Source: Dimorphilus gyrociliatus (lineage: Eukaryota; Animalia; Annelida). From it: a stretch of DNA of 64,000 nucleotides. Shown piece by piece: positions 1 to 64,000 of the stretch (the stretch's first letter is position 1; the number at the start of each line of letters is the position of its first letter). The stretch covers positions 3,410,001 to 3,474,000 of the forward strand of contig CAJFCJ010000001.1 of NCBI GenBank assembly GCA_904063045.1, given 5' to 3'. The notes below the pieces were generated by a model that was given only the letters and a program-made list of their open reading frames with translations, was not told where the DNA came from and searched no databases. Made by a program: the position numbers and the translations under genes.

Positions 1-3000
1 ACATCTTGGTCCTATGGTGAAGAATGCCTCAGTATTAGTCCGGAAGGTTTTAGGTCTGTCAATTGTGAACATCTTTATTATACTATCATTTTATGCGAAG
101 CAAGATCTTGTACGTTATTAACAGCTGATATTTGCTATCAACCTCATTTAACATTTATCTTTCAAAGACAGCGATAATATTATAGAGACTGTACAAAGCA
201 ATTATTCAACAAACCCCTATAGATCTTTTGATAGAATGAATAAAAATGGCGATACTTGTCCTTTTCGTACTTTTACTTGCCTTCCAGAAGAAATTTGTAT
301 TAGCGAACTAGAAGTATGCGACGGTATTAAGGATTGTTTAAATGGTTATGACGAATTAAACTGTCCTACTAATTCGGTTATGTTTACCTGCGATTCTGGA
401 GAAGCTATTCAATTAAATCTAGTTTGTAATTACTTACAAGAATGTTCGGATGGAAGTGATGAGTCTCGATGCGGTACGAATATAATGTATTGTATGAATT
501 TATAACTACCGTTCTCTCTCTTTTTTCGTATTAATTCTAAACTGAACAGAGAGGCAATGCGATAACAGAACTCAGTTAAGATAAACAAACTTTCAGTCCC
601 TTATAGCCTATCTCATACCTACTAATATTTAGATTTCAATGTATAACAAGTGGACGATGTATTGATAAGAATAAATACTGCAATAGAGAAAAAACTGCAT
701 TGATTCATCTGATGAAAATTGTCGAGGTAGATAATATTTTTTAGATCATTCTTTTATCTTTTCTCACTCTATCATTTGAAGCTGATTGCGAAACATTCTT
801 CTGCCAAAATCGTTGTCTAAGGGAAGAAGATTTGTGCGATTTCAACTTGCATTGTACCGAATCGGCTGCCGATGAACAACCCGAATACTGTATTGGTGAT
901 ATTCATTTTAATACTCGAAGAATAGTGTATTTCATTTTAATTTCTTCCTCTTCTTCTTCTTCTTCTTCTTTTGCACTTAACCATATTTACATAATTAATA
1001 CTTCCTAGACTTGCTGATTTTTCAAAAGAATGTAGGAGCAAGATAGTTTTAAAACTATTGTCTAAATCTTCAAGAAATACAACTAAATGTAGAATAGTTT
1101 ATGATTCAATGAACAATTTACAAACTAGACCTCAGTTTCCGTTCTTCGATTTGAACTCTTGTGAAAATTGGCGATGTAATCCTGAAGAATATCAGTGTTA
1201 CTCGACTAAATACTGTATACATATCAAGAATATTTGCGATGGTATAAACCATTGTAAATACGGCGATGATGAAATCAATTGCGGTTTATTATTTCCTTTT
1301 TGTTTCTTATTTATTAAATGGAAATAATGTTTTGTTTGTTTCTTTAAAAAGAAAAATTTTATCCAATCGGACATTTCAAGTGTAAATACGAAAGAACGTA
1401 TATATACTTAAGAGAAATTTGTGATGGATATATAAATTGTCAATCCGGAAATGACGAAATGTTTTGCTTCAATTTTTCAAGTAAATTTTGTCCATTTTAT
1501 TGTAAATGTTCAATCAATACGGATATCTATTGTAATCTAACCGAATTGTTGAATATTCATACAATTTATTTGGATAAACCATTGAAAAGATTATCTATAA
1601 GAAATCTTAATGATTATCATAATATTTCGCTTACTTATTCAGCGGAATTAACGTATTTAAACCTAAGCTTTGGTCTTATTACTTCTCTTCCTCATATTTC
1701 TACTCCAAACGTTATTTGCGCTGATTTTAGCAATAATAGGTTGTCTTTTATCGAAAGAGAAACAATGCACTATTGGCCTATTCTACAATATTTGGATCTT
1801 AGTAGAAATCCTATAGGTTCCTTATCAAACCGTAGTTTTGAAAGACAAAATGAATTATTATACTTGGATTTATCAACAACAAATTTAACTTATTTAAATA
1901 GTTTTACATTTAAAGGTTTAACTAAATTGAATAAATTATTATTCGTCGATTGCCATTTTGAATTTATTCATGAAAATATCTTTATGGAAACGAACAAAAT
2001 GAAAGTTCTCTTTATGAATAAAACTGCTCTACCGGATGCTATATCGTTATATTCTATTCAACCACTCGTTTCTCTTGAATATCTTAATTCGCAAATGTAC
2101 GAATTGTGTTGCGTAGCTAGAAAATGGAGTTTATCTTTGAAAGAATGCCATCCGACGAAATCTCTATTTAAAACTTGTACAGATCTTATTGGTATCAATT
2201 CTTTGGGTATTATTATATGGATCATTGGCTTTATTGGAGTTGTTGCGAATACCTTTGTCTTTTACGTTCAAGTCACCGGGAAGCGGACAAGGAAGACATC
2301 GTTCTATCCCAGTTTAGGTTTATGCCTTTCGGATTTCTTCTTGGACGTCTATCTCATTATTCTGGCGATAGTTAATCAGACTTTTAAAGGACATTATATT
2401 GAGAACGATTATTCTTGGAGGCATAGTTATTTATGCAGTTTTTGCGGTGTTTTAGCGAGTTTTTCAATTCTTTGGTCAAATATTTGTCTACTCTTAATAA
2501 CTTTGGAAAGATATTTAGTGATTTGTAATCCTTTTTCACATAAAAATAATCTTCAGAAGATATTAATCTATTTATTTACGTCAACGTTGATAATAGCTTT
2601 CCTTCTATCGTTCTTACCAATTTATTTTTACAAGGTAAACATACAGTATTACTTGAATAGAATAGAATTGTTTGTTTGTTTGATTGATTGTTTGTTTATT
2701 CATTCTATATCTTTTTCAATAGAACTTTTACTCAAGATCGCCGGTTTGTTTCTCTCTGCATTTAACCAATGAAAGGGTCGATGGATGGTGGTATTCGTTA
2801 TTCTTCTTTAGTATTTCAGTCTTAATACTTAGCATTTCAATAAGTTTTATGTATATTAAAATGATTAAAGTCGTTTTTAAATCAAAGTCATTATTGGATA
2901 AAAGGAACTTTAACAAACGAATTCATAAGATATTAACAAGAGGTTTTATAATCATCTCTAGTAATCTCATATGTTGGGTGCCAATATCTCTTCTCGGTTA

Positions 3001-3847
3001 CGTAATAAATACTTTTAAATAGAGATTCTTATCTCTTAACTACATCAATCAGTCAGCCTAATTAAGCGTTCTCGTTATCTTTTCTTTAAATTTTTAGGTA
3101 TTATCACTTCAATAGTATTCATTAATATTGATAACTCAATTTATTCTTGGGTGGTTATTATTGTCATACCAATGAATTCAATAATTAATCCATTTATATT
3201 CTCTTTCTTTGAGTACTTTTCAAAGAAGAAATTAGCTAAACTAATATCAGATCAATTATTGTTAGTTTTCAAGATTTTATTCTTATACTTTTCTTTTTCT
3301 TTTACTATTCTACTCTCTCTCTCTCTCCAATAGAAAAACTACTATATTCAATCTTTTACCCTCTCTAGAGAGAAAAAGATAAAGGACGAGCTATTCAGGG
3401 AAAAGAAGAATTGTATTTATTTCTCTCTCTCTCTCTCTCTGTCTCCCTTTTTCGTTACTAATTTAATGATATATCTCTTTCATTTCAGTTCTAGAATTCA
3501 TTAAAATGTCAATGAAATGTTATATTTTCATCAGAAATGATTATGGAAATAGAAAGAAAAGAAATGTTAAAGAATTTTTAAATTCTCTCGAATTGAACTC
3601 TACTAATAAGCTAAAAGTTTCAATTAAATTAGCAAGAATTATTCAAGTTTTTCATAAAGAAAAAATCAGTTTTCTATCGAAACTAATAGATTCCTTATTC
3701 TATTTTGAGATGAATGAAAAAGAAATTGAATGCTATGTATCTTTAGATCAACTTGTCTTCACTGAAGATCTTTTAAATTTTATGGAAGATGTCAAAATGT
3801 TGGGTTTAATCATCCGATATATATTATTATGCAATAGCGCTATTTAA
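1..3847 (+). CDS. GRL101-like LDLa/LRR G-protein-coupled receptor (5' end outside window), with a C-type-lectin-like remnant at the window start and a kinase-like C-tail
   Basis: Exons rebuilt with GT-AG and consistent phase: <1-109, 168-473, 550-574, 633-726, 782-926, 1009-1283, 1352-2634, 2723-2996, 3098-3264, 3334-3412, 3489-3847. At least 6 LDLa repeats (C-x-D-G-x-x-D/N-C...D-E-x-x-C), then LRRs (LQYLDLSRNPI, LLYLDLSTTNL). 7TM motifs: TM3 LITLERY, TM6 SNLICWVP, TM7 PMNSIINPFIF. The donor at 3265 is weak (gttttc). Confidence 0.9.
550..574 (+). other. 25-nt microexon supplying the start of an LDLa repeat (ERQCDNRTQ)
   Basis: Flanked by aacag and gttaag. It converts the phase-1 donor at 474 to the phase-2 acceptor at 632 and restores the first Cys of the repeat C-DNRTQFQC. 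Confidence 0.8.
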
Positions 3848-4479
3848 TTGATATTTTTCATAAATAAACTTAATAGACAATTCTAAAGAAGAAAACGTAT
3901 TTATCCCTTTAAGTAAAAAAAATTAGGTTATTGACTGTGGGAGAATAATAAGAGAGAGAAAGAGAGAAAGAGAGAGAGAGAGAGAGAGGAAAGAACTTTA
4001 TTGGTCATAGTTTTATGTCTAATTATATGTAAAATTCTTTTCCCATTTAGAGGATTACTTTGACAGATGTGAGCAATAGGCTTACTAATAGAAGTATATT
4101 TTTAAATTTTGTGTTTTTTCCTATAAATGGAGTGTTTGGCTGTTTATTATCTTGTTTTTTCTGTTTTCTTTTCAATTTTACATATATATTTACATAAGAT
4201 ACACCAACAACTAGGCTCACACAAACTTTAGTCACGATCTCTTATTTCTACAATAGTAACTAATATAGTGTCTCTACTTAATTACCCTAATGAATATTCA
4301 ATCCCTTAATAATCTTGTTCTTTTCTTTCATTTTCTTATATAGCTGTATGAATAATAAAGAGAAGAATGCTAACTAAAAGCCTTATAGTTGAAAATGATG
4401 ATGTATTATTATGTAAATAGTGTGAGCCATCTTACTATATTTTATTTGATACACTGAATATGTATAGAGAAAGAGAGAA

Positions 4480-4510
<31 letters not shown>

Positions 4511-5715
4511 CAGTTAACGCATAGATTTCCTAACGGGAATTAAAGGTTTTTGTCTTTTGAAAAAAATTGAAACATTTCTTTTGTTTCGTTTATATATAGT
4601 TACATAATATGATACTTTTTATTGCTTATTGTTTCTATTACTGCTGTTATTACTGTTTGTCTATTTGTACGTCTATCGTGTCTGTACAGTGTTTTTCGTT
4701 TCTATTTTCAAGTATCAGTTGATAGTTGTAAGAGGATCTTTGGCTAATATCATTTTTATATGCTATTTCCAACAGGGAAGTTTTATTTCTTTTTAGAGTA
4801 TATTCTATAAAACACATCTTTCCACTTTCTTCTATTTTCCTCTCTCTCTCTCTTCTCTTCCCTAATATTTTCATCATTTTATTATCATTGAATTTTGATA
4901 TCTTTTTTTTCTTCAAGTAAACTTTTCACCCTCCTCATTTCTTTCTCTTTATTACAAGCTAAATGTATTTTATCACTTATTTCTTTTAGCGCCATCTATA
5001 GGAGGATAGAAACATTATTCAATTTATTAACTCCCATTCTTTTCAGGAATTGGAATGTTTTATTTGAACTTATAAAAATGACGAATTCTTATAGGCTTAC
5101 TTATATCATATTTAAAGTTAACCTTTTGTATTTATTGGTTATTTCTGTTCTATATATCTCATTCCCTAAAACTATAATAGTAGAGACGACGTTTGTTTGC
5201 TTCTTCATTCCTTTCTTCCCTCCCTTCTCTTGCATATATACTCATTCATTCATTCATTCATTCATTTGTTCATTCTCTGTTCATAAATTAGGATGTTTTT
5301 TTACCATACGTTCTATTAAAAGCAGTTATGTGTCTAAAATCTTTTACCGCTTTTCCATCGTTACATTTATTTTATTAAAAGGTTAGTTCAAGGTCTTTTA
5401 GCTTATTGATTTTTTCAAGTTATTTTCAATACCCTTCTCTCTTTTTTTCCCTTTTCCTTCTTAAGTCTTTTTATAACTGTTTTCCCTGCCTCTCTCTTTC
5501 TTTTTCTCTCTTTTCTCTTCTGTCTCTCTCTCTTTCGCTCGCTCCCTCCCGCTCACTTAAACAAATTCAAACATGTGAAAAACAAAAGCATTGAATTTCA
5601 TTTTTAAAGTATTAAATAACGTAATTGAATACTGCATTTTATAGGCATGATGACGACGGTGATGATTAGGAGTGAGAAATAGTTGTGTCGGTATATTATA
5701 ATTACTAATGGAGTC

Positions 5716-5750
<35 letters not shown>

Positions 5751-6401
5751 TGTTAAATTATTTTTAGACGGTCTTTTTTCTTCTACTATTAAAGGATTAA
5801 ATGCTGAGGATGCATAGGAAGACGTAATATCTCCTATTTATCGAAAATCAATGGAGAAGATGAAAAAAAAAAAGAAAAACTTTAATCTTAAGCAGAATAT
5901 AGACTGCAAAGAAATAGTTATTTCACTTGTTAAATTCTATAGCGTATTATGTAATTTGTACAGTTTACCTTAACATTTTACTACAACTTTTACTCTATGA
6001 TGGAAAATAGGCTACACAAAGGGAAAAGAAAGGAAATCGCTGCCTTCTCTTTATTCTTAACATTCTTAAATAGAATAGAAAGAGCGTATACAACAAGATT
6101 CTATCGTCTTACTTGTATATACTATTTATTTATCTTGATTTACAAAGGTAACACAATATCCAATACAATAATTAAACTTAACCTTTCAACGTTGGCTATT
6201 ATTTTTTTCTATAACAAAACTTACTTTCTCAATTTATATTCATTCCTATTATTACGATCAATTCCCTTCTCTTCCCATCTCTTTTCTTCTCTTCGCTTCA
6301 CTTCTCTTCTTAATGCAATTTACCGTTTTTTAAAGGGTTCAAATGTTATTAAATATTTAATGAAGATCCGAGTAATATACTGTATACTGTATATATGAAT
6401 T

Positions 6402-6406
<5 letters not shown>

Positions 6407-6449
<43 letters not shown>

Positions 6450-6481
6450 ATGTATATATATTAGTATATATATATATATAT
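6407..6481. repeat. (TA)n microsatellite
   Basis: Direct reading. Confidence 0.95.
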
Positions 6482-8358
6482 TATTTAACTAAATAAATAA
6501 ATAATCAATCTATCTATATATTTACATTGCCTAAAGAAGAAAAATAAGAATTTTTTTCCACCTAAATTATTCATTACGTGAAAACATTCTCTGTTAATTT
6601 TGCTTAAAAAATCTTCTCAAATTTAGTCTCTTATAAACTTTTAACAAAATCTCTCGTTTGTTTATAGCCAAAATCCAGTTTGGCATGAAAAAGACTAATC
6701 GTTTCCTTTTTTTTTAAGGTTAGTCACTCTCTCTCTCTCTCGTTTTCACTACTCTTCTCTTTCTATCTAACCCTATATATTTTAAGAGGCTACTTATACT
6801 ATTTGCTTAAATTCACTAATTGTCCTTTCAATTATGTCCAGAAGCAGGAAAAATTTTGCAGAGAAAGACGTTCCACTTTTATCTTGTCCACAGCAAAGAG
6901 AAATTAAACATATGCAGCAATAACATCTGATCTGCAAATAGCTATTTTCTCTTTCTCTATTTTCACCTTTTAGCACTGCAATATCAATCTCTTTTTTAAT
7001 AGAGATATTTATTAACATTTTGTTTTTTTAAAAAAAAAAGACAATTGAATCTAATAAGATCTCCTTTCAAATCTTTTTATCATGTCATTCATCAATAATA
7101 TAGTTGTATTGAAAAGGGAGGGAGAAAAAGAAAGAGGAGGAGAGAGAAGGATAGCGGTAGAGAGAGTGTATGTATGTGTGAATGTGTGCATGTATGTATG
7201 TGTGGGCGTGTGTGCGAGAAAACCTTGCACTGCAAAATTATGATTAAAAAAATATGTGCGAATAGAAAGAAATTAAAAAGAAATCTTCTAGTGCATACGG
7301 TATTCTTTGTAGCTGGAAATCTTAGTAATATAGTGTAAAATATATATATATCATGCTTTTTATCATCCCTACTTAGAGATCCCTTTTTATAGTCTAAGAA
7401 AAATCTTTGGAAGCTTCCACCTCTCCAGTAATCAAGCTTAAACTATTAAACATTAGCGAAAAAGATGAGAGATTATTAAATTCAAAAGGTTAATTTAAAA
7501 GTATTGATAAGGTTAAGGATAGAGAGTAATGGTGCTTAATTATTTCAAAAATTTCCTATTCTTAAACTCTTAACTTACAAACGATTTTTCCAAACCTGGT
7601 AAATAGAGAGAGAGAGAGAGAGAGAGGGAGGGAGGGGGAAAGAGGGCAGAAAAAAAAAAGAAACGACCTGCGGGATTATTTTTTCATCCAATGCCTGGGA
7701 AAGAAAGTAAAAAATGCCCTTTATTAAAGTCTCTTTTGTCTTCATTAAATCTTTAACTATAATATTTCTGCTTTAAGACGTACTGTTTTTCAGTTAGAAT
7801 CGGCGTCTTTTCTGGTTTATTCTTCAGCAAGATTTAATTCATGGAAGAATAGCCTAGTAATCAAGCATCATTGGCAAATCGTAAAAGCCAAGTGCATAAA
7901 GCGCGTAATTTCTGTTTAGGAGTCGAAAAATCATTTCAATTGATATCTAAATAGAGTAAATTATCTTATAAAGTACTCGGCCGGACATTCCTCCCCTATC
8001 TTTCATTTAGATAACGGCAAAGGAGAGAAAAAAACAGTCTCGTCAAGAACAAGCGAGTATTCTGATTGTATTGGATAAGCGTCTATTTAGTCGTCTTTTC
8101 TGAAGCTAGTCCTATTCAAACTCGTTGGTTCACTTCTCCTGAATTTGGGAGTTGAGTAAATATCTCAAGAGACCGAGAATTTTCTATTAGTTCACTAAAT
8201 GAAAAAGAAGCCACCTCTTATCTATTTTCCCCTGTTCTCTTTCTTTTACCCCTGTCACATTTTTTCTGGTGGACTCTGACCATTTCCACTTTCCATCGTC
8301 AGTTCTCCACTCGCCCTTTCTATCTTCCATTCTTTCCCGTTTCAAAGAAAAATCAGTA

Positions 8359-8366
8359 TGACGTCA
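8359..8366. promoter_or_regulatory. Perfect CRE palindrome TGACGTCA
   Basis: Exact match in intergenic DNA. An 8-mer can occur by chance, so function is unproven. Confidence 0.3.
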
Positions 8367-10853
8367 ATGACATAATACTTTCAAATGTGTCTCCTGCTAA
8401 TTCTTACGAATATTTTCTTTTATTAAACGATATCTATAAAAGAGCATACGAACAAGTTTACTAAAAGTAGACTATAACCTTTCTCTTGTTCCCCTTTTTT
8501 TTAGTTTAATTATTCTTTTCTTTTGTCTCTCTCTCTCTCTTTCTCTGATAGTCTTTTCTCTCTTGCTTTCTTCTCTCTCTCTTTATACAGTATATATACA
8601 TTTAAAGCATTTAATCCTAAACGAGAGAAACCTAGTAACACATAATATTGTTTGCCATGCATCATTAGCGCTTAAGCTAACGCCGTCGTCGTTTATCAGA
8701 CGATAAAAACTATAAAGGGAATAGACGTCTAAATTTCGACGTCAAATGAAATTTGGAAATTTCAATCGACCAGACGACGTCTCCATATTTTAAGGTTGAC
8801 CCCCTCAGAGCTAGCGTCTAACGCTATAATGTATGTGGTGAGCAAATACCACAAGCATTATATGTAAATATGTGCCTTCCGTATTTTAATTATAATAATT
8901 AGGTTTATCGTTATGCAAACAACTGCTTCTTATTAAATTATTAACTACATTAAAGGTTAATGAAAGAAGAGTATTACATTATATACTCAAGATAATTCTT
9001 GTACGAGCGTCATCTTCCGGCTTTTCCTTGTGAAACATGAATAATAAATAGAATGAATGGAAAAGTACATATAGTAACGAGAAGCATCCGTAATACGATC
9101 ATTTTACTTTTCATAATCCTTTATAACAAATTTCTCTCTGTCTCTGTCTCTGTCTCTCTATCTCTATCTCTTTCTCCGTTTCGCTTTCCTCTTGTTTCTT
9201 TCTATCTGTCGAAGATTCTCTTCAAGTTAAAAACTACTAACAAGAAAGTAGGAAGTGAGATTTCTAAGTAAATACAAAGAGCTCAAATGATCAATTCTAT
9301 ATGTAGGGTTGGTTTGTTACATCTGCTATATGCATACATTGTATACTCTATATAATCATACAATATATTTAATCTAATACTATACATGAACTCATCCGAC
9401 TATCTTTTTCTCTCTCTGTATTTTTCCCTTCTTACTTGCTCTTCTTTCCCATTCAATACCATTTGGATAAGCTTCATTTTAAAGGGCATATACAGTATAT
9501 ACTACTGCTGCTTATGCGGGGGCTGCGTGTGTTGTAGGCTGTTTTGCTTTCTTTGTTAATTCTATCCTTACTTTACTTTTATTATTGAATATATCATTAT
9601 TATAAAAATATTAGGCCTATTTTAAACTATTTATTTGTTATCGGGGCGTCGAAAACATACACTTAAATCAAACAGAGGTCTCTTTTAGTCTAAGCGCTTT
9701 CTGGACTTTACGTGCTTAAAACTAGCTTTCATCTTTAAACATACTCTGCACTTTTGACTGGCTATGAGAAATTCTACCTAAAATTGCAAACCACTAATTT
9801 TGTCGGCGTATTCTCTCTATAAATCCTTGTTTTCTTTATTATTCCCTTATATTGTTTATACTTGTTTATTCTAAAGGAAATATTCCACATTTTTCCATGT
9901 GTGTAAGCAATAAAATTTACAATATTGCAAACATTTGGACTTAATAATACATTAGTAGCAGGTGTAGGTGTTTGTCATTTGAATTAATGATAAGAACGAA
10001 GCACACTGATGCCAAAATTCTCTTGCGAATCCTTCAGCATAATTTCAAAATACAGCTAAAAGAATCTTAAATATGCTTTAAAAAGATAACCATTCTCTAT
10101 TATTTCTATTAAAATACGTTGTTTATTCCCTCATTGGACTCTCTCACGAGTAAAAGGAACTTTAATAAATATTGTCCTCCCTTTTCGCTCAGATCAATTT
10201 TGCTGTCGGGTTGAAACATATTCGACGCTCGGAGGAGAAATCTTTCAAGTATTCTTTAATATTGAAATAGACCTGTAGGAGTGATTTTATAAGTGGGAGC
10301 CCTATCATAGAGAATTGCAAATATTTTAGCTTTATCATTGTTTTACTTAACTATCTTTTCGCTAGTTTCCCTTTCCACCGATAACTTTCACTCCTTTCCA
10401 TCCTCCCCCTGAATGAATGAATGAATGAGTGAATGGCTGGACGAATGGATGGATGATGATTGAAAGAGTGAAGAAATGACGAATAAAAAAAATAAAGAGG
10501 AAGTGTAGTGACAGAAGAAGAGAGAAAATGTTAGAGATGAGGCTTTGTAAATCGGATAGCAGAGATAATTTGAGCCTAACTGATTATCCTATTAGAAGAG
10601 AGTTAGAAAGGGGGAGGAGCGGGTTGAAAAGAAAGAAATTTTTAAGAAAGCTTGAGAGAGGAAAAATAATACACAAAAAAGAGATCTGACACGGACGGAT
10701 TGAAAAGAGAGTGGGAGGTAGAGAGAGGGAGAGAGAGGAGGAGAGGAGGAGAGGGAGATAGAGGGAGAGGTATAGGAAGGGGTGAAAAGTGATAATTTAT
10801 GCTCTCTATTATCTCGGCTTTTCCGGGGCAAAGAACTGGGCGCGTTCGAATGT

Positions 10854-10871
10854 TGGCCACCAGATGACGCT
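10854..10871 (+). promoter_or_regulatory. CTCF-like motif TGGCCACCAGATGACGCT
   Basis: One mismatch to the canonical TGGCCACCAGATGGCGCT. It lies in a GC-richer patch just upstream of a strong donor (cat|gtaagt, 10908). Confidence 0.55.
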
Positions 10872-11060
10872 TACACCTAAAACGTGCTACACATAGAGTC
10901 GCTTCATGTAAGTCATTATCGCGCCAAGAAGACCGCCTGTACATACATCAATCGGAAAAATCCATTCAGATAAAAAAAAGACGCAAGATCGAATCGATCG
11001 AGGAAAAGCTTGGCTTTTTTTGCATCATTTTCGAATATTCCACCGCAGCCAGAAAATGCT

Positions 11061-11498
11061 ATGACCTCATCAATTGAGAGAAGAAATTCTGTTCAACCTA
11101 GAATAGAACAATATCAACCTCATCCTATTCTTCAGGCTGCAAAAGGTGAAATTTCTCAAATTGACCAACTTTTGGGCCCGTCGAGGCCAAAACCAAGCAA
11201 AACAAAGAGTGTGGACTGTACAACGGCAGCTGAGAGGAGAGCTAGATTAAAGCACGCCGAAACTCTTCCATCTTCCTTCAATTTTGTTCCTCAGCCAAGA
11301 AGTGCTCAGTACGAACCCTGTGAACTGTTGCAGACCAAATCATCCGACGGTTTATCGGATTTTGAGAGTTTTCTCCAAGAAAAATCTCTTGAAAAGACTG
11401 ATGATCAAACAACACAGACGGTGGAGGATATTCAGTTAAATATGGAGGTAGTTAAAGATTTAAAGCAAACTAGGAAGCATTTTTGTCACATTTGCTAA
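11061..11498 (+). CDS. Uncharacterised 145-aa Ser/Gln/Pro-rich protein ending in CHIC
   Basis: Stop-free, complex composition unlike neighbouring microsatellite ORFs. A plausible 5'UTR intron precedes it (10908-11048: gtaagt...pyrimidine tract...ccgcag). A possible internal donor at 11448 (gag|gtagtt) means the 3' end is uncertain. Confidence 0.65.
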   Translation: MTSSIERRNSVQPRIEQYQPHPILQAAKGEISQIDQLLGPSRPKPSKTKSVDCTTAAERRARLKHAETLPSSFNFVPQPRSAQYEPCELLQTKSSDGLSDFESFLQEKSLEKTDDQTTQTVEDIQLNMEVVKDLKQTRKHFCHIC

Positions 11499-11588
11499 TG
11501 TTTATATCTATGTGTGTAGTGTGGAAAAGTGTATTAACTATGTGGAAATCAATTGTCGCCTGCCTTTGCAGTTGAAGCATCGATTTTA

Positions 11589-11602
11589 GTTGCTATGGTA
11601 AC
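11589..11602. promoter_or_regulatory. RFX X-box GTTGCTATGGTAAC
   Basis: Matches the X-box consensus GTHNYY-AT-RRNAAC. Confidence 0.55.
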
Positions 11603-13666
11603 CATGCAGTCTTAAATATTTTATTCACAGTGCACAGTAGCACTTGGTAATCTTCCGATTGGCTACTTTAATAATGAGGATGATTACTGCGTTTGTACCT
11701 TGAGTTTTTTCCTTATTTTCGTTCTATATTCCGCCTTTCTTTCTTTATCCATAACTTTTTCTTTCGGTTCGCCTTTTTCTTCCTCTACATACCTATCCAT
11801 CTATCTATCTGTCTATCTTTATTTTCTCTCGTTCGTTCTCTCTTGTCACTCATTCGCTCTTTCTGTCTGTGTATCTGTTTGTATCTTCTCTCCTTCTCTC
11901 TCCTCTCCCTCTCTCTCTCACTCTCTCTTTTCTGCACCTGCACCTTACTCTTCTTTTTTTACCTATCTCTAAACTTTTTTCATTCTCTTATTCTCTTTTT
12001 CCCAACAATAAGTTCTTCACTAATCCTTATCGCTTCATTCTTTCTTCTCTCTACATCAGTTCATTAGTTGTTATCCCCTCTATTCTCTTCCTGCGAACCT
12101 AATTCCTATGTTTTTTATTATGATAACTATTGTGGCGGCTATGGTTGTTCATTTATTTTCTTTCTCTGTTTTATCCCTAATCAAGTTTTAGATCTTTTTT
12201 GCAACAAAAAGAAAAACATATTTACAAAACAGACTTGTTTTCCCATTCATATACTGTATTTATATAAATGTGGGGATTTTGATTGATTTAACGGACAAGG
12301 CGACAGGAAAGGAGACGTTTTAGTACGCTTACGTTAACGTAGAAAATGAAAGAGAAAAAGTAATATATAGTATATACGGTATATATGTATATTGGTGAAA
12401 TTTTTCCCTCTTATGTTAATTGACAAGAATCAAAAGAAAGAAAAAGGAAGAAGCTGGAGGAAATATGGAATAATAAATAAAAGTACCTGTAAGACGAATC
12501 AATACCCTGGAGGTTTTTCAATTCTCCAACTGCATGTAAAATATAATGAAAGTATTAAGTTATCATTTCCTGGCTTAAACCAGTAACGGAGCTAAACTTA
12601 TCTGGTTCTAAAGAAATTTTTAAATGCTTCCCCTAACTGCATTTATTCTCCATATATACTATTATAATAGTATATATGCAAATAAATAAATATACTGTAT
12701 GTACTGTATACACGTTTATTTATTTCTATTTATATACAATGTATGTATTTATACATTCTTTCAATCTGACCGTTTAAAACATGTTTATTACTTGCTTGAA
12801 CTTTTATTTTGTTAAACAGCCGCAACAAAGGCACATTTCATTTCTATATACTGTACCATAAACAGTATATAAACTTACTAAATTAACAACATTCAAGTCT
12901 CTTTTTGTTTAGTTGTTTCTTTAAAATCATCTAGAATAAGAAGAAAACATGATCAAGAAATAGATGAAACAGAAGACGAATATTATTATTATTATTATCA
13001 AAAGAAATAATAAGATGAAGGACCACACGTAGAAAGAGAATGAATTAAGTATTTAAAATGAATTTATCGTCATTCTCCCTACGAAAAAAATCTAACTTCT
13101 TACGCTCTCTTCCTTTTCCTTTCCCTTTCCTGTATAAACATTACTTCCGTTTCTTTAGAAATTATTTTGACATCTACCAGTATTTCATTCTAATTATTAG
13201 AATGCAAGAGAGTAGGGGGGAGGGAGAAAGGGGAAAAGGAAGAAAGAAAAAAGAAAACATGCAAGAACGCGAAGGAGAGAGAAAGAGAAAGTGGGAAGAA
13301 AATCTCTATGATGATTAATTATTTTCCAAAGGAAGTTGAAACAAAAAAATTAAGTAAAAAACTAAATCGTTAATCAGAATAAAAGAAAAACTTTACCACT
13401 ATCAGTAAATGATATGATAATCATCTAGATTTTTGTATTATCTTAATGGAACCAAAATAAAAAAAAAGCAATAGGGAAAGAAAGCAACTGATGTAGAAAC
13501 ATTTTAATTTTCCTTATTATTACTATGGCAATTGAAGAGGAAGTATATTTAGATTAGAGAATAATACTTAATAGTTTATATTTATTCAGCAAAACAAGAA
13601 GAAACTAATAAAGGAAATGTAATTGACAATGAATAGAATCCGTGCGCATTTGAACAAGTAGTAATG

Positions 13667-13697
<31 letters not shown>

Positions 13698-15358
13698 TAT
13701 ACTGTATATACATACATATATATATATATATATACTATTTATATTCATCTCTTCCTTCTCCTGCCATCTCTGCCAGTGATAGGTGACAAAAGAAGGAAGA
13801 ACGCAAGAATGGAAGAATACCAGAGTGAAAACTCTGCTAGAAGAGAACAGAGTTGATAGATAGACAGAAAGAATAAAAGTCGGAAAGAGAACTATGTATA
13901 TACTGTATATAAAGTATATATATATATATATACATTAATATCTTTACTGCAAATATATCAAGAAAGCGTAAAAAGAAGCTGTGTTTTGTTATCTGAAAAT
14001 CTACAATTTATAGCAATTTAGCGACAGCCGGGCTTCTTGTTCCTCATTCTGGATAACCGCATAATTAAGATTGTTATGTTGTTGTTTTTTATCAACCTTA
14101 TTAACCAAAAGCTTAAAAGCTCTAATTTGTTTTTTAGTTAATGTTGGGTAAAAAACTCGAGTGGGTTTGTAAACTGTTAGACTAAATGCTTATAAATATG
14201 CTTACTAAACATATAGATAAATAATAAAATACTCGTGTGGGATAGAGAAGAAGAAAAGAGACGGAGAATAAGGCAGAGAAGAAAGAGAGCGGCAAGAGGA
14301 AAGGACGGTAGCGTAAGGGGAAGGAAAAAAATCAAACAAATTTCAGCTGAGCTAATCAATTAATGTCCATAAGATGTAAGGCTTCAACATTTTTCCATCC
14401 GATACATTTCATTTAATGCTTGTTATTAACGTTATACGTTCATTAGTAATTAGTTTCGTAATTTTTACAACAAACTCCAAAAGCACAATATGAGAATGCT
14501 TCTCTTTTTTCACTCTTTATTTCTTCTTCTTCTTCTTCTTCTTCTTCTCACTCTATATCCTTTTATCAATCTCTTTCTCTTCTTTCCTCATTTTTTTCAT
14601 CCAAACTCATTCTCCCCACGTTTATAAATACATTCGGATTTATATATAAGCTTATCTTTAACATTTATTCTATATCTTCTTCTTCCCGTCTCTTTCTCTA
14701 ACTCTCTTTACACCTTTTATTTTACGTGTAAGCGACAGGATTTCCTTTGGAGGCCTAATCATACCGCGACTGGTTTAGTTAATTAGAAGAACAACTAAAC
14801 TGCTTTCAACAACAAGTTTAGCCACATATTATAGTATTCGTGATTTAGGAATTTATAATCAATTAAACTATAGCCCTATAGAGAAAAGAAGCATACGAAT
14901 CCGTCATTTATATTTCACCCAACTCTATAGCTTTCTATATAAAACAAACATTTCTTGTAATTGAGTCACAATGAAACCTTGAACTGACGTGTATAACTTT
15001 GATACCTTGTTGCACTACATATATAGCACAGTCAGTACAAATTGTCAAATTTAAACCACAAACAGTTGTCAGTTAACAACTGTTGAGATATTTTCTATCA
15101 ATTGTTATCATTCATTGTTGCTATTGCAATTATATCTCATCCATCGCTACCCAAGCTATTTCTGTAAATTTCGTATGTCTGTAACCTCCCACCACGCTCC
15201 CTGATCGACGTTCATTGAAAAATCCAGTACACAAAAAAATGAATGAATAAACATACCGCCACAGAGGGAAGGGACGGGGGGCAAGGAATTGGATAAAAAA
15301 ACAGATACAATTAACTATCTTCCACTCTCCTTCTATTCCTCCCCCTCCCACTCTTCCC

Positions 15359-15368
<10 letters not shown>

Positions 15369-15416
<48 letters not shown>
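15369..15416. repeat. (CT)n microsatellite in a repeat-rich tract (15340-16000) that also carries (CAGT)n and (CCTT)n
   Basis: Direct reading. Confidence 0.95.
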
Positions 15417-15419
<3 letters not shown>

Positions 15420-15915
15420 CTGGCTATCTGGTGCGTGTGTATGCGTTCCCTTCTATATGCCCATGTACGTGTGTGTAAGTGTAAGCTCGTACAGTAGAGA
15501 GGGGTTTAGAAACCTGTCTACTTATGTACGTCATACAAGGTGTATACAATGTACTTTGACCTATATGTAGTAATTCTATCTTTACGTAATCAAAATAAAA
15601 TTCAGAATTTCGCATGTTTATTTTATCCAGAAATCATTCCATTTTTAGTGTTTCCTGAGGCCGTCATGTCAATATATTTTTATCTTTATACTTTTCCTTC
15701 TTCTCCTCCGCTCATCTCTTCCGTCAAAATCAATATTTATTACAAACTTCTTTCAAGTCTACATCAAATTATCTCTATTACAACCTTATTTTATACATCA
15801 TTACATTTTTTTCTTTATCCTTTCGTTTATTATAGCCAACTTACTCAGTCAGTCAGTCAGTCAGTCACTCACTTGCTAGCCAGCGAACGCGTTCTCTCTC
15901 GCTCTCTCTCTCGCT

Positions 15916-15954
<39 letters not shown>

Positions 15955-17443
15955 TTCCTTCCTTCCTTCCTTCCCTTATGTCCTTCCACTTCTCTCCTAC
16001 AGATGGCGTATAGTGATAGACCAATAAAATACATCTCTTGGCGTTTTTCCGCTCTCTCCTTTATTACTTTATGTAAATGAGAAATTCTATACTTTTAAAA
16101 GAAGTAACTTAAATCGGGCTCATAGATATATTCTTCAATGAGGGAGGAGAAATAAAACGGCGTCCCCACGAACGATGATACTTTTACCGATGCTGAAGTG
16201 TAAAATGTGGAATATGGTCATTTGAAAGAAAAGAGAAGCGTCTAATAGTGTCATTTGTATTAGAAAAATGTATGTGGATATACAGTAAATAGTGGAAGCT
16301 TAGGTTATTGAGTCTTTTCTTAATTTTTTTCAGATAGAATGGATACTGAAGTAGAAAAGGAAGAGGGGAAAATGATTGTATCCTCGACTTCGACATGTAA
16401 AGCTTTAGAGATTCCACTCAGCTGTTATCGAAGTCACGGACGACCACCTCTCTTGCGGATGAAAGAGGAAATCCTTTAGAAGAGTTGAGCACATAGCTTA
16501 TTGACGATAGTCATTTTTTTCTTAAATATAGATATAGTAATGAGAATCGGAGATAGAATATACCTAGAGAAAGAGGTCATTAAATTGAACTTAATGAAAC
16601 TTTTTAACCTTTATTCTCACAAATCAATCAATTTCCTTCAACTTTTAAAAACTTAACTTTCATTTCAACTACAAAAAAATAAATAAAGTAAAAAGGAAAA
16701 GGAGAGAAGGAAGATAATTCCTTTTATATTCTTTCCATTAACAGTTTTAAAAGAGTAAGACGTCTAAGTAGAATTCAAGATTGTGGAAGTGTTTTTTATA
16801 TGAATTTTCAATATGACGAATTGGGATGTAATTTCACATATTGCTATAATACACTTTCGTCTAGAAATTCTGAAGATATATAAGGGTTATGTGTAGACTT
16901 TTACCGACAATATTATCCATTTATTCAGTGTCTCATTTGGTAATATTACAGTAAATGAAAAAAGATAGAAATGATTAAGGAAAGAACAATTTGTTGAAAA
17001 TTCTCTTTCATACTCTTTACTAGTAATTATTATAGAGAGTGTTTATTGTTACGACATTACTTTTACCTAACAATAGCCTATTCTTCCATATTAGTGAAAG
17101 AGAAGATGGAAAAGTAGATGGGAAAAAGAAGAGGCTGGAAAGGAGTAGGTGAGAGGAATAGACAGAGAGAGAGAGAGAGAGAGAGAGATAGTAGCATTAA
17201 AAAATACAAATATGAAAAACATAAAGGAAACAAATAAACAAACAAATAAACAAACAAATAAACAAAAACTCATTAGTATTTCACTTCTATTCAACTTTCA
17301 ACAGCAAAATTTATTCCGTTTTCCAATTAAAACACAGAAAACATAAGAGAAAAAGATTTCACCAAAGTTTTCATTTTTGTTTGTTTGTTTGTTTGTTTTT
17401 TTCATTTTCTTTGATAACTAAACGAAATATTTTTCCATATTTC

Positions 17444-17704
17444 TCAATATTGACGAAGTACGGAACGTTTACCAAGATCTGGATTAAATTGAAAAGGATA
17501 GCCTCTTTTATCAGCATTCACATTCCATTGTCGTCTATTCTGTTCAAATGTATTGTAAGATTTCCTCAACAGCTTTCTTAACATTTGGTAATATTCATCA
17601 GTTTCTCCAATAGTTGGATTTGAATATTGCGGTTTTCCAGTACTGGTTGAAATGTTTAAGAAGAGAAAGAAGCAGAAGAAGAGAACAAGAATTTTTGAAG
17701 ACAT
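17444..17704 (-). CDS. Neuropeptide precursor (86 aa), DLamide-like; predicted peptide GYPFQFNPDL-amide
   Basis: Signal peptide MSSKILVLFFCFFLFLNISTSTG, then ...NAD-KR-GYPFQFNPDL-G-KR-SVLRQY*, i.e. dibasic sites with a Gly amide donor. An acceptor lies 11 nt upstream of the ATG (aaacag, 17716-17). A candidate non-coding exon donor is at 18414 (aag|gtatag). The F-x-x-DL-amide ending resembles annelid DLamides. Confidence 0.85.
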   Translation of the reverse strand: MSSKILVLFFCFFLFLNISTSTGKPQYSNPTIGETDEYYQMLRKLLRKSYNTFEQNRRQWNVNADKRGYPFQFNPDLGKRSVLRQY

Positions 17705-17822
17705 TCCGATTGAATCTGTTTTAAATAAAGAAATGAGAAAATTTCGATTCGTAAACAATTTTTTTTTTTCGTTTTACCGTTACACTTTGCGAATTCGTCT
17801 CGAAAGATAAACGGTAATTTAT

Positions 17823-17838
17823 CAGCGCCACCTAGTAG
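17823..17838 (-). promoter_or_regulatory. CTCF-like motif CAGCGCCACCTAGTAG
   Basis: One mismatch to CAGCGCCACCTAGTGG; lies in the putative first intron of the neuropeptide gene. Confidence 0.5.
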
Positions 17839-19542
17839 TCGTATATAGTATATGTGTCTAAAGTTTTCTCTGAAGTATATATTAAGTTCTAAAATAAAAA
17901 GGGAACTAGAGAAAGCTGCCCCACGTTTCATTTATAATCCAACTAGCTATTATGCGTAACCTATTAGTTTTCTCTTTTATCAATATTCCAATTAATCAAA
18001 GATATCTATTGAACGATCTAAATTAAGCAAAACAACATTTAAAAAGATTGAAAGACAAATAGAGAAAGAATGAGTTTATGGGGAAAAAATTGCTATTCAT
18101 AGAGTGAATTCCCGTGAAAAAAGATAAAGAATACAACACAAGGACAAAGGAAAAAGCTATAAACGTAACTCTGGGGAATTTTACTAGGAAAAGATAGTTT
18201 TGAACAATATCTCTATTTATACTCTTGAATAAAAAGTCAAACAATGAAAAATCATATATATAACTCTTTTACTTGTGATAATTGCTTCTCTTTATAGCAA
18301 ACTAATGAAATTATGACCTTATTTCATGCATTCCTTTATAAAAATAATGAATATTATGAATGAATGATTTACGTATAAAAAAATAACAAAAAGAGGAAAA
18401 TTAACAAGCTATACCTTTGTGGCCAATACATCACGATTTGTACAGACTAATTTTGGTGGAATAATGAGCTAGTTAGCTTGTTCCCTCAAACCTCTACCCT
18501 TCTGGTTTCTTATTACCGCTATCCTAATTGAACTCAACCAATGATAAAATTTTACTACAAGCCATTTAATTATCAATTGACAGAAAAAAAGGAACGCTTT
18601 AGCCACCTATGGACATCTATTAGTGATTTTTATGTGCACTTTTCTTTCTTTTTAGTTGGTTTTATATAGTTTCAATCAGTCACTCACTCAGCCAGTCAGT
18701 TTGCCGGTTAGTGGTTGTGCTCCTTCTGTCCTATTTGTATATACATATATATTACTTTATTGGCTCTAGCCTAATTATTCAGTCAACTTTCAGCCAATGT
18801 GAAATTAACGTCATGCGTGCTAAAGAGAATTTTTCTTTTTTTTTTTAACTCACTCGCTCTCTCTCTCTCTCTCTCTCTCTGTCGTTCTGTCTCTCCCAAT
18901 AGAGAAATAGCCTATAGATAGTGTTGTACCATTCTCTCTACACACTCTAGATAAAGGTCTATAATAGAGTTCAAATAAAATAATAGAATATTTATCAACG
19001 AAATGGACTTGAAAAGTTTATATTTTCGTCATTAATTAGCTTTTACTATAAATTTTAATGTGAATAAAAGTCATAGTTAGTTCATTTTTCAAACTACAAT
19101 AATAGTAGACTTCTTTTTTCAATGATGTATTCGAACTTTGTCTTTCCTATAATTAACAATATAATTATACTATTAACGAGCGAAACTATTGATTGGCCAT
19201 ATTAATTATATCTATACTCCATACTGTTATTAATTATATACAAAAACAGATAATTTCTATCATACTTTTACCAACAATCCTGTATTATTGTCGAATCATC
19301 TTCCTCCTTACACTTTCTTCTCCTCCTTCTTCTCCTCCCCCTTTCCTCGCCTATTCAAGTTTTTGCTTTGTCTCTTCTTTCCTCGTTCTATTTGTCTGTC
19401 TGCCTATCTGTCTTTATCCCTCCCTCCCTCCCTCTTTTGTCTCTGATTCTCAGTTTCTCTCTCTCTCTCTCTCTTCTCTCTTTTGCATCCACGCACACTC
19501 ACACACACAACGCCCGCCCTCGAGCGCGTATTTTCATAAACT

Positions 19543-22293
19543 ATGAGTAGAAAAGTGTTAGATGAATGGAAAAATATTCAAAAAAGTCAAAAAGGATTAA
19601 AAACTCAACGGACAGAAAATTCTGAAGAAAATTCTGCTACTCTCTCCTCTTTTGGATATGAAAAAAATCATGGAAATGAAGACGACAACAAAGAAGAATC
19701 TAATCAATTTCAATTGGAGGCAAATGTCAAAAGTGACCAGCCGAAAACGCCTGTTCTTCTTAGGAAAAAAAATCAAAAAGGAGTAATGTTTACCAACATT
19801 CAGGATGGTGATAACATCGATAATCAACACGTAGAAATTTACGATATAGAAGAAGAGGAAAAACAAGTCAAGGAGGATATTGAGAATGATAAAAATAGAA
19901 AAAGTGCTTTTTCCTTCAAGCGACGAAAAAGTCGACTGGCTTCCGTTTATCTGGAGGAGAAACTCATGAGACGATCCCTTTCAATATGCGGAGGTCTTGT
20001 ACAACATTACATAAGCCCGGATCAGAAATATATGGGCGTAAAGGCGATCATTTTCTTCCTAGTAGGTCTAATTATATGTACTATAGCTTTTGGATTTAGT
20101 TATATAGGGAAACTAGCCTTGAAGAGTAAAGAGGATGATAAATGGCCAACAGTAACTGGCTTTATAATAATGATTGTATTTTCAATGGTATTTTCAATGA
20201 CTCTGTTGTTTAGTCCTATGATGAGATGTATTGGAGCGCTGATGGTTCCCGCCATTTTCAGGTAAATATAATCAATCCTATCTCAGAGGGTAACACTAAT
20301 TTTTATTTTCTTTTCCTCTCTTCCCTCTCCAATCCGTTTAGATCGAGGTGCTCGGCGCTGTTAGCCTTCGTCATTATACAACTGTTAATAGCCGGTCCTA
20401 TAAAAAATAGTATAAATAACGGGGAAATTGGTGGTAAACAGGCAATTTGTCTGTATAATCAATCGAAGCTGACTCTGCAACAAGTTCAAAGCGATATAAA
20501 AGAGGAATGGAACGGCACGATCGAAACTTTTAAGAAATTTACAGGAACGTGGAAAGGAATAATGAAAGAATTAAGTCGTGTTATTAAAAATTTTGCTTAT
20601 GGAAATCTGTGCGAAAATGGTCCAATTGAATTTCAATTTAACATTAGAGGAAAACGCTATAAAATAGACGCCTGCTATTTAACAAACGATAGCGTTCCTA
20701 TTGTACCAAAAATCCAAATTATACACAAGGGACCAAAAGTCGAAAGTAGCGTACCGCTTAGTGAAATAAAAAACAAAATTTCAACCGACGTTAACAATCA
20801 ATTAGAAGGGATGATAAAATAAAGTCCTTTTTTGACCTTGATAGAGGATAAACAATTTGGAACATACTATAGTATAACAGTATATAATTACTTATATTCT
20901 ACTACATTAAAGAGTAGCATTCTAAATATTTTAATAGTTAATAATGGAATAGAAACAGATATCTGATTACATATCATCTAACTAAATAACGAATAACGTC
21001 CTTAGTTAGGTCTAATACTCTTTCTTTTATCATATCCCTTTTGAATTTAAGGTCTGAAAAAGTTTGCTCACATCCTTAGCGAACTATGCCCTTTGGCGGT
21101 TCTGCTCATTCTCTTACAGGCGATTCTATATAGGCGAGGATATCTTGGACGACTCAACTACGAGAATGTTTTTATCACAAAGTATTTTGTTGAACTGGAC
21201 AAGAAGAAGGCGACAATTGATGAGAATCTTAAAGTTTTACCACTGAGGCGTAGGGAGAGTCTTAAATACGGATTCACTACGAAATGTATTGCAGGTTAAG
21301 CTCATTTCTTATTACACCTTTACCTCTTTTTACTGTTTGTCCTATATATTTTTCTTCGGCTCCTACTATCCTTCTAATAATCCTTCGGCCGACTAACAAT
21401 ATCATATTAGTAGTTGAAGCTGTATAATCTAGATGGCACTAGCTTATGCCCTCTTCCAGGGGAACATTTGTGATATTAAATTCATTTCTTTTTTCAGGCT
21501 ATACAAGAAGGGAATTAAGGGGAATGGTTATACCGGTAGTAACCTTTTTGTGTTCTTTATTAATTGGAATAACGGCCTATGCGGGAGATTTTTTCTTTCA
21601 TTTTATATTAGACAAAATTCAACAGCAATTAACCGATGGTGTTACAGTTACATCTTCAAGTCCTATAGGCTTGAATCAAACAAACGTTAAGCCAATTGTA
21701 TCGAAATTATTCGATTCGGTCTATAGTGGTTTAAATATTGATAATAAAACTGTTGAAATAAATATTACCAGGTTAGGCCTTGACATTCAAAAATACTTTC
21801 TATCTTACTATGTTATTACTGTTTTCCTATTTATAGATGTCGAATGGAATTGAATCATCCCGCCTACCGACAAGAGGGTTTTAAAGTTATTATTGTCCTA
21901 TACGCTATCTATTTTCTTCTAGTTCTCCTACATCCTGGTGGCTCTAGGGTTCAAAGATATATTATGTCCGTATTCCATCCCCAGCAAGAAAAGAGACGAA
22001 TACAATACCTTCACTATACAATTAGAGCAAAGAGAATGAGCCTATTCCATTTGATAACGACAGGTCTAAGAAAGAAGCCAACAATAACGTTTAAACAGTG
22101 GCTATCGTTGAAATTTCCAACATTGAAAAAATGCTTTGCCTGCCTGAGAAGTGATGTATGCGACATATGCTCTGCAGTTTCTATGAATATAGTATTTATA
22201 ACTAAATATAAAGTTTGTATATGCTGCCAAAGGAAGCTAGTGAACGAAAAAGGAGAAAAGAATTGGTCTCTTACACGCGGAAAGTCGATCTAA
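19543..22293 (+). CDS. DC-STAMP domain protein (DCST1/2, sneaky, SPE-42 family-like), about 703 aa
   Basis: Exons 19543-20261, 20342-~20760 (weak donor gtgaaa), 21052-21294, 21498-21771, 21837-22293. Multi-TM. DC-STAMP motif YLGRLNYENVFITKYFVELD...VLPLRRRE. Cys-rich RING-like tail CFAC...CDIC...CICC. Confidence 0.85.
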
Positions 22294-23160
22294 TCAAAAA
22301 AAAAAACAAAAACAAAATACTGCTAATGATGTATAATGGATTGATATTGAATTCATATAGATTTCTTGTAACCGGCTAACGCTTCTTTATACGTTCCTTT
22401 CCTTTTACTATAGCCATTAATCTAACTTAGAGAATAAACGAGAACCTTTTATTTGTTTATGTGTTAATGATGGTAAGCAACAGAATTATATTATTAGGAT
22501 GGATAGAGCAAGGAAGGAAGAGAGAGAGAGAGAGAGAGAGAGAGGCGGAGAGAAAGTGGAATGAACGGAAGAAAGAAAGAAAAAGATTTAAGGGAGAGGT
22601 TATATGTTGAAATAATCGAAATATTTCATAACCTGAAGAGTCTAATCGCGGACATTCGATATTCTTAAGCGTACTTGAATCTCTTGAATCGCATTTTATT
22701 CAATTTTATTACTTTGTATTTCCACTTCAAAGAGTAGTCATACATTTTCCATCCACTTTTAAATCTTCTAATATTGTCATTTACATCTTTTATCCTGCCT
22801 TTTTCTAATACTATTTGTTAATTTTAATATATTCTAATACATTATACAATTGTATTAGCCAATCATCAATCTCCTACAGGTATTTTTCTACTATACACGC
22901 AATTGATCGTATTATTGAAGAGCAAGCATTAATAATTAAATTTAATTGCCCCCTAACTCTTTATCCTTCGTATTATCCCGCATAAATCTGACCTATAAAT
23001 CAATATACTTACGACGATATCTGTCCTTGAGATAAATTTAATAGCACCAATTGCTTAAAACTAAAATCATTTTTCATTCGTAGCATCATTTAAGCGTTCA
23101 AGCTTTGAAAAGCTGAGAGAGATAGGTAGAAACGGAGAAGGGAGAAGAAAGTAGAACAAA

Positions 23161-25493
23161 ATGATATCAAGAAAAGACTTTAGAATTAGGCGTCTCTTCC
23201 TTATTTCATTTTGTAAGTTTATGTTTATTCAAGATAATTAGACTAACCGAATTTTCACTTTGTATGTATGCTCATTCTCTCTTGCTCTATGTTTGATATA
23301 TCATTTTTCATACAGTAATTTCATTATTTAATGCGACGTCACAAGAGGATTCAATTCCAAGGAATACAGCTGTCTATTATGGACAATCAGCTAACCTAAC
23401 TTGCTTCGAGAATAACGCTAATAGCATTTATCAGTCAACAAGTTGGATGGTTAGAGAAAGTCAATCGTCTATTACAAAACTTATAGCCGATAAGTCGGGT
23501 ATTTTGCCGTCTGCCAAGTCTTATTATAGCTACTTGAACAGTCCAAGGGTTGATTTACACGTTAAAAAGGTCGATTCAATTTCAACTGGCCGATACGACT
23601 GTACAGCATACGACAATGATGATGAGGTTAAGAGGTATTGGGCATTTCTCATGGCGCTAGGTATGTATATGGGTGTGTATGTAGTTATATAAGTACGTGT
23701 ATAAGTAGGCATGTATGCAAGTGCGCGTGTGTGTGTGTATGTACCCATTTCTGGAACTGGCGTGTTTCTCGTTGTATTTGGTATTTAATGAATTTCGTTT
23801 TCTTTTTCATATTGCCTCTTCCTCTCTCTCTCTCCCCTCCTTCTACCTACTACTCAATACACTCGTATTGTAGACGAAAAACCCGTTTGTGCTCAAAATG
23901 AAACTTTATCCAGCGAATATCCTGCAGGGACAAAAATAGTGTACTGCTATGCTAATTATACTGGAGATTATTCGCCAACAGTAACTATAAAGTCAATCAA
24001 GGGGGGTATTAGAAAAATGAGACAATTCTCGAAACACGAGCCTATTGGTGGGACAATTTCCATGGTTGGAGGATGTGCATTAATATTGCAAGACTCCGAC
24101 TACAATTGCACTGTTGAATTCCTCTCCCCGCCTCCTTCTCTGATACTCAATTCAGGATTTGATCAATCGGCCCCAGGTATAAAACTAATTTAAAACAGAA
24201 TTTTTTTCCCTTTCCCTCTTATTCTCCTATCTTTTTCTGATTTTCTATACTATCGGTGCTTTTGCACTCTATTTTTTTTCATTTATTTATAGGCCTACCG
24301 ACTATATGCACCCAGAAACTTAACGATGATAGCCAAGTCCCTGAGTGGTTAAAGGGAAATTGTGAAACGTCTTTAGTACAGAAAGATTATACAAAACTAC
24401 CAAAAAATACAGCAGCTTTGATAGATGAAACTGCATTATTAAATTGCAGCGTTATAAATTCTATTGATCATTCTGACGGTTCTTGGTCTCTTAGACAAAG
24501 CCAAAGCGATCAGTTAATTACGCTAACAGAAGCTTTTAACGTAACCGATCAAGTTGACGAACACGTACACTTTCCAGTTAATAATGTTTTTAATATAGAA
24601 GTTAAAGCAACAAATCGCTATACGGCTGGCTTGTTCGTATGTACAGGATATGACACTGCTAAAGTTGACTCTTTCGGAGCTTTTTTAAGCGTTATGGGTA
24701 ATATATTATTACTTTAGCCTACTATTTAAGCCTATAGTTTTTTATTTCCAAGGTATTTTTTATTCATTTAGATAAGCCAAGTTGCAGTCATCAATCTCTA
24801 TCATCAGATAAAAAATTAGCATATTGCTTCAATCAATATGCCAGCTTTTGGCCTCCAACAGTACGAATACTAAAGAATAACGTTGTTATCGATTCTGCCT
24901 CGTTTCACAATCAGAAGATATCGCCATTAGCTGAATATTCGCAAGTTGGTGCTTGTGCACTAATTGATAAGACTACAACTTTTGAATGTACAAACATCTT
25001 CGAAAGACCACCAGATAATTTATTGGTAAGCGATAGCATAGACGACACGGATACCGATTTAATCGCCTCTTGTTCGGAAACATCCGATCCTTCAGATGAT
25101 CGACCAGGTAAAATGAATTCAAAACAGTATAAAAAGAATAAAATATTCCATTTCCTATCGTTTTATTTGGATGAAAGGGAAAGTTATTAATAAACTGTTC
25201 TCTTTTTTTTTTTTAAATTTTTTCTAGTTCCAGATTGGTTAAAGGAAAAATGCGAAAGCTACTTTGAAGTGGGGGAGATAACAACTACTGCTAGTATATC
25301 GACCACTTTAACTAAAACAACCTTGGATACAACGATACTTTCCTTATCTTCGAAAATTCCAGAGACAACCGCGGAAAGTCAAACAAAAACGGAATATCCG
25401 ACAACGACCACTTCTAATTCTGCCGTTAAAAATCACGTAGAATTACAAAAGATATTACCGTTTCTCGTTATATTCTTCATGCTATCTCATTAG
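23161..25493 (+). CDS. Secreted, likely GPI-anchored Ig-superfamily protein with a tandem-duplicated two-domain module (568 aa)
   Basis: Exons 23161-23212, 23316-23660, 23874-24176, 24293-24697, 24772-25107, 25228-25493; all introns phase 1; 1707 nt in frame. Signal peptide. Ig signatures ANLTC...W...TGRYDC and ALLNC...W...AGLFVC. Thr-rich stalk and a hydrophobic C-terminus with no cytoplasmic tail. Confidence 0.85.
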
Positions 25494-26071
25494 ATTTCCT
25501 CCAAAGTTTTAAATAATACTTGTCCATTTGATTAGGAACAATAGACTTTTCTTTTGAGATCGATAGAATAGCAGAGAATTAGAAAAGAAAATCAAAAATA
25601 TATTATATAGCGTCTCTTTCTTTCTCTTTCCTTCTTATTATGATAATAAACCAATACCAAACGTCGTTTTACGTAAATTATTGCATAATCTACAATAACC
25701 TGGTTATTAGTAAAGATTAAAAAAGTTGTATATTGTCAAAAAAAAAAAAAATATTTGTCAGCAATAGTAAAAGGCAATGTATGGGAAAGCTTTTACAGTA
25801 TTTCTCAGCTGGGTACGATGGGTGAATCATCACTAATATAAGTTCTTTTTGTTAAAAACAAAACGAAGAAAGTAAGATCATCATAATGCCTAACGATAAT
25901 AATATTTAATGAATAAGTATAAAGAGCAATGAAGAAAAAGTTTGTCGTGTGAATTGATTTTTTTTGTTGTTTTTTTTTTTATAGCTTGCTTGAACTGCTC
26001 CTGGTTTATATTCCAAAAGATTGCTTTTCCATAAAGGCCTACATATAGGCTTAATAAGCAGATTCTTTTTT

Positions 26072-29000
26072 TCATGAAAATGTCATTAATGATCCTTTTA
26101 TCTCTTTAAATGTAGGTCGTTTTGATGCGTCTAAATTCCAGCACTTTTCCATTATATTATGCATTTCCGTGGGACAATCTTCCGGTGGTTCCATTCTATA
26201 TCCCTTTTGTACATGTTCTGGCACCTCTGTTAAATGAATACGTGGGTAGGGAACTCTTCCGAATGAATACAATTCCCATAAAAATATTCCATAGCTCCAT
26301 ACATCGGAGTGACTGGTAAATTTATTGCTTTTGAGCGCTTCTGGAGCTGTCCATTTGATAGGAAATTTACCACCTTGAACTTCGGCCTGAGCCTGTCTAG
26401 CCAACCCAAAATCAGTAACTTTAGCAACATTATGTTCAGATAAGAGAACATTCCTAGCAGCGAGGTCTCTGTGTACAACTGAATTTTCTTCAAGATAACA
26501 CATGGCTTCGCAAGTGTCTTTAGCAAATCCCAAAAGTTGGGATTTCTTAATTTTTGTCCTACCCCTTGACCGCAGAAAATCTATTAAGCTGCCCATTTCC
26601 ATAAATTCACTTACTATTAATGTCTTTTCTTTATTAACTATTCCCACCAATTTAACCAAATTTTTATGCTTAAGTGTCATCATAAAGCGAGCTTCTTTAA
26701 GGAATTCTCCAGCTTTGTTTTTATCGTGTAACGATTTAATGGCAACCTGTTAGCCAACAACAGAAAAGAAAAGGTCAGCATTTTTACAGAATAATCTCAT
26801 AAAAGATTATAAAAATAATTTTAGAAAAATTATAGCTATGTTAATAACCTTTTGATCTTTATAAATACCGCAATGAACCTCGCCGAATTCTCCTTTACCA
26901 ATACATTCGCCCACTTCTAATTCGTCGATATTGATCTCCCATTTATTTGTATCGTAAAGAGGACAAGGAATCTTTAATTCGGTTACTAATCCATTTGCGT
27001 CATTTCCGTAATAAGTTATCAATTCGGACAAATTATCAAAAAACACCTCCTCGTCAATTGTATATTTACCACCTTTTCTCAGCACATGGTAATTTTCAAC
27101 CTGGTTCAAATAGATTAAACAAAGAGTGAAATCGCCTGGATAGTTTGTACTGTCGCGAAGAAGAAAAGAACCGTCTTCACAATCGTTAAGTCTTCTAATT
27201 GCTTCTTCCCTACCAATATCACCGTGATACCAAGGTTTGCCAATGTGCGATCCATTCTTTTTATCCGAAGTTGGACCATTTTTACCCACGTAGTTGGCTG
27301 GGATCATTCCAGAGTTTCCAACTTCATTCATAGCTTGATACCACATGGGATCTCGTGTTGGACAAGTTATTTTTATTTTCTCTCCTTTTTTAAAAGATAG
27401 ATCCTCTTTTGATTTACCTTCAAAGTTGAATAGGCCGGTAACTTCGTCACCTAAAAAGTTTAAAAGAAACACATCAGTCAAGTATCAAATGTTAATTTAC
27501 AATTAGACGCTTAACAGGAGAAACTATTGAAAACAAAAGGAAATAAAATTTATTGCAGCATACGAAAAGTTTAATTTGGAGATAATTAATTCTTAGTATA
27601 TAATAGTATTGAAATAGTTTCGCTATTAAAAAAAACATTACAAAGATGAGGAAAACCAGAAGAAAAGGAAAGAAAAAACGCAAAGAAAACAGAATACAAT
27701 ATTATTTGTTTATATAAGATATTCACAAGCATCCTTTTCTTTTCTCTTTTGCTTTCAGTCGTCTCTAACGAATTTTTACAGCTTAACCCCAACAAGATAG
27801 AAGAGAAATGAATAAAAGTAATAAAATCTACGTTTCATGGGTCTTTTAGTCGTAAAAGTCTGTCTTTATCAAAATTTGAAATTCTTTGTAGATTATCTTT
27901 CGCAAACATTGTAATATTATTTAAAAACTATAAAAAATTTTTTGATATTCATTCCATATAGAACGAAAAGCTGAGCGCAATTGGTTAACGACATTATCTC
28001 TTTTGTTAATATATATAAATATATAGATAGATATGTATGGATAAACTGATTAGATGAAATATTAAATCAGGCAATCTAATAATTTTTTAATAATACACTA
28101 TACATACATCTATCTATACATGTTCTTCTAAAAACCTTTACTTAATTATTCCGATTAAGTGAGATCCGTTTTTCCTTAATTTCGCTAATTAGTTTTTAAG
28201 GGTCAAGTAAATTACAACGGCCGAGTGAAGGAGAAAATCCCATTTTCTATCTAATAAAATTACTATTAGGAGATGATTTTAGGAGATGATTTTAGTAGAG
28301 AATTGTCGAAAAAATATACGAAGAGACATTTTAAGAAGCAGGTAAAAACTCTAAAATTTAGAAATAATCAACAAGAGAACCTCTTTTTTCAAGTGAACGC
28401 ACACTAGAGTAATTGTTCATATTTATAGAAAAAAAAAGTAATATTAAACATAGAGCGATCAATAATGACTTGCGGAATCTTTGAAAAATATCGAATGAAT
28501 AGCGTGACAATATTGTAAACTTCTTACTATCTAGAAAAAATGTTTTTTTTATATTTAACACATTATGCCTAGTTAACTCTAATATAAATGATTATTTACA
28601 GCATATATATATATTAATTATTGCAAGGGAATAGCGTACTAAAAGTGATGATAAAATGAAAAAAATTGTTATTGTTGGATGGAAAACACCAATGTAGAAA
28701 GTTATAGGCATGCCCATATATCTATATTCCTTAATAGTTATATTATATATGAATATCAAACCTATATCTTTCGATAGGCCCTTGTTGATACAACATTTCG
28801 AATGATTCATTTGATTTTTTTTTATTTTTTTTACTGCCTCTGCTTCTTATTTTGTTGCTTATCAAGAATATTAGTTTTTATGCTAGATTCTTCTAAAGGA
28901 TTGTAATAGAAATTTTAAAATGATATTCAAAATCTAATTATCATTGCATGCTGTTAATACAAATTCGTCTATAAGTGAATTATTATATAAAAGATATCGT

Positions 29001-29283
29001 AGAAACCTCTAATGAATATTTAAGAATGAAAAACGTTCTTATTCTTACTTATTACGTACAGTAGCAAATATTATTTAAAATATAATTAAACCTAACTAAT
29101 TTCCACTAATGAAACAAGTCAAATTGTCTGCTGGGCATATAGTGAAAAGCATATTATAATCTTTTGACTTTGATAGTAAAAATTAAGGAAATAAAAGTTA
29201 AACCTTATCGGGACAGGATAAGAAATGTATTCCTTACCTGCTTTCCAAGTGTATCCCTGGTCATTTGTTGAAGCTGCCTTCAT
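26072..29283 (-). CDS. CSK: C-terminal Src kinase (SH3-SH2-tyrosine kinase), 440 aa
   Basis: Exons 29283-29238 (MKAASTNDQGYTWKAG), 27450-26849, 26746-26072; 1323 nt in frame. Motifs HRDLAARN and GGKFPIKWTAPEAL. No activation-loop Tyr, no Gly2, no C-terminal regulatory Tyr tail, which fits Csk rather than Src. Confidence 0.95.
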
Positions 29284-29653
29284 GCCTAATCCAGCCTTTT
29301 TTGAACGATTTCTTTACCTCTTTCTCGCTTTTAGATTTTTCTATATATATTTATAATGGACCCAAAAAAAGGGATTTTTCTGTAGGAGACAGCTTTTATA
29401 TTCAAACTCAATTGACGGGTTTCCCTTCCGTTAAATATAATTCACCATATTTCTTTTATACTATCGAGTAAAGCCAACTTCCATTTTCGTATAAAAAATT
29501 ACATTTTATTTTATTCCTTAAATAACTATTAAATTACTTATCGAAAATATGTAATTCGCAAACAATTAAAAAATATAAAATAAAAACGGATGTGACGACA
29601 CCGGAAATGGAAAACGCTTAAAAGTTTGTTGATAGCGAATCGTACTGATTGAG
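29284..29653. promoter_or_regulatory. Bidirectional promoter region Csk / DDX6
   Basis: Csk ATG at 29283 (-). On the + strand, a strong donor gag|gtaagt at 29654 and an acceptor at 30884 define a DDX6 5'UTR intron. ETS-like CCGGAAAT at 29601-29608. Confidence 0.55.
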
Positions 29654-30982
29654 GTAAGTAAAATCTTTAAAAATCTTCGTTCAATTATTATTTTAGACAA
29701 TTCTCTCCAGTGAAATCTGTAAAGAATATTTTAATCTTTTTGTATGCTGCCTAAATATTTTCGTATTAACTGTAATTATCATATTTTGGCTTTCAGCCAT
29801 TATCTGGGGCAGTGGGATATTAATGATAAGAAATTTATATTGTCGAATGTAAATATTCCCTATATTTTCAGACGAAAGAGCGAATTAAGACAAGTTTTTG
29901 ACGAAAATCGCCACTAGACAAAGTAAAAAGTGATACTCTTCTTCTGTGCGCGGTGTTTATTGATTTTTTTTGCTGGGGCCGCTTTTCTGTATTTAAGCAT
30001 CATTAAAGGTAATAATCAGATTTCTTTCTATATATCTACCCTTAAAAACTTGAATTTATCTTGCATGATGCAGATAAATTTAAATTATCGTTAAATAGCT
30101 CAAACACAGTTTTACCAAAGCGTCTCTTTGTGTTCACTTCCGTTATATATATATATATATATGTATATAGATTTTTTTTGACAAAGACGCGGAAGTATTT
30201 TTTAACGGAAACCTTTCTCCGAACTCTAAAAGAGTTAACTTAAATAATGTTTTTCTATATATTATATTAATTTATTTACAAGGTCTATTGCAAAATATCT
30301 AAATGACTATCATATAACCTAACCCAGCTTGAAAAAATTTGAAAAATATCGCCTCCTCCAACAAATTTAAGAAGAAAAGATATTTAATACAAGTATATCA
30401 AACTACGCTTTAGCAATTTAATCCATAATGTATACATTACAATATTCATGCAACACAGCGTATATGCCGAAAAATAAAAAGGTTCTCTCTTGGTATACAA
30501 ACATGCTATTAAAAAACACCCTACGAATTCCTATAGCTTATACCCTGCCTTAAGGCTTGAGTCATCTATCGATAAAAAAAATAGTCGATTATTAATATTA
30601 CGAGCACAATCTCCCACTGATTACTGTTATTTATATACCATTACTTCTCTATTTTTCATAGAAATATTCTTTTGCGTCAAAATGAATAGCCTATAACCTT
30701 GATAGTGGTTAACCGAGTACTCTGTAGATATTGTGTAAGGTTTCACATTAAACTTTGTAATGTTTAGCCTATAGTGTTTATAACTATTTAGCCAGTAAAA
30801 ATTTTTTTTCTATATAAAGTACTCGTATTTATTGGCTTCACAAGAATAGAGATTTTTAGCTATATTTTTTTCTTATTTTAATAGGAAATACTTGACTTCC
30901 GCCATCTACATTCTTCCTCAGATCTCAACGAGTAAAAAAATTAAGAAAAAGCTAACTCCGCTAAACTAATAAAAAAAGAAAC

Positions 30983-32446
30983 ATGTCTTCTGTTGAAGTC
31001 GATAGTATTCAGAAACTAGAAACGGACGGCTGGAAATCCAAGCTGCAACTACCTCCAAAAGATAACAGAGTCAAAACAGCCGACGTAACGAATACGAAAG
31101 GCAACGAATTTGAAGACTTTTGCCTGAAACGTGAACTACTTATGGGTATCTTTGAAAAAGGCTGGGAACAGCCCTCTCCTATACAGGAAGCTAGCATTCC
31201 AATTGCTCTATCTGGAAGAGATGTTCTGGCTAGAGCAAAGAATGGTACTGGTAAAACCGGTGCCTACGCTATACCGTTGTTAGAACGGTGTAATTCAGCC
31301 GTACCAGATTTACAGGTAAATTATAATTAATTCAATACTATGAAAATGACGTTTTTTTTTTTTTGCAAACTGCTCTATCTATATATTCGCATTTTCTATT
31401 TTTAATAGGCTATCGTTATTGTGCCTACAAGAGAATTGGCACTTCAAACTTCCCAAATTTGTAAGGAGTTGAGCAAGCATATTGGTCTCAAAATTATGGT
31501 TACTACGGGTGGAACGAATTTACGGGATGACATTATGCGCCTATACAATACAGTTCATGTGATTATTGGAACTCCTGGCCGAATGTTGGACTTGATGAAC
31601 AAGAATGTTATAAAGTGCAGTAAATGTACTATGTTGGTTTTGGACGAGGTAAGTGTTAAAAATTTTTAGTTTAAAGCATATATAAGCTGTATTCTATCTG
31701 GGAATTTGTGATATCTACATATATAGGCCGACAAATTGCTATCTCAAGACTTTAAGGGCATGTTGGATAGCATTATTGACCACTTACCAAATGAACGCCA
31801 GATTCTACTCTTCTCAGCTACGTTCCCACTGACCGTCGAGTCGTTCATGCGCAAGCACCTCCACAATCCGTATGAGATTAACTTGATGGATGAACTGACA
31901 TTAAAAGGCGTTACCCAATATTACGCTTTTGTGCAAGAAAGGCAAAAAGTTCACTGCCTAAACACGCTCTTCTCTAAACTGCAAATCAACCAGTCAATCA
32001 TATTTTGCAATTCGACGCAAAGGGTCGAACTACTTGCGAAAAAAATTACGGAATTGGGTTATTCCTGCTTTTTCATTCATGCCAAGATGAACCAGCAGCA
32101 CCGTAACCGCGTCTTTCATGACTTTCGGCAAGGTTTGTGCCGAAACCTGGTCTGCTCTGATCTATTTACGCGCGGTATAGATATTCAAGCCGTTAACGTC
32201 GTGATCAATTTCGATTTTCCGAAGCACGCTGAAACTTATTTACATAGAATCGGTCGTTCCGGTCGCTACGGACACTTGGGTGTAGCCATTAACCTGATAA
32301 CGTACGATGATCGCTTTTCTCTACACACAATTGAAAGGCAATTAAAGACCGAAATTAAACCCGTACCAAAAGTTATTGACAAGAAACTCTATGTCGCCGA
32401 GTATCAGAATGAGGAGGAGGAAGTGAAGAAGGGTCAAACAGAATAA
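30983..32446 (+). CDS. DDX6: DEAD-box RNA helicase DDX6/Me31B/Dhh1, 430 aa
   Basis: Exons 30983-31315, 31409-31648, 31727-32446. Motifs [18 protein letters not shown]|AD (split by intron 2), [14 protein letters not shown]6-specific [13 protein letters not shown] and [15 protein letters not shown]. Confidence 0.97.
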
Positions 32447-34715
32447 GTGTCAAGCCCACCAGCTGTATTACTACTAGCGAATCAACATTATTTACTTATA
32501 CACACTTAAATACGATTAAAAGGTATTTTAAAGCGCGAATCTTTAACATTATTTAAAAAAAAATGAAGCTCTTCCCTCTTAGAAAACTAGAGGAAACTAA
32601 GACGTTATTCGCTAAACACTGCCAATTGTGTTTTGTTGAATGTGTTAACGTGAATAGTAAAAAGGATATTTTATTTTTTTTAGATAATTACCTCCAAAGA
32701 TGGAAAAATAGTGATTATTTAGTCATCTTTGAAAGTTTCGTTAGGGAATATAAGCTGGTGTTTGCAATGCTTATTTCATAATTTGTATAATGTTGTAATA
32801 TAGTAATTTTTTGAAGCTGTTAAAAAACAAAAAGTGGGCGAATAACGGTTTATAAAAAATTTTTGTTTGTTGTTTAAAATTCGCCATGTGTTATATGTTT
32901 TTTTGCCAATTGGTGGCGCTCAAATACTGCTTATATAACAGAGCCACGCACTAGTTTTTTTTTCAAGAAATGCATTTTTCATTTTCATGTGCAGTGCGCT
33001 ATCCCACTCTCGTTTATATAGTATATTTTGAATGTGTGACGTTATCCTATATCTACTCTAATGAACTAGCAAAGGATAGTATTGAACATGTGTGAGCCCA
33101 AAATAAGATGTCAAATTAACGAGGATTGCCGTAAAGAAACGTTTTGTTAAGCACACTCAAATTGTATGTAATTAGTTACATCAGTATTTTTCTGTTCTAC
33201 ATTCGCAATCCTCTCTTTTCCATGTTTACGATATATTCGGAATATGTTGCTAAACTTGATTTTTTTTTTTAGGCTAAGTGCATATTTTTACGAGTGTGCT
33301 AAGTGCAGACGATGCAAATTCCGTCCTGAAATTTGTATTAATGTGTGTGTATAAAAAAAAGAGGAGGTGTTTTATTCAGGACCGTGTTTTATTAATTCAA
33401 TTTGCTCTTCTATTGAAAAACTAATTGAATTTTTAAAACTAAAATTTCAAGCGAGGTCTTTTTATCTGGTTAAGTTTATATAATCTTTTGAGAGATTATG
33501 AATCTTGTTTTTCTTTATAAAAATTTAACATCTGAGAGAAATTTATTTAAAAACTATGAGATAAAAAATATTGAAAAAAAAAACAAAAAAAAGCACACTC
33601 AAAAACGAAATCCTCACCATCTCGCCATAACTTATTTCTTCTAATTATTTTCTTTTTTTTTTTTTGAATGAATAGATAGCTTTTCAAAAAATATGTTTGA
33701 ATAGACAAATATATCAACATCAATGTCCGTAACAGTAAAAAAAGGAAAAGTTTTGTATAATTATTTAAAATAAGAAACATCATTGCCGAGATCTCGCTTC
33801 TATATAATTTTTGTAATAATTGTTAAACAGTGCTTCTACGGACCTTCCAGGAGTGTGCTATGATATAAATTTTTTATGTAAGTTTTTTTTTCTTTTCGAG
33901 AAAGAAGTTGAAAAACTTCTTTCAAAGAAATCTTATGTAACAACTGCAATTTGGAAATGTTTTCTTTTTATATATATAAAGCTAAATTCCAACATCTGAG
34001 ATTGAAAATCTTCGTATATGATTATATATCCGACTATCTACATATATATTTATATACTTTTTTTTTATAAAAAACAAAAAGGAACCAAAATTAATAAGTT
34101 TATTAAAAAGAATGTAGGGTTAAGATTTATTCATTTTTTTTTCCGCAAAATTCAATAAACGTTTCCAAATTGCTTCTATGTAAAAACAATTTATACAAGT
34201 GAAAACTTTAAAAGAAAAACAATTTTGAACGTTAAAAAACAAACAAATCATAAATTTAAAATGAAAGTGAAGCTTCTTTAAAACTTCGTCATCGTTCAAA
34301 ACTTTTTTTTTTGAAAGGATTAAGTCAAGTCAAAAAAAAGTGAAATTTGTGCGTTTAACTATGAATGCAAAACAGTTTTATGTATAACTTCAATAGATAT
34401 TGTTCTTCGTTTTTAACTTTATACTTGCCCTACAACGAAAAGTATCAAAATTTATGAATTTTTGAATAAACAAACTAAAAATTCTGGTGTTTGAAAAAAA
34501 GTCTTATGATCTCTTTTCTTTAAAATCATACTTATACTTTTATCGACATTAAAAAAATGAGCCAACTGTATTTTTTATAAACACTAAACAAAATAGACGA
34601 CGGTACAACATAAAATCTCTAATAGACAAACAAAAAAATAATGACAAAAGTTTCTTTTCACAAGTTTTTTTCTTGCCTAGTGAAACGCTTTTGATTAATT
34701 TTTTTCTCAATCGCT

Positions 34716-36262
34716 TTAAGATGTATCAGCTGACATATGCTTTGTTAAGAATTTCATCATTCCAAACATTTTAACCCTTTTTCTGCCTGTAAATAAAATA
34801 TATTACAATAATTATCTTTCTGGAAAGAAAATCATGAAAGGAAACTTACCAAAAACTTCCTGAAGAGCGTCATCACATAGGGTAAATTGCTTGTTTCGAG
34901 GATCCTAATTGTATAATTATTTCATTCGTTATAGTGGAAATAAACTAAAGTAATGGTTGCAAGATTTTTACCTGAAGGTTCTTTTCCTTAACATAACCCC
35001 ACATTCTCTTGACAACTTCACTTCTTGGTAATTTCTCTGCTCCAACAACTTTAGCTAAAGCTTCAGAGAGAACAAGGTCTGCGTTGTATCCAGTTTTCTC
35101 TACAATGGTAAGAAAAAGACTTTCAGTGTCATACTGTTCGTATTCTTCACAAGCTACATCCATTTATATACACAAATTATATAATTCTTATTTCTATCAA
35201 ATACAACAGTTGGTAATTGTCGGGGAATTTAGTTTGTAAAGGTACGGTTAAGGTTAAGAATTAGGATAGGAAAGGTTTTGCCTAATAGGACATTCTAATC
35301 ATAGAAAAATTGTAACATTCACGAAACAAAGTTACAGTATACAATATCCTTACTTTTAACGGCTTTCTCTGGTTTGTCATTTGTTGTAGCGGCAGCTTTC
35401 TTCTTTGGTTTTGCTTTTGGCTTCTTTGGTGCTTCGTCGTCGTCGTCACCATCCCACTAAAAAAAATGATAAAATCAATTTTAGCGATTTTTTAAATTGA
35501 AACGCAACGTCTCTAATGGCATTTTAATAAATTTATAATAATAATAAATAATTATTATTATACTTTTCTTTTTACTTACGTCGGAATCACTTTGATTTTT
35601 CTTCTTTTTCTTCAGTTTTGGTTCATCATCATCGCTGGCCTAGAAATATAAACAGATTACATTATAGAATAATTTTAATATATCGAACGTACAGCTTCTT
35701 CTGGCTCTGAGGCAGACGAATCATGCGCCTCTTTCTCTTCCATTTCTTCAAGACATGCCATAACGAGATCGTCTATTTGCTGTTTTCTATTTTGTAATAA
35801 AGAAAAAATATTATACTATTTATTTCTACAGATTTTGTAAGAATTCATATATTAATTTTCTAAGAGATATGTGGAAAAAGAAGAAAAAAGTTCTTTTTTT
35901 TCCCTAATATAGAAGTGAATAACATTCGGTTAATTATTCTTTATATATATATATATATTTTTATACATTTATTAATAAAAATCTATTTTTTTTTAAACTA
36001 TTTCATAAATTTTTCTAAAATTTATTGCTTACTTTTCCAAAAGATCTTCGTCGTACTTTTCTTCTAATTCCTTTCTCACCTTCTTGGCAGAAATAGAGTT
36101 CAGGTCGGCGCCTTTCAAAATTTCTATAAAATCATAATAAAATGAATAAAAGCTATAACTGTTGTTACGAAAAACTATTCTTGAATTTTTTCCTTATCTT
36201 AAATTCTTAAATAGCAAACCTAAAATATCCTTCTTCAGTTTATTTTCTGTAATTTCCGACAT
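34716..36262 (-). CDS. DEK-C + SWIB/MDM2 domain protein (UAF30/Spp27/TRI1-like), 214 aa
   Basis: Eight exons: 36262-36220, 36123-36033, 35786-35693, 35639-35580, 35456-35354, 35099-34972, 34904-34850, 34786-34716; 645 nt in frame. DEK-C: ILKGADLNSISAKKVRKELE. SWIB: LSEALAKVVG...PRSEVVKRMWGYVKEKNLQDPRNK...CDDAL. Confidence 0.92.
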
Positions 36263-36285
36263 TACAATTTGTTTCAAAACAACAA

Positions 36286-36293
36286 CCGGAAGT
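36286..36293 (+). promoter_or_regulatory. ETS motif CCGGAAGT in a compact bidirectional promoter (UAF30-like / PDCD4)
   Basis: Perfect ETS core 24 bp from the UAF30-like ATG. A + strand donor ccc|gtaagt follows at 36310. Confidence 0.55.
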
Positions 36294-36780
36294 CAAAGCC
36301 GCGAAGCCCGTAAGTTTTGTGTGGTTACCGGTTCCGCTTTCCAGTCTCAAAGCCTAAACAAGGATTAGTCCTCGCTACCCAGTAATGTATAAAAATGCAG
36401 TAGCGATTCATAAACAAGGTAGAAAATCGTAAAATAATTATCAATTACATAAAATAAGTTAGTAGCTTTTAATTTCTTTTCTAAAATATATTTTATTATG
36501 ATTTAATGTGATGGTTATGACTAAATACTGGTTAGCCCCGCTTCACGCTGTGCTCTGGGTCAAGGTTGTCCTAGGGGGAATTACGTTTTTATAGTAATAG
36601 GTCTGTTGAAGAGAAGAATTCCTGTGTTATATATCATATTAGAGAAGAAGACTTTTGAAATAGAAAATGCAAAGAAATGCATATAAACAAAATATAAATG
36701 ATTTATAGCTTGGTTTATTCTTAATGCTTTTGAAAATATTTTATATAAATGCTTTGATTATAAAAAGAAGAATTTTAATA

Positions 36781-36820
<40 letters not shown>

Positions 36821-37238
36821 AGCTGTATTTATATGCATATATATGCGTATAGAACCAATGTAATATGACATATATCAACTTTTTTATACTAGCCACATAA
36901 AACTACTATCTAGCCATGAAGAGAATAAATGAAATTGGTGTTGAAAACACTTTCGATTAAATTTAGAAATACCAATCCGATTACGTAACTTGCGTAATAT
37001 GATGGAATAGAACTTTTTTTATATTATATTCATAGATACTTAATATTGCTTAAGAGTGAAAAAAATAGAAAAATGTTCAAGTGACTCCAAACGCCATGAG
37101 TCTTTTCCTGGCCTTATTTTAGCATTACTCTCTAACTGGGCACAACTTCCGCTTTTACAAATCGATATATTTACATTACGATTTACAATTTTTTACTCTC
37201 TGCATTTTTTGCTGCATAAACCTTTTAAAGCAACAAAA

Positions 37239-40020
37239 ATGTCGAACGGAGATGGAAATCATCCTGGTGTAGAAATCCTGGAAAATAAAAACCAATTAAA
37301 GAATGGAGAAACTCTTTTTGGGGAAGAATCCCTGCAGAACGCACCGTTTAAAGAACCGAGACTCTTCAAGAGAGCTAAGAGAGTCATGTCTGCACCGCAA
37401 AAAGAAGATAAACAAGCGTTGAATTTGAAGCGAATGCCGTTTTCAAAGAATAGCAAGAAGTCCAGAACTGGAAGACGGGGTTTGCCAAAGAAAGGTCATT
37501 GTCCCAGAAGTGGGTCAACTATGGTGAATTCCTTGTAGAGTATCAAACACACGTCAATTTAGAATTATTGTTCTACGCGGTAAAGAATAGAGAAATAATA
37601 TTTTAGGTTAAAATTTAGCATTTATGAAAATAACAATAGATTTAGAATAATTGATAGGTATAATTGAATTCGCAGAAAGTCGTCTAGTCGAATTGCGTCT
37701 AACTTAAAAAAACAGAAAAGTAGGTTAAACTAAAAATGTTTTTTATTTATTTATATTTTTTTTTAGTTGGTAGCAAAAAATAGTTTTTTAAGCGTAACGT
37801 TAAAATTTTTATTTTAAAAAACAACATAAATAGTCTTTATTTATATCAACCGAATTCTATTTTAGATAAAAGATATCATATCTATAAAAAATATTCTTAT
37901 CTTGTAACGTGCTAAATTTTGTCTTTGTACATATAACGGGCTTCCCTTTACTAATACTTTCTCCTTCCTCTCTGTCAATTAGGCTATATAGATATACGTA
38001 TTTCTTTTGAATTTATGTACAGTATGTACAGTAGTTGACGCATATCTTATGTAGGGTGAGTAGTGGTTTTTATATGCTTTTGTCCTATTTTTTCTTAGAA
38101 AGGGCGTAAATTATGAAATAGCTTTTTTGCTTTAAAAGTTGATATTTTGTAACTAGTATTCGAGACTGTTAGCTAGCCTCTCCCTCTCTCTCTCTCACTC
38201 TTGACTCTGCGAAAATATTGGAAATGCCAACAAAAACTATATACCTTACAAATATCCGGTTAGGGAAAAAGCACTTAGGCCACGAAACTTGTTTTTTTTT
38301 TTCTTAAACCTTGAAAATAGAGATTGTTTTATTGTGTTAATATTGTTTTTTTGATATAGGTTTGAGAAAATAGCATATGATCAATTCTGATCTAATCATT
38401 AAAATATTCGTGTTAATAGTTTGTGACCTATTTTTTTTGCGTTTTGAGCCTAACCCTTTAGATTCCTTGATCTAAGGTGACTACAATTTGCAAATACCAA
38501 TACTTCTCTTTTCCTTCCTCCACACACACTCTCTCTCTTTCTCTTGCTGTCTTTTTATTTAATTACTTTGTTTGATAAAGATATATATCATCTACTTAAG
38601 TCTATATTAGGATTTAGATAATACTATTAAAACAGAGAGTATAGGAATCACAATAATAGTAAATGAAATGAAAAGTTGTTCCTCTTTTTTAATTAACCTT
38701 TGTTGTTTTCCTTTATCTAAACATAATATACACTTCTTAATTCTTATTATTAGGTGGCGGCGGCGGCAAAGGAATCTGGGGTCTTCCAGGTGCTGAAATA
38801 ACTGAAGAAGAAAATACCGAAGATAAATGCGATCCTAATTACGATTCGGATTCCGCAACCGAAGGTGTTCGCTTGGTATCCGTTTCCCCTCCTCTCTTGA
38901 CAAATGTTAACGAAATCAGGTCTGCAGTTGAGAATCTTTTAAAAGAATTTTTCGAACATGGCGATACTAATGAAACTATTGAATGCTTGGACGAATTGAA
39001 CATTTCGCTGGGTCTTAGATATAAGATTATTGTTATTGCCGTTTCATTGGCAATTGATCGTCATGACCCTCAAAGGGAAATGACATCACGCCTCATCGCC
39101 GATTTATCGATGTCGATGCTGGTTGAAGAAGATATTCAAAAAGCTTTTGACGAGCTTTTATCGGTCGTCCCTGATCTAGCGATCGATGTCCCAGAGGCTG
39201 CCAGTATGCTCGGAAGATTTATGGCAAGAGCGGTAGCTGACGACTGTCTTCCACCTGCTTTTATGAAACAGTACAAGGTATTGAATACGAATAATTGATA
39301 TTATCGACTTTATTCTTATTAGGCCTTAATATGGCGTCGTTAATTGTTTCTATTCTTTTCTTTGTGTATAGGGAAGATCAGAAAGCTCTCAAGCAGCTGA
39401 TTCTCTAAGTAAATCTGAAGTTCTACTTAATATGAAACACGGTATTGTTCGTTTGGATAACGTTTGGGGGGTTGGAGGTGGAACAAGGCCAGTTAAAGCT
39501 TTAAAGAAGCGCATAGCGCTACTGCTCACCGAATTCCTTTCTTCAGAAGATGTCGACGAAGCGACAAGATGCTTAAAAGAATTGGACGTTCCTCATTTCC
39601 ACCACGAACTTGTTTATGACGCCGTTGTTATGTCAATTGAAAAGTCAACCGAGCGTGCAGCTCAGCTAATATGCAACCTTTTGAAGAGTTTATGTGAGAC
39701 AATTGTCATCACCCAGGACCAAATGGAGCAGGGTATGAAACGAGTTTTTGAGGAGATGTGTGAAATATGTATTGATGTTCCGGCTGCTTACGTTCTACTT
39801 GAACATTTGGCGAACAAAATGAAGAGTAGCGGAATTCTGTCGGACAGACTATATCAAGAACTACCGTCGAGGTAAGCTTAAAAAGAAAAATAACAAAACG
39901 GATATTTAATCAGTTATCTTTGAAAGCAAAAGTAATCTAATAGTCGTTTTTCATTTCACTTTGAACAGAGGACGAAAGCGTTTCGTATCAGAAGGTGATG
40001 GAGGCCTTATCAAGTCGTAA
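37239..40020 (+). CDS. PDCD4: Programmed cell death protein 4 (two MA3 domains), 443 aa
   Basis: Exons 37239-37494, 38754-39277, 39372-39871, 39969-40020; 1332 nt in frame. Motifs RGLPKKG|GGGGKGIWG, DPNYDS, LDNVWGVGGG, ELDVPHFHHELV, C-terminal RGRKRFVSEGDGG. Confidence 0.96.
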
Positions 40021-40292
40021 AAATAATCCGAGTGAACGAAAACACTTGAGTTTGTAGTTTTAACTGTAAAATTTTGCGAATTGCTAGACATGGTGAAAAA
40101 CTTAAAAAAGCCAAGAAAAAAAGAAAATACCTCAACGTAAAAATGAAAAAAAATAACAGAACTGTGTGTTTGCTTATATATATATATACAGTATACATAG
40201 ATATATTCAAGTATATGTATTGAAGAAAAAAACACATACATACGTAACTTTTGTTTCTGTTTGTTTTTTTAAATAAAGACAAAGCAAACGTT

Positions 40293-41262
40293 CTACGTTT
40301 CCTCTTCGAATTTTCCAGAGTCCCTTAGCCATTGTATTATACGCCATCGACTCGCCGAAGATTCTTCAACATCCATCGACGACTGACATTGAATTTTTTT
40401 GAGATTTTCAACGCTTAATTTCAGATTTCGTTCCTGTTTTCTGCCGAAAGCACTCTTTACTTGAAAAGGAGAAGAGAAACTTTTATCTTGCCTACTGCAA
40501 AAGTATTTCAATTTCATACGAGCCATATCATAATTTTCTTTAGCTTCGTTGAATGCAGTTTGTACCCTACAAGGTGTATTTCTCGACGAAGTTAATTGAG
40601 TAGTCGGGGAACCGAGAGAAGGCAAATATAAACTTTTAATAGCTATTGTAATATAGATACGAAAAAGTGAAAAGATACTAGAGGGAGCTCTTGTATTTCT
40701 TTAATTTGTCATCAAGTATAATTAATTAAATGTATATTCTAAAGAGTGTGAGTATATTTAAGAGAAACGTCGGTAGCGATTAGAGATTCTCGCCGTCTCT
40801 ATACAGTATATACTGTATATATTTTGTTCTATTTCATCTTTATACATTAAATAAATTGTTTCTTTATCCTTTAAATTTAGAAAAGTATCATAAAAAGAAA
40901 GTAGTTTACGAAAGATATACAAAGTAACAAAGAGAGAAAGAATGAAAAGTAACAGGAAGATTTGGAGAGACACTCGTGTTGATTGTTTTTACTAGTTGTA
41001 GGCTTAACTTACTGCAATTTTACATACATTATATACTGTCTATATGTATATATACAAGACAGCACTCTTCTCTTGTTTCCCCCCTACTGGTATTTTGTAA
41101 TATTCCGGTTCCTCTGATAACGGGTAGTGGTGGAGCAGGACTCGACAATATCTTTTCAATCTTCGAACTCTTTTTCCTTTTTGAACTTAATGAGAAAAAG
41201 TCTGTAGATTGACGATTCAATGCTCGTATCCTGAACTTTTGATATGGCGAAACATTCGACAT
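40293..41262 (-). CDS. Uncharacterised two-exon gene, about 174 aa, basic and Ser-rich
   Basis: Exons 41262-41088 (donor a|gtaggg) and 40642-40293 (acceptor aatag); phase 1/1; 525 nt in frame. Complex, non-repetitive composition. No domain recognised. Confidence 0.6.
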
Positions 41263-42054
41263 AATTACTAGTCTGACCAGGTAAAGTATATTCTAGCGGA
41301 AGAAGAGAAAAAAGTAAAATCTTGAAGCAATCTAGTTATATTGCCCATAAATTATAAATACAGTATATTATTCGACAAATCGAAGCCGGATTAGCGATTA
41401 TATAAATAGTATTAAGAGTAAATATGACAATTATATACTGTGGCTAAGCCACTTTATGATAAGTTGTAGACTCTTGAAAGAGTAGTTAATTGACAAGGAA
41501 ACAATAGAAATGATTAAGCCTATAATTTCTATTTTACTTAATTCTCTCCTCTAAGATCTTCTGAGACGGCTTTCTCCTTTTTAGTTTTCTAATTTTCTCT
41601 TCAGAAGTAACAACAACAACAACACAACAACGACGGTGACGTCGACCTTGCCAATAATAATATCGAAGAGAAAGGATCGGTTACAAAGTACTTTCTACAT
41701 TTTCCCTTCATTTAATATACTTAATTTATCTCGTAAAATAGAGTAGGTTTATGATATTCTTAGCCTTTCTCTTCTTCCTCTTCTTCCGCATCTTTTCTTG
41801 CGTTATTTTTAAAAGTTTACAGCGAAGAGAGGTGAAATAAAAACAAGATTAATTATATATTCGCTTCCTCTCTATCTCTCTTATCTATCATCCATCTTTC
41901 TATCATATCTGGCTGTAGTAATAATTAATGCAGTAGGCTTAATTAAATGAATATCACTGTATTTTTTAAGAGAAAAGTCGATAAACTCATCACTGTGGGA
42001 CATATTAAATAACAGTCAATTTTCCCTCGTTTTCGTATCAAAAATTAAGAGATA

Positions 42055-42086
<32 letters not shown>

Positions 42087-42461
42087 AGGAATGAATGAAT
42101 TAGTGAGTGACTGAGCGAATGAAAAAACTAGAGAAGTAAGCAAGTGATTGAATGATTAAATAAAATTAATTAATCAATCAATTAATCAATTAATTGATTA
42201 AATAGTTAAATAAATAAAAACATAGTAAATCCCTAATAACAGTGTCTGTTTAGATTTTTAAGCGTTGCAATGTTGTTGTCTGTAGGATATAAAGACGAAT
42301 AACATTTAAATTACATAGGACGAAACGGCATAAATGAGACAATTTGTCTTAAAATACAGTATACAATACATTGGCACATATGTAAAAGGTATATACGTAT
42401 ATTGTATACTGCAATGCTATTAATAATAATAGTATGGTAAGAGTCTGTATTTCTATTCAAA

Positions 42462-45400
42462 TTATACAATTGTTCCACTTAGGGGAGCATCTTCTACTTG
42501 ATCGTGATCTTCTATTTTTATATGAAAAGCCGTCGTTGGCATTAGCTCTTTCTCAGCTCCAGGAGGCTCTTGTCTTTTCATCTCTTTTATCTTTCTTTCG
42601 TCGATCAACGGCGAAGCTTGAGGAGAAAGGGAACTTGGCTTGATTAGATATATAATGTCGTCTTCGATCAACTCCAGATCATATTCTGGATTGATAATAA
42701 CGTACGATGTAGTGTTTCGTCTAGGGTTCATATGAGTGTAAGCGTCGGGTGACATATCCAGCGACAGCATTCTACTCTGAACCATCTGGATGATTTCCTG
42801 ATGCTCTATAGCGGCTTCGTCGTGTATTTGAGAGGTAGAATAGCGCGATGAGGACGATTTAGATTTTCGACTCCTTCTAAACGAATTTCTAAATCTCCAG
42901 GTAGGTGGGCTAGAAACTTCCGGATCTCTTTTTTCCAGTTTTTGAGTTCTATATATACCAATGGGTATTTCGCAGGTTGTAGAGCAGAGACGCTGATATA
43001 ATCTTCCATAGGTCTTCAACCATAGGTCTTCCGGTTTTATTCTCATCTAAAATTTAAAATCGATTAGAGGACGACCAGTTAAGTTGATTAGAAAAAGAGT
43101 TCGTACAACTGAATACTTGATTCTCGTAGTATTTATACTATTAACAATCTACTTACGCTGCTTAGATGTCCAGATCCAACGGCTTGATCGATTCCTAGCA
43201 GCAGTCTTATGAAGGTAATAAGGTAGGATTTAACGAATGCCTGATAGAGTAATCCATCTAGCATGCTAGCGCTAAAGACGTTTCCTGCCGCAAAAGGCAA
43301 CCTAAACATATAGTATAGGTGAGAACCTCTTTCTTTTTCCTTCTTTTCCATTTTCGATACTCTTAGCGAGAATGAATCTTTGGCTCTAAACTGCATAAAT
43401 CTCATATTGTTGGCGTGGCATAATTCGGTAATAATATTAGCTTTTGGAAAGAGTCTGTGCATAGTCTGCACAGCCACAATCGTATTGCAGTCACTTAGCG
43501 TATCCTCATCCTGCGCGTTGGAACTCTCTTTACTGGAGACAATAACGTTATTGGCAAGATTAATGCCGGATTTTAGTAAATTATCTAGATTATCCATCGA
43601 GCCCATGATCCAATAAACCATTGGTAAGTAGCAAATAGTATCTAAAAACTTTGGATCGGGTTTTTTCTCAAGGAGTAGGACAATTGGATTTAAAGACTTT
43701 TTAGGTCTGGCGTGAGATCTTAGGGGTATAATAAAATTATATAAGCCATTACTGGCGTAATCGGCAATAACTATGACGGCGCCGTTTGTCCATTGGTAAT
43801 CCGTTGCCGTCTTATAGGAGCAATGCGAGCAGGCCGAAGTTAGCTGAAGGCAGCAAAGTGGACGTTTATTTCTCATTAAATGGCACAGCGTTGGACTTGT
43901 TCCGATATACGGCGTTACCGGTGGGAAACCTATTGAAAAGTAAGGAAACATTGATGAATTAATGGTTATTGGAATTTTTTCCCCTTCTAATTAATACCTT
44001 TTACGTAATTATCGTCGTCGTCGTCACTAGACTCTTCGCTCGTTTGAGCACCTTCATTTTCTCTACACTCTTGTTCGCAAATTGGTGGAATAGTGGCGAT
44101 ACTCGGCTTTCTCTTCATGGCTTCGGTAGGAACATTTAAAAAGTCTTTACGAACTTCGGCTTGAGCTAAAGAACGATTAAAGTTGATTTCATTAAAGAGA
44201 AATTCGATAAAATTGAAGAAGAAGAAGAAGAAGAGGAAGAGGAGTAACAGGAGGTTGAGGAGGAGGAAGAGAATTTAATTTAAATAGCTAATAGAGAAGC
44301 ATGCATTAATGTTTAAGGAATACAGCATTCAATCATTAGTTAAAAGTAAAGGAAAGATAAGATAAAAGTGAATATACAGTAAATATATAATATAGATACT
44401 GTATATACTGAATAGTAAGAAGATGCTTGAAATTTTAATCCATTACCTGAACTGGGACTATCTGTAAAGAGAAAAGAAGTATATTTAAAAAAATAGTGTC
44501 ATCTTTTTAAGAGAGAAGAAAGGCGTAGGGGAAAAAAAAGAAAGTACAAAATAAAGATGAATATATATACAAGTATGCATATCATTCTCATACTTAATAA
44601 ATACATCAACCGTCCATAATCTCAACTCTATTTCTTTTTATATCTCTTTTTATCTAGTTAAATCTCTTCTTTTTAGACGAAAAGATTAGATTTAATCCGT
44701 AAAAAGATGTCTCGATTGCGGATGGTTTAAAAATTCGTGTATGAAAAAGTGAATGTTGTAAAGAAATATCCATAAAAAAGAATCTTCTAAAGCAATAATA
44801 AAGGGAATAAACAAAATTAAAAACAATAATGTTTACAACGTGATTGACAGACAGACAAACAAACAAACAAACAAACAAATAAATAAATCAATAATTATTA
44901 AATGTTTCTTTAAACAAAGATATAAATAAAATAAAGGAAAAATATATAGAACTGTGCTTTATATTTGTGCGATAAGTTTTGTTAATTGCTTTACTTTAAT
45001 TAATTAATTAATTTATTTATTTATTAATTTATTACTACTTTTTTTTTATTGTTATTATTAATACTATTTTGCTTTTTTTTCTCTTTTTTTTTGACAATTT
45101 TCTAAGAAGAAAAAACACCTACGATCTCGCCTCTTTAATATTCTGCTAAATGTAGGCCTACTACTTGATCTCTTTACCGCTAAGGCAACGGCGCCTGAAA
45201 ATATTATATATATATACTGTATACATATTATATATATATATATATAAACTTTATATATATATAGATATATAGATATATGATAAAAAAATAGGCCCATAAA
45301 AGAAAGAAACATATTAAAATTATTACTTTTCTTTCGGTTGAAAACAAAAGAAAGAGAAGAAATAGCATTACTAATAATAAAGGAAACTTTTCTCCTTCCC

Positions 45401-45645
45401 TAACAATTATCTTGGTAACAACTTTTGAATTAGAGTTATAGTTAATTTCCTGTTAATTAATTAACTATATAGAAATATATAGAAATTCTATGGAAGATTA
45501 AGGAATGTAGAGGAGAGAGAGAGAAAGGAAAAGTAAAGAGAAAATTTTGATGACGAATGACAAGTTATATATACATAATAGACAGTATACACTACAGTCT
45601 TATTGAATGTATGATATTTTCAACCGAAAGAAATACAGAAGTGAT

Positions 45646-45688
<43 letters not shown>

Positions 45689-48600
45689 GAGAGAGAGAGA
45701 GAAGGAAAGAAAGAAAGAAGGAAAGAGTGAGGAGAAAAGTAGGAAAAAAAGGAATATTATTAAAATTTGTATACATGTACTTATATATTAGTATATCTAT
45801 ATATATATTTACATGTATACTATTTATAACTAATATATTATTATTAGTAGTACTAATAGTAGTAAAAACAGTAATCATACCAATGTTTGCTACGTTTGAA
45901 GCTGCTCTATTCGTAGAAGTTAATTTCTCCTGATTTTGATTTGATTGAACGAATGTATTTTCTTCCTTTGTTATGCTCATATAAAATAACAAATCCGTCT
46001 TTTTCATTAGATGTCTAGGTCCCGGATTTAATTGGATGGTAGAACCGGAAATATCTTGTTGCTTAATTCCAACCAATGCAACACCGTATTTCCTATGAGC
46101 GTGAAATGAGGCATAATTAAAACTCTTTCCTTCGTATTCTTCGAAAAATTTCGATTTTCCCAAGACAATCTGATAGATTTCATTTCCGGAACATCTACCG
46201 TACAATCTCATCCAATTTTCATTCGAACTCTGCCCTTCAGCTCCTCGCGACGTATGTAAAAGAAGGGTAACGAGCGTCGAAGTACCGGGACAGAGACAAT
46301 TATTAGCTAATAAGGCATATTTGAATTCATCCTCACAAACAACGTGTTCGGCAAATTTAACGTGAATCTTATTCTCGGGTCTGAACATTTGAACGTACTG
46401 TGGAACGTATGGAGCGAAATCCTTTACAGCCCAAGACCTATAAAGACATAAAAGGAACGAAATGGAAATCGTATAAAAACGAGTAACGCGGGAAAAATAG
46501 AAAGAAAAGGGAAAAGCGAAAATATAAAGAACTGATTAGCGTAAATTAATCCTACATTGTAATTAATTATTGATAAAATACGTTCCGTTACGATGAATAT
46601 ACTATATTTTCTATATATAAATATATAGTTTTCTGTATGCAATGGTGTATTGTACTGATTATATTCCTAATTTACTATTATAATGGTTAGCGCCTCTTTC
46701 TATCATCTTTGTGCGCTTTCCTTCGCCCCCCCCCCTCCCCTACCCTTCCTCTCCTTCCCCGCCTCACACTCTTCTTTACTCTGCCTTCGTATCTCACTAA
46801 CACATGCATCATCTATTTTACTGTGAATATACATCTTGGAAAAGATATATATTAATACTTATAGATCTTCTTTTTCCTCCTTTTAACATTACCCCTTTAC
46901 GCTTAAACTCTTATTATGCCACCTTACCAGCCTATAATAGTAAGCCAACCGGAAAATTTGTGATTAATTACGCCTAAGATCCCTTTCTCCCTTCAACTCT
47001 CCCTCCCTCATTCAATACTAGAATTTTGCTGTTAGATGTATCATTGCCCTATTATACTTAAAGGGGCCATTTTGTAATCAAACTAATGGGTTAATTTATA
47101 CCTGAGAATTGTATGCTGATCGGCAGCCGTTCTATCAGTAATATTTCTTTCGGCAATGACAAAACAGGCTTCGGCTTCCTGCATTCGACACCTATTTAAA
47201 TCTGAATCCTTCAGGGCAGATCCTTGTATATAGATTACTCTAGCCGCCCATATGGGAACTTGAAGTATCATTTTCATTGTAGCATCCAATTCGCAAGGAG
47301 ATAATAAGACAACGTAGTAATGCTGCAGTTTAGGGTGAGCGTAAAATTCGTTGAGAAAATCCATAATTACATCGGCGTGTAAGGTTGTCGTACAAAGAAC
47401 AACGTGCTTTTCATTTTGAGCTCTGTGACTACTATACGTTCCTCCTTGCTTCTGGCGTTCAATCCAAGTAAATGCCAATTGCTCGACTTGCGTCGGAAGT
47501 ACAATAAGAGCAGCGATAATAACCAACATCATAAATACTTTACTTGGCCATATATCAGGAACGACGTCACCATATCCAACAGTAGAAAAAGTTACAATAA
47601 CATACCAGACGCAGTCTATAAGATCCATCTGACGATTACCAGCCCTTTGTAGGTGTTGGATGCCGCAAATACTAATTAAAATAAGAGAAAAACCAACTGT
47701 ATTTCATAAATAATACACGAAAGATAGGAGGCAAAGTGAATTGAATTACGTAATGATGAACTAATTAGAAAAGACAAATCTGTTCCTCTCAACAACTCCT
47801 TTTAATGTTACTTAATAAGAAAGAACGAAAAGTGTTCGCTTAGGCAATTTAATTATGTTTAAATATATACTGTATATACAGCATTAATTTTTAGACGCCT
47901 ATTCCCATTTCCTTACTTCTCGTCCGTAAATTGTTTACCAAGTAAATAGTTGTAATATGGATAAATATAGAATATACATAGTTTATAAACCCTACTTGTG
48001 TCCCCTATACTACCCTCTATAATAATCTATCTCTCTATCTCTCTATCTATCTATCTGTCTGTCTGTCTGTCTATGTTTCTCTCACGCTCAATATACTATT
48101 ATAAAATACACGAAAGATATTGATAGTAAATTATCATTCTTCTCCGCTCCTCTTCTCCTATCTTAATATTCTATTTAATCAGATATGATCGTATCTGGAA
48201 AACGGTGCGAGTAAAACATCATTTAATACTATTTCTTCAATATTTTCAAACTTCGTCATTTACTTGATAAGTTAATATTTCTTCTTTTTTTATAGAATAG
48301 AGAAAAACTTGTCCAATCTTCTGTTGTCGATTAATTAGCTTCGTACGATTTCTATAAATAGGAAGAAGACTGAAAATGTTGAACCTCTCCTTACCCCTCC
48401 CCTTTCCTAAGGCCTTTTTTTTATCAGCAACAGAAAAGTGTCAAATCCTGTATAGGAAATGAGAGAGAAAGAGAGAGAAAGAATGAGTAGGAAAAAAGCT
48501 TAAATCTCTCTCTCCTCTCTCCGTCTTCTCATAAATAATAAAAAAATAAAAAAAGCTTGATAACTATATAAGTAAATATATGAATTATTAACCTTTTTGT

Positions 48601-48886
48601 TCCGTTTCTATTAACTATTTAGTATATGATATACAATGAGGTTGATATATACTGCAGTCTAGTTTAATCTTTACAGTACCCTACTGCAAAATATTTTGTT
48701 TTAGATTATTCTTTAAAGAGAAAAGTCTGTAGATTAGGTAAAGTAATCATTCTTTTGCCTTTTCTACTTCAAAGTATTGCTGGAAAAGTCGAACTGGGGC
48801 TCGTTTAAAAAATATCAATCAAAATGAAACAGCTTGAAGCAATTGCTGTATAAAGTAACGTAGTAACGTGCTTTCTCAGGCTCATC

Positions 48887-48931
<45 letters not shown>

Positions 48932-51900
48932 GAGAATGGATAAAAAAAAGAAAGAAAGAAGAAACACTCTACATATTCTGCAGTTTTAAATAAATGTAGA
49001 AAGAGAGAAGAATAGAAATCGCTTAACACTCTTGCATTAGCTTTTTAACATAAAGAGGAACAGTATAAATAATACATGTTTTGTCGTGTATAAAAGATAA
49101 CGGACTTTTTTTTTATAAAAACAAAAGATTAGCTAAAAGTTAAACCAGGATAAAATTCCCGTAGTAGGAAATATCCTGTTTTCTTTTAAAGTTTCTTTGC
49201 ATGTAAAAAACATAAAGGATAAAAAAAGGAGTAAGAAGTAAAGCCTTATTTTCTTTTTAACAATTTTCTAGCAAGGTAAACGGCTTTAGATAAATAAAAC
49301 GAGGAGAAATAAAGATAAAGAGAAAGAGACAGAGAGAAAGGGAATGGAATGAATTGAAGAAATAGTCTGCCAATTCGTTATTATAAACTTGTAAACTGGT
49401 AAACAACTATCTTACTCTAAAAGCGTGCATAAATTTAGTCAATTAGAATTACCTAGTGAAAAAAAGGCAGAGAAAAGTAGCTATTAGGATCATCATGTGA
49501 TGCGAGAGAGCAGACTGAGACTTGAGCATGGCTCTATGTAAATCGTTCTGTGAGGAAAAGTCAATCAGTTAAGCAATACGTGTTTCGTTAATAACAAAGC
49601 AAAGATCTTATCATTTATATTGTTAGTGTGAAAAGCTAAAACAAAACAATAAACTCAACACACACACACACATTACGCTATACACAGTGTGTTCTGTATA
49701 CATGCATATATTAATATAGCACGTTATCTACTAAATATGTTAATTAGTTAATTAACTAATTAATTAATTAAGCATTTAATAAAATAATAAGAGTAATCAA
49801 TTGAAAAGATGTAATGGAACAAGAGTGATGCTGATTCTGCAAAGAAATCTCACCCGGTAAAGAAGAAACAAATATTCATGACGACAAGCAAGACAATTTT
49901 GTACATAAGCGAATCATGCATCAAACTCGAGCTAAGGCTTTTCTGGATAAGAAAAAAATATATACATTTATATAAATTTTTCACTTTGTCTCGCAGCTAA
50001 AGAGAGACTGAAACAGAACGAGATCAGACAGAAAAAGATAGACCTAGCCAACAGACGACTAAATGAAAAGGAACTATGGAATGGGTTAGTACAGTAGTTT
50101 GTCAGAAGAATTTGATGAATAGAAAACAAAAATACTTACAAACATACTTTCCAAAGCAGCTTTAGCCAACCAACAGTTTAAGAAGACGGGAACAAACAAG
50201 TTTCGTATTGGAAAGTAGAAAATCTGAGTTGATGCATCAATTTTATAAAGGCGATATATACTGTATTATATACTGCATATATAAATATACTAATATATCT
50301 ATATATAATATAGTGTGGATTAATTGAACAAATGAACGAAATAATAAATAAATGAATAAAAAGATGAATAGGTTAATGAATAATTTAACGCTTACCGTAA
50401 TAATAAAAGGTACTGTATTAACTATTTCGAGAAAGAATACTGGACTTAAAATTTGCTGGATGATGTTGCCTTTATAGCCAAGGTAAGTCAAGAGTAACTG
50501 TTCCGCTAGACTAATTATAGCAACAGTCACTTGTATAGCCCAAAGCCATTGATTTCTATTCACCCACAACAGTAATTTCCAATCGATAGTTTGATTTTGT
50601 CTAAATAATTCGGCTGGCATTTCGGATTTTGTAAAATTCCAACAGGTTTCCGATTGAAATGGTACTGGATAGCATTCAATAGTTTTTGGATTATCCATAC
50701 TAACCCTTACTATGTATAATACGCATGATAACAATTTTATAAATAGATTAAACAATCTTATTCTTAGGCTTGATCTTTGATTTTTTATAAAATATACTTG
50801 GAGTCTTTCCTTGAATGATTTTTCATTCGTAAAGAATTCCACTCGCACCCTGTTCAAAGGAAAAAAGAAAGAGACAGATAATGAAAATTATCAGTTAACA
50901 AGTAAATCAATATTCCATGTATATGATAATATAAGGCGCAAACAATGTATCTGACAAAGAGCGGACAGAGAAAGGAAAGATGGAATAAAGAAATGGCAGA
51001 CAAATCGTTTCAATGAAGTGAATTGGCTTGAATACAATATACAGTATACTAATATACATATATATATATATATATTGTATATCTATGCGAATGCTTACTT
51101 TCATTCTATTTTTCTTATTTAACACTTTTATCCTTTTCTTTGTTTATTGCCTCTTAATAAAAGAGTTTATTCAAATAGAACAGAAAAGAGACGCTGCTTC
51201 TCTTTTCATTACTTTCTACTTTTTATTTGTATTATGTTTCCTAGAAAGTTATTAATTGACTTGGTTGGTATTACTGAAGGCGGTGGACATAACAAGTGAA
51301 GCTATAATGAATTGGCGAAAATGAGCGGTGGCTACGAAGGAGAATGATATACTGTATAATATATATATGCATGTATGTATGCACACGTGTGTACAGATAT
51401 AGATATCAACGCAGAAAAGGAAAAGGGAGGAAGAGGGAGAAGAGAATGTCTATAAACATAGAAATATCTCTTTTTCTCCTCTTTCTTTCATCAATTCACT
51501 CGCGTATTTTTGTATATCAATCCACTTTTCTGTCTAACTATTCGTCTAACTAACTCTAAGGATTGATCAATGGACTGTCTTTTTCCTTTCAGGTGTTCTT
51601 TCTGGAAGGAAAATTAATGGAGGTGATTAAAACGAGTCAACTACACAAGAGGGAGACTATCTGAGATTATACACGACATGAAAATCATTATTTACATACG
51701 ATACCGTAGTAAGAGAGAGAGAGGAAAGGGGGGAAGTGGAGACGTAAAGAAGGAGAAGGGGATGAGGATAAATGGAATAATGTTGAAATTTGTTTAAAAA
51801 GAATTTTTTAAGAGTATACGAGTAAAAATTATGGAAAATCAATTTTTTCCAGTCTCGTCTAGTTACTTTGTGTCTCTCATAGGTCAATAAAAATTACGGC

Positions 51901-53102
51901 TTGTGTTTGGGGGAAACGAATACAAAAGACAAAATAAACTTTTAATAAATACTTATCATCATCAAACAAAACTACGCTTTGCAATTGTAATAATCAATTT
52001 TCTCCTAACGGTAAATATCTATAGGCAAAGGGGTTATAAGCAAACTTTTGCCTCTTATCTCTTATTTCTCTCATTGCTCAGTCTTAGTTTTTTGGGAAGA
52101 TTTCCCCAATCCCTGCTTAATAAGTATCAACGAAAATAGTCAGTCCGATAAAGAAACTCAAGCGAGTTGGGAAAGAAGTAGGACTAATAGAAAGTTATAA
52201 AGGACTTAATGAATAAACCAGCAAGAAGGGAATCTCGTAATGGACTTGGGCTATTCTTTTCTTCTGCCTCCATCAGTCTCCTTTATTGTTTCTGCTTCTC
52301 CTTTCTTTTCCTCTTTTCGCATTCAGTCTTTTCGCATTCAGGTGAAAATTTTCAACGTTTGTTACCGATATGAGGTGAATAATGAATGCATTTATCAACT
52401 TCCTATACGGATTCGTTTGCAACACAAGCGCCTTAGTGAAAAATCGATAAAATACAATAATTCTACTACATAAATATAAAGGAAGGGGAAGGGAGGAGGA
52501 GACCTAGAAGGGACGATATGGTCAGCGAAGGAGAAATATTCCATTCATAGAGAGAGAGAAAGAGATAGATAGGGAGAGACAGAAAGACAAAGAAACCAGA
52601 GGGAGAAGGGGCAATAGAGAGCAATATAGAAGTAAAAACGTCTCTTTTTTAGTTGTCAGTAAACGCCTGAAGGAAAATTCATTAGGTGTTACAAAAAGAA
52701 GAATATATGTAAATTTAATGGAAAAGGATAGAATGTATATAGTATGACTGTCTACTTTGTATAAATGTAAAGCATATACAGTATATGCTGAGTAGTATTA
52801 TGTAAAATTATAACAATAGATGTAAAGCATTGGCATTTTCAAATATATAATTATAGTTAAAAAAAATTTGATGAACTGCTAGAAATAACGCTGTCTATAC
52901 TCGATATTTTGTTCTATTAGAATAGTCTATAGCTATTTATCCTATCAATCTATCCATCTCCATCATCTTTAGCCTAGTGACTATTCTTTTTTTCTTTTCC
53001 CCAACATTCTTCGTATTCTTTCTCCGTCTTTATTGTTTTTGTATTTCTTATTATATCTTCCTCTGTCTGCCTATCTGTCTGTGTCTGCCTGTCTATCTAT
53101 CT

Positions 53103-53133
<31 letters not shown>

Positions 53134-54109
53134 CCTTTCTACCATTTGATTTCTAGTGATTTATAGAAAGTCAGTGAAATTTAACGAGTAGAGAACGTGA
53201 TCCGATAAACCATAAATTTGAATAAATCAACCGTTTCAATTATGTAAATGCAATCGTTATGAGATAGGAAGCTGCCATTCCTTCCAGTATAGACGCCTTA
53301 AAAGGGAACTTTCTTTTATTCTTTTCCCTTTATACAGGAAAACGTCTTGTTACTTTTTCATTTCTTTGATATATTCATAAAGTTGATTTGTTAGAAAGTG
53401 AAACTTTTTAGATATAATGTATCTACTTCATATAATATGGACATAGAAACTGCATAGGAGCTGAAAATTTAAGGTATCTCTTTCCGATATAAAATCGGAA
53501 AATGTATAATCCTACACGGAAAATTCATCGATATTATCGATTATCTTGTCCTATACATGTTTTCAACACTAGCCGGTCGGCTTGTGTTTTGTATTACTAT
53601 GTACTTGTGTTTTTTTGTATACTATAGAAGAAAAATTTAGTAGCAGTCGGAAATTTTCAAGAAAACTCAACCTCCCTTGTCTGTCGTCTCTTTATTACAT
53701 TACTAGAGAATCGTAAAGTGATATATGTTCTTTAGTAGTTTGTTATAAAAGACATCAAAGTAAACTGCTTAATAGAACTTGGATAGGAAATTAAACTAGA
53801 CGCTCATTTTTAAACATTAATAAGAAAGTTTGAATAAATTAAAAGGTCATATCTGGTCTATACAAATCTATATGGCGTATATTTACAGCACAATTCCATT
53901 AGTCTATTCTCAAAACAGTTGTATTTCTCTCTTTTTCCCCTTATTCTTCTCTGTAATCCTTTCTTATATACTTGTTAAAATATTAATTTATACATTCAGC
54001 CTAGCTTAGTAAATTACAAAGTCTTCTCTTCCCTATCAGAGAAATAATGGACAAGTGTAGAATATCCTGTTATCTATGTATTTTTTAAATGAACTATATA
54101 CTAATATAC

Positions 54110-54140
<31 letters not shown>

Positions 54141-57100
54141 GTCTGCATTATAAACCTTTATTATTACCATTACTACTACTACCACTATTAGGGGTATTGT
54201 TACTACTGTAAATGGACAGAATCTATCAGATATCGCCTTTTCTTTCGCATTTTTCTTGTTAAAAGCGCTTTGCAGTAACCATTTATTTAGTCCATCTACT
54301 TTATCTATTCTATACATCATGTACTATATATGTGCATACTAAATCCTTTTCTATTAGGATATCTATGATAAATTCTATGCATACAATTATGGATTTTATA
54401 CATATCATGTTTATTTATATAGCCACCTAGATAATGAATCGCATAATATGGAAAAGCGTATATATATATATATACATTTGTTACCGATATTGCAATTAGT
54501 AGTAACACTTGAATATCAAAGAGATCGGGTCAATGAGTCGGTCGGGAAAAGAACACAACAACATAGACCTAAACGTTAATTTATAGACCAACATCGTTGT
54601 CTTAACATACAGTCGATCTGTTTTTGTAGGTGAAAAGAAATAGTCAGAATATCTTAGATACTAGACAAAAAAAGATGAACAAACTCTCTTATCCTCTAAC
54701 AGAAAGAAATTGAACTATTTCTCTTTTAATAGATGTTAAACATTTGGTTTAAACTACTAACTTTTCTTCGCTGGGAAATCGAAAAAAACCTGGAATTTCT
54801 AAAAATCCTTTTCCATGCTTTTCGGTTAGTTTATGATGGAAGAAGGGAACGTTTTCCTCCCTCTCTTGCAATTCCATGGCATCTGACTAAGGATCTCCTA
54901 GAACTAACCATCTTTGGCGGCATCTACCGTCTAAAACAATAATTTCTAAACGAAGCCATCTAGTTTAAACTCGAATTGATTGTTTAGCCAAATGCTACAT
55001 TCTGGGAATTTACTTAAAGAAGTTTTTCTTTTCTACGTCAGCATTTTGAAGCTTCAATTAATTGTCAAGTAGAAAAAACAACGTCAACCTGTTGACCAGC
55101 ACTCAATCACGAAGACAATTAATTATTCACTACTATGCAGGGTTTTCCCCTTTCAACCCTCAGGTAACTGCTAAACTAGTTTGATTAAGTAATATTTATC
55201 CGTATTGTTAGCCTCTCATAGAGGGAGGAAAGGTCAAGGGTCGAAGCGTTTAGTGGAAACGCTATAAACGCTCGCGTCATTCATTCATTTGCATGGAATG
55301 AAGAAGTGTAATTTAAGAGCGTCTATTTTTCATTTAAACGTCTAAAGATTTCCCTATACATTTCTCTGTTCACTTTGAAAATTTTATCAACTTTCTCCTT
55401 CCTAGAGAATCCCCTTTCAACACCGCATAACAACGAGAAAATATATACCTTCTCCTAGGATTGTTTTCCCATTTGCTCTACTCTTATATAACGCCCCCTA
55501 CCGGTAAATAATATTTTTTGATAAATGGGCTAAGTACAGATATAAAAAGCCTATAGTAATGATAGATTAATCAATACATAAGTGAAAAAGCTGGATTACA
55601 ATAACATTCTTTTTTCTTTTTCATTCTCTTTTCTAGACTCTTTTCTTTTGATATTAAAAAATAAAATAGTGCTGGTCTATCCAATACGAATTAAACTGTT
55701 ACGGACATTTTACACTTAAAACTAACGGTTTGTCCCAGAAAAAAGAGAGTAAGCAGAGATCGAAATGGAAGAATGGAGGAGGTTTTACAGTAATAGTAGT
55801 AATAGTACCACTACCACTACCACTACCAAAGGAGATACACATTGAGAGAGAGAGAGAGAGAGACAGAAATGGCCAACTGCCCCTACTAGATATTATATAT
55901 GTTGGATGGAGAAAAAAAGATATTAAGTAGCTAAATTGCTATAAAACGAACCTTTCTCTATATTCTTCTGTATCCAATAAATGCTCCAATTCTCCCATAT
56001 TTTCTATTCATCTATTCTCTTAATCTCAATGGGATGATGTGATTGTTTTTGTTTGGAAAATATAATTTTAGAAGACACTACTAACTGTTGTCTATAGAAG
56101 AAAGAAGGTGGCAGCACAACCACTCGACATACTCTCCCCCTCTCTCTCTCAGCAAACACATACACAACTCTTGCATAGAATGGTAGAGATCGATTTGGCC
56201 TAGATTTTGCAGTGTTTCCCGTAGCAATTTAACTATTATTATCACTTGAAATAATATATTTTCTTTAATATCGTTAGGTATTTTTTTAATACTTTTAATA
56301 ATTTCCTTAGAATCAAAAGCTAAGATGTAAAAAAAATGTATTTCTCTTTCTCTCTCTCTCTTTCTTTCTTTCTCTCTCTTTCTTTCTTTCTTCTGTCTAT
56401 CTATCTATCTATCTATCTATTACTCATTGGCCTATAATCTGCTCTTTTCTTGTCCATGTCTTTTTTTCTTTCTCAAACTCTTCATTTCTCTATTCCTTCT
56501 TTCCTCCTCCTCCTCCTCCTCCTTACTCTCTTTCTCTCTCGACTCTTTATAGCGACACTGTTCCAATAGGCCTATCGGTTTATGCCAAAATATATTAAGA
56601 TGGAATACTTAACGAGTAGTTGTAAGTGCTTATTCTACAAACGGATAGGGTAATAAATGACACTGCAAAGACTCTTTTTTATGGAATATATACACACGGG
56701 TATTATTTACATAATAAGAACTAATCATAATTATCCTTATGATAATTGAATTTCATTGTTAGAATAGCATGAAAGAGATATACTGTCTGCTACATCTACG
56801 CTTTCTTTGCCTTTTTAATCTTTCATTTTCGTTTATTATTTATACAGTTCCCATATATGCTTGCTATACTACATTACTTTATATGAACACGTGCGTGTTA
56901 GGTACACTATAATTCATGTTTTGTTCATTATACTTGCTCCAATAAAAGCGAGTACGTTATCAAAAATTATTCATTATCAACAACATTAATGGCATTATTA
57001 ATTATTGATTCTTTGTGAATAATAAACGAATTGGAGGCGAACCAATGTGAAATGGATAAAGTGTGAGAAATCCTTGAAAATACACTTTACTACTTCTCTT

Positions 57101-58090
57101 ACTGTCGCCTTCAGGGAAGCTACCTAAAAATGAGATTGTATTGTTTACGGTAAACGCCACAACCTTTGCAATTGCTGTTGTCGTTGTTACAATGATGGTT
57201 TTTGTAAAGGAGAAGGGGAAGCTACCAATAGAAAAAAGGTTACCCGAAAGGGAATAAAGGAGAAGAAGAGAAAGAAGGAGATTGAAAACAATAAAGGAGA
57301 AAGTATTATTTAAGAGGATTTATTAAGATTATTGCGTTTGTTTCTATTTGTTTCCATTCCCTTTAATTGTTTCTGTACTAGTCTAATTAACTTAATACCG
57401 TCTTAAATCAAACAAACAATACCAATAACCCAGCTATTTATTGTTATTGTTATTGTTTTCGTCGTTACTTTTAATAATCAAAGTTGATTATCCGTATTCT
57501 AAGACAATTATGGAAGTAGAGAAGGACGAGTATGAGGAGAGTCAGAGAGAGAAGAAAAGCGAGACGGAAGAAAATATATACAAATTGATATATGTAATAT
57601 TAAGATGGTCTCTGGTTAATTATCATGACAAACGTCTAACATTTCCCTCTGCAATATTGTCTAAAGTATTTGGTTTAAAACTTAAAAGTTGTCCTAATAC
57701 TTTTGCTTTCTTATCACTTTTCAACTGTTTTAAACATTATACCCTTGCGGAAAGAAGAGTATTATAACAGATATATTCGACGCCGGCTGGATAATTAATA
57801 AAGATTCCTTCGGTTCTCCTTTGAACTACTATATTTCATCAAAGTAAAATAAACAAACCTCAATAGCTTACATAGTATTTTACACTTGAAAAAAAAAAAG
57901 AGAGAAACAACTCATCCTCTTATTTATTCATAAAAGTCAGTGATGAAAGCTAATAGAACCTTTATGAATTACCATGGCAACTAGTGAGTGAAAGTGGACA
58001 ACAAATTTATTATCACGTTTTAAGCTTTGATGAGAGATATATATTTTTTTGAAGTATAAAATTTTTTAATCACCACGAAATTTCTTCTTA

Positions 58091-58127
<37 letters not shown>

Positions 58128-59262
58128 ACAGTACATATAAATCTATCTATCTTTCTCCACCCTTGTGTGTTTCTCATTGTTTGTGCTTGTTTTACCTTCT
58201 TTACCATTTTTTCTATTGTTTGTCTTCTCTCTTTCTCTTCCTCTTTCTCCCTCTCTCTCTCTCTCCCCCTCCCTCTTTCCCCCTTCACTATATACAGTAT
58301 AAGTATACACACACGCATATATATATAGGCCAAGTATGAATTATTCAAGTTGTAAATTGTTCTATATGTTCAAATTCGTTCATGCTTAATAAATATATAA
58401 TAATAAATATAAGTTTGTGAACAATCAGTAATTGTTAAGTATTGTCTATACTGTATTTATAACAAAAAAAGAGGAATTTATTCCCTTCACATACACACTC
58501 TTCTTCGTGCCTCTTTTCTTCATTCTGTCCATCTTTTCAGTGACGTACAGAAGAAGACAAAAAAATTGACGTTGCAGAGGAGAGACAATAGCGACAAAAA
58601 AAAGACTTGTTGTTAGGTCTGTAGATGTAAAAACTATTGTTCATGTCAACAAGACACTTTAATTAAGATTTTGCTATTTTTCATTATGAAAAGGGGAATT
58701 AATCATATAATCATATTTATTTACGTACACTTTAGTCGCTTCCATAATTAAGTATAAGCCTAGTATGCGATTGATTCAGTTTATTTTGACTTTTAAAGAA
58801 TAGTCTTTCTAAAATTGAATAAACCATTAAGGTCAAACGATTATAATTGATCAACCTATCCAATTGGTAGGAGATATAGGTTGTGTGTTTTTTTTTAATA
58901 TGGGTTGATAGGATTCCTATGGAGAAAGAGAAAGATGGAAAATGGGCTACTATTGCAAAAGAATTACATTTGAATTATTAACACTCTGGCAACAACCAAA
59001 GGCTCCCTGCTTTTAAAGCTTTTCCATTATACGTGCATGCAATTAATTATCAAGCTTAAAAGCTTGCAAAAGACTCAATAAAACAACTTTTTAAAAGATA
59101 TATAAAGACCGTAATAGGAAATGAAAGTAACGCGAATAAGAAGAGAAAATTTTCTAATCACCTATCATCCAACTCTTCTTTTGGATTTTCTCCCCGGATT
59201 AAATCCCTGAATCTGTATCTTGGTGGCAATTCTAAGGCACTTTTCGGAGCTGTTTCATCCAT
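42462..59262 (-). CDS. KCNT1: Slo2 / KCNT (Slack/Slick-type) potassium channel, about 1157 aa
   Basis: Exons 59262-59162, 50849-50396, 50223-50140, 49547-49453 (or 49942-49854), 47671-47102, 46437-45881, 45194-45123, 44461-44447, 44165-43998, 43929-43157, 43046-42462; 3474 nt in frame. Motifs [20 protein letters not shown]...[15 protein letters not shown], pore [35 protein letters not shown]. Ends in a PDZ-type T-I-V. KCNT1 versus KCNT2 cannot be distinguished for an invertebrate gene. Confidence 0.95.
44447..44461 (-). other. 15-nt frame-preserving microexon in the Slo2 RCK1-RCK2 linker
   Basis: Long pyrimidine tract, tttacag|ATAGTCCCAGTTCAG|gtaatg; phase 1/1. Confidence 0.7.
48890..48932. 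repeat. (AG)n microsatellite in a Slo2 intron
   Basis: Direct reading; one of many (AG)/(CT) tracts in the window. Confidence 0.9.
49453..49547 (-). other. Slo2 mutually exclusive exon B (canonical S4-S5 linker and S5: [31 protein letters not shown](S))
   Basis: cctcacag acceptor, gtaatt donor, 95 nt, phase 0 to 2. Matches the Slack-type NDLHRA...SA...ILxxTxLCLxFT sequence. Confidence 0.92.
49854..49942 (-). other. Slo2 mutually exclusive exon A (divergent S4-S5 linker and S5: [29 protein letters not shown](G))
   Basis: ttatccag acceptor, gtgaga donor, 89 nt, phase 0 to 2. Hydrophobic helix ending C-x-F-F-T, like exon B. Confidence 0.8.
54762..54877 (-). other. Candidate alternative first coding exon of Slo2 ([38 protein letters not shown])
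   Basis: gccATGg start, 116 nt open, phase-2 donor gttagt compatible with exon 50849. Confidence 0.55.
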
Positions 59263-59609
59263 TATCTTTTCTAATTTTCTCTGCAAATAAGCTTAGCTTG
59301 GTGGTAACTGACTGACAACTGCTCGTCCTATAAATTAGACTGGTTAATAGATTCAACAGGCAAACAGGTTGTATCCCACTCTATCTCTGTTTTTCTCTTC
59401 TTATCCTTCGTCTTGTAGTTTGTCTCTTTATATTTTCTCTCCCATTATTCAATCTATAAAAGTAAATTTCATCTAATAACTGTTTCAGTCAGAAATTTTT
59501 CAATCTTTATTATTCTATAAAGCAATTACAAAAGCGTATCCGATAATTCATATCAACAAAATTCCTTCTCATCCGGTAATAACATTCGTTCTAAATACAC
59601 ACGCTACCA

Positions 59610-59623
59610 CTGCCACCTAGTGA
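59610..59623 (-). promoter_or_regulatory. CTCF-like motif CTGCCACCTAGTGA
   Basis: One mismatch to CTGCCACCTAGTGG; about 350 bp upstream of the Slo2 ATG. Confidence 0.45.
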
Positions 59624-62207
59624 AAAAATTCCTCCTCTGCTCTCTGTCTCTCTTTATTTCTCTACCATCTCCTTTTTATCTGCTCGCCCACTTTGCACTT
59701 GCAAAAAATATCTAGACTTCAATAGAAATATGATTGTTTAACTAATTGGAAAGGTTATGAAAAAGAAAACTCTCTTTTAAACTCTAAGCCTATTCCCGAA
59801 GCGTTTAAGTTCCCCATCTTTCTTTTCACTTGATCCCAACCACTAACTAAAGAGAGAAAAAGCAAGAGAAAAGATGGATAGAAAGAGGAAGAGAAGAAGA
59901 AAGATATTGCTAATCTAACGAGAATGAAAAGATGCTAATTATTTCCTTCAAGTATATACGATTTGGATAAGAATAAAATATATCATTAATGACCCTATTG
60001 GGTGTTGTATGCCTATACAGCAATCCAATGAAGACGAAAAAACAACACGTTTAGGGAATTGGATATATTTCACTCAAAATGAAGGACCTGTTTGGTTTAT
60101 GAACAATTTTTTTTTAATATTTTATAAGACAGATACAAAGAAAGAAAGAAGGAAGAGAGGAAGGAAGAAGGCAGGAAAGAGAGAGAGAGAAGAGAGAAGA
60201 AAATTAAATTATAATTTTAATGGTTGAATTAGTATAAAGAAGAAAAGTTGAAAAAGTCAATGGAAAACGCTTATAAAATGTTAATAAGGGAAACGGAAAG
60301 AAATATTTCCTATTCATATATATACTGTATAAATTAATATATACGTAGTTTAAGGCATGGTAATGCAAAAGTGTTCCTCTGCTCTTTTCCCAAAGACAAA
60401 CAATCGAAGCAATTAACAGATATCCCGTTGCAAATGACTCTAAGCATTGAAAATGCTGATAATGTCTGAATAATGATTGAAAAGAGTAAAGGGTTAACCG
60501 AGAAACGAAAAAAAAGTCTCGCTAACATTTATATATATATGCATAAAAATTAACGAATAAGAAGGACAAATACAGGTAATTAATTCCTTCTCTTATTTCT
60601 CTTCCATCTCTATCCTCCTGTCCTTCCTTCCAGAGTCATCCGATTACAGAATAGAAATATACAAATATTGCATTTTAATGTAAAATGAATAAGGATATTT
60701 GAGGTTGAAAAATCTGTCTAAAAACAAAAAAAAACAAGGAGTATCGTCTTCTTTTTAAACGGAATATAAATAGAAAATTATTAACTTGATCTTTTTTATA
60801 ATATTGACAAATCTAATATATGCTTCTATTCAATAAAATAATGTATATTGTATATAAATGTAACGTAAACAAATATGTATTATACTAGACTTATTACCTT
60901 ATTCGTAAAAAGTGCCTATTAAACAAAATTTTTTTGCCCTTTGTCTACCTCTTCGAGGCTAATGTACACATTAATATGTATATGCTTTATATGGTACATA
61001 TGCACATATACTGTATACATCTAAACACATACACCTCACTGTGATCATTCTCCTCTTTCAATTTTCATGTTATACCCATCTCTCACTAAAATGACGTATA
61101 GAAAATAGATTAGAAACATATAGATAATGTATCAACTACAATTACATCAATTTGTAAGTTACAAGTAGAAACTATATCTTTATATTTACCTTACTTTTAA
61201 TCAGTAAACTTAACGTTATCTATTAATTCAACTAACCAAATTAAAATATAAAATATAGCTGTATAAATCTCATTCTTTCTCAACTAATTACTCATTAATC
61301 ATTCATTAACATACGTAAATTCTAGATTATACTTTAGCATTAACATTATTAGCTTATGCGCTGCCGTATCCATCTTTTGAATAAGGCATGCACATATCAT
61401 AAATACACTGTTGGCAGTGAATAAAAGCACGCATTCCAATTGGGAATAAAATTAGAATAAGAAATATTAAATGAATGACAATAAAAGTAACGCCCGCTGT
61501 AAATGTTTATTCTAATTGTTAGACAAATAATGATAATTTTACAACAGAGATACAACACTCCTCCTCATAAATATTAGACAGTTTCCAAATTAGAACCAAT
61601 GAGATAAGGAAACGGCGTTCGGGTAACTTACCTTTAGAGACGTTTTTATTAGTCAGGAAACCTATTCTACTCATTTACCTTTCTCACAAACGCTTTTAAA
61701 TATAAATCAACCTTTCTGGTAAATTTAATTACAGCTGTTTCGGTGGATTTAAGAAATTACTTCCTTGATACCTCTGTCAATTGAGTAGTCTTCGATAGAA
61801 TGGTTTAAATATAGAAACATATCATTCTTTGTCTCTTTATATTTGTCCTCCTGGACCTTACAATGGTTATTCATAAAAGAAATGCTCTACAGGAAACGTC
61901 TTATAATAAAGTTAATCTTGAAGGGTTAAATAACAATTCTAAATACTAATTATTTCCACTGAGTCTACCTTTTATTCATTTCTACGAAAAGATTCTGACA
62001 TTGACAGAATAGGTAACAATTATTGTTGTCAACCTCTACTCCGAATCATAATAGTTGGTCATTTTTTTTTTAATTAGTTAAGTAATTAATTAATTAATGC
62101 CAAGTACTCATTCACTGTTTTTATTTCCCTTTCCTCCTTCCCCTCCTCATGTTCCCAATCTTCCTCCTCTGCCTAGAGAGTTGCCGTTTTTAAGTTTGAT
62201 TTTATGC

Positions 62208-63466
62208 TACAGGGACAAATTAGGCAATTTTTCCGCTACATATGCCGTGAAAGAAAGATCTGGAAAATTTCCAGATAGGATCACAGTGCTTTTGGCATGT
62301 TAATGACACTAGATATTAAGAACGCAAAGTCAACATGATTGAAACTGAGAAAAAGTTTATGTAACTATTTACATAAACCAGATTTTTTGCTTCTTCTACG
62401 TTAGATCTATTTAACAAGATATATAAAAACGTTATGGGTTTACTTGTTCATTATTTTTTAAGTTTATACAAGATGAGAATGCAACTGTCAGAAATGACGT
62501 CTTGCTATGACAAACCGTCGAGGAGCTAGCGCTTTTTTTCAAGCAAGTAGAATATGCTGTACATTATCTTGCTTACACTATCAATTAAGTTCTCTTGTAA
62601 TTCTTTATCAAAGAGTTTTCATTGTCATTTACCTTTTATTTCTTACTCTTCCTTCAAGAAACGTATAGGAGAGTTGTGAGCTACTACCAAGAACCCCTTA
62701 CAAAGATCCCACATTACATAGAAGAACTCTATCGAAATGCCTACACAATAGTCTTCAATGAAAATGGTCAAAAACTTTACGACGGATTACAAATTCGAGT
62801 TCTACAAGAACATCTCGTAAACAACAGCGATATAATCGAATCGCTCAGCAACAATTTTCTATCGTCCTTAAACATCGCATCGTTAAAACATCAGACAGCA
62901 ATGATGACAATTCGAAAGATTAGTCTTTCTTTTATATTCCTTTCAGAGACAAATTAAGGAATACCCTACTACAAATGGTTGCCAAGGAAAGATCTGGAGA
63001 GGTTGTTGATAGAATCACCGTGAAAAATGCTTGTAATATGCTAATGACACTAGGTATAAATCAACAAAGATGTCCGTGTATTAGATTTTGAAGATCCATT
63101 TTTTGAACAATCAACAGGGTTTTATCGTACAGAAATTCAAAAATGTTTGTCAAGAAAATTGGTGAAACGTTGACAGTTACATTAATAAGGCGAGTTTGAA
63201 CATGAATTATTATTTACATACATAATTTACGGCAATGTAAGTCGTTCGGGTTGTCTTTGAAGAGGTTTACAAATGTTACTTTCCCTATCTTCCTGTTTAT
63301 TTGTATTAAACCGAGAACAGTCTATTCATATATTTTAATTTTCTGTTCTTTAATAGATTGGACAATAAATGGATGATGAAGTATCCAGTACAAATAACTA
63401 CCTAGATCCCTCTACTGAACCTGCAATAATTCTTCAAGTTATTCAATACCAACCGTCCTTTTGGAG
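62208..63466 (+). pseudogene. CUL3: Degraded Cullin-3 pseudogene with an internal tandem duplicate
   Basis: Cul3-like peptides EELYRNAYTIV...GQKLYDGL...NNFLSSLN...HQTAMMTIR; [37 protein letters not shown]; [10 protein letters not shown]; YLDPSTEP. Disabled by a deletion near 62915, a frameshift near 63062-63083 (stop 63089-91) and stops at 63171 and 63366. Confidence 0.85.
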
Positions 63467-64000
63467 GTATTAAAATAATTAATTTGAATAATTCATAATA
63501 ATAGTCTTTGATTTATTTCTCTTGTCAATAAATATAACTAATTTTAAAATGAAAAACAGGATTACGTCAAAAAGAGGAAAATACAGGATACTACGAAAAT
63601 AATGAACTCAACAAAAATTAACACAACTATCGCTTTAGTGGATGTCAATTTGTCTTAGCTGTTTCTTTTCTTATGCGAAGAGTTATATACTTTTCTCTTC
63701 GTTTCATGTGTGTTTCACGGAAATATATATTGATGTATTATCAAATCTCAGGGCTATATTAGCAGTTCGGTATCGTCTACACTTCTGTCAGCTGATAGAT
63801 TTGTACTACCAAATTGTTTATAACAATGTTAGGATTTTGATAAGAAAACCAATTTTTATCTCTTCAAAAGGATAAGTAAAATGCAGTTTCTTCCTAGAGT
63901 ATAAATGTAAACTTAATTTTCTAACAAGGTTGTTAGGTTCGTATTTTCTGCTTAAATCTCCAGATGACAACCGCCATGATTAATAGACTGGTTACCTGGT

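Follow-up and report, generated by a model that had tools for sequence, protein, structure and literature searches.

A gene assigned to the Slo2 (KCNT) potassium channels of the annelid Dimorphilus gyrociliatus holds two adjacent exons for the S4-S5 linker and S5 helix, here termed exon A and exon B, between its S4 exon and its pore exon. Exon B encodes the canonical segment and was recovered in RNA. Exon A encodes a divergent one. It is probably a duplicated S5 exon, specific to the lineage of this worm, that still functions as a rare or cell-restricted alternative to exon B, a reading that is held here with modest confidence. The analysis covered one window, a stretch of 64,000 nucleotides of genomic DNA, and all positions refer to this window.

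Structure of the Slo2 gene

The gene was located on the minus strand of the window (Table 1). By sequence comparison, it was assigned to the Slo2/KCNT channels, the sodium-activated-type K+ channel family. The pore exon matched KCNT1 structures with an E-value of 3e-78, compared with 6e-19 for Slo1, and the best-matching relatives of the gene carried the names KCNT1/2. Exon B aligned to KCNT1 residues 254-284 with an E-value of 6e-5 and scored 66 bits in a comparison with a profile built from 33 S5 exons. The initial annotation, which was made from the letters of the window, had named the gene as Slo2. This identification was upheld, and the coordinates, phases and peptides that it gave for the exons proved exact.

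The first coding exon ended at 54762 and was spliced to the acceptor at 50849, as indicated by an RNA contig end. Exons A and B each ran from phase 0 to phase 2 and were separated by an intron of 306 nt. They differed in length by 6 nt and were hence in frame with each other. The pore exon started in phase 2 at 47671, reading (S/G)ICGIQHL. Another loose RNA contig end was located at 50851, distinct from the end at 50849, and its partner sequence was absent from the window. An alternative first exon, like those of Slack-A/Slack-B, may lie behind it. Elsewhere on the minus strand, two long open frames resembled known gene types when judged by eye, one at 26075-27484 a CSK-type SH3-SH2-tyrosine kinase gene and one at 34948-36193 a SWIB/DEK-C-type gene.

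Table 1. Exons, splice sites and further features of the Slo2 gene, in window positions.
Feature	Position or sequence	Strand	Evidence
Slo2/KCNT-type K+ channel gene, compact	~54886 to 42465	minus	Exons placed by tblastn with arthropod Slo2 proteins
First coding exon seen (MELQEREEN...)	about 54762..54886	minus	Listed open reading frame; loose contig end at 50849 is an exact match to 54762-54790
N-terminal region through S1-S3 exon	50396..50849	minus	RNA contig, joint 50396/50223; tblastn with arthropod Slo2
S4 exon, 84 nt	50140..50223	minus	Phase 0 end ...ESMF, donor GTAAGT; RNA joints 50396/50223 and 50140/49547
Exon A, 89 nt, divergent S4-S5 linker/S5 copy (KSLSSS...CFFFT+G)	49854..49942	minus	Sequence; without RNA support
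Exon A splice sites	acceptor tttttttcttatccag, donor GTGAGA	minus	Both strong
Exon B, 95 nt, canonical S4-S5 linker/S5 (NDLHR...CLFFT+S)	49453..49547	minus	RNA joints on both sides
Exon B splice sites	acceptor ttttcctcacag, donor GTAATT	minus	
Pore exon: S5 end, pore helix, TVGYGD filter, S6, RCK1 start	47100..47671	minus	RNA contig 47100-47673
Intron stretch with cryptic or alternative donor at 48593	48593..48880	minus	Joint 47671/48593, one contig, depth 12

Representation of exons A and B in RNA

The usable RNA consisted of the assembled contigs, not the reads, of one transcriptome-like run (2017). A 660-nt contig with a depth of 176 comprised the joints 50396/50223, 50140/49547 and 49453/47671, which together make up the exon B isoform. 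Exon B was the default form in the messages. No RNA joint in the contigs of this single usable run involved exon A, including a joint 49854>49547 to exon B. RNA depth in these contigs was 0 across 49772-49903, which covers most of exon A. The same run that left this stretch empty yielded intron contigs with a depth of 12-16 in the intron between exon B and the pore exon. Since contigs lose rare variants, the absence of exon A contigs indicates low abundance and not absence. On a rough reading, exon A held a share of at most a few percent of the sampled messages. Four junctions had been put forward in the initial annotation as a check on the two exons. Both junctions of exon B, 50140>49547 and 49453>47671, were present in the contigs, and both junctions of exon A, 50140>49942 and 49854>47671, were absent from the contigs of this one run.

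Other sequence collections gave the same picture for exon A. A 60-aa peptide composed of the S4 end, exon A and the start of the pore returned no candidates in a protein word search. Neither the S4>A nor the A>pore junction string had an exact match among JGI metagenome contigs. A search for transcript fragments of the worm with the N-terminal exon as query retrieved distant relatives only.

A further joint connected the pore acceptor with a donor at 48593 (Table 1). The stretch that is spliced in this way was full of stops and is probably unproductive, and its donor resembles a cryptic site, a site of recursive splicing or the donor of a poison exon. The second RNA run was a marine metatranscriptome. 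It contained a 304-nt contig that was 98% identical to the pore exon (window 47372-47674) and no other piece of the gene, which suggests an origin from a close relative or another strain of the worm.

Reading frame and exclusivity

When exon A alone or exon B alone was spliced in, the reading frame was kept. Inclusion of both exons resulted in a frameshift with stops within exon B, upstream of many exon junctions, and omission of both resulted in a frameshift with stops early in the pore exon. Both frameshifts had been stated in the initial annotation. By this frame logic, only one of the two exons at a time would be possible in a productive message. The pair showed the features of mutually exclusive exons, namely adjacency, one intron position, equal phase, near-equal length, homology and consensus-like splice sites. 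The splice sites of exon A are predicted to be functional. The mutually exclusive switch that had been proposed for this locus was thus supported in part, in that the frames allow one exon at a time and exon B is used. The use of exon A was not seen in any RNA contig of the single usable run.

Two explanations for a mutual exclusion of the exons were rejected. Steric exclusion did not fit the 306-nt intron, and an incompatibility of U2 and U12 sites did not fit the donors, which were all of the GT[AG]A type, with none of the form [AG]TATCC. A search for docking and selector pairing, based on a single sequence, identified weak AT-rich inverted repeats with 70-76% complementarity and an overall fold z-score of -2. 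Convincing competing RNA pairing was not found in this pairing and fold search of the locus.

Homology of exon A and exon B

Open pseudo-exons served as controls for the relationship of exon A to exon B. They were flanked by AG and GT, had a length of 80-110 nt and a matching phase, and numbered 604 in the window, including A and B. Such pseudo-exons were common in the AT-rich window. Their density of 4.7 per kb per strand gives an expectation of about 11 for the S4-to-pore intron, and the phase and the AG/GT dinucleotides are therefore little evidence alone. The global similarity of exon A to exon B amounted to a BLOSUM score of 35, which was rank 2/604 with a z of about 5; the next best pseudo-exon scored 14. 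In an ungapped comparison anchored at the C-terminus, covering the last 20 aa at the donor, exon A scored 40 (z 5.5), and no control exceeded 11. Its pyrimidine tract and donor were matched by one other pseudo-exon (2/604 reached this level with exon A itself), and its splice signals exceeded those of exon B. The hydrophobic tail of exon A was in the top 1.7% of the pseudo-exons. The GC content was 0.37 in exon A and 0.28-0.32 in the flanking introns.

In three other species, the pseudo-exons located between S4 and the pore were also ranked by their similarity to exon A. The true S5 exon was ranked first in each, with scores of 35 in Owenia (next best 2), 37 in Tubulanus (next best 2) and 25 in Ruditapes (next best -10). 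The outlying position among the controls and the selection of the S5 exon in three species argue for a genuine homology between exon A and the S5 exon, though this homology is faint. Against the profile of 33 S5 exons, exon A reached 3.4 bits and rank 18 in the window. A search of the PDB with exon A gave no match, and about 20% of the residues were common to A and B. The description of exon A in the initial annotation, as a divergent homologue of exon B with good splice sites that keeps the hydrophobic helix and C-x-F-F-T but loses the NDLHR linker, was in line with these results.

Coding constraint on exon A

Codon positions of A and B were compared in an alignment anchored at the donor. Identity at second positions was 63%, exceeding all 602 controls in a small sample of about 30 codons. 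First positions were 37% and third positions 23% identical, with a control mean of 25-27%, and the introns flanking A and B were identical at random level. The second-position signal is partly due to the hydrophobic helix that is coded by both exons. Neutral decay to the point at which third positions and introns are random would have left neither the second positions nor the frame and splice sites intact, which points to a long coding constraint. The pattern argues for exon A having been maintained as coding sequence over most of the time since the duplication.

Distribution of the duplication

A 95-nt S5 exon with identical boundaries was present in the annelid Owenia, the nemertean Tubulanus and the bivalve Ruditapes. 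In Lingula and Liolophura, the gene extended over more than 100 kb. A second S5-like exon was absent from the S4-to-pore interval and the rest of the locus in all three species. An orthologue of exon A in the Slo2 introns of other annelids and molluscs, for which the initial annotation had suggested a search, was thus not recovered in these loci. A set of annotated Slo2 isoforms from other animals, numbering more than 150, contained no alternative S5, and the S4-S5/S5 segment was identical within each species. This set comprised Lineus, Tubulanus, Octopus, Mytilus, oysters, scallops, crustaceans, insects, Pocillopora and acoels. As no second copy was present in the three lophotrochozoan loci or the annotated isoforms, the duplication of A and B would be specific to the lineage of the worm or to a narrower annelid group.

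The NDLHR linker motif, lost in exon A, is nearly invariant from corals to humans. It was also missing in the Slo2 proteins of the acoels Symsagittifera and Convolutriloba and in two transcript-derived relatives, and its loss alone therefore does not mean a dead protein. A second type of Slo2 paralogue, in which the linker reads NDLHLT(K/R)QRFQT, occurred in molluscs such as Lottia and Tegillarca.

Tandem repeats were observed at two other Slo2 genes. In Owenia fusiformis, positions 78025-81060 and 81791-83387 of the Slo2 locus were occupied by tandem units that comprise exon-intron junctions. One unit of 49 nt, in which the final 30 nt of the S4 exon are joined to its 5' splice site, was present in 62 tandem copies, and a 115-nt unit, consisting of a piece of the selectivity-filter exon and its donor, in 14 copies. 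The units represent an artefact of the assembly or, alternatively, satellites that originated at exon-intron junctions. In an old Slo2 model of Lingula, a 29-residue segment preceding S1 occurred twice in tandem at residues about 400-470, which may go back to a duplicated exon with both copies included, or to an erroneous assembly.

Alternative explanations for exon A

Exon A is best explained as a true copy that arose by an old tandem duplication of the exon for the S4-S5 linker and S5 and that selection would have kept open, hydrophobic and splice-competent. It is possible, if rather unlikely, that exon A is instead a relic, a duplicated S5 exon that was once or briefly used and is now silent, with no disabling mutation yet. 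A relic would be consistent with the lack of exon A in the RNA contigs of the single usable run, with the absence of a second exon from the other lophotrochozoan loci and annotated isoforms, and with the radical divergence of exon A, including the lost NDLHR, the low profile score and the failed PDB search. It fits poorly with splice signals that are stronger than those of exon B. It is also at odds with the codon-position pattern, in which third positions and flanking introns were randomised, yet the frame, the splice sites and the second positions were kept. Neutral decay over the distance between A and B would have erased these, so that any silencing must have been recent. The initial annotation had regarded a duplicate as dead if no reads splice exon A and no orthologous exon is conserved. 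Neither splicing of exon A nor an orthologous exon was observed, in thin data, but the codon-position pattern argues against a long-dead copy.

Two further explanations were considered. Exon A could act as a poison exon that is included together with exon B and, by the resulting frameshift and decay, tunes the amount of channel with no second protein being made. The position of the stops upstream of many exon junctions and the strong splice sites would suit this function, and decay-prone products are scarce in steady-state RNA, in agreement with the empty contigs. Protein-like conservation is unneeded in a poison exon, yet exon A keeps its frame, the helix, C-x-F-F-T and the second-position identity to exon B, and the joint of exon A to exon B was not seen in the contigs. 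This function was considered improbable. The last explanation takes exon A for a fortuitous open frame in an AT-rich intron, of no common origin with exon B, and would agree with the high density of pseudo-exons and with the profile and PDB searches, which do not recognise exon A. A chance frame is nevertheless hardly credible, given that exon A stands out among the 604 pseudo-exons by its likeness to B, by its splice signals and by its hydrophobic tail, and picks the true S5 exon in each of Owenia, Tubulanus and Ruditapes. The joint probability of these properties was estimated at roughly 1e-4.

Predicted use of exon A and the resulting channel

If exon A is a functional alternative, productive messages would carry exactly one exon, A or B, and nonsense-mediated decay would clear the messages with both or neither. 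The use of exon A would be rare, or limited to few cells or stages, and the exclusion is likely to be achieved by regulators together with frame surveillance. In the encoded channel, the pore-side end of S5 (C-x-F-F-T) and the hydrophobic helix would be kept, and a serine-rich K-S-L-S-S would replace NDLHR. When the two linkers were aligned by eye with gaps, the one of exon A retained its hydrophobic face, with L, L and M in place of L, I and L. Altered gating would be expected from the linker of exon A. The chances appear evenly balanced that a small number of cells or stages of the worm produce a second Slo2 channel, with the whole S4-S5 linker and S5 swapped and NDLHR missing.

Comparison with known exon switches

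Tandem mutually exclusive exons in membrane segments are known from Nav channels (exon 5N/5A) and from Cav1.2 (exon 8/8a). Like these, A and B are adjacent homologous exons of near-equal length and the same phase that encode a membrane segment. The Nav and Cav pairs are highly similar and conserved in many species, whereas A and B share about 20% of their residues and the pair was absent from the other lophotrochozoans tested. The nearest precedent is Slo1 (BK, KCNMA1), in which exon 9 and alt9 are mutually exclusive and alt9 shifts the voltage dependence (Soom et al. 2008, as cited in PMC11758846). It resembles the present pair in that tandem homologous exons of a Slo-family gene are used singly and form part of the gating core, and there the swap shifts gating. 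It differs in that exon 9/alt9 is located at S6 and the linker to RCK1 of a vertebrate gene with both forms in RNA, whereas the pair described here covers S4-S5 and S5 and one form was seen. Functionally different Slo2-type channels from one gene are known as the Slack-A/Slack-B N-terminal variants of KCNT1 (PMC3850776). These arise from alternative first exons and concern the cytoplasmic N-terminus, in contrast to the duplicated cassette within the membrane domain formed by A and B. Full-text literature searches retrieved no paper on a duplicated S5 exon or an S5 exon switch in KCNT/Slo2, in agreement with the initial annotation, which had known of no such description.

The segment encoded by A and B is sensitive to small changes in the human channel. 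The KCNT1 variants V271F and L274I raise the current and change the activation kinetics (PMC5754647), and according to the numbering from the alignment of exon B to KCNT1, both positions fall within the homologous segment. Since single substitutions there have such effects, a swap of the whole segment should change gating. Through changed gating, the same two variants in this segment cause severe infant epilepsy. If exon A is used as proposed, the worm would possess a natural switch of the gating core for which no description is known from KCNT/Slo2 genes. How far this segment can change in a working channel would be apparent from such a natural swap of the S4-S5 linker and S5, and the A and B isoforms would be a ready-made pair for structure-function study.
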